DNA from: Candidatus Hydrogenedentota bacterium | GTDB taxonomy: Bacteria > Hydrogenedentota > Hydrogenedentia > Hydrogenedentales > SLHB01 | Direction: 5' to 3' | NCBI GenBank assembly: GCA_029974275.1 | Contig: JARKSN010000093.1 | Location: forward strand, 1 to 36,039 | DNA length: 36,039 nucleotides | In this document: positions 1 to 36,039 of the stretch, in pieces | How positions within the stretch are numbered: position 1 is the first letter of the stretch | How the letters are laid out: each line of letters begins with the position of its first letter | The notes under the pieces: generated by a model | What the model was told of the DNA's origin: nothing | The model's database searches: none | What the model saw: the letters and a program-made list of their open reading frames with translations, nothing else | Translations under genes and position numbers: made by a program

Positions 1-2
1 GC

Positions 3-1517
3 GGCACGGGCGGCAACGGCGGAAAAGGCGGCAACGGCGCTGCGGGAGCCGCAGGCGGCAATGGCGGCGGCGCGATCGTTCTCTCTTCGCTGGGACTGCT
101 GCAACTCGGTCCGGGCGCTCTGGTGGATGTATCTTCGGGTCTTCCGGGCGGAGCCGTTTCGGGTTCCGGCGGCACGAGCGGTTCCGGCGGAGGCGCTCCC
201 TCCGGCAACACCAGCTCAGGCCGCACCAATGGAGCCCCGGGCGATTCTGTTTTCTACGGGACATGGTCCGGCGGCACGGGCGGCGGGGGCGGCTATGGCG
301 GTTCCGGCGGTTCCGGAGGTTCCGGCGGCACGGGCGGCACGGGCGGTTCTGGCGGAGTCGGCGGTCTTGCGTCTCCCGGCATGCTGAAACTGCACGGTTC
401 CATCGTGCTGGCCCACGATGCGACGGTGCAGTGCAACAATTACACGAGTTCCACAGCTTTCGGATCGTTGGGTAAGTTCACGGTGATATCGAACATGACG
501 TCCGAGGCCATCTCGGCCAATTCGCCGATCTTCTCGGACGATATTGTCAAGGGGGCGACGCGGAATGACGAGGCCCTGATGGATGCGAGCATCTTCGATC
601 CGGCGATCAAGACGCCATTGATTCCCAACCTGATTGGCGGTCCGGCGGTTTCCGGTTTTGCCATGGCCAATTTCTGGAACAAGGCGCGTGTGGAAGGTGC
701 ATTGCCGACGGAACCGTTGCTTGTCGAGCAGGTCATTCTTGCCGGCGATTTCGACGGGTTCCAGCAGGTCTTTGTCGTGAATACGAGTTCCACCGACACG
801 GCGGAAAAAGTTACGGTGGCGGTGGACGTCCATGCGCCGATCTCCATTGGCATGCTTGCGCCGGGCGAAGTGTGGACTACCTGTACGCCGGCGGGGATGC
901 CGGTGACGACGACGTTCAAGAAGTTCATCATCGACACGACGCCGCCGCAGATTTCCCTGTCGGGAGACAGCATCGTGAACCTGCCGAAAGGGGTTCTGTA
1001 TACGGATGCCGGCGCGACGGCCTTCGACGAGGTGGATGGTGATTTGACGGCCTTGATCGTCGTGGGCGGCCTGCCCATCGACACGTCGATTCCGGGAACC
1101 TACGTCGTGACCTACGACGTTGCCGACGATCACGGCAACGTGGCTCATGCCGAGCGCACGGTCAACGTTATCCAGTACAACGGTCCGGTCATCTACTTGC
1201 CCGTGGCATCGGTGGATTTCGGCGAGCAGAACGTTGCCGGCGGTCCAACGCCCAATGCGGCGATCGAAGTCGACAATGTCGGCACATCCCTCATGAAGTT
1301 GGGCGCGGTTCTGACAATCACCGGCCCGAATGCGGCTGACTTCAGCATCAAGAGCGTCGGTTTCACGACGCGCGGCGTCAAGCCCGGCGAAGGCGTCTTT
1401 ATCCAGGTGGCTTTTGATCCCAGCGTCCCCGGTTTACGCAACGCTACCTTGACCATCAAAACCAATGCCGTCAACAGTCCGGTGGTTGTGGTCCCGTTGC
1501 AAGGCATGGGACTATAG
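3..1517 (+). CDS. Large Gly-rich (PGRS-like) surface/secreted protein with DUF5011-type Ig domain and C-terminal choice-of-anchor D/ASPM-SPD-2-Hydin-like Ig domain; 5'-truncated by window edge
   Basis: Frame is open from nt 3 (GTGGNGGKGGNGAAG...). GGxGGxGG repeats; DTTPPQISLSG..YTDAGATAFDEVDGDLT..IDTSIPGTYVVTYDVADDHGN (DUF5011-like); VDFGEQ..NVGT..ITGPNAADF..FDPSVPGLRNATLTIKTN (Ig anchor-like). Confidence 0.8.
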   Translation, partial: GTGGNGGKGGNGAAGAAGGNGGGAIVLSSLGLLQLGPGALVDVSSGLPGGAVSGSGGTSGSGGGAPSGNTSSGRTNGAPGDSVFYGTWSGGTGGGGGYGGSGGSGGSGGTGGTGGSGGVGGLASPGMLKLHGSIVLAHDATVQCNNYTSSTAFGSLGKFTVISNMTSEAISANSPIFSDDIVKGATRNDEALMDASIFDPAIKTPLIPNLIGGPAVSGFAMANFWNKARVEGALPTEPLLVEQVILAGDFDGFQQVFVVNTSSTDTAEKVTVAVDVHAPISIGMLAPGEVWTTCTPAGMPVTTTFKKFIIDTTPPQISLSGDSIVNLPKGVLYTDAGATAFDEVDGDLTALIVVGGLPIDTSIPGTYVVTYDVADDHGNVAHAERTVNVIQYNGPVIYLPVASVDFGEQNVAGGPTPNAAIEVDNVGTSLMKLGAVLTITGPNAADFSIKSVGFTTRGVKPGEGVFIQVAFDPSVPGLRNATLTIKTNAVNSPVVVVPLQGMGL

Positions 1518-1537
1518 CCTGATATCTTCTCGTTCGT

Positions 1538-1574
1538 TCACAGCGCCCGGCTCATCGCCGGGCGCTGTGATTTG
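1538..1574 (+). terminator. Intrinsic terminator-like hairpin
   Basis: Perfect 14-bp stem tcacagcgcccggc / gccgggcgctgtga, 5-nt loop, followed by ttt, 20 nt after the stop codon. Confidence 0.75.
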
Positions 1575-1772
1575 AATTCGCGACGAAGCTGCATCGTTTC
1601 CCGCATTCGATCCCTGAAGCCTTTTTGCGTTGATTGCCTGCCTTTTATGCTTCCTTTATGGCCGTTGTTGTGAGATAATATCCGAAGAGCCATAGGTGAT
1701 TGCCGTACAAAAATCCAGGATATCCCAAACGCATATATTCCTGTGCGTTAATCTAACAGAAAGGCAGAAAGC

Positions 1773-4277
1773 ATGATCAGGTGCGACGTTGCGAAATCCG
1801 TGATTGGGTGTGTGGGGTTTCTGATGGCCCTGCTGGGCGGCGCGGGCATCGCTTTTGCCTTGACGCCGGGCGATATTGATGGATCGGGGACGGTGGACGC
1901 TCTGGACGTGCAGCTCGTCATCAATGGAGCGCTTCGGATAGTCGTTCCCTATGCAACGGATGTCGATTATTCCGGTTCCACGGACGCCCTGGACGTGCAA
2001 CTTGTCATCAACGCGGCACTGCATCTTGACATGGATGTCAACCGCAACGGCGTACTCGATGCCGCTGAAGTCAACCTGACGACCAGCATTGATACCTTCA
2101 CCATCAACGGAGGCGCTTCCGTCACCGACAATCCGTTGGTTTCCCTCTATACCGCATGTTCCGGCGGCCCCGATGAGTACATGGTCAGCGAATCACCCGA
2201 TTTTACGGGAGCTCAGTGGTTGCCGTACGTTTCTTCGTCCACCAGTTTCAGCCTTTCCCCTGGAAACGGCCTGAAAACGGTCTACTGCAAACTTCGCAAG
2301 GCCATTCTTGAATCCGCGGCGGTCTCGGCTTCGATTACGCTCGAGTTGCCGCCGCCCGAAGGTCCTACCTCCGCGTTTACGACGGACGATCTTTCGGGAA
2401 CGGCTCCCTATGTTGTGCATTTCAGTAATCAATCCACGCCGGGCGACGGAACGATATCGGCCTATGCGTGGGATTTTGGCGATGCACAGACCAGCGCCGA
2501 GGAAAACCCCACCCATACCTACCTGCAGGGAGGCGTGTACACCGTCTCGTTGACGGTCACGACGCAATACGGTTCCGATACGCTTGTAAAAACGGGATAC
2601 ATCGCCGTTGCCGATCCGCAGCCGTTGTTGGCGTATGTCCCCGCGGGCTGGTTTTTGATGGGCGCTCCAGGCGACGCTCCCCCGGACATGAACGTCGCGA
2701 CGCTGAACCTGGTCCTGCAGATCAACGCGCAAGGCTACGGCGGCGGCGATCGCAATGGAGCGGGCAGCGGCATTGGGCAGTTCGGACAACCCGCCACCAT
2801 TGGCAATGGCATGCTCGATCTGGCGGAGGTCGGCTTGCTGGAATACATTCTGGCGCATCCTGCCGCCCCGTATTACGCACAGGCGACGGCGGCTTGGAAC
2901 AGGAATTTCTCCAACCTCAAGACCCTCGCCACCACTCCGGGGTGGGCAGGAAAGCCGTTCATGGATGCCTGGGGATCCGGCGCTTCTGGCGGCATCCTTT
3001 TTCCGGATATGACGCTGCATTGCATGGCGGCCTACGCAACCTTGGGACATAGCCGCGATTATGTTTCCCGTTGGCTCGGCGCCTTCGATGCCGGTTTTGG
3101 GGGATCGACCGCCACGGCGTACTATAATTTCGCGACGCGGCAGGTAGGGGGACTCTCCTATGATGTCAGCTTGGAAGGTAGTTTGGGGGTGTATGCCGAC
3201 TCCGACAGCGACGGAGAGTCGAATCTTACGGAGTGGAATGGCATTATCGGCAATACCGCCTTCCAGGACCTGATCTGGTCTACCAAGGAAGCAACCATAA
3301 AGGCGTATGCGCAAGTGGCGCTTGACGGGACCCGGAAGGGCAGCGAAGTTTCGCTGGAGGGAGAATCGAACGGCTATCCGCGCCACAATGTTTACCTTGA
3401 CGCCTACCGCATTGGCGTATACGAGGTGACCACGGGCGAGTACGTCGAAATGCTGAACCGCGCCCTTGCCCAGGGCAAACTGTGCGTGAAAAGCGGCGCC
3501 GCGTATACCGGCGGCGACGTATTCATGAAAGATGCCACGAGCGAGACCAAATCCATTGTGCAGATCACCGATCCCGACTGCCAGGTTTCCTTTTCCGGAG
3601 GCCAGTTTGTCGTCGAAAGCCGCAACGGAAAATCCATGGTCGATCATCCGATGGTCGAGGTGTCGTGGTACGGCGCTTTGGCCTACTGCAATTGGCTTAG
3701 CGAATACAAAGGGTTGACGCCCGTGTACGATTTGTCGACGTGGAAACGCAAGACGCCTACGCCCAACGGGTATCGTCTTCCCACGGAAGCGGAGTGGGAA
3801 CGCGCCGCCTCGTGGGAGCCGAGAGACGATGGCCCCATCACCGTGCCGGGCGGCGGCCGAGGCCGCAAGTGGCCTTATGCATTCTTGGGAGAAACCATCG
3901 ATTTCACGCGCGCCAACTATAACGACTACTACGGGAGCGGCTACAACAATCCCGTAGGGTTGACATCGGCGCCGTACACCGCGCCGGTTGGTTATTTCAA
4001 CGGGGTCAATCCCGGCACGGCGCTCAGCCTGAGTCCGGTCGGCTGCTACGACATGAGCGGCAGCGTGTGGGAGTGGTGTGAAGACTGGAAAGGAGACTAT
4101 GGCGCCGAAGACCAGAGCAATCCCGTCGGTCCGAGCAGCGGCGGTTACTTCGTGTTGCGCGGCGGCGGGTGGAGTTTCATTCCCGACAACTGCCGCAGCG
4201 ATTTTCGCGGTTGGGAAATTCCTGCGCACACGGGTTTTAACGAGGGATTCCGCATCGCCCAATCCATGACGCCATAA
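1773..4277 (+). CDS. Secreted multidomain protein: signal peptide, dockerin-like repeats, Ig-like, PKD, FGE-sulfatase (SUMF1/CLec-fold) domain with large insertion
   Basis: Hydrophobic N-terminus ending AFA; GDIDGSGTVDALDVQLVINGAL and TDVDYSGSTDALDVQLVINAAL; PKD motif YAWDFGD..ENPTHTY..GVYTVSLTVT; FGE motifs YEVT, HPMVEVSWYGALAYCNWLS, YRLPTEAEWERAA, DMSGSVWEW, RGGGW, GFR. Confidence 0.85.
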   Translation: MIRCDVAKSVIGCVGFLMALLGGAGIAFALTPGDIDGSGTVDALDVQLVINGALRIVVPYATDVDYSGSTDALDVQLVINAALHLDMDVNRNGVLDAAEVNLTTSIDTFTINGGASVTDNPLVSLYTACSGGPDEYMVSESPDFTGAQWLPYVSSSTSFSLSPGNGLKTVYCKLRKAILESAAVSASITLELPPPEGPTSAFTTDDLSGTAPYVVHFSNQSTPGDGTISAYAWDFGDAQTSAEENPTHTYLQGGVYTVSLTVTTQYGSDTLVKTGYIAVADPQPLLAYVPAGWFLMGAPGDAPPDMNVATLNLVLQINAQGYGGGDRNGAGSGIGQFGQPATIGNGMLDLAEVGLLEYILAHPAAPYYAQATAAWNRNFSNLKTLATTPGWAGKPFMDAWGSGASGGILFPDMTLHCMAAYATLGHSRDYVSRWLGAFDAGFGGSTATAYYNFATRQVGGLSYDVSLEGSLGVYADSDSDGESNLTEWNGIIGNTAFQDLIWSTKEATIKAYAQVALDGTRKGSEVSLEGESNGYPRHNVYLDAYRIGVYEVTTGEYVEMLNRALAQGKLCVKSGAAYTGGDVFMKDATSETKSIVQITDPDCQVSFSGGQFVVESRNGKSMVDHPMVEVSWYGALAYCNWLSEYKGLTPVYDLSTWKRKTPTPNGYRLPTEAEWERAASWEPRDDGPITVPGGGRGRKWPYAFLGETIDFTRANYNDYYGSGYNNPVGLTSAPYTAPVGYFNGVNPGTALSLSPVGCYDMSGSVWEWCEDWKGDYGAEDQSNPVGPSSGGYFVLRGGGWSFIPDNCRSDFRGWEIPAHTGFNEGFRIAQSMTP
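1869..2030 (+). repeat. Dockerin-like duplicated Ca-binding repeat (also visible at DNA level)
   Basis: ggacgctctggacgtgcagctcgtcatcaa vs ggacgccctggacgtgcaacttgtcatcaa, both encoding DALDVQLVIN. Confidence 0.75.
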
Positions 4278-4296
4278 CGGACGAACCATTTTCCCG

Positions 4297-4342
4297 AGCG
4301 CGTCTCCTTCTGCTGGCGCGAGCAGAGGGCGGCGCGCTTTTT
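4297..4342 (+). terminator. Intrinsic terminator
   Basis: About 18-bp stem (one mismatch, G-U pairs) agcgcgtctccttctgct / agcagagggcggcgcgct followed by a T-run. Confidence 0.7.
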
Positions 4343-4409
4343 CCACACCCGTGCGTTATGGTACGTTTTCCTTGTGCTTGGCGAGAGAAACAATCTGGAT
4401 GCCGCATTC

Positions 4410-5549
4410 ATGAACATTGATCCCTATCGCGTTCCTTCTCCGTGCTTCGTGCTCGACGCAGACGCGTTGGAGCGCAATCTGGCAATCCTTGCGGACGTGC
4501 AGCAACGCGCAGGATGCAAAATCCTGCTTGCCCTCAAGGGCTTTGCGATGTGGCGCGCGTTTCCCCTCATCCGGCGGCATTTATCGGGAACTGCCGCCAG
4601 CGGCGTTCACGAGGCGCGACTTGGCGCGGAGGCATTCGGCGGAGAAGTCCATGTTTACTCTCCCGCCTACCGCGACGTCGAAGTGGATGAGTTGACGGGC
4701 ATCGTGGACCACATGGTCTTTAACTCCTTCTCGCAGTGGGAACGCCACCGCGAGCGGGTGCAGCGCGCGAAACGTCCGATCCAGTGCGGCATGCGCGTCA
4801 ACCCCGAACATTCCGAGGTGAAGGTGGCCCTGTACGATCCTTGCGCGCCCGGTTCTCGTCTTGGCGTGACGGAAGCGGCGTTTCGGCGCGATCTCCTCGA
4901 CGGCCTGTCGGGATTGCACATGCACACGTTGTGCGAACTCAACGCCGATGCCTTGGAGCGCACCCTGCCCGCATTCGAGAAGCATTTTGGCGGCTTTTTG
5001 CCATCCATGAGCTGGGTAAACCTCGGAGGCGGCCATCATGTCACCCGGCCCGATTACGATATCGAACGGCTGATTCGGATCATCCAGGATTTTCGAGAAC
5101 GCTGGCATGTCGATGTGTATCTCGAACCGGGCGAAGCCATTGCCTTGAACGCCGGCGTTTTCGTGGCGACGGTGCTGGACATTGTCCACAATCACATGGA
5201 CATCGCCATCCTCGACGCCTCGGCGAGCACGCACATGCCCGATGTGCTGGAAATGCCTTACCGTCCGGCCATTGTGGGGGCGGGCATGCCGGGCGAATTG
5301 GCGCATACCTATCGGCTGGGAGGCGTGAGCTGTCTGGCGGGCGATGTGATCGGAGATTATTCTTTCGCCGAGCCGTTGCGTCCCGGCCGGAGGCTCGTGT
5401 TTCTTGACATGGCCCACTACACGATGGTGAAGACCACCACGTTCAACGGCGTGCCGCTTCCCGCCATCGCGATAGGCCGCGGCGAAGAGGGCGCCATCGA
5501 AATCGTTCGCCAGTTTGGCTACGACGACTACAAAACCCGCTTATCTTGA
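4410..5549 (+). CDS. nspC: Carboxynorspermidine/carboxyspermidine decarboxylase
   Basis: PSPCFVLD, ILLALKGFAMW (PLP Lys), LYDPCAPGSRLGV, GLHMHTLCE, WVNLGGGHHVT, HMPDVLEMPYRP, CLAGDVIGDY, HYTMVKTTTFNG; start chosen at ATG 4410. Confidence 0.93.
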   Translation: MNIDPYRVPSPCFVLDADALERNLAILADVQQRAGCKILLALKGFAMWRAFPLIRRHLSGTAASGVHEARLGAEAFGGEVHVYSPAYRDVEVDELTGIVDHMVFNSFSQWERHRERVQRAKRPIQCGMRVNPEHSEVKVALYDPCAPGSRLGVTEAAFRRDLLDGLSGLHMHTLCELNADALERTLPAFEKHFGGFLPSMSWVNLGGGHHVTRPDYDIERLIRIIQDFRERWHVDVYLEPGEAIALNAGVFVATVLDIVHNHMDIAILDASASTHMPDVLEMPYRPAIVGAGMPGELAHTYRLGGVSCLAGDVIGDYSFAEPLRPGRRLVFLDMAHYTMVKTTTFNGVPLPAIAIGRGEEGAIEIVRQFGYDDYKTRLS

Positions 5550-5583
5550 GCCGAGAAGCCAAGGGTCAAGATTTCGGGCAACT

Positions 5584-6258
5584 TCAATCCACCGGCGCTG
5601 CGGGAACATTGCCGTCGGCGGTTTGGGGTCCTCCCTCCGCCTCGAAGAGCTGCTGCTGTCCGCTTTTCATTTCGTCGGCGCCGCGGGTCATGTGGGTTTG
5701 ATGTTCGATGCTGATTTCCTTGCGGGTGAGCGTGCCTTCCTGGGTCGCCGAACCCCAGTTGGCGTTCTTAATGCCGTAGAAGAACTGCGATCCGGGCGCC
5801 TCATTGAGCACCAGCGTGCCGCTTACGATGATGGGCTCCTCCACCATCGTCGCTTTTCTTCCCTTCTCCATCTCGACCAGGATCACGTCGCGCAGGGGAG
5901 GCGCTTCACAGAAGAAGCAGCCGATGGGGACAGGCAGCAACATGAAATACGAGGCATCCTTGAACTCGTCGATCGGCGCCATGAATCCGACCAAGTTCAC
6001 CGGCTGCGAACCGAATTTCTTCAATTCCGCATCGAAGAACGGACCGCTCTTTGCCGATCCCCGGGTCTTTTGCAACAGACTCCACGAGAGCAGCGACAGG
6101 CCTGATTTTTTCTGGACGCCTTCGGCGACCGCGCGTTTGGCTTCCATCTCTTCGCGCAAACCGCCTCGCTTCACTTGCAGATTGCCAAACACGAGCACTG
6201 CCAGTATGACGACAACGCCCAGCGCTGTCCCCAATTCCTTCACCATGCGTCGGCGCAC
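5584..6258 (-). CDS. DUF3299-family membrane-anchored protein
   Basis: N-terminal TM; LSWSLL..VNLVGFMAPI..FMLLPVPIGCFFCEAPPLRDVILV..PIIVSGTL; GGAGGA SD 6 nt upstream of GTG 6258. Confidence 0.75.
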   Translation of the reverse strand: MRRRMVKELGTALGVVVILAVLVFGNLQVKRGGLREEMEAKRAVAEGVQKKSGLSLLSWSLLQKTRGSAKSGPFFDAELKKFGSQPVNLVGFMAPIDEFKDASYFMLLPVPIGCFFCEAPPLRDVILVEMEKGRKATMVEEPIIVSGTLVLNEAPGSQFFYGIKNANWGSATQEGTLTRKEISIEHQTHMTRGADEMKSGQQQLFEAEGGPQTADGNVPAAPVD

Positions 6259-6412
6259 GTTCACTCCTCCTCGTCTCGCTTGCCGCTGTTGTCGACACGC
6301 AACCCGACCCGCCAAAAGCATGTGAGTATAGCATACGTGCTTTGCGCATCGCCAAAACGCGAAAATGCGAATTCGCGCCAGAGCGCCTTTGACGGACCCT
6401 TCCCCTCTCCCC

Positions 6413-6441
6413 TTGTCCCAACCGTTCCTACGTGGTATGGT
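6413..6441 (+). promoter_or_regulatory. Putative sigma70 promoter for the HAD-GT2 operon
   Basis: TTGTCC-N17-TATGGT with TG extension in the divergent intergenic gap. Confidence 0.45.
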
Positions 6442-6491
6442 TTTCGCAGCGGGAAGGGAATGTCGCCGGAAACACAACGGAGAGACGCAAC

Positions 6492-7508
6492 GTGCCAAGT
6501 GGCGGCTTGTTTCAGCAAAACGTGATAGCCGTGGTCTGGGACTTCGACAAGACCTTGACCCCGCTCTACATGCAAAAACCCCTGTTCGACGCGTACGGCA
6601 TTGAAGAAGCCGTGTTCTGGAAGGAAGTGAATGCTTTGCCGGCGTATTACGCGCGCGCCGGCATCCATGTGCATCCTGACACCTGTTACCTGGGGCATCT
6701 GCTTTCCTACGTCCGGCATGGCCGTTTCGCCGAGCCGCCGTTGACGAATAAGCGGCTACGCGAACTGGGAGCGGACATCGAATTCTATCCGGGCGTGCCG
6801 GAAGTGTTTGCGCGTTTGCGCGCCTATGTTGACAAACCCGAATACCGTTCGGGGGACTTGCGCGTCGAGGTCGAGCATTATGTCGTGAGCACGGGACTCG
6901 CCGAACTCATCCGCGGATCGCGCATCCACGGCGAATTGCGCCATGTCTGGGCCTCGGAATTTATCGAAGAACCCGCCGCGCCGGGCGTTGACCTTGCCGC
7001 TTTCCCTCCGGGCGGCCCTATCAGCCAAATCGCCACTTTTCTCGACAACACGACAAAAACGCGGGCTCTCTTCGAGGTCAACAAGGGGGTTGGTCTGGTC
7101 GAGGGGATCAGCGTCAACGATGACATTGCCGAAGAAGACCGGCGCGTGCCTTTCAAAAACATGATTTATGTCGCGGACGGCCCCAGCGACATCCCTTCTT
7201 TCTCGGTCGTGAAAAAATCCGGCGGCCTGGCTTTGGCCGTCTACGACCCGCGCGATCCGCGCCAATACGATCAGGTCAGCAATCTGTTGGAAAGGGGACG
7301 CGTGCACCACGTCGCCCCCGCAGATTACCGGGAAGACAGCATTGCCGATACGTGGCTGCGTAGACAGGTGGGGCGCATGGCGCAACGCATTGTCGAGGAG
7401 CGGGTGCGGGGGTTCAAGGGGCGCATCGGGATCGGGCCCACACACATTGGGGCGATGGACCGAACGATGAAGGATCATGACTCCGACACGCCTGAAAAAA
7501 AAGCATGA
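6492..7508 (+). CDS. HAD-like hydrolase
   Basis: Motif I VVWDFDKTL, YVVSTG, TTKTRALFEVNKG, MIYVADGPSDIP; GGAGAG SD before GTG 6492. Confidence 0.85.
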   Translation: MPSGGLFQQNVIAVVWDFDKTLTPLYMQKPLFDAYGIEEAVFWKEVNALPAYYARAGIHVHPDTCYLGHLLSYVRHGRFAEPPLTNKRLRELGADIEFYPGVPEVFARLRAYVDKPEYRSGDLRVEVEHYVVSTGLAELIRGSRIHGELRHVWASEFIEEPAAPGVDLAAFPPGGPISQIATFLDNTTKTRALFEVNKGVGLVEGISVNDDIAEEDRRVPFKNMIYVADGPSDIPSFSVVKKSGGLALAVYDPRDPRQYDQVSNLLERGRVHHVAPADYREDSIADTWLRRQVGRMAQRIVEERVRGFKGRIGIGPTHIGAMDRTMKDHDSDTPEKKA

Positions 7509-8824
7509 ACACGCCGCTGGTCCATACGCTCGTTCTTAACTGGAACGGGTTGGAACATCTCCAAACATGTTTCGAGTCGCTACTTGCGCAAACGCATCCC
7601 AATGCCCGTTTCGTTCTGCTCGACAATGCGAGCGTGGATGCTTCGGTCGAATTCGTTCAGTCCCGATTTGGCCACGATTCGCGGGTAGGCATCCTGCGGC
7701 TCGGCCAAAATATGGGTTGGTCTGGGGCCAACAATGTGGGCATCGAACAGGCCATGCAGGCTGGCGCGGACTATGTTTTTCTGCTGAATAACGATACCGC
7801 TGTCGAGCCTGACGCCATCGAGCGGCTTGTAGCCATGGCCGAGTCCGACGCAACCCTTGGCGCGCTTGCCCCGAAGATGCTGCTGTACAGTGCGCCGGAA
7901 CTGATCAATTCCATAGGGATCGAGTGTTCTCTTATAGGCTGTTGCTGGGATATTGGACTGGGCCGGCTTGATGACGACCGCTGGAACGAAGCGCGGCCCG
8001 TCATCGGCGTCTGCGGCGGTGCGGCGCTGTTTCGCGTCGAGGCCTTGCGCCGGAGCGGCTTGGCTCCTGCGGAATTCGAGTTTTATTTGGACGATCTTGA
8101 TCTTTGTCTGCGCATTTGGGGCGCCGGGTATCGCATCGTGACTTGCCCCGAGGCGCGTGTCCGGCACAAATTCTCCGCGACGTTGGGTTCCCGTCAATGG
8201 GCGCGCCGCAAATATAGGTGGAACACCCGGAACCGTTTTTGGCTCATGCTGCGTAATTATCCGGCGGACAAGGCCGTTTGCGCGTTGCCTGCCGTGGCTG
8301 CCGGCGAGATGCGCGCTGTGGGCCGCGCCTTGCTTGAGGGGGAATTTTGGCGTGTTGGCGCGCATATGCAGGCCTGGATCGCCGCCCTGACTTACCTGCC
8401 GCGGGCCATCCGATTGCGGCGGCAACGTCGCGCCGAAGGCCTGGATATGAGCCGTTTTTGGCCGTATGTGCGGCGCGATCGCCGTTTTTTCGAAGGCATT
8501 GAGCTTCCGCTGAACGGGTGGTATGCGCCGCGCGAAGTTCAAGGGATTTCGGTTCGTCCCATTGGGCGTTGCGCTACGATGAACGCGCTTTCGGGCCGGT
8601 TGCGCATCCTGCATGCCAACGCGTATCCTTGGCTTGGGATGACGCATGTCGTCGTGTGGCAGCATGGCGCGATCCTCAAGACGCTGCAGACCCTTGACAA
8701 AGAGATTCTCGAGGTGGATGTCGCCGATGGCCCTGTTGAATTCCGGGCAAGCCGGATATTCTTTGCCGAGGACACGCGCGAATCCATCGATATCGGCGGG
8801 TGGCTTGCCGTTGAACAGGCATGA
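7505..8824 (+). CDS. Family 2 glycosyltransferase with C-terminal extension
   Basis: LVLNWNG, LLDNASVD, NMGWSGANNVG, FLLNNDT, CGGAALFR, FYLDDLDLCLR; ATGA overlap with the upstream gene. Confidence 0.9.
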   Translation: MNTPLVHTLVLNWNGLEHLQTCFESLLAQTHPNARFVLLDNASVDASVEFVQSRFGHDSRVGILRLGQNMGWSGANNVGIEQAMQAGADYVFLLNNDTAVEPDAIERLVAMAESDATLGALAPKMLLYSAPELINSIGIECSLIGCCWDIGLGRLDDDRWNEARPVIGVCGGAALFRVEALRRSGLAPAEFEFYLDDLDLCLRIWGAGYRIVTCPEARVRHKFSATLGSRQWARRKYRWNTRNRFWLMLRNYPADKAVCALPAVAAGEMRAVGRALLEGEFWRVGAHMQAWIAALTYLPRAIRLRRQRRAEGLDMSRFWPYVRRDRRFFEGIELPLNGWYAPREVQGISVRPIGRCATMNALSGRLRILHANAYPWLGMTHVVVWQHGAILKTLQTLDKEILEVDVADGPVEFRASRIFFAEDTRESIDIGGWLAVEQA

Positions 8825-8857
8825 AATAACGTGGAATTTTCGAGAAAGCGACGCGCG

Positions 8858-9724
8858 ATGACTGAGGCGGAATTCGAGAGTTATCTTGGGGAACGGAAAG
8901 GCCTGATCGATACTGCGCTCGAGCGGCTTTTGCTTTCGGAGGCCGCCGCGCCGGCCCGGCTTCTCGAAGCCATGCGATGCGCCGCTCTCGACGGGGGGAA
9001 ACGTTTGCGGCCCATCCTGTCGCTGGCCGTGGCCGATATCGCTGGACGTCCTCTCGCGCATCTCCTTGACGTGGCCTGCGCCATTGAGCTTATCCATGCC
9101 GCCTCGCTCGTGCTGGACGATCTTCCCGCGATGGATGATGCCGCCATGCGCCGGAACCATCCGTCTCTGCATGTCCGCTTTGGGGAATCGACGGCCTTGC
9201 TCGCTGCCATAGCCCTGCTCGCCTTGGCGTACGAGCGGATTCCGTACAGCGCCGAATGCTGCGGAAGGCCGGCATCCGCGGGAAAAGCCGTGCAGATCGT
9301 CGCCCACGCCACCGGAGCGCAGGGAATCGTTTCCGGGCAGTTTGACGATCTTGCCTTCTCGCAAACCGGCGCCTCGGACGCTCGCATTGCGGAAGCGTAT
9401 CGTCACAAGTCGGGGGACTTGTTTCGCGCGGCGGCGCTGGCCCCGGCTCAACTCGCAGGCCTTTCGCCGTCGGATTCGAACTGCCTCGATCGTTACGCCA
9501 GCAATGTGGGGTTGGCATTTCAAATCACAGACGACTTGATCGATGCCGACAAGACAGGCGAGGATGCCGGCAAAATCACCCTTATCGCTTCCTTGGGAAT
9601 GAGTGGCGCCCGCGAGCATGCGGCGCGCCTGCTTGAGGAAGCCGTCCAGGCTCTGGACGGCTTTGGGAACGCGGCGGAACCGCTTCGTTTTCTCGCCCGG
9701 ACGATGCTGCGACGTACGGAATGA
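8858..9724 (+). CDS. Short-chain polyprenyl diphosphate synthase (IspA/CrtE family, GGPP synthase-like)
   Basis: GGKRLRP, IELIHAASLVLDDLPAMDDAAMRR (FARM), GQFDD, HKSG, GLAFQITDDLID (SARM). Confidence 0.9.
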   Translation: MTEAEFESYLGERKGLIDTALERLLLSEAAAPARLLEAMRCAALDGGKRLRPILSLAVADIAGRPLAHLLDVACAIELIHAASLVLDDLPAMDDAAMRRNHPSLHVRFGESTALLAAIALLALAYERIPYSAECCGRPASAGKAVQIVAHATGAQGIVSGQFDDLAFSQTGASDARIAEAYRHKSGDLFRAAALAPAQLAGLSPSDSNCLDRYASNVGLAFQITDDLIDADKTGEDAGKITLIASLGMSGAREHAARLLEEAVQALDGFGNAAEPLRFLARTMLRRTE

Positions 9725-9835
9725 CGATCCCGCGTGGAGTTTTTGCGTCTTCGTTCCCTTTTCACTAACATAAAGGGCCTTTAGAAAGGTCATAGGGTCG
9801 TCTTTCCAAGATACGGAACCTACTGGAGTGGAATC

Positions 9836-11536
9836 ATGGTTCTTGTTGACATAGTGGTCTTTGTGTTTGTTCTGGGCTTGTTGGTTTTTGTGCATGAGCT
9901 GGGTCATTTTGTGGCGGCCAAATCGTGCGGCATTTACTGCGCTCGGTTCAGCCTTGGCATGCCCCCCCGGGTTTGGGGATTCCAATGGGGCGATACCGAT
10001 TATTGTCTCGGGGCGCTGCCGATTGGCGGCTACGTGAAGATGGCCGGTCAGGAAGACAAGCCGTTGAGCGACGAGGAGAGGCAGCAAGAGTATGGCGACG
10101 TTCCGCCAGACCGCTGGTTCAACAACAAGACGGTTTGGCAACGCGTCATTGTGATTGTTGCGGGACCGCTCATGAACCTGGCGCTGGGCTTTGTGTTGTA
10201 CGGCATTGTCGCGGCCATGGGGGGCCTGGTGCCCGAATCGAAGATCGACAACCGGATCGGCTATATCGAGCCTGGTTCGCCCGCTCAGACCGCCCCGCTG
10301 CACCGCATGACCGAAGGCGGGGGCATGGACTTTGCGCGTCCTCCCGACGCCGTGGGCTGGAAAACGGGCGATCGCATTCTCTCGGTCGGCGGCAAACCCG
10401 TGGACAATATCCTCGACGTGGCGATGCGCGCCATTCTTGGGGGAGAGAACATGACGGAGGTGGTGCTGGAACGAGCCGACGCGACCGGCGGTTTCACGCG
10501 CTATCTTTCCCCCGTTCAGCCTAGGATTCTTGATGACTCGAAGCATCCCCGTTTTGGCGTGCAGCCTTTCTCGACCGCGTTGGTGAAAGCGGTGACGCCC
10601 GGCATGCCGGCGGCCGACGTCATCCAGCCGGGCGACGTGATCGTCCGGCTCAATGGCGAATTAATCGATTCGCAAACCTTTACGCGCGCCGTCGAATCGC
10701 TTCCTGCGGGCCAGTCTGTCGTCTTGGAAGTGGAACGAGAGGGACGGCGTGTTCCCGCGACCATCGTTCCTGCCACTGTGGGCCGCATGAAAGGAGTCCG
10801 GTTTTTTCCTTGGCTCGATGAGGAAATGGAGAAATCCCAAGACGCTCCCCTTACCGTACTGGGCACTACTCCGGACATGAAGGAGAAGACGGATTTGCGG
10901 GCTGGAGACGTCGTCGTGGCGATTGATGGCCAACCCGCGACGCCCGTTCTGTTGCGCGGCTATGAAAAGGACCGCCCCGGACAAACCGTTACGTTGACGA
11001 TCAAGCGTCCCGATGTCTGGTTCGGGCTGCTTCGCAAAGGCGAGACCAAACAGGTTGTCGTTGCCATTGACGAAGTGCGCGCGGTGGGCATGGAATGGGA
11101 CACGAAGATGACGTATCAGCGCGTTCCTCCCGCGCAGGTCGTTCCCGAGGCGTTCGCGCGCGGCATTCGCGCATTGAGCGTGACCATGGAGACGTTGATC
11201 GGCCTGACGACCGGAAACGTGACGCCCAAGGAACTCGGCGGCCCCGTCCTGATCTATCAGGCGACCACCGGCGCCGCGCGCATGGGATATACGTGGCTGC
11301 TGGAAATGACCGCTTTCATCAGCGTCAACCTATGCGTCTTCAATCTGTTGCCCTTGCCCGTGCTGGACGGAGGACAACTCGTGTTTTTGGCCATCGAAGG
11401 CGTGCGCCGGAAGCCCGTGAGTCTCAGAATCCAGGAATGGGTGCAGCAAGCGGGCTTGGTGCTGATCGTGGCGTTGATTTTGTACGTCACCTACAACGAT
11501 CTCGTGCGTATCGTCACCAACCGTCTGCAACAATAG
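9836..11536 (+). CDS. rseP: RIP metalloprotease RseP with multiple PDZ domains
   Basis: VHELGHF, LPIGGYVKM, AGPLMN, PDZ-like GDRILSVGG / GDVIVRLNG / GDVVVAIDG, FNLLPLPVLDGG. Confidence 0.93.
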   Translation: MVLVDIVVFVFVLGLLVFVHELGHFVAAKSCGIYCARFSLGMPPRVWGFQWGDTDYCLGALPIGGYVKMAGQEDKPLSDEERQQEYGDVPPDRWFNNKTVWQRVIVIVAGPLMNLALGFVLYGIVAAMGGLVPESKIDNRIGYIEPGSPAQTAPLHRMTEGGGMDFARPPDAVGWKTGDRILSVGGKPVDNILDVAMRAILGGENMTEVVLERADATGGFTRYLSPVQPRILDDSKHPRFGVQPFSTALVKAVTPGMPAADVIQPGDVIVRLNGELIDSQTFTRAVESLPAGQSVVLEVEREGRRVPATIVPATVGRMKGVRFFPWLDEEMEKSQDAPLTVLGTTPDMKEKTDLRAGDVVVAIDGQPATPVLLRGYEKDRPGQTVTLTIKRPDVWFGLLRKGETKQVVVAIDEVRAVGMEWDTKMTYQRVPPAQVVPEAFARGIRALSVTMETLIGLTTGNVTPKELGGPVLIYQATTGAARMGYTWLLEMTAFISVNLCVFNLLPLPVLDGGQLVFLAIEGVRRKPVSLRIQEWVQQAGLVLIVALILYVTYNDLVRIVTNRLQQ

Positions 11537-11619
11537 ACTTGTCTCACGGCGCGTTCCCGCGCGTCGATGCCATCGGAAAAGCGAACGACAACGAATCGAA
11601 ACAGAGAAGCGAGGAGACC

Positions 11620-12924
11620 ATGGACAGCATCACCTGCAAATTCGGCGGCACTTCGTTGGCGGATGCGAGTTGTTTTCGCGCCGTTGCAGCGATTGTTCGA
11701 GCCAAGGCGGAGCGGCGTTTTATCGTGCCATCGGCTCCCGGCAAACGTTCCCCGGACGACAAGAAAATCACCGATCTCCTCTATTTGTGGCACGGCATGA
11801 GCCAGCAGGGGCTTGATCCCTCCCAGCCCCGAGGCATGATTGCCGAACGCTTTATGCAGCTGGCGCAGGAGTTGAATCAGCCTTTTGACATCGAGCGTTT
11901 GCTGGAGGAAATCGCCGCCGGCGGGCTCTCCCATCCCGAACCTGATTTTATGGCGTCGCGCGGCGAGTACCTGAGCGGACGTCTCATGGCCGGGCTGTTG
12001 GGGGCTGCGTTCGTGGACCCGGCGGACTATATCAAGTTCGATGAAGAGGGCGTCTTGGATCCGCGGACCTACGTCTTGCTCGGGGAGGCTCTCAAGGGCC
12101 CCGGTCTTTTTGTGATACCGGGGTTTTACGGGGCGACGCCCGATGGCCGTATCAAGACATTTTCGCGCGGCGGGAGCGACGTGACCGGGGCGATCGTGGC
12201 GCGCGCCTCGAACTCGGTCTTGTATGAGAATTGGACGGATGTCTCGGGTTTTCTCATGGCGGATCCGCGCATCGTTCCGGACGCCAAGCATATTGACGAG
12301 GTGACCTACCGCGAATTGCGCGAGCTTTCTTACATGGGCGCAAACGTGCTGCACGACGAAGCGATCTTTCCGGTGCGCGCTTCGCGCATCCCTATCAACA
12401 TCCGCAACACCAAGGAGCCCGAGGCGCCCGGCACGATGATCGTCGCGGAGCGTGAAGCCACTCATCCCGTCTGCGGCATCGCGGGGCGGAAAGGCTTCAC
12501 GATGATCAACATCGAGAAAACGTTGATGAACCGGGAACGCGGATTTGGACGCCGGGTCCTGTCCGTCCTCGAGGCGCATGGCGTTAGTTTTGAGCACATG
12601 CCCACGGGCATCGACACCATTTCGTTGATCATCAAGGATGAGGAACTCGCCAACCATGGTCACGCCGTGCTCAAGGAGATCGAACGCGTTTGCGAACCCG
12701 ATCGCGTGACGCTCACTCCGGGGCTCGCCATCATTGCGACTGTGGGACAAGGGATGGCCGGCCATGTGGGCGTTGCCGCGCGTCTATGCGTCGCCCTGGC
12801 CGATGCAAAGGTCAATTTGCGCGTGATCGATCAAGGGTCCTCGGAAAACAACATCATCATCGGGGTGGAAGAGAACGATCTCGACACGGCCGTGCGGGCC
12901 ATCTACAACGCGTTCAAGCCGTAG
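11620..12924 (+). CDS. lysC: Aspartate kinase with two ACT domains (YclM/AK III-like)
   Basis: KFGGTSLA, SAPGKR, ASRGE, TFSRGGSDVTG, ENWTDVSG..ADPRIV, ELSYMGANVLH; GAGGAG SD before ATG 11620. Confidence 0.9.
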   Translation: MDSITCKFGGTSLADASCFRAVAAIVRAKAERRFIVPSAPGKRSPDDKKITDLLYLWHGMSQQGLDPSQPRGMIAERFMQLAQELNQPFDIERLLEEIAAGGLSHPEPDFMASRGEYLSGRLMAGLLGAAFVDPADYIKFDEEGVLDPRTYVLLGEALKGPGLFVIPGFYGATPDGRIKTFSRGGSDVTGAIVARASNSVLYENWTDVSGFLMADPRIVPDAKHIDEVTYRELRELSYMGANVLHDEAIFPVRASRIPINIRNTKEPEAPGTMIVAEREATHPVCGIAGRKGFTMINIEKTLMNRERGFGRRVLSVLEAHGVSFEHMPTGIDTISLIIKDEELANHGHAVLKEIERVCEPDRVTLTPGLAIIATVGQGMAGHVGVAARLCVALADAKVNLRVIDQGSSENNIIIGVEENDLDTAVRAIYNAFKP

Positions 12925-12993
12925 ATCGCAGGCGCCGGGCTGCGCCGTCTTTGATATCTGCGCCGCAGGGGCAACGCAGCGATCTTGCCCGTG

Positions 12994-14310
12994 CTACTTT
13001 GCAGGAAGAGCCTGAGGCTCCGATTGCCCTTTCGCGTCGATTGGCGCATGGGAAAAGTTTTGCGGCGAGGGAGCGGAAGGCGTGAACGTCATGTCGGTCG
13101 TGACCACGACGATCCCCTTTTCGCTTACGTGAAACCTCCGGGCGTCCTCGGCGGGATCATGGCCGATGACGATGCCTTCCGGAATGGATACGCCGGCCTC
13201 GATAATCGCTCGTTTGATGCGGGCGTGTCGGCCAACGCGAACGCCGTGCATGAGGATGGACTCCTCGACCAGCGAGTAGCTGTTGATGCGCACATCGGGC
13301 GACAGGACGCTTCGGCGCACCATGCCGCCGCTGAGAATGCATCCTGGGCTCACGATCGAGTCCACCGCCACGCCGAAGCGCACGCCGGGATCGCCAAACA
13401 CGAATTTTGCGGGGGGAGAAGTCGAAAACCGCGTGCGAACCGGCCAGTCCTTGTCGTAGAGGTTGAAGAGAGGGTCTACGGCAACCAATTCCATATTCGC
13501 TTCCCAATAGGAATCGAGCGTGCCCACGTCGCGCCAGTAGCGGGCCGATTTCTTGTTCTCGTCCTGGAACATATACGCGAACACGCGGTGGGTTTTGATG
13601 AGACGCGGGATGATGTCCTTGCCGAAATCGTGGGAGGAATCCGTCTGGCGGGCGTCTTCGAACAGCGCTTCCCGCAGGACGTTGGTGTTGAAAATGTAGA
13701 TGCCCATGCTGGCAAGGGCAATCCCGGGATTCTGGGGCACGGGATGCGGATGTTTGGGTTTTTCCTCGAAGCCAATGACGCGGGTTTCTGTGTCGATTTC
13801 AAGCACGCCGAAGCGGGAGGCCTCTTGAAGAGGCGTTTCGATGGCGGCCACCGTCATGTCGGCCCCGACGCGGCGATGAAACGCGAGCATTTTCCGGTAA
13901 TTCATCTTGTACAGATGATCGCCGGACAGGATGATGACCTGTTCGGGGTTTTCCGCCTCGACCGAATACAGGTTCTGGTAAATGGCATCGGCCGTGCCGA
14001 GATACCAGGTGTCGCCAACGCGTTGTTGCGGCGCCAGCACTTCGACGAAGTCGTCGTATTCCGGATGGTTGATGTTCCAGCCGCCGCGAATGTGGCGCGA
14101 CAAGGAAAGGGATTTGTATTGGACGATCACCTGCACCTTGCGGCATTGCGAGTTGATGCAGTTGGAAAGCGTGAAGTCGATGATGCGATACATGCCGCCA
14201 AAGGGAACCGCCGGCTTCGCGTCGTGGCGCGTCAGGGGATGCAGGCGTTCCCCCACTCCGCCGGCAAGGACCACCGCCAACACGTTTTTCATGGATTCGG
14301 GGTTCGTCAC
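12994..14310 (-). CDS. glgC: Glucose-1-phosphate adenylyltransferase
   Basis: LAGGVGERLHPLT..AKPAVPFGGMYRIIDFTLSNC, WYLGTADAIYQN, LSGDHLYKMNY, FEEKP, SSHDFGKDIIP, YWRDVGT; GTG start overlaps the upstream stop (GTGA). Confidence 0.95.
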   Translation of the reverse strand: MTNPESMKNVLAVVLAGGVGERLHPLTRHDAKPAVPFGGMYRIIDFTLSNCINSQCRKVQVIVQYKSLSLSRHIRGGWNINHPEYDDFVEVLAPQQRVGDTWYLGTADAIYQNLYSVEAENPEQVIILSGDHLYKMNYRKMLAFHRRVGADMTVAAIETPLQEASRFGVLEIDTETRVIGFEEKPKHPHPVPQNPGIALASMGIYIFNTNVLREALFEDARQTDSSHDFGKDIIPRLIKTHRVFAYMFQDENKKSARYWRDVGTLDSYWEANMELVAVDPLFNLYDKDWPVRTRFSTSPPAKFVFGDPGVRFGVAVDSIVSPGCILSGGMVRRSVLSPDVRINSYSLVEESILMHGVRVGRHARIKRAIIEAGVSIPEGIVIGHDPAEDARRFHVSEKGIVVVTTDMTFTPSAPSPQNFSHAPIDAKGQSEPQALPAK

Positions 14311-14945
14311 GCGTTCCTCTCTTCCCATCCGACGAATGCGCGGCACGGCGCGCCATCAGCTCCCCTCAGTGCCAGCGGGAGCGCCGTAAATAAGCACTCG
14401 CCCGGCTTGACCCGGTCGAGCAGCAGTCCTTCAACCACGAGGATGTTGCGGCGCAGCAGAATATGGTGGGTGTCCTGTCCAACCTGCTTATAGGGCGCCA
14501 CCGACAGGTAGTCTACACCAACTAAACGAACCGAATCATCCGCCAGACGTTGCGCGGCGCATGGAGACAACGCCGTGTAATCGGTCCGAAACGGGCCGTC
14601 CACGGGGAAATGGGAGTTGCGGGTCTTGAACAGCACCCGAGGGGGCAACGGAGCGACGGGCAAATCGTTCGCGGTGATAATCTTGAGATCGGGCAGGGAT
14701 ATCACGGTGGCCGGCCCGAAAAAGATCGACGTATCGACAGCGTCCAAGCGGGAGCCCGAGTCCTCGAAATGCCACGGCGCGTCGATGTGCGTGCCGATGT
14801 GCGTACCGCAGGTCAGCGTCGACACGTTGCAACTATCGCCCGAGGCAATCCGCCGTGACGGGTGGAACGCAAAAGGCGGATCGCCCGGCCATACCGTCAT
14901 GTTCGGATGCATGGGAATCGTGACATCCACCCAATGCACAGGCAT
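14307..14945 (-). CDS. Cyclase family protein (kynurenine formamidase KynB-like)
   Basis: VWPGDP, THIGTHIDAPWHF (HxGTHxDAP), LVGVDYLSV, VVEGL, ALPL..GADGAPCRA. Confidence 0.88.
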   Translation of the reverse strand: MPVHWVDVTIPMHPNMTVWPGDPPFAFHPSRRIASGDSCNVSTLTCGTHIGTHIDAPWHFEDSGSRLDAVDTSIFFGPATVISLPDLKIITANDLPVAPLPPRVLFKTRNSHFPVDGPFRTDYTALSPCAAQRLADDSVRLVGVDYLSVAPYKQVGQDTHHILLRRNILVVEGLLLDRVKPGECLFTALPLALRGADGAPCRAFVGWEERNA

Positions 14946-15056
14946 GCATATCCCCTTTTGCGCTTGGATTGACCTTCAAACGCGGACGCACCGCATCCCA
15001 GTTTATAGGTTAATCATGCCGCATATATAAATATTGCCTTAAACGCCACCAAAAAA

Positions 15057-15746
15057 TCAATTATTTTTGGCATTCAGGGCGGCGTGGGCCAAGGCCGCGA
15101 TCGTCTCGACAGCCTGATCGATAGTCATGTGCGTCGTGTCCACCAGGATAGCGTCCGCGGCGCGGCGTAATGGCGCCACGGCCCGGGAGCGGGTTTTCTC
15201 GTCGCGCTCGTGAATCTCCGCGCGGAGGGATTCGAAATCGACGGCGATGCCGCGGGCCTGCAATTCGGCCAAACGGCGCCGGGAGCGTTCGTCGAGCGAG
15301 GCATCGAGGAAGACCTTGCATTTGGCCGCAGGAAAAACCACCGTGCCCATGTCGCGGCCTTCGGCGACTGTTGGGCGGCGCGCCCCGTATTGCCGCTGCA
15401 ATGCGACGAGGTGTTCGCGGACCTGGGGCACTTGGTCGAGACGATATATTTCGCGCGTGACCTCGGGCGTGCGGATGGCCTTTGTAATGTCGTGGTCGCC
15501 CACGAATACCTGCAGTCCGTTGTCGGCATCGCGCAGTTCCAACGGCATCTCGCGCGTCGCGGCGGCCAGCGCGCCCGGGTCCTCAAGGTTCACGCCCTGG
15601 CGCAGCGCCCACCATGTCGACGCGCGGTACATTGCCCCGGTGTCCAAAAAGGCATACCCCAGCGCATCGGCCACGCGCCGCGCAACCGTGCTTTTTCCGG
15701 CGCCGGCCGGGCCGTCGATCGCCACAATTTCCGTGATGGGCTCCAT
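15057..15746 (-). CDS. cmk: Cytidylate kinase
   Basis: AIDGPAGAGKSTVA, LDTGAMYRA, VAEGRDMGTVVFP, RAVAPL. Confidence 0.95.
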   Translation of the reverse strand: MEPITEIVAIDGPAGAGKSTVARRVADALGYAFLDTGAMYRASTWWALRQGVNLEDPGALAAATREMPLELRDADNGLQVFVGDHDITKAIRTPEVTREIYRLDQVPQVREHLVALQRQYGARRPTVAEGRDMGTVVFPAAKCKVFLDASLDERSRRRLAELQARGIAVDFESLRAEIHERDEKTRSRAVAPLRRAADAILVDTTHMTIDQAVETIAALAHAALNAKNN

Positions 15747-15790
15747 AGAATCTCCCGAGGGCCACGCGCCGTTCCGTTCCGATGCGGCCC

Positions 15791-15819
15791 TTGACATCCC
15801 CGCGCGTCGTCGGCACAAT
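15791..15819 (+). promoter_or_regulatory. Putative sigma70 promoter of the alanine symporter gene
   Basis: TTGACA-N17-CACAAT, 27 nt upstream of ATG 15847. Confidence 0.6.
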
Positions 15820-15846
15820 CCTCGCAGCCAACAGGGGGCTCCTTAC

Positions 15847-17202
15847 ATGGAAACAGTTCTAACATCGCTGGAGACCGTCTTGACGAAGGTCAACGGCGTT
15901 GTGTGGGGGCCAGTCATGTTGTGCCTGCTTTTCGGCGCCCACTTGATTTTGACCTATCGGCTACGCTTCATTCAACGCTACATTGGCACGGGCATTCGTC
16001 TTTCCCTGGCGGGGCGGGAAGGCGGACAGGGCGACATCAGTCATTTCGGCGCGCTCACGACGGCCCTGGCGGCGACCATCGGAGCCGGCAATATCATTGG
16101 CGTGGCGACGGCGATTGGGATTGGCGGTCCGGGCGCGGTGTTGTGGATGTGGCTTACGGGCGTTTTCGGGATCGCCACCAAATACGCCGAGGCGCTTCTG
16201 GCGGTCAAATACCGCGTTGTCACGCCCGACGGACGGACCGTCGGCGGGCCCATGTACGTGATCGCGCGCGGACTGAAATGCAAATGGCTTGCGGCGCTGT
16301 TCGCGGCGTTCACGGCAATCGCCGCGTTTGGCATTGGCAACATGTATCAGGCCAATGCCATTGCCTCGCTGGCCACGGAGACGTACGGCATTCCCCCTTG
16401 GGTTTCGGGCTCCCTCATGACGGTCTTGACTGCCTTGGTTATCTTAGGCGGCATCCGGTCGATCGCGCGCGTCTGCGAAATTCTTGTTCCCTTCATGGCG
16501 ATTGCCTATGTGGGCGGATGTCTGATTCTGCTGGCGATGGGGTGGCGAGGAGTTCCCGAAACGATAGGGTTGATCTGTTCCAGCGCGTTTACCGGTCATG
16601 CCGCGGCGGGCGGTTTTGCCGGCGCCGGAGTCATGATTGCGATCCGCTGGGGCATTGCCCGGGGGCTTTTCTCGAACGAATCCGGTCTGGGAAGTGCCCC
16701 CATCGTAGCGGCGGCGGCGCGAACCCGGAATCCTGTCCGCCAGGCATTGGTGTCTTCCACCGGCACTTTTTGGGACACCGTCGTGGTATGCTTACTGACC
16801 GGCATCGTTCTGGTGAACTCCGGCGAATGGCTCACCGGATGCAAGGATGCCGCGTTGACCAAGGCCGCGTTTGGCGATATTCCTCACCTTGGCCCTTTGG
16901 TCCTGAACGTGGGGCTGCTGACGTTCGTGTTTTCGACCATTCTCGGATGGTCCTATTATGGGGAGCGCGGCGCCGAATACCTCTTCGGGCCGCGCATCAT
17001 CTTTCCCTATCGCCTTCTTTGGGTCGCCAGCGTGATGGCGGGGGCGCTGGCGAAGCTTTCCCTGATCATTTCCTTTGCTGATATCGCCAACGCCTTGATG
17101 GCCGCCCCCAACCTCATTTCCCTGCTGCTTCTGAGCGGCGTGGTGGTGAAGGAGACCCAGAAATACCTTTGGAACCAACATCTTGACGATCCCGAAGACT
17201 AG
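15847..17202 (+). CDS. Alanine/glycine:cation symporter (AGCS family)
   Basis: ALAATIGAGNIIGVATAIGIGGPGAVLWMW, GGPMY, ARGLFSNESGLGSAPI, DTVVVC, FSTILGWSYYGE, ALMAAPNL. Confidence 0.93.
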   Translation: METVLTSLETVLTKVNGVVWGPVMLCLLFGAHLILTYRLRFIQRYIGTGIRLSLAGREGGQGDISHFGALTTALAATIGAGNIIGVATAIGIGGPGAVLWMWLTGVFGIATKYAEALLAVKYRVVTPDGRTVGGPMYVIARGLKCKWLAALFAAFTAIAAFGIGNMYQANAIASLATETYGIPPWVSGSLMTVLTALVILGGIRSIARVCEILVPFMAIAYVGGCLILLAMGWRGVPETIGLICSSAFTGHAAAGGFAGAGVMIAIRWGIARGLFSNESGLGSAPIVAAAARTRNPVRQALVSSTGTFWDTVVVCLLTGIVLVNSGEWLTGCKDAALTKAAFGDIPHLGPLVLNVGLLTFVFSTILGWSYYGERGAEYLFGPRIIFPYRLLWVASVMAGALAKLSLIISFADIANALMAAPNLISLLLLSGVVVKETQKYLWNQHLDDPED

Positions 17203-17336
17203 CCGGATTCCCCTTTCTTGACCGGAGCCGGGTTTCACGAAAAACTTGCTTTTTCCCTGCCGGATATGTAATGTTCGGTAAGGTCAAAGGTAATATGGTC
17301 AAGAGCGAGAAAATTATTTAGGCCGGTGATAGGGTG

Positions 17337-17365
17337 TTGACATTTGTACATCTGGATGGTATAGT
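17337..17365 (+). promoter_or_regulatory. Strong sigma70 promoter upstream of the peptide genes
   Basis: TTGACA (17337-42)-N17-TATAGT (17360-65) with TG extension and AT-rich upstream sequence. Confidence 0.75.
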
Positions 17366-17374
17366 ACACCATCC
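17354..17374. promoter_or_regulatory. Operator-like palindrome over the -10/+1 region
   Basis: GGATGGT-atagtac-ACCATCC, perfect 7-bp arms. Confidence 0.45.
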
Positions 17375-17438
17375 GTGGTGCGTTTAGGGTTACAATGGCT
17401 GGTAGTTGTGGGCTGGCGCCCCACGCAAGGAGGCAGCC

Positions 17439-17561
17439 GTGAAGCACGTTCGTAAAATATCGGCACTGCCCAGCGTTGCCGAAGACAACAAGCCCTTTGA
17501 TATTACGTTCATTACGGATATCATGCGGGCCTTCATCACCAAGAAGAGCGCCCAAACATAG
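17439..17561 (+). CDS. Putative RiPP precursor peptide 1 (40 aa): MKHVRKISALPSVAEDNKPFDITFITDIMRAFITKKSAQT
   Basis: AAGGAGG SD (17427-33) before GTG; shares the MKH leader and F..KK motif with the next two ORFs; below the ORF-track length cutoff. Confidence 0.8.
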   Translation: MKHVRKISALPSVAEDNKPFDITFITDIMRAFITKKSAQT

Positions 17562-17700
17562 GCCTCTTGGATAAGCGAGGAACTAGCCGCACGGTTCCAT
17601 GTGGGAACTAGGCGGAAAATGTAGTTCCGGGCCTGTTGCATACGTGAGAGTTATGCGGCGGCTCGAGGGGAAAACGGACAATGAACAAGGAGATTTCGCA

Positions 17701-17841
17701 ATGAAGCACATCAAGCACGTCACCGTGGCCAAGGCTGAGGCAAAGACCCTTCGCAGCGCCTTCGCGAATCTGAAGGAAGACCTGCAGAACGCTCTCGAAG
17801 CGTTCAAGGTGGAGAAGAAGGCCCCGGCGCAGCCCGAGTAA
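17701..17841 (+). CDS. Putative RiPP precursor peptide 2 (46 aa): MKHIKHVTVAKAEAKTLRSAFANLKEDLQNALEAFKVEKKAPAQPE
   Basis: AAGGAG SD (17687-92) before ATG; strongly biased codons (AAG, GCC, TTC, CTG); MKHIK start. Confidence 0.85.
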   Translation: MKHIKHVTVAKAEAKTLRSAFANLKEDLQNALEAFKVEKKAPAQPE

Positions 17842-17863
17842 TCGTACTCGAAGGAAGATCAAC

Positions 17864-17983
17864 GTGAAACACACGCGATTGGTGTCGAAAGTCCGCAAAG
17901 CGGATGCGTTTACTGATTTTTTGAACAGAGCGCAACGCGCTTGGTCGGACTTTGTGTTCGCCAAGAAAAATGCGGGTGGATAA
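17864..17983 (+). CDS. Putative RiPP precursor peptide 3 (39 aa): MKHTRLVSKVRKADAFTDFLNRAQRAWSDFVFAKKNAGG
   Basis: AAGGAAG SD before GTG 17864; MKH leader, A-D junction, FxxxKK motif. Confidence 0.8.
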   Translation: MKHTRLVSKVRKADAFTDFLNRAQRAWSDFVFAKKNAGG

Positions 17984-18004
17984 AAGATCGTAGGGTGTAT
18001 TCAG

Positions 18005-18043
18005 ATACCGGGGCTTCCTTGTGGAGTCCCGGTATTGTTTTGT
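18005..18043 (+). terminator. Terminator/attenuator-like hairpin between the precursor genes and the modification genes
   Basis: ataccggggcttc / ggagtcccggtat 13-bp stem (G-U pairs) followed by tgttttgt. Confidence 0.7.
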
Positions 18044-18124
18044 CTGTCGGCGCCGCGCGTATCCTGAAGCGGCATCATCCGGAAGACGTGGCGTAGCCTG
18101 CCGTAACTTCAAGATTGTTCAAAG

Positions 18125-18661
18125 ATGATACAGGGACTTCACACTTCCATACGAACGGCGGAACTCGACGACCTCGGCATGCTGAGCCAATTTTACGATC
18201 CGGAGCGTCCGCGTTCTCTTTATCTCGATCGACGATGCGAAGTATACTGTCCCACCAAGGACGAATTGCGCGAGATGCTGACGCGCCCGGATGTGCGCGC
18301 TTCGCTCGGATTCTTGGTCGTGGAGGACGCCGAGGGCGTAATCCGGGGTTTTTGCGCTCTGCGAGGCATCACCCAGGAAGCCGCGTTGGCGGATATGTTG
18401 CTGGGTTTTTTGGCCCCCCTCGATTTCGCCACGCCCGTGGCAGAGGAGACGTTCGCGTATCTCAAGCGCCGGGTCTTTACGGAACTGCGTCTGGAAAAGC
18501 TCATGGCGCGCTGCTTGGATTTCGAGAGCGAATATCGGCAATTCCTGATGCAGCAAGGCTTCACGAGCGACGGCGTGCAACGTGAAGTCGTGTATGCGAT
18601 GGGCGCCTACCACGACCTCGAGAGTTTCACGCTCGTTAAACAACCGGAGAGGACAGACTGA
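18125..18661 (+). CDS. RimJ/RimL-type GNAT N-acyltransferase (divergent)
   Basis: IRTAELDD N-terminus; VFTELRLEKLMA..GFTSDGVQREVVYAMGAYHD C-terminal signature. Confidence 0.75.
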   Translation: MIQGLHTSIRTAELDDLGMLSQFYDPERPRSLYLDRRCEVYCPTKDELREMLTRPDVRASLGFLVVEDAEGVIRGFCALRGITQEAALADMLLGFLAPLDFATPVAEETFAYLKRRVFTELRLEKLMARCLDFESEYRQFLMQQGFTSDGVQREVVYAMGAYHDLESFTLVKQPERTD

Positions 18662-18662
18662 C

Positions 18663-19298
18663 ATGGCGCTCAAAACCGGCATGTTCCTGCGCAGGGCCGA
18701 GCGGGATGACATGGATACGGTGGTCACCTGGATGGACGATCCGGATTTTCTGCATTTTTTGTATGGCGATCCCGTCCGATCTCCGAAGCAAATCCGCGAA
18801 CATCTTACGGCCGTTCTCGGTCGTAACGCTCCCAACACCGTGCCGTCTGGAATGTACCTCATCGTGGAATCGTCCGAGCATGGACCGGTCGGTCTGGTGT
18901 CCATTATGAACATAAGCTGGCGCAACCGATCGTGCAGTCTCGACGCCTACATCGGCAACAAGAGCCTGCGATCGGGCATGGTGGCGGGCATTTCCCTATA
19001 CCGCGCCATGGAATTCTGTTTCGACGAACTCAATCTGCACCGCATCACGACTTACATCTATTCTTTCAACAGTCCCTCGTGGAGGCTCATGGAACTGAGC
19101 GGGGCCAAGCGCGAACTTGTGATGCGCCATCATGTGCCGCGCGACGGGAAGCTGTATGACCTCTACGCGTACGGCCTGTTGCGCCGCGAGTTCGAGACTC
19201 TTCGGGAGCGACAGGCCGCTCGTTTCAAGGGGAAGTCGTTGGCGGAGATGATCGCCGCGCAACAAGAGGCCTTGGCCCAAGCGGAGACGGCCCCGTGA
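18663..19298 (+). CDS. RimJ/RimL-type GNAT N-acyltransferase
   Basis: FLRRAERDD, PVGLVSIMNISWRNRSC, FCFDELNLHRI..FNSPSWRLME, RDGKLYDLYAYGLLRREF; GGAGAGG SD. Confidence 0.88.
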   Translation: MALKTGMFLRRAERDDMDTVVTWMDDPDFLHFLYGDPVRSPKQIREHLTAVLGRNAPNTVPSGMYLIVESSEHGPVGLVSIMNISWRNRSCSLDAYIGNKSLRSGMVAGISLYRAMEFCFDELNLHRITTYIYSFNSPSWRLMELSGAKRELVMRHHVPRDGKLYDLYAYGLLRREFETLRERQAARFKGKSLAEMIAAQQEALAQAETAP

Positions 19299-20014
19299 TG
19301 CTCCTGTTGCAGGCGGCATTCTGGGGCATGCTGACGTTCCATCTTATCCACGCGCTGATGACGCACCGTGGAGGGGCGCCGGCGGCGCGCGGACGGTTTT
19401 CCAATTTCGTCCTCGTGTCCCAAACCCCCTTGTTCGTTATCGCATGCTATTTCACGGCATCCCAGGGCCTTTTTTCGCGGCAACTGGTATCGCCGCTGTA
19501 CATTGCCTTGGGGGTTGCCGCGGGACACTTGGTGTTTGGCGCTTCGCTGTTGATTACGCATCGTTCCTGGCGCGATGTCACCGCTTACTTCATCGATCTG
19601 AAGCCGATTTGGACGTTCCTCAAGGACAGTCCCCTGGTTTTCATGCGTTTTACGACGGTCGCGATCGTGGAGGAAATCATCTGGCGTTCCGCCGCCCAGC
19701 CCTTGTTGATTTCCGCGACGGGCCTTCCCCTGGTCGGCATACTTGCCGTTGCGGCGGCGTTTTGCATCGTGCACGAACATATTTTCACGAATCCCATCAT
19801 GGTCACCCTCGAGTTCCTCGGCTTTTCGCTTTTGTTGGGCGTTCTGTTTTATTTCACGCACAGTCTGATCTTGGTCATCGTGATCCATGCGGTGCGCGAC
19901 ATCGAGATCGCCTATCTTGAATATGCGGAGAAAGCGGATGAGTTGGGGGACCCGGAATTGGCTTTGCAGGAGTATGAGAAATCGTTGACCCGCCGGCATC
20001 TGGAGAAAGCATGA
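19295..20014 (+). CDS. CPBP (CAAX/Abi) family intramembrane metalloprotease
   Basis: Multiple TM segments; VEEIIWRS (EExxxR), FCIVH (FxxxH), IHAVRD (HxxxD/N); overlaps both neighbours. Confidence 0.88.
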   Translation: MMLLLQAAFWGMLTFHLIHALMTHRGGAPAARGRFSNFVLVSQTPLFVIACYFTASQGLFSRQLVSPLYIALGVAAGHLVFGASLLITHRSWRDVTAYFIDLKPIWTFLKDSPLVFMRFTTVAIVEEIIWRSAAQPLLISATGLPLVGILAVAAAFCIVHEHIFTNPIMVTLEFLGFSLLLGVLFYFTHSLILVIVIHAVRDIEIAYLEYAEKADELGDPELALQEYEKSLTRRHLEKA

Positions 20015-21027
20015 GCAGCGAATACGCCATTCACGTCGACAGTGTCGATAAGGTGTTTTACACCCGGCACTTCTTCAAACGGAATCCGGACACCAACCAA
20101 TTGAAATGGTATGAGAAACGGCATATTCATGCGGTGGACCATGTCCAGTTCGGCGTGCGGCCCGGTGAAATTTTCGGGTTGCTTGGCCCCAACGGCGCAG
20201 GCAAAACCACGACGGTCAAAATGCTCAGCGGCTTGGTGCGGCCCGACGGGGGCGCGGTGTATATCGACGGGCTCAATGTTGAAACGCGGCGCAAGCAGAT
20301 TCTCAGAAAGATCGGGGTCGTGCTCGAGGGCACGCGCACGGTGATTTGGCCGCTGACGCCGCTCGAGAACTTGGCCTATTTCGGCAATCTGCGCGATGTG
20401 CGCGGCTCCGTCCTCAAGAAACGCTCCCATGAATTGTTGGATTTCATCGGTCTGCGCGAGAAAAAAGACGTGCAGGTGCGCCGATTGTCTCGGGGGCAGA
20501 AGCAAAAACTGGCCATTTGCATCGCGCTGGTCACCGATCCGCACGTCATTTTGCTGGACGAGCCGACCACGGGGTTGGACGTGCAGAGCGGACGCAGCAT
20601 CAAAGAGAAAATCATCGAGATGACCCGCATGCACGGCAAGAGCGTTCTCGTGACCACGCATGACATGCATGTGGCCCAGGAACTGTGCGATCGCATCGGC
20701 ATTATTGATCGGGGCAAGCTGATTGCGTGCAAGACCACCGAGGAGATGCTGACGTTGAGCGGCGACCTCGTCTATGAGGTTCGTGTTGATCGCCCCCTCT
20801 CCCCCACGCTGCTCGCGGATATCGAAGGGGTGATTTCCGCCCGGGAATTGCCCGACGGCGAGGGATTCGGATGCGCGGTGCGGCTTGCGGCTGACGACGA
20901 ATCCCGTTCGCGCGCATTGTATGGCGTCATGGATCGTCTCAAGGCCAACCACTATAGGCTTCTTTCGATCGATCGCCACAAGCAAATGCTGGAAGACGTG
21001 TTCCTTAAACTTACGGGCGGCGCGTAG
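20011..21027 (+). CDS. ABC-2-type exporter ATP-binding protein
   Basis: GPNGAGKTT, LSRGQKQK, LLDEPTTGLD, TTHDM, C-terminal LEDVFLKLTG. Confidence 0.93.
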   Translation: MSSEYAIHVDSVDKVFYTRHFFKRNPDTNQLKWYEKRHIHAVDHVQFGVRPGEIFGLLGPNGAGKTTTVKMLSGLVRPDGGAVYIDGLNVETRRKQILRKIGVVLEGTRTVIWPLTPLENLAYFGNLRDVRGSVLKKRSHELLDFIGLREKKDVQVRRLSRGQKQKLAICIALVTDPHVILLDEPTTGLDVQSGRSIKEKIIEMTRMHGKSVLVTTHDMHVAQELCDRIGIIDRGKLIACKTTEEMLTLSGDLVYEVRVDRPLSPTLLADIEGVISARELPDGEGFGCAVRLAADDESRSRALYGVMDRLKANHYRLLSIDRHKQMLEDVFLKLTGGA

Positions 21028-21052
21028 CAGCGGCAAAGGAGTTTTTGCGCTC

Positions 21053-21982
21053 ATGGGTCTCTTTCTTGTGTTGAAAGCCGAGGTTGTACGAAGCCTCATT
21101 ACGATGCGCCGGTATTGGCTTGCGTCCCTGATCGGTCTCATCATCGGCTATGGCATGCTCATCGCGCTGATTTGGGCCTTTACCACTGGCGGCCAAAGCG
21201 CGGTGGGCGAGAAGATCAAGGAGGGCGTCACCTCGCGGGTCGTGGGCAGCGCGTCCCTGGAGGCGCCTCCCGAATCTTCCGGAACGGACGGGGAGCCTGT
21301 CGCCGTTCCCAAGCCTTCCGAATCCCCCAAGGAACGGGGCACGAAGATCATGAACGGCGTGTTGGGCTTGCTCATCGGGCTTTTCGCGTTTAGCATCATA
21401 GGCATGTTTTCGCAAGGGCTCGCGGGGATGGCGCAAAGCGGCGAGTTGGAGCAATTGTGCATGAGCCCGCATGGGTTGTTGGGCAATTTCCTGGCGCGTT
21501 CTTTTGTGTCGGCGCTCACCAACATCCTGTCTTCGTCGATCCTGGTGGCGCTGGTGTCGATCACGATTCCCGGCGGCGCGCTGCATTTCTCCGCCGGGGC
21601 CATTCCCGCATTGCTGGCGCTCACGTACGTGAACCTGTTGGGATTCGGCTTCATGGTCGGGGGGCTGGTGTTGGTGTTCAAACAGACTGGGCAAGTGGCC
21701 ATGTTGATTCAGATCGCCATGCTGTCGATGTCGATCGCCGCCTCCAAGAGCATGAGTGAATGGCCGTTGCTCATCCGAATTGTCGCCCATATCATGCCCA
21801 TGACGGACGCGACCGTGTGTCTCAAGCTGGTGTTGTTGGATGGCGTGGGCATGCAGGTCTTCTCGTATCCCTCGTTTTTCTTCCTGTTGATCAACTGTGC
21901 GGTGTGGACGAGCATCGGCATCGCTTGCTTCAAGTTCATGGAAAATTGGAGCCGCAACAAAGGAACCTTGGGGACGTATTAG
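21053..21982 (+). CDS. ABC-2-type exporter permease
   Basis: About 6 TM segments, GELEQLCMSP motif; AAGGAG SD before ATG 21053; directly follows the ATPase gene. Confidence 0.85.
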   Translation: MGLFLVLKAEVVRSLITMRRYWLASLIGLIIGYGMLIALIWAFTTGGQSAVGEKIKEGVTSRVVGSASLEAPPESSGTDGEPVAVPKPSESPKERGTKIMNGVLGLLIGLFAFSIIGMFSQGLAGMAQSGELEQLCMSPHGLLGNFLARSFVSALTNILSSSILVALVSITIPGGALHFSAGAIPALLALTYVNLLGFGFMVGGLVLVFKQTGQVAMLIQIAMLSMSIAASKSMSEWPLLIRIVAHIMPMTDATVCLKLVLLDGVGMQVFSYPSFFFLLINCAVWTSIGIACFKFMENWSRNKGTLGTY

Positions 21983-23911
21983 ATGGGCGAGCGCGTCGCG
22001 ATTCACCGCTTCGAACTGGATGGAAGGCGGTTTGCCATCGATCCGGAGACCTGTTTTTGCTTCGAGTGCGATGCGGTGTCGTGGGACGTGTTGGAGCACT
22101 ATCCCCATGAAACCGCGCAACGCATCTATCATCTGCTGGGCGATCGCCACGACCTTAAGGAACTGTCGGAAGTTCTTGGGGAACTTGAATGGTTGCGCGC
22201 CAGTAAATCCATCCTGCCGGCCTATACCCAGGAGGAACTGCAAAAACATTTTGAGATCGATTCCGGTCTCAAGCGAGTGACGGTTCGTCTGCCGCGCGAA
22301 TCAGGCGCGTCTTCTCCTGCGCGGCGCGGCTGGTTTGTCCGCGGCGCGGCTCAGCCTGCCCCAGGCATTGCCGGGAGAGTTCAGGAAGCCGTGACGTTGT
22401 TGCTGGGACGCAGTCAAAAGCAACAAGATCTCCACCTTGAGTTTATTGAGGAGCGTTCTCGTTTCAACCCGGAGGCGCTTGCCGGATTTTGCGTTTCCGC
22501 TATGCAATCCGCCTCGCTGGCAGGCAAGAATCTTACTGTGTCGTTTCGCGTCGACGGCGTCTCGCTTGATGGCATGGGCGGCGTTCTCCACGGACACAAC
22601 GTCTCGGCTGCGATTGAGTTTCGCGAATCCGCCGATGCGGCTCGCAGCTTGGCCGCTTTTGCCAAAGCCCTGGAGTCCCGGAGCCCCGAACGCCTTGCAA
22701 AGGCGATGCAGCCTGGCGGAGAGCACATCTCGGGGCGCCTCATCGTGCAGCCTGGGCATCCGGCTTTTGGCGGCGTGGCGGCGGCATTGCACCAGGCGGG
22801 TTTTACTCTGATAGAACTCGATCTGGACGGTTCTTTCGTCGTCCATCCGGAATTGGCCCCCGATGCGATGCTGCCGGCGATGACGGAAACCGCCGTAGCG
22901 TATGCGCAGACGCTGCTCAAGGGGGCGTATTTTCGTTTAGACCCTATCGCCACGTTGTTTTGGCGCATCTATAGCGGCCTTCCCATGCGGCGGACGGACC
23001 CGATTGGGACCAACGAGCTTGTCATTGACGAGGACGGGGCGGTATATCCTTCACGTCATTTCGTTGGCCTTTCGCCGTTCCGCTGCGGTTCCGTGGCGGA
23101 AGGGCGTCTTGATAATGACCGGATCAAGCCCTATGAGGACGTGGGGGCGTTGACTACGGCTCCGTGCATTGACTGTTGGGCGCGCCATCTGTGCGGCGGC
23201 GGAACCGCGGCGGTGCATCATGCGCTCACGGGCTCCTTTCGCACGCCGCATGAGGCATGGTGCGACGCCCACCGCGCCTGGCTGGCTTCGGCGGTTTCGG
23301 CGTTCAACATGCTGTCGTCGGCGGGCGTAAGTTTCACCAACCTGTATCATCGTTTGGGGAGATTGCCCCGCCCCTCCTTGTTTGCCATGGCGCGCGCCGC
23401 GTTTCGTCCTGGCATCGGTGTGCGTCCTATTGAAGAGAGCGATGCGGACTGGCTCGTGAAGTGGGAGAATTGGAACGAGGCGACCTATTTCACGTATTCC
23501 ATAGGAGGAGCCTTGCTCACTACCAAGTATGACCGCGAAATGGATGCGGCGCATCCTTCTCTGGACGTGCAGGAAATGGTGTTGACGAAAACCGACGGGA
23601 CCGCTTTCGGGTTGGTGCGCTTGCAGCCGGAAATGCTCGACGGCGTCGTGCGTGCGCGGGTGTATCTTCGTCATGAAGCGGACTATGCCGACGAATCCAT
23701 CCGCAAAGGGTTCCGGGGGCTGCTCAAGGAGGCCTTGGGGCATCAGTCGTTGCGTCGGGCGCTGGCGCCGGCAGGCGCGCATGACGCATCCTTGCGATCG
23801 TTCCTCGAGGGATCCGGTTTTACTCGGATCGGCGTTGAACGCGAGGGGCTCTATCTGCACGGTCGCTATCTTGACGTGTGGCATTACGAGGCTGTTTCTG
23901 ACGAATTGTGA
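21983..23911 (+). CDS. Degenerate CteB/ScfB-like RRE-radical SAM-SPASM protein fused to a C-terminal GNAT domain
   Basis: N-terminus IHRFELDGRRFAIDPET..DAVSWDVLEHY (RRE-like); no CxxxCxxC; SPASM-like LVIDEDGAVYPSRHFVG..GSV..CIDCWARHLCGGG..WC; GNAT VRPIEESD..GFTRIGVEREGLYLHGRYLD. Confidence 0.8.
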   Translation: MGERVAIHRFELDGRRFAIDPETCFCFECDAVSWDVLEHYPHETAQRIYHLLGDRHDLKELSEVLGELEWLRASKSILPAYTQEELQKHFEIDSGLKRVTVRLPRESGASSPARRGWFVRGAAQPAPGIAGRVQEAVTLLLGRSQKQQDLHLEFIEERSRFNPEALAGFCVSAMQSASLAGKNLTVSFRVDGVSLDGMGGVLHGHNVSAAIEFRESADAARSLAAFAKALESRSPERLAKAMQPGGEHISGRLIVQPGHPAFGGVAAALHQAGFTLIELDLDGSFVVHPELAPDAMLPAMTETAVAYAQTLLKGAYFRLDPIATLFWRIYSGLPMRRTDPIGTNELVIDEDGAVYPSRHFVGLSPFRCGSVAEGRLDNDRIKPYEDVGALTTAPCIDCWARHLCGGGTAAVHHALTGSFRTPHEAWCDAHRAWLASAVSAFNMLSSAGVSFTNLYHRLGRLPRPSLFAMARAAFRPGIGVRPIEESDADWLVKWENWNEATYFTYSIGGALLTTKYDREMDAAHPSLDVQEMVLTKTDGTAFGLVRLQPEMLDGVVRARVYLRHEADYADESIRKGFRGLLKEALGHQSLRRALAPAGAHDASLRSFLEGSGFTRIGVEREGLYLHGRYLDVWHYEAVSDEL

Positions 23912-23972
23912 TATCGATAAGCTTGGGTGTTCCTGTTCCAAAAGTCCATAACTCGCATAAGGCAGACATTCC

Positions 23973-25886
23973 GTGATTCTATGCGCTTTGTTTTTGGCCG
24001 CTGTTGCACTAATGCTGTTGTTGTCTGATCGCGCCCATGCCGATGGCTCGGAATTCACCGTCGAGCCAGGGCCTGGACCTTTTCCATGGACGCATCTCTC
24101 TCCTCAAAACGACGCCCGCAATTTTCACTTCGCCATCCTGGCCGATCGCAGCGGCGGCATTCGCGATGGCCGCTTTGAACACATTGTCGATCGCCTCAAT
24201 CTTTTGCGCCCCGAGTTCGTTGTGCATATCGGCGACATTATCGAAGGGGCTCCCAACGATATGGCCGAAGTCAACGCGCAATGGGACGAGGCCTTTGAAC
24301 TCATCAAGCCGATCGAGGCGCCCCTCTTCATCGTACCCGGCAATCACGATGTGAATAATCTTGCCCAGGCCAAGGTCTGGGAAGAACGGCTGGGGAGGCT
24401 CTACTATCATTTCCTGTACCAAAATGTCCTATTTCTTGTGCTGCACACCGAGGACCCTCCCGGAAAGCAAATCAGCGCCGATCAAGTCGCCTATGCCGCG
24501 CGCGTGCTTGCCGATCATCCGGATGTTCGGTGGACCTTCGTGTTGCTGCACGTGCCGTTGTGGATGTATTCGCACGAGCATCGGTGGGAAGAGATCGAGG
24601 CCTGTCTTGCGGGGCGCAAGCACACCGTTCTAGCGGGCCATATGCACGAATACATCAAATACGTTCGTAACAATGCGAGCCACATCGTTCTTGCGGCGAG
24701 CGGGGCGTGGACTTTTGGACGTGGCCCGGAATACGGCGAGTTCGATCACATTACGTGGATTGCGATGGACGACAATGGCCCGCGCATCACGAACTTGCTG
24801 GTTGACGGCATCCGCAATGAAAACGTCAACACCATCGAGATGCGCAAGGCGCTCATGCCTGTGCGCCGGGGCGAGATCGTCACCTCGACGGGCGCGTGGT
24901 GTTCGGGCGATCTTTTCACGGGCGGCGCCACCCGGCTGCGTTTGTGGAACCCGCTTGATCGCCCCATGGATTTTCAACTGCTTTTGCACCCTTCGCGCCA
25001 AATGGAGCCCAGCGTCACGGCCATTGAGCGCACGCTTGCCCCGCGCGAGGATCATTACGTTGAAGTCCGCCTGCACGCCCCCTCTCCCCTTTCGTTTCGC
25101 GAGATAGACCCGCTTCGTGCGACGTGGCGCATCGCTTGTGATTTTCCGGGCCGTGAGCGCGTGCACATGCATGGCGCGCATCGTATCGTCGTCGATGGCG
25201 TCCATGTCTGTCCGCGCCGGACGTTTGATGGAGCCGTGGATGCGCAGCTTGATAAATGGGGCGAGTTGCCGTGGCGTTGTCTCGAACCCGGGCAAATCTC
25301 GCAGTGTCCTGACCAGTGGGCCGGGCCCGCGGACTGTTCGTTCCGTTTTGCCACTGCCTACGACGAGGATTACGTGTATGTCGCGGTGCGCGTGACCGAT
25401 GACGTTCCCATGTTTCGGGGACGCAAAGACCCTTGGCGCAAGGACGCCGTCATCATTCTTCTCGACGCCCGGTCGGAATCGGAGCGAACGACATTGGACC
25501 ACCGTTGGGTGAACACGGAGATGGAGTGGGAACTGGCGCGGATGTACGGACGCTACCCCGGTCCAGGGGCGTTCCGCGACTATCTGTTCTTGGGTGTGTC
25601 GTTGGGCGCGACGCCTGAGGAATGCACGATCTACGAAGAGCATTTGCAGCCTGCGGGACTGCGCTATGCCTCTCGTCTGGAACCGGGCGGCTATGCCGTC
25701 GAGGTGGCGGTTCCTGCCGCATACCTCAACGCCCGGCAGAATTATTCCTGGAACGCCTTTCGTTTGAACATCAGCGTTTTCGACTGCGACGGCAATTACG
25801 CAGGTCCTCACAAGGCCCTGTGGTGGCGACCTTCCTGGAGCAGCGCCGAGAGCGTTCCGAACCAAGGACTTTTCCGGAAAGGGTGA
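23973..25886 (+). CDS. Secreted calcineurin-like metallophosphoesterase with C-terminal CBM9/DOMON-like domain
   Basis: Signal peptide ..AHA; ILADRSGG, HIGDIIEG, PGNHD, LLHVP, AGHMH; C-terminal VDAQLDKW..YDEDYVYVAVRVTDD..DAVIILLD..YAVEVAVP. Confidence 0.8.
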   Translation: MILCALFLAAVALMLLLSDRAHADGSEFTVEPGPGPFPWTHLSPQNDARNFHFAILADRSGGIRDGRFEHIVDRLNLLRPEFVVHIGDIIEGAPNDMAEVNAQWDEAFELIKPIEAPLFIVPGNHDVNNLAQAKVWEERLGRLYYHFLYQNVLFLVLHTEDPPGKQISADQVAYAARVLADHPDVRWTFVLLHVPLWMYSHEHRWEEIEACLAGRKHTVLAGHMHEYIKYVRNNASHIVLAASGAWTFGRGPEYGEFDHITWIAMDDNGPRITNLLVDGIRNENVNTIEMRKALMPVRRGEIVTSTGAWCSGDLFTGGATRLRLWNPLDRPMDFQLLLHPSRQMEPSVTAIERTLAPREDHYVEVRLHAPSPLSFREIDPLRATWRIACDFPGRERVHMHGAHRIVVDGVHVCPRRTFDGAVDAQLDKWGELPWRCLEPGQISQCPDQWAGPADCSFRFATAYDEDYVYVAVRVTDDVPMFRGRKDPWRKDAVIILLDARSESERTTLDHRWVNTEMEWELARMYGRYPGPGAFRDYLFLGVSLGATPEECTIYEEHLQPAGLRYASRLEPGGYAVEVAVPAAYLNARQNYSWNAFRLNISVFDCDGNYAGPHKALWWRPSWSSAESVPNQGLFRKG

Positions 25887-25925
25887 ATGCCCGCCCCATC
25901 GCACGGGAGGCAAGTTACCGCGTCT

Positions 25926-27875
25926 TCATCCCCTGATCCGCCGCAGCACGAATTCGGTCAAGCTTTGGGCAAGCTGTTCTTCCCCAAGAAAAACAACGCC
26001 CGTGTGCTCTGACCTCAGGAGCGTCGCCTCCATTTCGCTATGGGAACAGATGGCGATTTCGATGGATGGATTCAACCTCTTGGCCACTTCCGCCATCTGC
26101 CGCACCTTCATGACGTCCGGCGTGGTGATGACCAGCAGGGCGGCGCGTGCAACGTGCGCTTGCGCCAATGCCATGGCTGTGGATGCATCCCCATACACCG
26201 CGGGGACATCGCGTTCCCGAAGACGTTCTACGGTTTCCCGGTCCCGGTCTGCAACGACAAACGGTATCCCGCGCGCCCGCAACGCCTCGCAGATGCGGCG
26301 TCCGACGTGCCCATGGCCGACGACGACGACTTGCTTTGAGAGGTATTTTTCGTTGGTGGCCGATGGCAGCATGGACAGCGGATCTTCCAACGCTCCCACA
26401 GGTCTTCGCGGCGAGGCTTGTGCGGAAAGCAGCGTATCGCCCGCCTCCCGCAAAGCGGCGGGCTCTCCCAGCACCAACAGCGTATCGTAAGGTTCGATCC
26501 GCGTTTGGCCTCGTGGAACGACAAAGCCATCGCCCCGCCCGATGAGTAGAATCAGGGCGTCGTGAGGAAGGTCCAGATCGGCGATGGTCTTGCCCGCGGC
26601 GGCCATGTTGGGGAGAATCTCGATTTCCCGCGTTTCGCCTTGCATGTGTCCGCCGTGTTCGATTTCCATGGAGAATTTCGGGGGCGACGCCATGGGCTCG
26701 TCCACTTTCAGCCAGCGCGCGACCGGCATTAGCAGCGTGCCCTGCACCAGCACGGACGTCAATACGGTGAAAAAAACCACGTTGAAGATCATGTCCGAAT
26801 TTTTGTATCCGGCAATCAACGGAAACGTGGCCAGTACGATGGGAGCCGCGCCGCGCAGACCTGTCCAGGCGACCAATGCGCGCGCGCGCAGCGAAAACGA
26901 ACTGCCCCATAGCCCCAGCGCCACGGCGACGGGACGCGCGACCAGCATGAGGAATAACGCCACCAGGAGCGCCTCGAAGGTGACCGAGAGAAGCCGCGAA
27001 GGATACACCAGCAAGCCCAAGGCAAGAAACATGATGATCTGCATGAGCCAGGCAAGGCCGTCGTGAAATTTGCCCACATAGCGGCGATACGTGAAGTCGG
27101 TGGCGTTCAGAATGATCCCGCAAAGGTACACGGCGAGGAACCCGTTGCACTTGAAGTATTCCGAGGCCCCGAAGGTTAGCAGCACGACGCTCATGCTCAG
27201 CACTGGGTAAAGTCCCTCGTAGTCGAGCCGCACCCGGTTGAACAACAACGTGGCAAGTTTGCCCGTCGCCAAGCCGACGGCCGCGCCGCCCGCCATGTTC
27301 CATACAAACCAGGGGAGAACGGGCATCCACGAAAACCCGGGAAGCGTCAGCGCCTGCGTCATGCTCAACGTCAAAAATACGGCCACGGGATCGTTGCTTC
27401 CGGATTCCAGTTCGAGCAATGGCTTTAGGTTGCCCTTCAGTCCTACCCCGCGCCCGCGCAAGATGGAAAACACTGCCGCGGCATCGGTGGAAGAAATGAT
27501 GGCCCCGAGCAAAAGGCCTGTCAGCAGATTGAAACCAAGCGCTCCCCAGGCAAACAGCCCAACCAGTGCTGCTGTAATCACGACGCCTAGGGTGGAAAGG
27601 GTCACGCCGCGTCCAAGAACCGGCCGTATGATGCGCCAATTCGTATCCAGACCGCCCGCGAAAAGAATGAACGCCAACGCCAACGTGCCCACCAAATTCG
27701 CAACCTTGGCGTTGTCGAAATGGATGCCTCCTGGCCCTTCCGAGCCGGCCAGCATTCCGATTCCCAAAAAGACGATCAGCGCCGGAATGCCCAGCCGCCC
27801 GGACACCCGGCTCGCTAAAATGCTGACGAGCACGAGAAATCCCGTGATGAACAGAATGGCCGATGTCTCGATCAT
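25926..27875 (-). CDS. cvrA: K+/H+ antiporter (CvrA/NhaP2-like) with TrkA_C and an additional C-terminal TrkA_N domain
   Basis: GMLAGSEGPGGIHF, ISSTDAAAVFSIL, LELESGSNDP, WTGLRGAAPIVLATFP; RCK_C VVPRGQTRIEPYD; RCK_N VVVVGHGHVG..VYGDA. Confidence 0.85.
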   Translation of the reverse strand: MIETSAILFITGFLVLVSILASRVSGRLGIPALIVFLGIGMLAGSEGPGGIHFDNAKVANLVGTLALAFILFAGGLDTNWRIIRPVLGRGVTLSTLGVVITAALVGLFAWGALGFNLLTGLLLGAIISSTDAAAVFSILRGRGVGLKGNLKPLLELESGSNDPVAVFLTLSMTQALTLPGFSWMPVLPWFVWNMAGGAAVGLATGKLATLLFNRVRLDYEGLYPVLSMSVVLLTFGASEYFKCNGFLAVYLCGIILNATDFTYRRYVGKFHDGLAWLMQIIMFLALGLLVYPSRLLSVTFEALLVALFLMLVARPVAVALGLWGSSFSLRARALVAWTGLRGAAPIVLATFPLIAGYKNSDMIFNVVFFTVLTSVLVQGTLLMPVARWLKVDEPMASPPKFSMEIEHGGHMQGETREIEILPNMAAAGKTIADLDLPHDALILLIGRGDGFVVPRGQTRIEPYDTLLVLGEPAALREAGDTLLSAQASPRRPVGALEDPLSMLPSATNEKYLSKQVVVVGHGHVGRRICEALRARGIPFVVADRDRETVERLRERDVPAVYGDASTAMALAQAHVARAALLVITTPDVMKVRQMAEVAKRLNPSIEIAICSHSEMEATLLRSEHTGVVFLGEEQLAQSLTEFVLRRIRG

Positions 27876-27942
27876 CCGGAGAAGGGCCTTTCTCTGCGTT
27901 GCGTTTTCCGGACGCGCTCTATAGGTGACGCGAACTCGCCTC

Positions 27943-27971
27943 ATTATCGCCATTCTTCCCGCACATGGCAA
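27943..27971 (-). promoter_or_regulatory. Putative sigma70 promoter for the cvrA-like gene
   Basis: Minus strand TTGCCA-N17-GATAAT. Confidence 0.5.
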
Positions 27972-27993
27972 AACGCATTGCGCGTCGGCCAGC

Positions 27994-28022
27994 TTGACCT
28001 TGGCGAAGGCGTTGCGTACACT
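27994..28022 (+). promoter_or_regulatory. Putative sigma70 promoter for the MFS gene
   Basis: TTGACC-N17-TACACT, 9 nt before ATG 28032. Confidence 0.55.
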
Positions 28023-28031
28023 CCCGCGGCC

Positions 28032-29252
28032 ATGGGCAAGGAACACCTCAAACATTCGCTAGCGGCGTTTTTGCTGGATACGGCCGTCACCACCGGCATG
28101 ACCGCCATGCCGTTTTTCATTTATCGTCAGTTAGGCGGCGATTCGCAGACTTCCGGAACGATCGGAGGGCTTCAATCGGCTTGTTACGCCATCGTGTGCC
28201 TTGTTTCCTCGCCGTTCCTTAGCCGATCCCGAAACGGAATGGTCTGGGGAATCGCCGGCTGCCTATGGTTCATGGCAACGTTCCCGATGGCGCCTCTTGG
28301 CCGCAATCTCTATTGGTTCGGGGCGTTGTCTATTTTTTGCATGGCGGGCATGTCCCTGGTATGGCCCGCTTTGCAGGCGTGGATCGGCGCGGAGCCCGAT
28401 GTGAACCTGCGCGGGCGGCGGATGGGTGTCTTTAATTTGAGCTGGAACGCCGGTTTTGCCCTGGGGCCCATCATCGGCGGCGTTCTCTACGACGCACATT
28501 ACGCATGCCCGTTCGTCGCCGTGTTTGTCCTGACGGGGATCGCCACCCTGCTGATAAAGTCCTTGCCGCATGAGAAAGAACATTTTCGCGTCGCGGATCA
28601 GAGTCTTCTCGACGGGCGCGAAGCATACGATCGGAAAAGCGAGGCGCAGTTGTACGCCGCCTGGGTGGCGAATTTCGTCGGTTTCGGCATGGTCGCCGTG
28701 ATGCGGTCGGTGTTTCCCAAACGCGTGGAGGACCTTGCCGCGGCGGGGGCAATCACGATGTTTGGATCAGGGCAGCCCTTGGAATGGAACGCGCCGGCGA
28801 TCTTTTCCTCGTGCATGAGCGTTCTTTCCGTTGTGACCGCCGCGCTTCTCCTGGGGATGGGGTATTCGCGCTGGTGGCGTCACAAATTCTGGCTTCAATT
28901 TCTCGTTCAAGCAGGCGCCGCCATCGCTTTTTGGGGGCTTGGCATCACCCAAAGCCTCGCCGCAATGCTTGTATGCGCTGCCGTCGTGGGCCTTAACTGC
29001 GGCGTCTGTTTCGTTGCTAGCCAACAATACAGCGTGTCGCATCCAACCCGGAAACACGCGCGCGCCGCTATTCACGAAGGGGTCAATGGCGCGGGCGGTT
29101 TTATCGGCTCCATCGTGTTTGGGTATTTAGGCGGGAGCTTGGGCGTGACCTGGCCTTTTCTGTATACGCCCATCATTCTGACGCCGCTGATTGTTTTGCA
29201 GGGGCTGCTGCTCCTTTACGGCCGCCGTCGCGCGGGTCGCGCCGCCGAATGA
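28032..29252 (+). CDS. MFS transporter
   Basis: About 12 hydrophobic segments; RGRRMGVFNLSWNAGFALGPIIGGVL. Confidence 0.85.
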   Translation: MGKEHLKHSLAAFLLDTAVTTGMTAMPFFIYRQLGGDSQTSGTIGGLQSACYAIVCLVSSPFLSRSRNGMVWGIAGCLWFMATFPMAPLGRNLYWFGALSIFCMAGMSLVWPALQAWIGAEPDVNLRGRRMGVFNLSWNAGFALGPIIGGVLYDAHYACPFVAVFVLTGIATLLIKSLPHEKEHFRVADQSLLDGREAYDRKSEAQLYAAWVANFVGFGMVAVMRSVFPKRVEDLAAAGAITMFGSGQPLEWNAPAIFSSCMSVLSVVTAALLLGMGYSRWWRHKFWLQFLVQAGAAIAFWGLGITQSLAAMLVCAAVVGLNCGVCFVASQQYSVSHPTRKHARAAIHEGVNGAGGFIGSIVFGYLGGSLGVTWPFLYTPIILTPLIVLQGLLLLYGRRRAGRAAE

Positions 29253-29336
29253 AACCATGTTCTGACGCAACCGGCCCGATCCTTTTTCGCAAACGCGCTG
29301 CGCAAGCAACCCGCCATTCCATGCGGCGCAGCGATA

Positions 29337-31091
29337 TCACCGAATGGCGTGCGATCGAACGCGCTCGTAGGATATCCAGAACCTGCGGAGCCGATCTCGG
29401 ACACGGTCGTCGAGGTCTTCGCCGGCATAACTTGTGCGAACGAGCAATTCGGTGAGCTCCTTGGTCTCTTCATGGAGTGATCGAAGCTTGTCGGGAAGCG
29501 CGGCCGCGAATTCATACGGCGTTTGGGAAGGAAGGCGCGGCGCGCCCATGTCTGTGGCGAGAGCGCACAACGCGTCGTAGGCATAGGCAATCATATCGGC
29601 GTTGGACATGCTTGCGGCGCGTGAAACATCGCCCAGCGGATTCGTGTAGCGCGCCGATAGTGCGATGGCCCGTTGAACCTTGGGGCGCGGCTTGAGGCGG
29701 GGCAATGCGGGCAGCCGCAAGGCTTTTTGCAGCCCCCTGTCTATTTGTTTCAAAGCCGTTGTCATCCATTGCGGCAGATCGTTGCGGCTTCGGGCGGCCT
29801 TGGCTGCTTGTGCGCCCAGCCAGCGAAGCGCGGCATATGCCAACGTTATTCCGACGAACGCGAGCACGGCGTAGCCCAGATACCGCTGAAACGTTGTTTG
29901 CGAGAGAATCTCGGCGGGCGTCGCCACCAAGGAATGCAGCTTGGAGTTCGCAGAACCGAATCCGGCGTGTTGCGCGGCGATATAGGCAGGTTTGGGCAGG
30001 GACGGCATGGGGAGACGCGTCGCCCCTGCCATGACGACCACGACCATTGCCGCGCCCAAGCCGACCCAATACGGCGCGATGCCAGGCGGCATCTGCATCC
30101 GACGGCGGCGAAAGTATTGGCGCAATCCGCCCAGGCTTGTCAGCATCAGAAGCAAGAGGGCGCTGACGGTATACAGTCCCACGTACACATGGCCCACCAT
30201 GAGCATGGATTCGCCGCCGCTCAACAGGACGCGCTGCCCCAGAGAGAAAATAATCATCGCCGGTATGCTGAAATAGAAGATCGACATGCCGGGGTGACGC
30301 CTGGGGAGGCGGTCGGCCGCAGTGAGCCGTCCCTTTCGTTCGCTGAAATCACGGGACCAGTTCATGAGGTCCGATCGGTCTATGTTTTGCGGCCATGCGC
30401 TGGGCTTCGAAGCGGATTGCGACAGGTTCCGCGCGGCGCCGGTCAGAATGCCCAGGTCTCCGGCGTGGCGGTTTTCATCGACGCAACACTCATGCGTCAA
30501 CCGGTTCGTCAGCCACCAGATAAAAAAAGTCATGCTCAGATTTATCGTCATGCCCATCGCCGGAAAGCGGTTAAGGCTATTGGAAAACGATCCGGATCCG
30601 AAGAGTTGGGGCATGGCCAAGGTGAACAGCGCGACGACGCCCGCCAAACAAGCCGCGTAGAGAAACGACTCTTCCGTGCCGTCGCGCGCGATGAGGCGAT
30701 TCAGCGCAACAACGCCGAGGATGAACATCGTGGCGGCGATTCGGATGCTTGTATCGTTGACGGAGGCGTACTCGGACGTCTCCGTGAAAACATAGCGAGC
30801 GTCGAGCAGAAACCAGATGATCGAGGTCACCATGATGTAGATGAAGATGGGCGAAAGGGCCGCGATGACATTGTCGCCGAGCGTCATCCGGACAAAACGC
30901 GGCGCTTCGATCGGGATTTCTTTCCGGAGCGACTGGAAATCGGTGGAAATTTTCTCGATGCTCGCGCCTATTTCGCGCGGTTTCGGAGGTTCGTAGGCGA
31001 CAGGGGCGTCCACCTCTGCGGCTTTGAGCGACGCAAAGTCGGTGGCGAACTCGTTCGTCCGATCGTTCGGTCTGTCGTCTTCGGGCGTCAT
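29337..31091 (-). CDS. Membrane protein with C-terminal DUF4129 domain
   Basis: Multiple TM segments; YDALCALA..GAPRLPSQTPYEFAA..LTELLVRTSYAG. Confidence 0.75.
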   Translation of the reverse strand: MTPEDDRPNDRTNEFATDFASLKAAEVDAPVAYEPPKPREIGASIEKISTDFQSLRKEIPIEAPRFVRMTLGDNVIAALSPIFIYIMVTSIIWFLLDARYVFTETSEYASVNDTSIRIAATMFILGVVALNRLIARDGTEESFLYAACLAGVVALFTLAMPQLFGSGSFSNSLNRFPAMGMTINLSMTFFIWWLTNRLTHECCVDENRHAGDLGILTGAARNLSQSASKPSAWPQNIDRSDLMNWSRDFSERKGRLTAADRLPRRHPGMSIFYFSIPAMIIFSLGQRVLLSGGESMLMVGHVYVGLYTVSALLLLMLTSLGGLRQYFRRRRMQMPPGIAPYWVGLGAAMVVVVMAGATRLPMPSLPKPAYIAAQHAGFGSANSKLHSLVATPAEILSQTTFQRYLGYAVLAFVGITLAYAALRWLGAQAAKAARSRNDLPQWMTTALKQIDRGLQKALRLPALPRLKPRPKVQRAIALSARYTNPLGDVSRAASMSNADMIAYAYDALCALATDMGAPRLPSQTPYEFAAALPDKLRSLHEETKELTELLVRTSYAGEDLDDRVRDRLRRFWISYERVRSHAIR

Positions 31092-31118
31092 GGACGATGG
31101 CGTCTCCTCGTCGGCATG

Positions 31119-32408
31119 TCACTGTCCGATCCGTGCCGGCGATATTTCATGAAGTTGCCGTTCGTGCTCGATGTGAATCACATGGATGGCGTGCGCTGCG
31201 AGCAGGGCCGCCGCTTCGTCGTAATGCGCGGGATCGTTGATGAGAAAGACGGTGACGGCAAAGCCGGAATGCTTCATCTCCGCAAGCGTTAGCGCGAGCG
31301 CCTCGGAAATCTGCGGCACGATGGGCAAGAGGGCCGCATCGCGCGGCAAACGGCGGAACTCGTTCAAGATGAGTTGGCTTGCATCCAGCGAATGCCCCGG
31401 CAGCACGCGCGCCAGGTTTTCGGCAATCTGAACCGCCTGTGCGGAACTGCGCCGCGTCGGCACGCACAACGGACTCAACCGCGTCGCTTCGCGTTCGCCC
31501 GGCACGCTCTCTTCAGCGTCGAACCGCACCAGTGTCTCTTTTGATGGGACGTCGTATTGCGCCATCTCGGCGGCGTCGGCGGCATTGGTGATCATTCCTG
31601 CCTGTTCGCCGGACATTTGCAGCAAGTACGCGATGGAGGCGGCCGTCGTGATGGCCAATTCCATGCGCTCTTCCTTCTTTTCCGGCACATAACTGTCGTC
31701 GTGCAGGTCGAGAATCAGCGTTCCGCCGATCACGCTCGATGGCTGATACTGTTTCACGAAGAGGCTTCCCGTGCGCGCGCTGGCCTTCCAGTGAATTCTG
31801 CTGAGTGGATCGCCTGGCGCGTATTCACGAATATTCGAAATGCGCGAGGGGTCCTCGTAGATGCGGTTTGACAGGCGCACGGGGCCCTGCGGCCGCCGCG
31901 TGCTGAGATGAAACGTGCCGATATAGGCGATCGTCGGCAATACGCTGATGTAATCCTGCTGCTCGCCGGTCTTGAAGCGTCTTTGCAGGCCGAAGAGATC
32001 GCCCGATTCCATGAGCAACGGCCCGATGCGATGATAGCCGCGCCGCGGGCACCGTAGCGCGTAGTTGAGCGTCACGGAACGGCCCGGCATCAGCATGGTC
32101 AATTGTGCATTCAGACCCGTGCGCGGAAAGTCGGCGGGCGCGAAATCCTCGACGAATATCCACGGGATCGGCCAGCCGCGCGTGTTGCGCACGGTTACCT
32201 CGACGCAGACTTCGTCGCCTTGCTGCAAAATCGTCGCGCCGATTTTGCGTTCGCATTCAAGGCCCGATAGCCACGCACGCGACGAGAGATTGGCGATGAT
32301 CGCCAGAAGCAGGAAGGCGTACAGCGAGAAGGCCACGTACGGACTCTTTACGAGAAAGGACAAGGCGAGTATCGCCGTCGCTGCGATGAACCAGTGAATG
32401 TTTTTCAT
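31119..32408 (-). CDS. DUF58 domain protein (MoxR/VWA-associated)
   Basis: CPRRGYHRIGP..GDLFG; IREYAPGDPLSRIHWKASARTG..VKQY; ELAITTAAS. Confidence 0.9.
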   Translation of the reverse strand: MKNIHWFIAATAILALSFLVKSPYVAFSLYAFLLLAIIANLSSRAWLSGLECERKIGATILQQGDEVCVEVTVRNTRGWPIPWIFVEDFAPADFPRTGLNAQLTMLMPGRSVTLNYALRCPRRGYHRIGPLLMESGDLFGLQRRFKTGEQQDYISVLPTIAYIGTFHLSTRRPQGPVRLSNRIYEDPSRISNIREYAPGDPLSRIHWKASARTGSLFVKQYQPSSVIGGTLILDLHDDSYVPEKKEERMELAITTAASIAYLLQMSGEQAGMITNAADAAEMAQYDVPSKETLVRFDAEESVPGEREATRLSPLCVPTRRSSAQAVQIAENLARVLPGHSLDASQLILNEFRRLPRDAALLPIVPQISEALALTLAEMKHSGFAVTVFLINDPAHYDEAAALLAAHAIHVIHIEHERQLHEISPARIGQ

Positions 32409-32449
32409 TGTTTCGTCAACGTGAAACCATTCGGATCATTCCGCCGTTG

Positions 32450-33694
32450 CTACGGAAGCGGCAAGGGAACGCCTCCCGTGGACACGGCCACCTCGAATAT
32501 TTTGCCGCGACGGATGCGGCGAATCATGAAAGCGACATCGCCTTCTTTATGAATGGAATTGCGATTGGGCAACTTGCCGATGCGTTCGATCAGCCACGCG
32601 GATAGGCTTCCGTGCGCATGGGGAAGCTCCGCGCCGATGATGCTCCTCAACTGCGCCGCAGGGAAGCCGCCGCCGACCATCCAGGTGCCGCCGCTGAGCG
32701 CGTGGCACATCCTCGGCAACCGGTCGAACTCATCGTCCAACTCGCCGACCAGTTCCTCGACGATGTCCTCCAACGTGACAAGCCCCAGCGCCTGGTCGTC
32801 TTGGACGACGATCGCCATGTGGACGTGCTGCTCGATGAACACTCGGAGAAGCGCGGCGCTGGATTCCTCCGGGCCGACAAAGTGGACGGGCCGGATGATC
32901 CCGCGCAGGCTCGGATCGCCGGGGTTTGTGCGCACGCGATAGATGATTTCCTTGAAGTTGACGTATCCCAGCACGTTGCCGCGGTTATCGCCTTCGCAAA
33001 TTGGGAAACGCGTGTGCGGGTCCAGATGCGCCGTCAAAATCGCGTCGGTGATGGTTTGCGATGTTGACAGCATGGTGACTTGCTCCATGGGGATCATCAC
33101 TTCCTTGACGCAGGTCTCGCTCAGCCGGGACGCTTCGCGAATGATGCGTTCCTCGTGCTTGCCGATGAGGTTGCTGAGCCGCGCCATGCCGGCAAGCGCG
33201 GAGATTTCTTCCAGCGTCCGCGGCCCTTCTGCCGGGGGATGTCGGCCTTCGAAAATCCGGTTGACCGTGTGCACCAGATAGATTATGGGCGTCATGGCGC
33301 GCGCCAGCATTTCAAGCGGCATCGCCATGTAAAAGGCCAAACGGTGGTTGTACATGACCCCCAGCGTTTTCGGCAATATTTCGGTGAGTTGGAGCATCAG
33401 GTATGTGAATGCCAGCGAAAAAACCAGAAGCCATTCCTTGCCAAAGAGGCCTTCGAACTGCGCTCCTGCGACCGTCGCGCCAACGGTATGCGCCGCGGTG
33501 TTCAGAATCAAAATCGCGGCGATTGGTTTGGCGATGGCATTCTTGAAGGTCTGCCATCGGGCGCCGATTTTCGGATGGCGCATGGAAAGATCGGCCACCT
33601 GGCTCGGCGTCAGGCTCAGCAACGTCGCTTCGAACAGCGAACACACAAAGGAAACGCAGAGGGCAAAGGCAACGGCGGCGAAAAAGAGCAGCAT
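32450..33694 (-). CDS. CNNM/hemolysin family protein (DUF21 + CBS pair + CorC/HlyC-like)
   Basis: SFVCSLFEATLLS, AILILNTAAHTVGA, TEILPKTLG, HTRFPI, GLVTLEDIVEELVGELDDEFD. Confidence 0.88.
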   Translation of the reverse strand: MLLFFAAVAFALCVSFVCSLFEATLLSLTPSQVADLSMRHPKIGARWQTFKNAIAKPIAAILILNTAAHTVGATVAGAQFEGLFGKEWLLVFSLAFTYLMLQLTEILPKTLGVMYNHRLAFYMAMPLEMLARAMTPIIYLVHTVNRIFEGRHPPAEGPRTLEEISALAGMARLSNLIGKHEERIIREASRLSETCVKEVMIPMEQVTMLSTSQTITDAILTAHLDPHTRFPICEGDNRGNVLGYVNFKEIIYRVRTNPGDPSLRGIIRPVHFVGPEESSAALLRVFIEQHVHMAIVVQDDQALGLVTLEDIVEELVGELDDEFDRLPRMCHALSGGTWMVGGGFPAAQLRSIIGAELPHAHGSLSAWLIERIGKLPNRNSIHKEGDVAFMIRRIRRGKIFEVAVSTGGVPLPLP

Positions 33695-33874
33695 GAAGAA
33701 CCCTTTCCATTTTTGCGTGTCTGATGATACTACATTTTCCCGAAGGCGCGATGTCGTTCCTCGTTCCAACAGGACAATCGCGCCCAGTACTCGTGAAGGC
33801 CGGACGCCTTCAGCTCCGTGCATTGCTTGTCGGGAGGCGGTTCCCCATCGGCAAGAACGCGTGCGCCCCGTGGG

Positions 33875-34489
33875 CTATGTCTTGGTCCAGATCGCCGTGT
33901 CTTTGACGCCGTCGCTTGTCCAAATGAGCGGCCATGCGTTCAGTGCGGCCGCAACGGATGCCCAATGGAGGGTGGGCGGCTCCGCGTTAGGGCCGATCGC
34001 TTCGGGCGACCGTGAGGAACGGGGCAAATAGCGCTGGGCGTCGTCAAGAACCAGCATGCCGCCCGGTTTTAACTTGGGGATTGCAGCGAGGACGCAGCGA
34101 TCGCGAAGGACAGAGATCCCATCGACCAACACGATGTCCAGCGTCGCGTCCGGCGTTTCCGTGATTGGCGCAACGTAAGCGTCTGGATCGGGGAGCGTCA
34201 ATCGCAAGGCGACGTTGGTTGCGCCGGACCGTTCCAGCATGCGCGCGACACGGGCATGCCACTCCGGCGAATGCTCGATCGAGACGAGGCGCGCAAGACG
34301 ACGGGCGATCCAGATGGTGCTGCGTCCTGCGCCCCACTCAAAGCCTTCCATCGAAGGTTCGATCCTCGCATCCAATGCGCGCACGGCGTGCCGCGTCAAC
34401 CATGGGGCTTTGGGATGCAGGCAAGCGTAAGAAGTCGCCAGGGTTTTGTCCCCGAAATACCGGAGACTCCAATGACGGGGAAACCTCAT
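33875..34489 (-). CDS. Class I SAM-dependent methyltransferase
   Basis: PWL..FEWGAGRSTIW..SIEHSPEW..DIVLVDG..LKPGGMLVLDD. Confidence 0.8.
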   Translation of the reverse strand: MRFPRHWSLRYFGDKTLATSYACLHPKAPWLTRHAVRALDARIEPSMEGFEWGAGRSTIWIARRLARLVSIEHSPEWHARVARMLERSGATNVALRLTLPDPDAYVAPITETPDATLDIVLVDGISVLRDRCVLAAIPKLKPGGMLVLDDAQRYLPRSSRSPEAIGPNAEPPTLHWASVAAALNAWPLIWTSDGVKDTAIWTKT

Positions 34490-34932
34490 GCACTGTCCTC
34501 AAGACGATCCAGCAATGCCGTGGCGCGTTCTAGTACGGAGGCGATACGACGCGCCAGAGTTTTTTTGCCCGCTTCATGAGCCTCTTCTTGTGCGACTTGG
34601 AGCGTTTCGACAAGCGTCGCCACCTCTTCCCGCAAACAGTTCCGCCATTCCAAGTCGGTCGGAGCCCGCATGCGTAGCATGACCCGCGGCTTGGCGTTGC
34701 ATCCTGTCAAGGCCCATTCCCCTCCGGAATCGGACAACGCGTTTACCCACGGAGACTCCACCACGCGAAAAAGATCATGACCCTGTAAAAAGGCAAGCAA
34801 CTCGGTTTCCGTCAATGTCGACATGGCGGGATCGCGCTGGAGATACCGCAACAACACATCGATCGGCGTCAACGGATTGACAACTTCCTGCAGGTACGAC
34901 AAACATTTTTGTTCAATCGATTCGAGCATCAT
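34486..34932 (-). CDS. Hypothetical protein
   Basis: ATGA overlap with the methyltransferase gene; promoter-like sequence upstream. Confidence 0.6.
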   Translation of the reverse strand: MMLESIEQKCLSYLQEVVNPLTPIDVLLRYLQRDPAMSTLTETELLAFLQGHDLFRVVESPWVNALSDSGGEWALTGCNAKPRVMLRMRAPTDLEWRNCLREEVATLVETLQVAQEEAHEAGKKTLARRIASVLERATALLDRLEDSA

Positions 34933-34973
34933 GACTTTGATTCCGAATATTTCAAACACGGAACGAAGCGCCT

Positions 34974-35038
34974 ATTCTAGGACAGGGCAGCCGCCAAAGC
35001 AACGGTGACTTGAAACGCGCTTCGGCAATCGGTAGGCT
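34974..35038. promoter_or_regulatory. Back-to-back sigma70-like promoters
   Basis: Minus strand TTGCTT-N17-TAGAAT (35002-34974); plus strand TTGAAA-N17-TAGGCT (35010-35038). Confidence 0.5.
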
Positions 35039-35135
35039 TAGGAAGTTTATGCCGATGGGGAAAACTGCGCTTGGTCTGGCTTGGCCGGGCTGCGGCGCAT
35101 CCTGTCGCAATGGTGACGACGCCGAGGTGGTTTTC

Positions 35136-36039
35136 GTGAAAAAAGCCGTTCTTGCACTCGAAAATGGGACTGTATTCGAAGGACGCGCCGTAGGTGCGCA
35201 GGGAGAATCGTTCGGCGAGTTGGTGTTCAACACCAGCATGACGGGCTATCAGGAAATCCTGACGGACCCGTCGTATGCCGGGCAGATTGTTACGATGACG
35301 TATCCCCTGATCGGCAATTACGGCGTCAACAAGGAAGATGTTGAGTCGCGGAAACCGTTCGCCGCGGGCTTCGTGATGCGCGAGTGCTGTTTCGAACCGA
35401 GCAATTGGCGCTGCGAGAGCTCCCTGCCGGATTACCTTATTCAAAACAATATCGTTGGCATTGACGGCATCGATACACGCAAAATCACGAAAATGTTGCG
35501 CACGGAAGGCTCGAAAAAGTCCGTCATCAGTACGGTCGATTTTGACCATGCGCGCCTTGTCAAAAAAGCGCAGGACTCACCCGACATGGCCGGGAGCGAT
35601 TGGGTCAAGGCCGTTTCAGTAACGGAACCGTATGAGTGGAACCCGGAGAGTGATGCGCCGTTCCGCGTGGCGGCGTTCGATTATGGTATTAAGTACAACA
35701 TCCTACGTCTTCTCGCAGACGCGGGTTGTAAGGTGACGGTTTTCCCCGCGACAGCAACGGCGCAAGAAGCGTTGGCCATCAACCCCGATGGCATTTTCCT
35801 GTCAAATGGCCCGGGTGATCCGGCGGCGTTGCCGTACATCTACCCGACCGTGCAGGGCCTTTTCGGCAAGAAACCAATCTTCGGCATCTGTCTTGGACAC
35901 CAAATCCTCGGGCATGCCTTCGGCGGACGCACGTACAAGCTGAAGTTTGGCCATCGCGGCGGCAATCAGCCGGTCCTCAACCACGACACCGGCTGCGTCG
36001 AGATCAGCGCGCAAAACCACGGCTTCGCAGTCGATCCGG
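35136..36039 (+). CDS. carA: Carbamoyl-phosphate synthase small subunit (3'-truncated by window edge)
   Basis: [80 protein letters not shown]; absent from the ORF track because there is no stop in the window. Confidence 0.95.

Follow-up and report, generated by a model that had tools for sequence, protein, structure and literature searches.

We consider it fairly probable that three short peptide genes and the six-gene operon behind them, in a 36,039-nt stretch of Candidatus Hydrogenedentota DNA (the window), encode a leader-guided system for peptide modification and export that descends from the SCIFF/ranthipeptide pathway. The locus looks like a modified-peptide pathway of an undescribed kind. 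Searches of Pfam, NCBIfam and the literature found no description of this system, in line with a first-pass annotation that had not recognised the gene combination as a described class. That annotation's interpretation as a whole is partly supported. It had described a promoter, three short peptide genes, a hairpin and a run of six genes, and every one of these elements is present at the position given:

17337..17365, + strand: sigma-70-type promoter, TTGACA-17-TATAGT (11/12 matches; extended -10 TG)
17439..17561, + strand: sORF1, 40 aa, GTG start, SD AAGGAGG; begins MKHVRKISALPSVA; hydrophobic-core type with the family leader motif
17701..17841, + strand: sORF2, 46 aa, ATG start, SD AAGGAG; begins MKHIKHVTVAKAEA; leader motif
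17864..17983, + strand: sORF3, 39 aa, GTG start, SD upstream; 'type A' peptide with tblastn matches in most loci
18004..18036, + strand: terminator-like hairpin, 14 pairs, then GTTTTGTCTG; T-rich tail to 18046
18125..18661, + strand: GNAT1, 178 aa, divergent Acetyltransf_4/3 member (Pfam E 3.5e-4, under cut-off)
18663..19298, + strand: GNAT2, 211 aa, Acetyltransf_3, RimJ/RimL/PseH-like (Pfam 54.7 bits, cut-off 25.4)
19295..20014, + strand: CPBP (Rce1-like) glutamic-type intramembrane protease (PF02517 41.2 bits, cut-off 22.4)
20011..21027, + strand: ABC transporter ATPase, DrrA-like (Pfam ABC_tran 102.5 bits)
21053..21982, + strand: ABC-2-type permease (ABC2_membrane_3 28.5 bits, cut-off 31.6; ABC2_membrane 25.9 bits, cut-off 26.9; both slightly under)
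21983..23911, + strand: 642-aa fusion gene, comprising the four domains below
21983..22267, + strand: RRE-type winged-helix peptide-binding domain, residues 1-95 (AF2: a three-strand segment followed by three helices; alignable with the N-terminus of CteB)
22268..23002, + strand: degenerate radical-SAM barrel, residues 96-340 (aligns to the CteB core; lacks CxxxCxxC)
23003..23362, + strand: reduced SPASM domain, residues 341-460 (TIGR04085 35.3 bits, cut-off 27)
23405..23911, + strand: C-terminal GNAT domain, RimL/YdaF/SpeG-like, residues 475-642 (profile and Foldseek matches)

The six genes 3' of the hairpin are translationally coupled, with junctions inside the 0-25 nt range given by the first-pass annotation: a 1-nt gap between GNAT1 and GNAT2, 4-nt overlaps of GNAT2 with CPBP and of CPBP with the ABC ATPase, a 25-nt gap before the permease and none between permease and fusion (start codons were checked for GNAT2 and the permease). 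The hairpin separates the sORF array from the enzyme genes and, with its tail (18004..18046), is likely a leaky terminator. Of 34 related loci, 28 have a similar hairpin at most 150 nt from their final sORF; shuffled controls gave 3 of 34. Metatranscriptome contigs from four runs in three studies were 100% identical to the window and covered 17313-17997 only; contigs of this kind cannot rank expression or fix RNA ends, and theirs started at 17313-17359 and stopped, in all four runs, at 17992-17997. Both sORF1 and sORF2 lie within this coverage, and the sORF array is the sole part of the operon represented. Except for a 31-nt piece, no RNA contig covered the flanks (16900-17312 and 18000-24100), which argues against mere carry-over of DNA.

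The short peptides belong to a family. Upstream of the operon, sORFs share the N-terminal pattern MKH[ILV][RK]x[ILVM][ST], and one to five of them lie directly 5' of GNAT1 in 35 of 37 GNAT1-bearing loci. Across 37 related loci, an MKH-type start with an SD site turned up 97 times in the 67,710 bases 5' of GNAT1, compared with once on the remaining + strand and never on the - strand (755,631 bases), far beyond chance. The type A peptide (..RKADAFTDFLN..AWSDFVFAKKN..) is in every case the final sORF ahead of GNAT1, and M1, K2, H3, A13, W27 and K34 are invariant in its alignment (A2, 23 sequences). Of 276 candidates in a type A search, 160 database proteins had E<=1, and the best 120 of the 160 all had E<=1.7e-14. 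The description of the peptides as Cys-free holds for the three in the window and fails for the family, in which 21 of 98 contain Cys; Lys occurs beyond residue 14 in 97 of the 98. They had also been called amphipathic, which applies strongly to sORF3 only (muH 0.67; z against shuffles 3.7, with 1.5 for sORF2 and -0.2 for sORF1).

The 642-aa fusion is a descendant of SCIFF/ranthipeptide maturases that lacks the radical-SAM cluster motif and is joined to a GNAT. Its alignment profile (A1) matched CteB (PDB 5WGG, 5wgg_A) over query residues 4-432 with E 4.3e-40, and Foldseek matched the same chain (E 2.9e-17, TM 0.69). ScfB-type NCBIfam models also matched (E 1e-15 to 3e-15), the scores against TIGR03974 and NF040492 being 56-58 bits where the cut-offs are 425 and 855. 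No CxxxCxxC was found in the window fusion or in four divergent orthologues, and the CNLRCKYC stretch of CteB is aligned opposite a Cys-free, low-confidence loop. Within A1, the barrel region (residues 96-340) has no conserved Cys; the invariant Cys are limited to C24, C26 and C29, which form a CxCxxC on strand 3 of the RRE domain and are accompanied by an invariant H8, and to C395, C398, C404 and C427, a CxxCx5C plus one downstream Cys in the SPASM domain. The label 'dead SCIFF-type maturase' survives in its CteB homology and missing CxxxCxxC; the SPASM domain, which retains the four invariant Cys of one auxiliary cluster site, is dead only in part.

The proposal of a ranthipeptide-derived recognition module agrees with complex models, in which the N-terminal RRE is predicted to bind the conserved peptide N-terminus. 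Peptide residues 1-12 were placed on the RRE with a score of 0.83 (top of three controls, 0.00), a mark that 116 of 157 solved complexes reach, against 2 of 215 mismatched pairs; this score may partly reflect memory of the already solved CteB-CteA leader complex (5WGG), and its calibration holds only roughly because the alignments were self-built. Contact agreement between runs was at least 63%, and the partner had pLDDT 49-53, its own fold being uncertain. The modelled contacts fall on residues 17-18, 23-33 (strand 3 at 23-30) and 60-76 (helix 3), the canonical RRE groove. This placement would match that of the CteA leader, which occupies the RRE groove of CteB according to PMC8326336.

All three GNAT units are backed by sequence or fold and are RimL/YdaF/SpeG-like (Acetyltransf_3/4), which makes a short acyl group, for example acetyl, more likely than a fatty acyl as the group transferred. 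The C-terminal GNAT of the fusion matched RimL (1s7k/1z9u) by A1 profile (E about 5e-6) and, by Foldseek, SpeG (E 4.5e-9) and the lasso-peptide acetyltransferase 9iy3 (E 6e-8); precomputed PF13420 is annotated on some fusion orthologues. GNAT2 matched SpeG-like GNATs in the PDB (E about 1e-8). Acetyltransf_4 was matched by 26 of 27 GNAT1 orthologues, and the AF2 model of GNAT1 (pLDDT 92) had 1nsl as its top Foldseek match (E 8e-11, TM 0.76). Because the usual pyrophosphate-loop Gly is missing from its alignment and its Pfam score is below cut-off, GNAT1 may lack activity or draw on a different donor. The CPBP motifs EExxxR, FxxxH and Hxxx[DN] are present in the window protein and in all 48 orthologue matches that cover them. 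The ABC ATPase matched TIGR01188 with E 9e-74, under that model's cut-off, and the position of the permease is conserved across 60 loci.

Three known systems come close. One is the SCIFF/ranthipeptide system (CteA-CteB, Tte1186a-Tte1186; TIGR03973 and TIGR03974), to whose maturase the fusion is homologous in RRE, barrel and SPASM. In contrast, the fusion lacks CxxxCxxC, could ligate one of two SPASM clusters and ends in a GNAT; the precursors have no six-Cys core (best TIGR03973 score in the whole genome 11.9 bits, cut-off 50), and the operon adds two or three GNATs, CPBP and an ABC-2 pump. The skfA-H operon of the sporulation killing factor, as described in PMC8172795 for Bacillus subtilis, likewise joins a precursor, an RRE-bearing radical-SAM-family protein, the membrane protease SkfC and an ABC export/resistance pair, SkfE/F. 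However, SkfB is an active sactisynthase on Cys, whereas the present fusion has lost its radical site, the window peptides have no Cys and the candidate modifying enzymes are GNATs only. SkfC is of the CAAX/CPBP type. Finally, in selidamides and other GNAT-modified RiPPs, ribosomal peptides with leaders are acylated on amines by GNAT-superfamily enzymes, at Lys/Orn near the core termini (PMC8784127 and PMC13647313), and the 9iy3 match is a likeness to such systems. The selidamide enzymes KspN/PhaN perform Lys/Orn fatty acylation on precursors with long NHLP or Nif11 leaders, in clusters with lanthionine synthetases and arginases (PMC8784127). The present precursors instead carry a novel leader, a 12-14-mer; one GNAT is joined to a dead maturase, and fatty-acid genes are lacking.

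Overall, this suggests a model in which the promoter would drive a short, abundant transcript carrying two to five precursor genes, with fewer transcripts extending through the leaky terminator into the enzyme genes. At the N-terminus of each precursor, a cationic leader some 12-14 residues long, MKH[ILV][RK]x[ILVM][ST][RK]xPxxA, would dock as a strand onto the RRE of the 642-aa protein, which would have lost radical chemistry and act as a scaffold, giving its own C-terminal GNAT, and probably GNAT1 and GNAT2 too, access to the helical core. We infer the remaining steps, namely acylation (where it occurs and from which donor included), cleavage and export, and the biological role as well. The GNATs would move a short acyl group onto core amines, with acetyl from acetyl-CoA as the likeliest choice and the near-universal Lys near the C-terminus as the best candidate site. 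The CPBP protease would afterwards cut off the leader (or trim the tail), and the ABC-2 transporter would export the finished product.

Homologues of the fusion retain this setting. The first-pass annotation had proposed to test its reading by synteny with the GNATs, CPBP, ABC genes and MKH sORFs, with a lack of comparable small ORFs counting against it, and this synteny is conserved: among 43 related loci whose upstream DNA spans at least 4.5 kb, 37 have all six genes in the same order, and divergent members (26-28% identity) still hold the entire operon and MKH sORFs. Two loci have GNAT1 and no sORF within 1.8 kb (L055, L056), and two operons are incomplete (L027, L046), the L027 genome giving no GNAT2 match at E<=1e-10. 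In three genomes, sORFs and GNAT1 are absent from the operon and sit together elsewhere. Within the uncultured phylum Hydrogenedentota, the fusion was detected in 123 of 135 genomes (83 of 86 when only those of high quality are counted) and in 60 of 66 genera; five fusion-less genomes gave no type A match better than E 0.34. Most genomes have one match, and identity drops with taxonomic distance, so the system is apparently inherited vertically within the phylum. Near-universal single-copy occurrence is atypical of natural-product clusters.

This distribution also speaks for a reading in which the peptides are the cell's own small membrane or regulatory proteins, acetylated to tune envelope or transport, with the ABC-2 transporter carrying another substrate. 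Several cores consist of about 20 hydrophobic residues between flanking Lys, the length of a transmembrane segment, and Pfam and NCBIfam searches found neither a double-glycine leader of bacteriocin type nor a C39 peptidase. We nevertheless consider this unlikely, as precursor, RRE, protease and ABC transporter with one to five peptide copies per locus resemble RiPP/bacteriocin loci, and the tight translational coupling of transporter and maturation genes suggests a shared substrate. Since CPBP proteins and ABC-2 pumps also act in bacteriocin immunity, these genes can be read in ways other than cleavage and export. The sORFs could encode membrane-active peptides that stay unmodified and resemble class II bacteriocins or phenol-soluble modulins (PSMs), with CPBP as Abi-type immunity, ABC-2 as immunity/export pump and the GNATs as acetyltransferases for detoxification. 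The cores are helical, hydrophobic or amphipathic, the RNA contigs show the sORF array alone, and Firmicutes offer precedents in CPBP/Abi and ABC-2 immunity and in PSMs exported by an ABC transporter. Yet this explanation, which we hold to be quite improbable, gives no role to a conserved 12-14-residue motif modelled onto the RRE or to a phylum-wide RRE-scaffold-GNAT fusion, and it sits poorly with complete CPBP motifs in 48 of 48 orthologues and with GNAT1 moving along with the sORFs. That the sORFs are cis-acting attenuation leader peptides for the enzyme operon and not substrates, as their place between promoter and terminator-like hairpin might suggest, is very improbable given their phylum-wide amino-acid conservation, their multiple copies each with its own SD site, their separate loci in some genomes and their modelled RRE binding.

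For the modification and export system that we favour, the spread through a whole lineage recalls SCIFF, which is found lineage-wide in Clostridia (PMC8326336), and argues against a simple antibiotic role. Near-universal single-copy presence across the phylum is easier to reconcile with a conserved physiological role than with the sporadic occurrence typical of natural-product clusters, suggesting that the peptides serve Hydrogenedentota in such a role, as SCIFF does in Clostridia, rather than as a sporadic antibiotic.

The operon lies on the plus strand, and ORF reading together with Pfam and NCBIfam searches found every element present as the first-pass annotation had described it:

17337-17365 (+), near-consensus promoter TTGACA-17-TATAGT (11/12 matches, extended -10 TG)
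17439-17561 (+), sORF1, GTG start with a Shine-Dalgarno (SD) sequence upstream; MKHVRKISALPSVAEDNKPFDITFITDIMRAFITKKSAQT
17701-17841 (+), sORF2, ATG start with an SD sequence upstream; MKHIKHVTVAKAEAKTLRSAFANLKEDLQNALEAFKVEKKAPAQPE
17864-17983 (+), sORF3, GTG start with an SD sequence upstream; MKHTRLVSKVRKADAFTDFLNRAQRAWSDFVFAKKNAGG
18004-18046 (+), hairpin of 14 pairs with a T-rich tail, 3' of the sORF array
18125-18661 (+), GNAT1; Acetyltransf_4, E 3.5e-4, under the Pfam cut-off
18663-19298 (+), GNAT2, 1-nt gap after GNAT1; Acetyltransf_3, 54.7 bits vs cut-off 25.4
19295-20014 (+), CPBP protease, 4-nt overlap with GNAT2; Rce1-like PF02517, 41.2 bits vs cut-off 22.4
20011-21027 (+), ABC ATPase, 4-nt overlap with CPBP; ABC_tran, 102.5 bits
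21053-21982 (+), ABC-2 permease, 25-nt gap; two ABC-2 models, each slightly under cut-off
21983-23911 (+), 642-aa protein (RRE, degenerate radical-SAM barrel, SPASM and C-terminal GNAT; hereafter also the fusion), 0-nt gap after the permease

A further ORF, 23973-25886 (+), encodes a protein with calcineurin-like phosphoesterase (Metallophos) and CBM9 domains and a hydrophobic N-terminus; it starts 61 nt past the operon end, with no terminator-like site in between. This gene and an alanine symporter gene upstream were excluded as members of the system, as their synteny was found in 0/60 loci.

A database search that scored 8000 candidates returned 269 relatives of the fusion at E≤0.001, the best 120 of which are 613-674 aa long, 48-56% identical and nearly full length. 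Where an organism was named among the matches listed, it was Candidatus Hydrogenedentes/-ota, with one exception labelled Bathyarchaeia. Across a species-level set of the phylum, the fusion was detected at E≤1e-20 in 123 of 135 genomes; it was present in 83 of 86 high-quality genomes and in 60 of 66 genera of Hydrogenedentota, and absences were concentrated in one family (5/14 present) and one deep lineage. Most genomes held a single match, and identity drops with taxonomic distance. Judged from these comparisons, the operon looks near-core and vertically inherited with few losses. Scanning one genome per species gave 60 loci. The first-pass annotation had proposed to look for synteny with GNATs, CPBP, ABC genes and sORFs beginning with MKH, and such synteny is widespread: of the 43 loci offering 4.5 kb or more of sequence ahead of the match, 37 hold all six genes in the same order, and one to five SD-preceded MKH-type sORFs lie within 1.8 kb upstream of GNAT1 in 35 of 37 loci (none in that interval in loci L055 and L056). 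Some operons are reduced: GNAT1 alone is missing in four (L026, L039, L041, L044), L027 is without GNAT1, GNAT2 and CPBP, and L046 retains only permease and fusion. GNAT2 was found at a separate site in the L046 genome (E 2.7e-82) and was not found at E≤1e-10 in that of L027. Other loci carry an extra stand-alone GNAT2 paralogue between GNAT1 and GNAT2 (L002:3942-4652, L012:4215-4793, also L007, L010, L015, L028, L030, L057), which gives the operon four GNAT domains in those lineages. Complete Hydrogenedentota-type operons were also seen in records titled Nitrospiraceae, Nitrospirales or Bathyarchaeia (L001, L004, L009, L014, L018, L024, L038, L041, L044, L054); these MAGs probably bear wrong taxon labels or labels taken from another classification.

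The sORF products form a peptide family with a recognizable leader. Among 98 distinct peptides the leader consensus is M-K-H-[ILV]-[RK]-x-[ILVM]-[ST]-[RK]-x-P-x-x-A, only about 14 residues long. Positions 2-3 were fixed in advance by the peptide search and positions 4-8 passed a loose filter, with positions 11 and 14 left free of selection; Pro11 occurs in 52/98 peptides and Ala14 in 72/98. In a control scan, the MKH pattern with an SD sequence had 97 matches in 67,710 upstream bases, compared with 1 match in the remaining plus strand and 0 on the minus strand of 755,631 bases. Behind the leader lies a core that varies between peptides and is helical and hydrophobic or amphipathic; next come a motif with Lys (AKE, KKN, SKN or the like) and a short polar tail. 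In all, 97/98 peptides have a Lys beyond residue 14. Leaders are cationic (median charge +3) and cores slightly anionic (median -1). One type, type A (sORF3 here), is always the last sORF before GNAT1 and has invariant M1, K2, H3, A13, W27 and K34. A database search with 276 candidates gave it 160 relatives at E≤1; those that have a name are each a 'hypothetical protein' of Hydrogenedentes.

Two earlier descriptions of the peptides hold only in part. They had been called amphipathic, which is right for sORF3 (muH 0.67, z 3.7) and moderately so for sORF2 (z 1.5), but not for sORF1 (z -0.2), and only 20/98 family peptides exceed z 2. They had also been called Cys-free, which is true of the three window peptides but not of the family, as 21/98 members contain Cys. 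Nine loci encode a subtype with two Cys about 13-14 residues apart (..ICTxITSDYQALLCF..; L036, e.g. 3141-3308, L037, L040, L042, L048, L050, L054, L076, L077). With a maturase unable to make thioethers, these two Cys could form a disulfide or be a relic of SCIFF ancestry.

MKH-type sORFs also occur outside the operon. The 4.38-Mb genome of the window holds 13 matches to pattern plus SD, 3 of them the operon sORFs, and about 6 of the others have an xPxxA-like continuation. SD-preceded ORFs of the MKH..[ST]..P..A type lie on contigs C268 (111546-111953, minus strand), C11 (16391-16567), C24 (12604-12741), C204 and C224; C268 carries a tandem pair with Trp/Gly-rich cores. No maturase-like gene was found among their neighbours, and the C268 peptide is not conserved, as a search of 40 family genomes yielded a single weak match (E 0.0027). 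As the control rate (1 per roughly 1.4 Mb) predicts about 6 chance matches, we rejected these ORFs as extra precursors, their number being indistinguishable from chance.

Peptides and enzymes also travel together. We searched the five genomes whose operon has no nearby sORFs with the type A profile, and four of them carry a type A peptide elsewhere (E≤3e-18). Three of these also lack the operon GNAT1, and there the sORFs lie directly upstream of GNAT1 at a second locus. The fifth genome gave a type A match of E 0.19 only, and a pattern scan found one MKH-type ORF. In five genomes without the fusion, no type A match was better than E 0.34. On these data, peptides and enzymes are gained, moved and lost together, and no enzyme is linked to the peptides as closely as GNAT1.

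Pfam searches with the 642-aa protein, whole and in pieces, returned nothing useful, and Radical_SAM was unmatched even at E≤10. In NCBIfam, its SPASM domain scored over the cut-off (TIGR04085, 35.3 bits vs 27), and ScfB-type matches, with E about 1e-15, fell far under the family cut-offs (TIGR03974, 56.2 bits vs 425; NF040492, 57.6 vs 855). A profile of 32 orthologues matched CteB, the SCIFF maturase of PDB entry 5WGG (5wgg_A), at E 4.3e-40 across residues 4-432, that is, RRE, barrel and SPASM; residues 521-635 of the same profile matched RimL (E about 5e-6), YdaF and RimJ. Homology to CteB in fold and N-terminal RRE was borne out by an AlphaFold model (pLDDT 84.6, pTM 0.70), whose best structural match is again 5wgg_A (Foldseek, E 2.9e-17, target TM 0.69). 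The C-terminal part of the model resembles SpeG-like GNATs (Foldseek E 4.5e-9) and a lasso-peptide acetyltransferase.

In radical-SAM enzymes, CxxxCxxC ligates the SAM-binding [4Fe-4S] cluster. The corresponding CNLRCKYC stretch of CteB aligns with a Cys-free, low-confidence loop in the 642-aa family; CxxxCxxC is missing from the window protein and from the 4 divergent orthologues checked, and the 32-sequence alignment has no conserved Cys between residues 30 and 394. Across its full length, the invariant Cys of this alignment are limited to C24, C26 and C29 (ETCFCFECD on RRE strand 3) and C395, C398, C404 and C427 (CxxCWARxLCGGG...WC). If the full SPASM set for two auxiliary clusters is taken as CX2CX5CX3C plus an upstream and a downstream Cys, then CX2CX5C and one downstream Cys are invariant, and the fourth motif Cys and the upstream Cys are lost. 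From the anSME structure, we take the first three SPASM-motif Cys and the downstream Cys to be ligands of auxiliary cluster II, the two lost Cys presumably being ligands of cluster I. The loss of CxxxCxxC, the retained SPASM Cys and this ligand assignment indicate that the 642-aa protein is a radical-dead maturase that can probably still hold one Fe-S cluster. The initial description of a dead SCIFF-type maturase fused to a GNAT thus agrees with the CteB homology, the absent CxxxCxxC and the RimL/SpeG-like C-terminus. None of the deep-branching members examined has CxxxCxxC, and these members reveal the sequence of events. The most divergent, at 26% identity (locus L075, G001:C9, family f14), keeps CX2CX5CX3C, with Ser/Val/Leu where other members have the N-terminal Cys triad; in L076 and L077, one of the three N-terminal Cys is missing. 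Given its absence from L075, this triad, which sits on the strand that binds the leader, would be a later acquisition. In a separate Atlas search, the fusion retrieved only the two clusters of its own family and, as a lead, a Bacillota cluster at similarity 0.84 of about 465-aa proteins (Radical_SAM in 100% of members, Fer4_12 in 86%, Acetyltransf_1 in 71%), which may represent an active radical-SAM/GNAT fusion.

The RRE module recognized earlier is in line with structure prediction. A complex of the 642-aa protein (32-sequence alignment) with the type A peptide (23-sequence alignment) scored 0.83 (0.82-0.84 in three runs) against a best of three of 0.00 for control pairings; the score mark, reached by 116/157 solved complexes and 2/215 mismatched pairs, is only a rough guide as custom alignments were used. 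The runs share at least 63% of contacts, and peptide pLDDT is at least 49, so that the fold of the peptide itself is uncertain. In the model, peptide residues 1-12 contact residues 17-18 and 32-33, the strand-3 stretch 23-30 with the Cys triad, and helix 3 (60-76), besides 329-332 and 438-446. The leader of CteA, the SCIFF precursor partnered with CteB, is described as occupying the same RRE groove (PMC8326336). The model supports leader docking on the RRE; with the CteA-CteB complex already solved, the score may partly be memory of that structure, and the result speaks for likeness to CteA-CteB rather than as proof for this copy.

A GNAT domain is recognizable by sequence or fold in GNAT1, GNAT2 and the fusion C-terminus. 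Acetyltransf_4 is matched by 26/27 GNAT1 orthologues, and the GNAT1 model (pLDDT 92) resembles YdaF, SpeG, ArsN and RimI-type GNATs (Foldseek, best E 8e-11, TM 0.76); GNAT2 matches SpeG-like and aminoglycoside acetyltransferases. GNAT1 can be weakly aligned to the fusion GNAT from loci without a separate GNAT1 (26-37% identity), suggesting that the operon GNATs are probably paralogues. All three resemble acetyl-type GNATs, with no lipid-type resemblance, and the operon contains no acyl-carrier or fatty-acid genes; this favours an acetyl or other short acyl group. The usual GNAT pyrophosphate-loop motif is Q/R-x-x-G-x-G/A. At this position the alignment of GNAT1 reads [ST]-P-x-A, and the missing Gly makes GNAT1 activity uncertain. 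CPBP/Rce1-like proteases carry the motifs EExxxR, FxxxH and HxxxN/D; the window protein has EExxxR, FxxxH and HxxxD, and the motifs are intact in 48/48 orthologue matches, so that CPBP is probably an active protease.

Sequencing runs with window DNA came from wastewater, activated-sludge, digester and biofilm metagenomes. RNA contigs 100% identical to the window were found in four metatranscriptome runs from three studies and jointly span 17313-17997, a stretch that comprises the three sORFs and the promoter-proximal region. No RNA contig covers 16900-17312 or 18000-24100 except for a 31-nt piece with unlike ends (20180-20210), contigs being unable to define ends, rank genes or show that RNA from the enzyme genes is absent. 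Such selective cover speaks against DNA carry-over and hints at a discrete, abundant sORF transcript. Contigs of all four runs stop at 17992-17997, just 5' of the hairpin, a weak hint of a 3' RNA end there. In 28/34 loci, compared with 3/34 mononucleotide shuffles, the last sORF is followed at no more than 150 nt by a strong hairpin with a T-rich tail, which fits a common layout in which precursor genes are followed by a leaky terminator and then by enzyme genes. Within the array, the RNA contigs from two studies are interrupted in the sORF1-sORF2 interval (run X12, 17590/17592; run X13, 17569/17600, with an adapter-like loose end at 17600), and a second promoter-like site (TTGATA-16-TATCAT, 10/12 matches) lies inside sORF1 (17497-17524); together they may mark an internal start or processing site.

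We favour, with somewhat better than even confidence, a model where the peptides enter a pathway of leader-guided acylation, cleavage and export. An acyl group would be transferred onto the core, perhaps at the conserved C-terminal Lys, which is a guess; CPBP would cut near the conserved Ala13/14 and the product would be exported. What the analysis shows is the gene architecture, the homologies, the motif loss, the co-conservation, the docking as a model and the sORF array in RNA libraries; acyl transfer with its site, cleavage and export are inferred. Three other readings give the sORFs a different role. Small membrane or regulatory peptides that stay resident in the cell are an improbable account of the array; we give slightly less credit to unmodified membrane-active peptides, the neighbouring genes then serving as an immunity/export cassette. 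That the sORFs are cis-regulatory leader peptides can be set aside as very improbable.

In working logic, the favoured acylation, cleavage and export pathway resembles a RiPP pathway: the 98 peptides combine a conserved leader with a variable core beside an RRE-bearing protein, the RRE contact being modelled. The system descends from the SCIFF/ranthipeptide group, yet falls outside it by its sub-cut-off scores, the missing radical-SAM motif, the reduced SPASM and the lack of a six-Cys precursor: the window peptides contain no Cys and thus lack the six-Cys core of about 45 residues, and TIGR03973 (SCIFF precursor) reached at best 11.9 bits in the whole genome vs a cut-off of 50. SCIFF precursors may start with a motif similar to the MKH leader, but homology of the two leaders was given no weight as evidence: PDB searches queried with sORF2 or the type A profile failed to bring up the CteA chain, and a text search yielded no useful printed sequence. 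The skf cluster follows similar operon logic, with a membrane protease and an ABC pair alongside a radical-SAM-family protein that bears an RRE (PMC8172795). Selidamides and other GNAT-modified RiPPs are alike in presumed chemistry (PMC8784127; PMC13647313) but differ in leader and GNAT type: the sORFs, with leaders of about 14 residues, match no Pfam or NCBIfam family (NCBIfam at E≤1) and so no NHLP- or Nif11-type leader, and the structures nearest to the GNATs here are acetyl-type instead. The gene combination had initially not been recognized as a described class; neither peptides nor fusion have a curated family in Pfam or NCBIfam, and the openly available full texts of main articles that were searched contained no published description. 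Overall, we regard the system as a candidate new RiPP class, built of known parts around a pseudo-enzyme scaffold.

A broader reading, tentative and less likely than not, is that this is a vertically inherited core 'housekeeping' modified-peptide system of Hydrogenedentota. Radical chemistry would have disappeared from an ancestral SCIFF-type maturase ahead of the radiation of the phylum, leaving a protein with one Fe-S site that serves purely as a scaffold for leader docking; in most lineages, a Cys3(His) site would have arisen later on the strand that binds the leader. Diversifying helical peptides and the invariant type A peptide would be fed to three or four paralogous acetyltransferases, and their products would help to define the lineage as factors of the envelope, of signalling or of competition rather than act as an accessory antibiotic. 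Pseudo-enzyme-directed GNAT acyl transfer would then be the sole class-defining chemistry.

If true, the system would clearly exemplify a radical-SAM RiPP maturase retained for more than a phylum's history as a catalytically dead scaffold for recognition, redirecting a different class of enzyme, and would indicate that RiPP pathways can switch chemistry while leader recognition stays. The short leader and self-contained RRE-GNAT module may be of use in directed peptide acylation. For the uncultured Hydrogenedentota, common in wastewater and digesters, the operon provides a conserved, expressed and tractable peptide system, and its lineage-wide conservation, as with SCIFF, raises the question of what 'core' ribosomal peptides do.

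Follow-up and report, generated by a model that had tools for sequence, protein, structure and literature searches.

A SCIFF-like leader beside an apparently dead radical SAM–GNAT fusion protein with a CteB-like recognition element in Hydrogenedentota

The window analysed here, a stretch of 36,039 nucleotides from a Candidatus Hydrogenedentota bacterium, encodes short peptides that start like SCIFF precursors and, downstream, a large protein that starts like the SCIFF maturase CteB. This raises the question of whether a RiPP leader and its reader domain, the RiPP recognition element (RRE), were kept together while the chemistry was replaced, as a sequence-only reading of this DNA had proposed. 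We consider it probable that the locus is a leader-guided operon for peptide maturation and export, whose leader and RRE share ancestry with the SCIFF/ScfB (CteA/CteB) ranthipeptide module, whose chemistry was exchanged and in which a 642-aa fusion protein serves as a pseudoenzyme adaptor. No published description of the system was found in the literature. The gene order, which is syntenic, is peptides, GNAT, GNAT, CPBP protease, ABC-2 exporter and fusion protein, and it begins with three precursor genes:

17439..17561, forward strand: precursor peptide 1 (pep1), 40 aa, GTG start, leader MKHVRKISALPSVA
17701..17841, forward strand: precursor peptide 2 (pep2), 46 aa, leader MKHIKHVTVAKAEA
17864..17983, forward strand: precursor peptide 3 (pep3), 39 aa, GTG start, class ..RADAFTDFLN..AW.DF..KKNE

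The translations of pep1, pep2 and pep3 are MKHVRKISALPSVAEDNKPFDITFITDIMRAFITKKSAQT, MKHIKHVTVAKAEAKTLRSAFANLKEDLQNALEAFKVEKKAPAQPE and MKHTRLVSKVRKADAFTDFLNRAQRAWSDFVFAKKNAGG, which begin with MKHVRKIS, MKHIKHVT and MKHTRLVS, respectively. The sequence-only reading had noted the MKHIK start of pep2 and a His3 in all three peptides, and these letters stand at the positions given for them. A strong SD sequence (AAGGAGG) lies 6 nt 5' of the GTG start of pep1, whose leader motif, M-K-H-[ILV]-x-x-[ILVM]-[ST]..P..A, also occurs in 91 unique relatives. Since three of the five short M-K-H ORFs on both strands of the window are the tandem genes pep1–3, the pattern goes beyond chance. None of the three peptides matched Pfam or NCBIfam. 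The class to which pep3 belongs (class W) forms 160 clusters in a public protein collection, all of them unnamed or "hypothetical" and none with a Pfam domain.

To compare these starts with SCIFF leaders, we tabulated 120 SCIFF representatives, of which 117 could be anchored and 115 were used for a leader profile of eight positions. The anchored starts were MKHIK in 35, MKHVK in 17, MKKHI in 13 and MEKKH in 12, so the first five residues of pep2 equal the most frequent SCIFF start and the earlier statement that SCIFF precursors begin with MKHIK agrees with the table. Against the 91 unique Hydrogenedentota leaders the SCIFF profile gave a median of 12.3 bits, a score attained by only 1 of 46,893 N-termini of ORFs from the own genome; the reciprocal test gave a median of 16.2 bits, again attained by 1 of 46,893. 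By motif tables and profile tests alike, the Hydrogenedentota peptides carry a SCIFF-type leader, MKH[IV]K.[LI][NST]. Position 3 is H in 85 and R in 6 of the 91 leaders, and the same alternation is seen in SCIFF, for example R in the Bacillus start MKRIITLS. The SCIFF model TIGR03973 (six Cys in 45) did not report pep1–3 even at E<=10, which limits the likeness to about eight residues; it found nothing above its 50-bit cut-off in the own genome, and gave 71.6 bits to the positive control, B. thuringiensis scfA. In the excerpts available of PMC6231123, CteA residues -18 to -10 (precursor residues 1-9) are bound as a beta-strand on strand beta3 of the CteB RRE, in agreement with the earlier reading. 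The Hydrogenedentota leaders also fit the characterised recognition sequence "HIxxI (sactipeptide)", which sits in the alpha3/beta3 cleft according to excerpts of PMC12710340.

The presumed reader domain is found at the start of the last gene of the operon:

21983..23911, forward strand: 642-aa fusion protein (RRE, radical SAM barrel without cluster motif, SPASM remnant, GNAT domain)
22001..22201, forward strand: RRE, residues 7-73 of the fusion protein
22052..22069, forward strand: CxCxxC triad C24, C26 and C29, on and beside RRE strand beta3

The protein begins with MGERVAIHRFELDGRRFAIDPETCFCFECDAVSWDVLEHY... and contains IHRFELDGRRFAIDPET..DAVSWDVLEHY, the stretch previously quoted as the start of a maturase-like protein. 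Two AF2 models (pLDDT 86) assign to the RRE, by DSSP, strands at residues 8-12, 15-20 and 25-29 and helices at 31-37, 45-52 and 58-73. With the RRE alone, Foldseek placed CteB (5wgg_A) on top (71 aligned columns, rmsd 1.1 A, 30% identical), and the matches that came after it, TbiB1, lasso B1, PqqD, LynD, TigE, TruD and McbB, are RREs for which leader binding is known. For the fusion protein, CteB was also the best and sole strong phmmer match in the PDB, in two collinear stretches, one of which pairs residues 6-196 with CteB 6-196 (i-E 1.1e-5), and the first whole-model Foldseek match (E 1.4e-16, TM 0.72 normalised to the target). Of 18,950 NCBIfam models, only not_ScfB, ScfB and QhpD matched the first 100 aa at E<=10. 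The fold, the Foldseek ranking and the NCBIfam matches agree that the N-terminal domain is an RRE of the PqqD/wHTH type, as had been proposed. The RRE is the most conserved part of the protein, with 23 invariant columns in 95 residues and a mean column identity of 66% there versus 52% in residues 1-460. Of 120 family proteins, 118 have Cys at C24, 119 at C26 and 119 at C29; the triad is missing from ScfB/CteB.

Three further sites of the protein lie downstream of the RRE:

22280..22333, forward strand: site of the lost CxxxCxxC motif, residues ~100-117, disordered in the model
23165..23263, forward strand: kept SPASM cysteines C395, C398, C404 and C427, each Cys in 120/120
23408..23911, forward strand: C-terminal GNAT domain of the fusion protein, by Foldseek

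The lost-motif site is aligned by phmmer with "dcnlrckyc" of CteB, and its three cluster positions are Cys in 1, 0 and 0 of the 120 family proteins; no C...C..C was found in the family representatives. Residues 107-125 have a pLDDT below 50, whereas the barrel is modelled with high confidence. The SPASM signature CX2CX5C and its downstream C are retained in all 120 proteins, and we take C395, C398, C404 and C427 to be Aux II ligands by the anSME/SPASM scheme. The Aux I positions (the upstream pair and the fourth Cys of CX3C) are Cys in 0, 22 and 13 of 120, and the full ScfB-type set of cysteines for two auxiliary clusters is not present in the fusion protein. TIGR03974, the ScfB model, gave 56.2 bits through the SPASM part alone, below its cut-off of 425 bits. 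Pfam had zero matches on the 642-aa protein, although precomputed PF13420 matches exist for its homologues. The fused domain reached a Foldseek probability of 1.00 to many GNATs, including SpeG (4mj8), a lasso-peptide acetyltransferase (9iy3) and 1nsl at E ~5e-8 to 1e-7, and holds many invariant polar residues; it could itself be non-catalytic. Its sequence marks it as a dead radical SAM enzyme to which a GNAT is fused. The earlier label "maturase-like" therefore holds for the overall fold and the collinear homology to CteB (phmmer, Foldseek), and fails for the catalytic core, which has no CxxxCxxC, mostly lacks Cys at the Aux I positions and is joined to a GNAT.

How far back can the pairing be traced? 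In a quick tree the family formed one long-branched clade outside all 96 sampled active rSAM-SPASM relatives, and true ScfB (a clade of 22 rows) was not its sister. Among the first 36 of the 60 nearest active relatives, 29 had ScfB as their best model. The flanks (~1.5 kb) of active ScfB-like genes in the Hydrogenedentota genomes searched (12 loci) contained no small ORFs of the tagged kind. Because of the long branch and the lack of a specific sister relation to ScfB, the ancestry can apparently be assigned no more closely than to the group of ScfB, QhpD, PapB and the Nif11 maturases. The proposal that the leader-RRE address came from ranthipeptide systems thus keeps its basis in the CteB-nearest RRE and the SCIFF-like leader, but the phylogeny relative to ScfB, which had been suggested as a check, did not bear out descent from ScfB proper, since the family fell outside the true ScfB clade.

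The peptide cores and the remaining genes indicate what may have replaced the radical chemistry. The six-Cys SCIFF core, CGxCQTSCQSACKTSC, is absent from pep1–3, whose cores have no Cys at all, and 83 of the 91 related peptides have Cys-free cores. A K followed by E/N/D or similar lies within the last 16 residues of 79/91 peptides; Lys is missing from the inner core in 60/91 and at the terminal position in only ~3/91. The absence of the six-Cys motif and the presence of Lys in the core, both claimed from the letters alone, are therefore borne out, with the conserved Lys near the C-terminus. The genes between the peptides and the fusion protein are as follows:

18125..18661, forward strand: GNAT1, divergent GNAT-fold protein, Pfam match under cut-off
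18660..19298, forward strand: GNAT2, Acetyltransf_3-type N-acyltransferase, PF13302 at 54.7 bits versus a cut-off of 25.4
19295..20014, forward strand: CPBP/Rce1-like intramembrane protease, PF02517 at 41.2 bits versus a cut-off of 22.4
20011..21027, forward strand: DrrA-like ABC transporter ATPase, by profile matches
21053..21982, forward strand: ABC-2 type permease, start codon uncertain, weak ABC2_membrane matches for 21071-21982

GNAT2 is the best conserved enzyme of the operon (50-66% identity across loci), and the solved proteins closest to it are N-acetyltransferases of diamine/spermidine and aminoglycosides. GNAT1 is paralogous to the GNAT domain that ends the fusion protein (28% identity across 139 aa, E 2e-8); hhalign gave it a probability of 98.5%, and 92.5% against GNAT2, while no PDB sequence matched it at E<=0.1. 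The GNAT fold is thereby found in the fused domain (Foldseek), GNAT2 (PF13302) and GNAT1 (hhalign). The acyl-CoA pyrophosphate loop of GNATs reads Q/R-x-x-G-x-G/A, and by eye no clear copy of it stands out in the family consensus sequences of the fused domain, GNAT1 and GNAT2. CPBP/Rce1-like proteases have the motifs EExxxR, FxxxH and HxxxD/N, and the protease encoded here shows EEIIWR, FCIVH and HAVRD.

From these parts we infer every step of the following course. The first ~8 residues of the leader would add to the RRE as a beta-strand alongside beta3, a step that we hold to be quite likely. Once tethered, the core, a helix of amphipathic or hydrophobic character, might be N-acylated by GNAT2 and/or GNAT1-type domains, with the conserved Lys that ends the helix as the likeliest site; for this step we see somewhat less than an even chance. 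The CPBP protease would cut off the leader after a P-x-x-A site and/or remove the short tail, and the ABC-2 pump would export the product.

The distribution of the system bears on what such a product could be for. The fusion protein is present in 122 of 135 Hydrogenedentota genomes, in 82 of the 86 of high quality and in 60 of 66 genera, and the gene order is strictly kept across the 60 loci compared; nearly every member of the phylum has the system, in a single copy. Where at least 4.5 kb of upstream DNA was available (44 loci), 36 had one to six MKH peptide genes 4-5.7 kb upstream of the fusion-protein homologue on the same strand, while in the other eight a neighbouring precursor gene was missing, and in four of them GNAT1 as well. 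The tag itself is far more widespread. In the own genome, 9 of 19,833 small ORFs carried the strict motif, versus 0-4 for eight scrambled motifs. ATG-started tag matches numbered 387 and occurred in 41 of 41 genomes, compared with 28 for the backward and 38 for the swapped control pattern. Each genome thus has about ten tagged peptide genes, scattered and far from the operon, which are probably served by the single copy of the machinery. Given the lost radical SAM motif, the phylum-wide single-copy trait and the ~10 scattered tagged genes, the pathway is more than a one-off re-engineering. Going further, we tentatively suggest, at clearly less than even confidence, that the MKH/HIxxI leader serves as a sorting tag across the phylum. 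In almost every genome, the ~10 scattered peptides would be read by one pseudoenzyme adaptor, a former radical SAM/SPASM maturase reduced to its RRE and one cluster site and equipped with a new CxCxxC site, and would be handed to the GNATs, the CPBP protease and the ABC-2 pump. Such a pathway would be housekeeping and would yield acylated amphipathic peptides of the envelope or surface.

Other explanations must be weighed against a leader and an RRE that were kept together. The RRE could descend from a ScfB-like ancestor while the leaders resemble each other through convergence or in a generic way, with RREs of this group accepting any short N-terminal HIxxI-type strand. The shortness of the likeness (~8 residues), its escape from the SCIFF HMM and the missing tie to true ScfB in the quick tree all speak for this, as does the recurrence of some recognition sequences in unrelated RRE groups described in excerpts of PMC12710340. 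We nevertheless think convergence unlikely: the extreme N-terminal position, K2, H/R at position 3, a basic residue at 5 and S/T/N at 8 are shared as well, the profile tests reached 1/46,893 in both directions, and three methods (phmmer, NCBIfam and Foldseek) made a SCIFF enzyme the nearest to the RRE.

The MKH tag might instead be mainly a signal for export by the ABC-2 pump or for processing by the CPBP protease, with the RRE a vestige or serving another role such as regulation or assembly. Tagged genes far from the operon, a dead enzyme core and unclear CoA loops in the GNATs would suit this idea. It is made improbable by the 23 invariant columns in the 95 residues of the RRE, a degree of conservation unlikely in a vestige, and by the binding of the same leader segment to the homologous strand of CteB (PMC6231123, in excerpt). 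Likewise, four SPASM cysteines kept in 120/120, a triad kept in 118-119/120 and a confidently modelled barrel would befit a redox or metallo-enzyme that performs a non-radical modification at either or both sites, with the GNATs only capping its product. With all ligands of the SAM cluster gone and their segment disordered in the model, and with thioether chemistry impossible for most peptides because 83/91 cores are Cys-free, we regard this as very unlikely. The leader-guided operon with a pseudoenzyme adaptor remains our preferred reading.

Inert ex-enzyme scaffolds that present a leader-bound peptide to another catalyst are familiar from the RRE adaptors of azoline and cyanobactin pathways (the E1-like part of LynD/TruD, F proteins). 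The adaptor logic would be the same here, and LynD and TruD are among the RRE fold matches, but the ancestral fold is radical SAM/SPASM rather than E1-like. Prochlorosins, with their Nif11 leaders, have many dispersed precursors with a common leader and diverse cores that depend on a single enzyme or maturation locus. The present system resembles them in its dispersed precursors, shared leader, very diverse cores and single maturation locus, and differs in leader family, chemistry, taxon and its near-universality in a phylum. With SCIFF/ScfB (CteA/CteB, thermocellin; TIGR03973/TIGR03974) it shares the short precursor start M-K-H-[IV]-K/R-x-[LI]-[STN], a precursor gene in the same operon and a collinear barrel and SPASM part. 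Unlike SCIFF/ScfB, the Hydrogenedentota protein has neither CxxxCxxC nor Aux I ligands, the cores have no six-Cys motif, a fused GNAT is accompanied by two further GNATs, a CPBP protease and an ABC-2 pump, and there are several precursors per operon with many more elsewhere in the genome; the host is also Hydrogenedentota rather than Clostridia or Bacilli. In selidamides (kamptornamide, phaeornamide) and nostolysamides, a leader-dependent GNAT acylates the side chain of Lys or Orn, according to excerpts of PMC8784127, PMC13647313 and PMC13060382. By analogy they offer a working model for the Lys acylation suggested here, although their leaders are of the NHLP or Nif11 type and they rely on lanthionine synthetases, with no rSAM-derived adaptor; pep1–3 show the SCIFF type of leader and not an NHLP or Nif11 one. 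The iterative lasso-peptide acetyltransferase (PDB 9iy3) and SpeG-type enzymes, which have amine acceptors, belong, at 15-20% sequence identity, to the solved folds or sequences closest to the fused GNAT and to GNAT2; the lasso enzyme, as excerpted, acts on mature peptides with no involvement of a leader.

On this reading, the locus is a testable example from nature of a RiPP leader that stayed with its reader domain while the catalytic chemistry was exchanged, which is also the design rule of hybrid-leader peptide engineering. An RRE, a dead rSAM/SPASM part and a GNAT in a single protein is a new architecture for genome mining, which tools that need a CxxxCxxC motif or Pfam matches would overlook, and an unnamed peptide family is indicated, with 160 clusters in class W alone. 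Being nearly universal and single-copy, the system may belong to the basic cell biology of Hydrogenedentota, a phylum whose uncultured members are common in sludge and sediments. If the sorting-tag proposal is true, this would be the first radical SAM RiPP enzyme reused as a non-radical leader-reading scaffold, and a housekeeping pathway rather than an occasional antibiotic cluster.

In support of an expression unit, the peptide genes are flanked by two putative transcription signals:

17337..17365, forward strand: promoter-like site TTGACA-17-TATAGT, 11/12 matches with TG extension
18004..18046, forward strand: terminator-like hairpin with a 14-bp stem and T-run, between the peptide genes and GNAT1

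As a weak hint at termination here, contigs from the metatranscriptomes of 3 studies stop at 17992-17997. Contigs identical to 17313-17997 were present in RNA libraries of 4 runs from these 3 studies, and their starts fall at 17313-17359.

The peptide genes, their candidate modifying and exporting enzymes and the 642-aa fusion protein are arranged in the window as follows.

Features of the operon (coordinates, strand where assigned, description)
17337-17365, promoter-like site on the 5' side of the peptide genes
17439-17561, plus strand, pep1, short gene with a Shine-Dalgarno site
17701-17841, plus strand, pep2, short gene with a Shine-Dalgarno site
17864-17983, plus strand, pep3, short gene with a Shine-Dalgarno site
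18004-18036, terminator-like hairpin of 14 bp on the 3' side of the peptide genes
18125-18661, plus strand, GNAT1
18660-19298, plus strand, GNAT2
19295-20014, plus strand, CPBP/Rce1-like protease
20011-21027, plus strand, ABC ATPase
about 21053-21982, plus strand, ABC-2 permease
21983-23911, plus strand, 642-aa fusion protein

The peptides start MKHVRKIS (pep1), MKHIKHVT (pep2) and MKHTRLVS (pep3), and the N-terminal stretch of the large protein reads ..AIHRFELDGRRFAIDPETCFCFECDAVSWDVLEHY.., exactly as the sequence-only reading had described. From these observations, that reading had proposed that a SCIFF-like leader and a CteB-like RRE were kept as a pair. Homology and statistics together give good support to the view that leader and RRE were retained jointly as both core and chemistry were altered. 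The larger finding lies in the architecture and its spread: a radical SAM maturase appears to have been turned into a leader-reading pseudoenzyme and fused to a GNAT domain, within an operon that is near-universal in Hydrogenedentota. We found no published description of such a system in searches of mostly non-subscription literature that included the selidamide and RRE papers.

Pfam gave zero matches on the fusion protein, and NCBIfam recognized the SPASM part only, with not_ScfB and ScfB as best models (56-58 bits versus cut-offs of 855 and 425). Among all PDB sequences, phmmer returned one strong match, CteB (5wgg, E 2.4e-18), with two segments aligned collinearly (6-196 with 6-196, and 343-432 with 351-440). 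The AF2 model (pLDDT 85.7) displayed an RRE topology, a barrel and a C-terminal GNAT, with a linker at 461-475 and a disordered segment (107-125) at the former radical SAM motif. Foldseek with the whole model placed CteB at the top (E 1.4e-16); GNATs came next, among them SpeG and a lasso-peptide acetyltransferase. When the RRE was modelled alone (pLDDT 86.5), CteB was again the top match, with an rmsd of 1.1 A over 71 columns and 30% identity, followed by TbiB1, lasso B1, PqqD and LynD. The first 100 residues, compared with all NCBIfam models at E<=10, matched only not_ScfB (5e-4), ScfB (0.03) and QhpD (0.08). Given these matches to CteB and to ScfB-type models, the N-terminal domain is an RRE, and its proposed PqqD/wHTH type is borne out.

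For the leader comparison, SCIFF sequences were collected from annotated plasmid scfA/scfB pairs, which start MKRIITLS.. (Bacillus) and MKRIVTLS.. (Brevibacillus), and from a protein search; an unannotated pair from Acetoanaerobium starts MKKHIKTLS... We could anchor 117 of 120 SCIFF cluster representatives, whose starts included MKHIK (35), MKHVK (17), MKKHI (13) and MEKKH (12). According to two papers, beta3 of the RRE in CteB carries CteA residues -18 to -10 bound as a beta-strand (PMC6231123), and 'HIxxI (sactipeptide)' is among the characterised recognition sequences in the alpha3/beta3 cleft (PMC12710340). The window's peptides together with those of 60 related loci made up the family under study, 91 unique sequences in all. 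Of these leaders, 85 have His and 6 have Arg as the third residue, and 89 have I, L, V or M as the fourth. The seventh residue is I, V, L or M without exception, and the eighth is S or T in all but one; the leader often continues with P11 (48/91) and A14 (67/91). Profiles of eight positions built from SCIFF and from this family recognized each other at a level met by only 1 of 46,893 ORF starts of the same genome, which favors the proposed SCIFF-like leader start, although the SCIFF HMM reported none of the three peptides. A PDB search with peptide 2 yielded nothing relevant. Complex prediction for residues 1-100 of the fusion protein with peptide 3 scored 0.16/0.15, below the mark of 0.32, and speaks neither for nor against binding.

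In the phmmer alignment, 'resgassp..arr' of the fusion protein lies opposite 'dcnlrckyc' of CteB, and the radical SAM motif has therefore been lost; Cys occupies the three aligned positions in 1, 0 and 0 of 120 family members. C395, C398, C404 and C427 are invariant in the 120 members, and we take them to be the Aux II ligands of the SPASM scheme, while the remaining SPASM positions hold Cys in 0, 22 and 13 members. A new triad, C24-x-C26-x-x-C29 (window 22052-22069), is carried by 118-119 of 120 family proteins. It sits on and beside RRE strand beta3, the predicted leader-pairing strand, and is missing from ScfB/CteB and from the divergent fused relatives P0278, P0281, P0284 and P0306. The idea that leader His3 adds a fourth metal ligand to this triad was considered and set aside, because the six Arg-type leaders are encoded beside His-type ones with the same RRE, and because His3 also occurs in SCIFF, where the triad is absent.

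A profile of residues 1-460, searched against 1.84 billion proteins, recovered about 45 family representatives, none with CxxxCxxC and almost all with CFCFEC. Further matches were a small number of divergent fused forms lacking the triad, and then active rSAM-SPASM enzymes. Among the 36 of 60 active relatives with listed results, the best NCBIfam model was ScfB for 29, Nif11-type for 3, QhpD for 3 and PapB for 1. In a quick IQ-TREE analysis (LG+G4, SH-aLRT only, 116 rows, with fragments and rows outside 430-535 aa dropped), the dead family grouped as a single long-branched clade (support 98) that lay outside the 96 other rows (support 100), and true ScfB formed a clade of 22 rows that was not its specific sister. 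The suggested inheritance from ranthipeptide systems therefore holds at the level of the ranthipeptide-type maturase group, but this topology does not show descent from ScfB proper. Active ScfB-like genes from the searched Hydrogenedentota genomes were also considered as possible ancestors and set aside, with no tagged ORF (MKH leader) found in their flanks of ~1.5 kb at 12 loci.

The first search returned 269 relatives of the fusion protein, of which the best 120 were all ~640 aa and ~50% identical and, where named, almost all labelled Hydrogenedentes. Gene order is constant across 60 loci (peptides-GNAT1-GNAT2-CPBP-ABC-ABC-fusion), and the flanks vary. By Pfam, the downstream gene at 23973-25886 encodes a metallophosphoesterase that also has a CBM9-like domain; it is not kept beside the operon in these loci and thus lies outside the system. 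Tagged peptides were adjacent in 36 of the 44 loci with enough upstream DNA. At the other eight, four of which also lack GNAT1, neither tblastn with the 91 peptides nor a small-ORF listing revealed a precursor at the locus. Within the phylum, 122 of 135 species genomes encode the fusion protein, mostly as a single copy, as do 82 of 86 high-quality genomes and 60 of 66 genera. The operon is otherwise Hydrogenedentota-specific, and also appears at ~50% identity in records titled Nitrospiraceae, Nitrospirales or Bathyarchaeia (loci L001, L004, L009, L014, L018, L024, L038, L041, L044 and L054), suggesting that these MAGs were misbinned or mislabelled.

Tagged small ORFs also occur off the operon in the same genome (G000): contig C224 has four in tandem, C268 has two, and C24 and C204 have a single one each.

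Tagged peptide genes off the operon (region coordinates, strand where assigned, description)
L070 3562-4442 (G000 C224, about 16560-17440), four-ORF array starting MKGHIKTIS.., MKHIRPLP.., MKHMKRIS.. and MKHRTKHV..
L087 3747-4154, minus strand, single or paired tagged genes
L088 3826-3972, minus strand, single or paired tagged genes
L086 4005-4142, plus strand, single or paired tagged genes

Most of these ORFs show the P..A continuation, including all those of L087, L088 and L086 on contigs C268, C204 and C24, and their neighbours are housekeeping genes with no maturase among them. The C224 array, far from the operon, has a PEP carboxykinase-like gene on one side and a minus-strand ORF on the other; the others lie beside hisD, secG, AhpC-like and AIR-synthase-like genes. 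A strict motif matched 9 of the genome's 19,833 Shine-Dalgarno-preceded small ORFs, whereas eight scrambled motifs matched 0, 0, 3, 0, 0, 4, 0 and 1. A degenerate DNA pattern (ATG-K-H-hydrophobic-x-x-hydrophobic-S/T) was present in every one of the taxonomic family's 41 genomes, with 387 matches at 2-18 per genome, versus 28 for the backward and 38 for the swapped M-H-K control. The near-universal Hydrogenedentota operon probably serves many dispersed peptides.

The peptides are 38-73 aa long, and the stretch after the leader is amphipathic or hydrophobic, lacking Lys in 60 of 91. Within the last 16 residues, 79 of 91 carry a Lys with E, N, D or a similar residue after it; in most of the remaining 12 this Lys sits slightly further in, and about 3 have none. 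Any Cys in the core is found in only 8 of 91. One class, ..RADAFTDFLN..AW.DF..KKNE, comprises 28 of 91 peptides including pep3, and 160 unnamed clusters of a public collection belong to it.

GNAT2 scored above the PF13302 cut-off, and its closest solved relatives are amine N-acetyltransferases. GNAT1 and the fused GNAT domain are paralogues (BLASTP E 2e-8; hhalign probability 98.5%). By eye, no obvious CoA P-loop was seen in the family consensus of GNAT1, GNAT2 or the fused domain. The GNAT1 and GNAT2 genes nearly abut in the window, whereas they lie about 570-600 nt apart in 8 of 60 loci (L002, L007, L010, L012, L015, L028, L030 and L057), so this subgroup may have an extra small gene between them.

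The segment 17313-17997 is identical to metatranscriptome contigs from four runs in three studies, and a single 685-nt contig spans all three peptide genes; as contigs, these matches indicate presence in RNA libraries, neither transcript ends nor levels. The four RNA runs gave no match to 18008-19500, which, in contig data, is uninformative on expression of the enzyme genes. The RNA-library contigs of the three studies all stop at 17992-17997, directly ahead of the 14-bp hairpin.

Follow-up and report, generated by a model that had tools for sequence, protein, structure and literature searches.

The window (the whole stretch of DNA analysed, 36,039 nucleotides) encodes a 642-aa protein with the domain order and fold of a SCIFF-type radical SAM maturase, in which the SAM-cluster motif and the AuxI cysteines have been lost and all four AuxII cysteines have been kept. 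The identical pattern of loss and retention was observed in 69/69 full-length orthologues, at 38–55% identity. The motif losses, the fold, the selection, the operon, the peptide family and the order of losses were established by computation; that the protein is a fossil SCIFF-type maturase serving as a non-radical scaffold, which would bind the leader and present the peptide for acyl transfer, is the reading that we consider probable.

Domain architecture and loss of the radical SAM machinery

The gene is an unbroken ORF, and its domains and neighbors are listed in Table 1. The initial annotation had described a real and intact gene of 642 aa, but the end it assigned, 23410, covers residues 1–476 only, and the reading frame continues to 23911. 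The AF2 model of the protein had a mean pLDDT of 82.9, with values mostly above 85 in the barrel core (residues 129–320) and below 50 for residues 107–125 of the loop relic, which are predicted to be disordered. Searching the whole protein against Pfam yielded no family at E up to 0.1, so there was no match to Radical_SAM (PF04055).

Table 1. Coordinates of the peptide operon, the 642-aa gene and its domains in the window.
Feature	Position	Strand	Evidence or remark
Sigma-70-like promoter (TTGACA, 17 nt, TATAGT; TG before the second hexamer)	17337..17365	+	11/12 hexamer matches; consensus match only
pepA, 40-aa Cys-free precursor-like peptide, GTG start, MKHVRKIS leader	17439..17561	+	Peptide family member
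pepB, 46-aa Cys-free precursor-like peptide, MKHIKHVT leader	17701..17841	+	No Pfam/NCBIfam family match
pepC, 39-aa Cys-free precursor-like peptide, best-conserved class (..ADAF.DF.N...RAW.DF....KKNE)	17864..17983	+	Alignment A3
Terminator-like hairpin between peptide and enzyme genes	18004..18046	+	14-pair stem, then T-rich tail
GNAT1, 178 aa, divergent GNAT	18125..18661	+	Acetyltransf_4 E 3.5e-4, below gathering score
GNAT2, RimJ/RimL-type GNAT	18663..19298	+	Acetyltransf_3 PF13302 E 2.4e-14
CPBP (Rce1-like) intramembrane protease	19295..20014	+	PF02517 E 2e-10; start overlaps GNAT2 stop
ABC transporter ATPase	20011..21027	+	PF00005 E 3.8e-29; start overlaps CPBP stop (ATGA)
ABC-2 type permease, start approximate	21029..21982	+	ABC2_membrane E 7.8e-6; ABC2_membrane_3 E 1e-6
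642-aa protein (RRE, radical SAM barrel relic, SPASM with AuxII site only, GNAT)	21983..23911	+	Sequence and fold matches
RRE-like winged-helix leader-binding domain, residues 1–95	21983..22267	+	Aligned to CteB 6–95; within model range 4–445 matching CteB 1–450
Codons C24, C26, C29 (CFCFEC), in and next to RRE strand β3	22052..22069	+	Invariant Cys triad, 69/69 orthologues
SAM-cluster loop relic, residues 96–128, Cys-free	22268..22366	+	Aligned to CNLRCxYC of true radical SAM relatives
Partial TIM-barrel core, radical SAM type, residues 129–320	22367..22942	+	GGE motif absent, FIEERS instead
SPASM domain, residues 321–460	22943..23362	+	D339, S357, T408 at AuxI positions; C395, C398, C404, C427 at AuxII
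RimL/RimJ-like GNAT domain, residues 476–642	23408..23908	+	Structure matches and orthologue-domain profile

The colinearity with CteB that had been proposed by eye was found at the level of both sequence and predicted fold. A phmmer search against PDB chains matched CteB (5wgg_A) with E 2.4e-18, in two stretches of ungapped register (query 6–196 with CteB 6–196, and query 343–432 with CteB 351–440). The structural match covered 384 aligned residues of model range 4–445, with Z 26.8, rmsd 3.3 Å and a Foldseek E of 9.7e-17; lower values were obtained for anSMEcpe and ChlB (Z 19.6 each) and TigE (Z 18.2). Both this match and the AF2 model identify the middle region as a radical SAM fold, a partial (β/α)6 TIM barrel.

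In the same sequence alignment, CNLRCKYC of CteB lies over a Cys-free query stretch (..RESGASSP..ARRGWF), and FFGGEP, which is also present in five true relatives, is aligned to FIEERS, where the family consensus reads LEFxE. In the radical SAM superfamily, CxxxCxxC or a variant three-Cys motif sits in the loop that follows barrel strand 1, where it binds the SAM-cleaving [4Fe-4S] cluster, and the SAM-binding GGE-type motif lies where strand 2 ends. The replacement of both motifs noted earlier is a property of the whole family: neither CxxxCxxC nor GGE is present in the aligned query or in any of the 69 orthologues, and CxxxCxxC does not occur anywhere in their full-length sequences. With both motifs absent throughout, canonical radical SAM activity is excluded for this protein. 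The scores for the SCIFF maturase family TIGR03974 (56.2 bits, cut-off 425) and the ScfB-related family NF040492 (57.6 bits, cut-off 855) were both below the cut-offs.

The SPASM family TIGR04085 matched residues 342–425 with 35.3 bits (cut-off 27), and with 39.8 bits in the genome search. According to the accessible part of PMC5715301, the seven-cysteine SPASM motif CX9-15GX4C..CX2CX5CX3C..C binds two auxiliary clusters, and in anSMEcpe AuxI is ligated by the first, second and sixth cysteines and AuxII by CX2CX5C and the last one. The assignment of cysteines to clusters used here follows these anSMEcpe lists, not CteB's own list. In the 642-aa protein, four of the seven positions are Cys, and the first, second and sixth are occupied by D339, S357 and T408, at the AuxI positions, as had been claimed. 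Alignment to CteB pairs S357 with C365 and T408 with C416, while D339 corresponds to CteB position 347 only by extrapolation of the ungapped register; its identity as the first AuxI position was confirmed because the corresponding column of alignment A2 holds Cys in the true radical SAM relatives and in the basal relatives P0160, P0162 and P0166. Position 339 is D in 68/69 orthologues, position 357 is mostly S (55 orthologues) and otherwise G (8), C (3), N (2) or A (1), and position 408 is occupied by 13 different residues.

The AuxII spacing (CX2CX5C plus the last Cys) is retained as originally described, with C395, C398, C404 and C427 aligned to C403, C406, C412 and C435 of CteB. All four cysteines are present in 69/69 orthologues and in all 15 rows of A2, true radical SAM enzymes included. 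The earlier statement that the open site of CteB AuxI is filled by a CteA cysteine and that AuxII is fully ligated agrees with the accessible text of PMC6231123. We infer that the AuxII site of the 642-aa protein most likely holds a structural [4Fe-4S] cluster; it could instead hold zinc, or nothing.

Residues 6–95 of the RRE align to the CteB N-terminus, and the structural match begins at model residue 4. The modeled elements are strands at 8–12, 15–19 and 26–29 and helices at 31–37, 45–52 and 58–73, so that three strands and three helices, with β3 pairing with the leader, are present in the model. The initial annotation had overlooked the cysteine triad C24/C26/C29, the sole place at which an alternative cluster might be bound. 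All 69 orthologues have these three cysteines, whereas basal relatives have the triad incompletely or not at all. At position 33, S occurs in 61 orthologues, C in 6 and T in 2.

A predicted complex of the protein with pepC scored 0.83 (0.83, 0.00 and 0.85 in the individual runs), compared with 0.01 for the best control. Of 157 solved complexes, 116 attained this mark, as did 2 of 215 mismatched pairs; at least 0% of contacts agreed between runs and the partner pLDDT was at least 30. The predicted interface joins pepC residues 1–11 to residues 17–18, 23–30, 32–33 and 60–76, plus 329–332 and 438–452. pepC residues 4–8 were set on residues 25–28, so the leader is placed by the model and the core is not. 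In CteB, strand β3 of the RRE pairs with the leader about 33 Å from the active-site side, as described in the accessible text of PMC6231123. The model thus suggests that the leader docks on RRE strand β3. The favorable docking score may reflect likeness to solved RRE–leader complexes (CteB–CteA, 5WGG; ChlB–ChlA, 9GM3).

A GNAT domain at residues 476–642 had been overlooked in the initial annotation. Foldseek and VIA-align comparisons of this segment with AAC(6')-Ib, SpeG, RimL and the lasso-peptide acetyltransferase 9iy3 gave Z of about 15–17, and the GNAT fold was recovered with rmsd 2.7–3.3 Å to many GNATs at a Foldseek probability of 1.00. A profile of 30 orthologue GNAT domains matched YdaF (1nsl, 5.1e-6), RimL (about 2e-5) and RimJ (3igr, 2.6e-4). 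PF13420 matched 25 of these 30 domains, in which 21 columns are invariant, and the window's own domain matched no Pfam family at E up to 0.01. The acyl-CoA pyrophosphate-binding loop of GNATs has the motif Q/R-x-x-G-x-G/A. In HMMER alignments, the G-x-G pyrophosphate loop of YdaF and RimL falls over a non-glycine stretch of the family, and an alternative register through R574-K-G-F-R is possible. Because the domain is divergent and its loop is aligned in this way, acyl-CoA binding by the fused domain is uncertain.

Conservation, selection and order of losses

A match was found in 116/135 Hydrogenedentota genomes, including 78/86 of high quality, which corresponds to a near-universal, single-copy presence across the phylum; none of the matches listed contained internal stops. 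In 12 close pairs, dN/dS was below 0.5 for each domain, except for the cluster-loop relic and a 17-residue linker. Values ranged from 0.00 to 0.12 for the RRE, from 0.02 to 0.44 for the barrel (11/12 pairs giving a value) and from 0.01 to 0.17 for the GNAT domain, which matches the RRE and SPASM domains in its degree of constraint. The loop relic was the least constrained segment, reaching 0.65. Purifying selection on every folded domain, together with the spread of the gene, is in line with the selection rather than decay that had been proposed at the outset.

On the tree, the family nests within SCIFF-type maturases. Both CxxxCxxC and the cysteine triad are absent in the basal relatives P0160, P0162 and P0166, and all seven SPASM cysteines are retained in the basal relatives without the SAM-cluster motif; in P0154 and P0156 one of the triad cysteines is missing. 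The loss was therefore stepwise: the SAM cluster was lost first and AuxI afterwards, and AuxII was never lost. A search for relatives of P0160 at E up to 1e-10 returned only P0160 itself and one radical SAM protein.

P0196 and P0259, which have no SAM cluster and AuxII only, were placed apart in the free tree. The trees do not establish an independent origin of this second AuxII-only family: when all forms lacking the SAM cluster were constrained to one group, the log-likelihood was 32 higher (p-AU 0.925).

The peptide operon

The operon has a conserved order: one to five M-K-H peptides, two GNATs, a CPBP protease, an ABC exporter and, last, the 642-aa protein, the start of which abuts the permease stop. 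GNAT2, CPBP, the ABC ATPase and the ABC permease were found in order directly upstream at 46/47 loci with enough flank, and GNAT1 at 42/47; GNAT2 identity across loci was 52–68%. The operon is also kept in P0162, the one basal relative in which the context could be checked.

Members of the peptide family lie on the plus strand, 3.3–6.5 kb upstream of the orthologue, at 44 loci (window included). This upstream zone, which makes up 8.7% of the searched strand space, contained 122 of the 150 motif-bearing small ORFs. The leader motif is M-K-H-h-[RK]-x-h-[ST], and the third residue is His in 116/122 family peptides, in a search whose motif allowed H, R, K, Q or N. In alignment A3 (31 pepC-class members), M1, H3, A13 and K34 are invariant. 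Pfam and NCBIfam searches assigned no meaningful family to the operon peptides. The earlier description of the precursors as Cys-free is true of this window but does not extend to the family: Cys occurs in 26/122 peptides, two or more in 14, and P0162 keeps its AuxI cysteines beside three Cys-free peptides.

Promoter-like sites numbered 3 in the region, compared with 0.7 expected. In 4/4 runs, the peptide genes were covered by RNA-library contigs with a sequence identical to that of the window. One contig begins at 17313, upstream of the promoter-like site, and contigs from three runs end at 17992–17997, just before the hairpin, which is a weak hint of termination there. Short contigs were also found at 20215–20493 and 21301–21492, and none in the four runs on 21983–23911, where contigs can show neither absence nor level.

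Two further candidates were rejected. A downstream metallophosphoesterase/CBM9 gene had no tblastn match in 76 loci and was dropped as a part of the system. The genome was also examined for a possible active partner enzyme, and its sole other SPASM match was a canonical radical SAM gene (CNLRCTYC) with no operon link, located on another contig beside ketoacyl-synthase-like genes.

Functional interpretation and comparison with known systems

Among known systems, the CteB/SCIFF-type maturases (PDB 5WGG/5WHY; TIGR03974, NF040492) are the closest, with RRE, radical SAM barrel and SPASM in the same order, the best sequence and fold match, identical AuxII spacing and a leader predicted on RRE strand β3, as for CteA in CteB (PMC6231123, accessible text). 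Unlike CteB, the 642-aa protein has no CxxxCxxC, GGE or AuxI cysteines, its family adds a C-terminal GNAT domain and the RRE cysteine triad, and the neighboring peptides are mostly Cys-poor. Twitch enzymes (BtrN, MoaA, SkfB) likewise carry a SPASM-type domain with one auxiliary cluster instead of two. The Twitch domain, as defined in the accessible parts of PMC5715301 and PMC6231123, is a shortened SPASM without CX2CX5CX3C that keeps the proximal AuxI; the domain described here, in contrast, is full-length with CX2CX5C present, has lost AuxI and kept the distal AuxII, and the Twitch enzymes are active radical enzymes.

The name of TIGR04347, 'pseudo-SAM/SPASM protein', indicates that SPASM proteins without a SAM cluster have already been recognized in annotation, but this family was absent among the 15 NCBIfam families matched at E up to 10. 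RimL/RimJ GNATs and GNATs of ribosomal peptides, such as the iterative lasso-peptide acetyltransferase (9IY3; bioRxiv 10.1101/2024.12.31.630886, accessible part), share the fold of residues 476–642, and GNAT2 belongs to PF13302 as they do. The domain differs from them in its fusion to a dead RRE-bearing maturase and in pyrophosphate-loop glycines that are not kept in the HMMER alignment.

PqqD and the E1-like 'C' protein of azoline-forming cyclodehydratases are non-catalytic leader-binding partners in RiPP pathways. They resemble the present system in logic, the leader being bound by a non-chemical unit and the core delivered to another catalytic unit, and differ in that they are not known to derive from radical SAM enzymes or to carry an Fe-S site. 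A search of the openly accessible literature by title and start of abstract returned no paper on this family or on an RRE/radical SAM–GNAT fusion.

According to the scaffold reading, the RRE would recruit each precursor peptide through its M-K-H leader, and the barrel would be retained as a structural body. The peptide core would be presented to the fused GNAT domain, perhaps also to GNAT1 and GNAT2, for N-acylation, with the invariant core lysine or a new N-terminus as the likely target. The CPBP protease may then trim the peptide and the ABC-2 transporter may export it. A scaffold had already been suggested in the initial annotation, and the loss of the radical chemistry motifs agrees with this; its description as non-catalytic leaves out the GNAT domain, which may be the catalytic part. 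The scaffold reading assigns no role to the invariant cysteine triad. The near-universal single-copy presence in the phylum is unusual for an antibiotic-type peptide cluster and may point to a housekeeping role.

GNATs of the RimL type generally function as dimers. If this applies here, a dead GNAT domain could pair with a live one, and such pairing is part of a second reading, which we regard as unlikely but still a serious contender: barrel and GNAT domain would both be dead, and the protein would be a leader-binding adaptor or chaperone handing peptides to GNAT1/GNAT2 or to the protease and exporter. The non-glycine stretch under the G-x-G loop, the empty Pfam searches with the domain and with the whole protein, and the two further GNAT genes conserved in the operon would all fit. 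However, the GNAT domain is under constraint on par with the RRE and SPASM domains, 21 of its columns are invariant in 30 orthologues, 25 of which still match PF13420, and a degenerate motif is by itself no proof of lost CoA binding.

It is decidedly improbable, in our view, that the protein is a redox or metal sensor in which the AuxII cluster, the cysteine triad or both gate peptide binding or acyl transfer by oxygen or metal status. Two invariant cysteine sites are kept in a protein without radical chemistry, the triad overlaps the predicted leader-binding surface, and the distribution across the phylum suggests a physiological role. Yet AuxII is buried and fully ligated in homologues (PMC6231123, accessible text), and its invariance in active relatives as well fits a structural role equally.

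Non-canonical cluster motifs exist in the radical SAM superfamily and offer a precedent for a further reading, in which C24/C26/C29 would bind a site-differentiated [4Fe-4S] cluster in place of the CxxxCxxC one and SAM would still be cleaved. Three cysteines, invariant in 69/69, are the number that a SAM-binding cluster needs, but the probability of this reading is very small: the triad lies in RRE β3, the strand that in CteB pairs with the leader far from the active-site side, the model sets the leader on exactly these residues, and the GGE motif is lost. In addition, the three basal relatives have neither CxxxCxxC nor triad, with the operon kept in P0162, and P0154 and P0156 have only part of the triad.

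A decaying gene, in which an active maturase would have degenerated recently and lost its motifs in this one copy only, was refuted and has a negligible probability, since close homologues do not keep CxxxCxxC either (0/69), matches without internal stops among those listed extend across the phylum, every folded domain is under purifying selection and the fold is confidently predicted.

A bolder, speculative extension, to which we attach a low probability, is that the family defines an undescribed class of ribosomal peptides made through a fossil enzyme. The leader would be bound at a shared metal site formed by C24, C26 and C29 together with leader His3, which would replace the position-33 Cys of 6/69 orthologues. 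The GNATs would acylate, possibly lipidate, the invariant core lysine, and CPBP would remove the short tail after the acylated residue, as CAAX proteases do after lipidated cysteine. If this reading is true, the stepwise path would identify the distal SPASM cluster as part of the structural framework of the fold.

Radical SAM/SPASM maturases are one of the principal starting points in the discovery of ribosomal peptide natural products. Because genome mining normally demands CxxxCxxC, this family and its peptides escape such searches. The family is also a natural experiment on the SPASM domain, in which the SAM cluster was lost, then the proximal cluster, and the distal one never; this bears on the function of AuxII, which has long been an open question, and predicts a structural role. 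The family likewise provides a tangible example of an enzyme that has been converted into a module docking substrates for another type of chemistry. Most genomes of the phylum, which is uncultured and frequent in metagenomes from wastewater and sludge, contain the peptide system, and this spread suggests that it serves the physiology of the organisms themselves, beyond antagonism alone.

Cysteine pattern and fold of the 642-aa protein

A phmmer search of all PDB chains with the 642-aa protein matched CteB (5wgg_A), a SCIFF-type maturase, at E 2.4e-18. The match consisted of two stretches in one register, residues 6-196 against CteB 6-196 and residues 343-432 against CteB 351-440, in agreement with the colinearity proposed in the initial annotation. 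The end assigned there, 23410, covers only residues 1-476, and the intact ORF continues to the stop listed in the table below.

In this alignment, the SAM-cluster motif of CteB (CNLRCKYC) lay opposite a cysteine-free stretch, and FFGGEP lay opposite FIEERS. The auxiliary cluster sites of the SPASM domain, proximal (AuxI) and distal (AuxII), were assigned in both proteins by homology to the anSMEcpe ligands listed in the accessible part of PMC5715301, namely Cys255, 261, 276 and 330 for AuxI and Cys317, 320, 326 and 348 for AuxII. S357 and T408 were found opposite the AuxI cysteines C365 and C416 of CteB. D339 lies four residues ahead of the aligned stretch, and was placed with a 15-row alignment including true radical SAM enzymes, in which its column is Cys in five true radical SAM relatives and three basal members of the family. 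The AuxII cysteines C395, C398, C404 and C427 were all retained, opposite C403, C406, C412 and C435 of CteB. The initial observation of lost motifs, replaced AuxI ligands and retained AuxII ligands was thus right in all checkable details, and its description of CteB matches the accessible part of PMC6231123, where a CteA cysteine occupies the open AuxI site, AuxII being fully ligated.

The Twitch domain, which keeps AuxI according to the accessible part of PMC5715301, is the inverse of this SPASM domain, which keeps AuxII. Since NCBIfam holds TIGR04347, 'pseudo-SAM/SPASM protein', the kind is already recognised in annotation; TIGR04347 is alike by name, and the 642-aa protein did not match the model. 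Open-literature searches found no publication on the family.

The AlphaFold2 model, built from 37 family sequences, had a mean pLDDT of 82.9, with long low-confidence stretches only at residues 107-125 (the former cluster loop) and in the linker 461-475. CteB was the top Foldseek match (E 9.7e-17, TM 0.73 on target), and VIA-align gave Z 26.8 with an rmsd of 3.3 Å over 384 aligned residues (model 4-445), compared with Z 19.6, 19.6 and 18.2 for anSMEcpe, ChlB and TigE, respectively. These matches identify the middle region as a radical SAM barrel between an RRE and a SPASM domain, so that the layout initially predicted holds up to the C-terminal GNAT domain, which had gone unmentioned.

Residues 476-642 fold into a GNAT domain of their own, which reached VIA-align Z values of 15-17 against AAC(6')-Ib, SpeG, RimL and the lasso-peptide acetyltransferase 9iy3. 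When the C-terminal domains of 30 orthologues were combined in a profile, it matched YdaF (1nsl) at 5.1e-6, RimL (1s7k, 1z9u) at about 2e-5 and RimJ (3igr) at 2.6e-4. PF13420 was matched by 25 of these 30 domains; the window's own domain was unmatched. GNATs carry a G-x-G loop motif, and in HMMER alignments this loop of YdaF and RimL stood opposite non-glycine residues of the family, which counts toward the main alternative to acyl transfer by this protein, namely that its GNAT domain is dead as well. One relative, P0155 (511 aa), has the Cys triad of the RRE (C24, C26 and C29) and the AuxII pattern and stops short of the GNAT domain, perhaps because it is split or truncated.

Order of losses, invariant sites and selection

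Basal forms were drawn from the 50%-identity representatives of the relatives. Three of them (P0160, P0162 and P0166) are long and GNAT-bearing, lack both CxxxCxxC and the GGE motif, and keep all seven SPASM cysteines. P0162 is encoded in a genome that belongs to another order of this phylum, where the operon and the M-K-H peptides described below are also present.

Quick maximum-likelihood trees were computed; their branches are long and their root rests on an outgroup of true radical SAM/SPASM maturases. The GNAT-fused proteins without a SAM cluster formed one clade (SH-aLRT 99-100), within which the three AuxI-keeping forms branched first and the forms without AuxI made up a clade (SH-aLRT 100). 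In the most parsimonious history, loss of the SAM cluster coincided with the GNAT fusion or fell near it, loss of AuxI followed later, and AuxII was kept throughout.

P0196 (484 aa) and P0259 (472 aa) represent another type of SPASM protein with an RRE; they lack CxxxCxxC and GNAT, contain GGEP, and show only an AuxII-type Cys pattern in the SPASM domain. As to an independent origin of these two, the free tree set them apart, and a constrained tree placing all SAM-cluster-less forms together was better by 32 lnL (p-AU 0.925).

C24, C26 and C29, a CxCxxC motif in the leader-binding RRE strand, are Cys in 69/69 orthologues. Position 33, one helical turn past C29, is Ser in 61, Cys in 6 (giving CxCxxCxxxC) and Thr in 2 of the 69. 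The basal forms lack the full triad, showing CFVFETD, SFVFELD and CFVFEID instead, and P0154 and P0156 have only two of its three cysteines; the triad is a late gain. A SAM-cleaving cluster assembled on these invariant cysteines is unlikely, given their RRE location (about 33 Å from the active-site side in CteB, according to the accessible part of PMC6231123), the loss of the GGE motif and the absence of the triad in basal members.

D339, which replaces the first AuxI Cys (D in 68/69 full-length orthologues), and H412, four residues past the sixth-Cys position (69/69), flank the former AuxI site and may constitute a new site at that pocket. Position 357 is Ser in 55/69, and position 408 takes 13 different residues. 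The four AuxII cysteines are present in 69/69 and CxxxCxxC in 0/69.

At E up to 0.001, a protein search gave 269 relatives, of which the best 120 were 613-674 aa long and 48-56% identical, with named sources nearly all Candidatus Hydrogenedentes/Hydrogenedentota MAGs and one labelled Bathyarchaeia. A relative was encoded in 175 stretches of the species-level genome set. With the basal form P0160 as query, 116 of 135 phylum genomes were matched (78 of the 86 high-quality ones), nearly all with one copy, and no internal stops were seen among the matches listed.

Nei-Gojobori dN/dS values were determined per domain for 12 close pairs, ranging over 0.00-0.12 for the RRE, 0.03-0.18 for SPASM, 0.01-0.17 for GNAT and 0.02-0.44 for the barrel, and reaching up to 0.65 in the former cluster loop. 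The radical-SAM relic is maintained by selection, with the dead catalytic loop as its least constrained part. Selection rather than decay, as initially proposed, is borne out by these values and by the spread across the phylum, which, with the uniform lack of CxxxCxxC, rule out a degenerate allele.

Operon, peptides and predicted leader docking

The gene of the 642-aa protein closes a tight operon whose genes overlap or abut, following GNAT1, GNAT2, a CPBP/Rce1-like protease, an ABC ATPase and an ABC-2 permease. Among the 47 loci whose upstream flank measured 4.6 kb or more, GNAT2-CPBP-ATPase-permease occurred in order in 46, and 42 of these 46 also had GNAT1; at the exception (L009:1-7000), the permease alone was detected upstream of the orthologue. 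The downstream phosphoesterase was syntenic with the operon at 0 of 76 loci elsewhere.

Features in and around the operon (nucleotide positions in the window)
Feature	Position	Strand	Remark
Near-consensus promoter	17337-17365		ahead of peptide genes
pepA	17439-17561		small gene upstream of enzyme genes
pepB	17701-17841		small gene upstream of enzyme genes
pepC	17864-17983		small gene upstream of enzyme genes
Terminator-like hairpin	18004-18046		14 pairs, T-rich tail; after peptide genes
GNAT1	18125-18661		operon gene 1
GNAT2	18663-19298		PF13302 at E 2.4e-14
642-aa ORF	21983..23911	+	intact
Residues 24-33	22052-22081		RRE strand with CxCxxC
D339 codon	22997-22999
H412 codon	23216-23218
Calcineurin-like phosphoesterase	23973-25886		637 aa, CBM9 domain, hydrophobic N-terminus; downstream gene

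The only other SPASM gene of this genome (L084:1478-2695, contig C257) encodes a canonical radical SAM enzyme with CNLRCTYC and GGGEP; it is flanked by ketoacyl-synthase-like genes and probably belongs to a lipid or polyketide-like cluster.

Both strands of all loci and of the window were scanned for small ORFs carrying the leader motif, allowing H, R, K, Q or N at residue 3. The zone 3.3-6.5 kb upstream of the orthologue on the + strand makes up 8.7% of the searched strand space and contained 122 of the 150 ORFs found. These 122 peptides came from 44 loci (window counted), one to five per locus (e.g., L044:2021-3059, L060:1545-2708), are 38-73 aa long, and share the start M-K-H-h-[RK]-x-h-[ST], with His as residue 3 in 116. 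A core lysine is present in 121, the last lysine is most commonly followed by five residues, and M1, H3, A13 and K34 are invariant in the pepC class (n = 31).

At least four core classes were distinguished, among them an amphipathic one (..ADAF.DF.N..W.AW.DF.Y.KKNE), hydrophobic helices ending in K-E, K-D-P or K-N-P, and a two-Cys class (C-T-x-I-x-S-D-Y-Q-A-x-L-C-F). No Pfam or NCBIfam family matched the peptides. Cys occurs in 26 of the 122 and twice or more in 14, so that the precursors are Cys-free, as initially described, in this window but not across the family.

Metatranscriptome contigs (not reads) from four runs, identical to the window, span 17313-17997. They end at 17992-17997 in three runs, just 5' of the hairpin, which weakly hints at a separate peptide transcript; one contig begins ahead of the predicted -35 hexamer, at 17313.

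Co-folding of the full protein with pepC, using the protein's family alignment and that of the 31 pepC-class peptides and including one 4Fe-4S and one zinc, scored 0.83 (runs 0.83, 0.00 and 0.85), compared with 0.01 for the best of three controls. This score was reached by 116/157 solved complexes and 2/215 mismatched pairs (contact agreement between runs at least 0%, partner pLDDT at least 30), counts that apply only roughly to the pepC complex because custom alignments and small molecules entered its prediction.

Only pepC residues 1-11 were placed, contacting residues 23-30 (strand beta3), 32-33, helix 60-76, 329-332 and 438-452, with pepC residues 4-8 along residues 25-28. His3 contacted 32-33 and D30, E63, V64 and E67, the latter four invariant in 69/69 orthologues. 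Since this mode is like that of CteA on CteB in the accessible part of PMC6231123, the docking score may be owed partly to solved relatives. The predicted complex supports, rather than demonstrates, leader binding by the 642-aa protein. The Cys triad lies on the strand predicted to bear the leader and may form a metal site, with leader His3 as a possible completing ligand.

Proposed role of the protein

Computation establishes the motif losses and their order, the fold, the selection, the operon and the peptide family, while leader docking is modelled. The 642-aa protein most likely descends from a SCIFF-type maturase and serves, without radical chemistry, as a scaffold that binds the peptide leader. 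A cluster at the retained AuxII site would partly hold it in shape. The scaffold would pass the peptides to its own GNAT domain, and possibly also to GNAT1 and GNAT2, for acyl transfer, after which the peptides would be trimmed by the CPBP protease and then exported.
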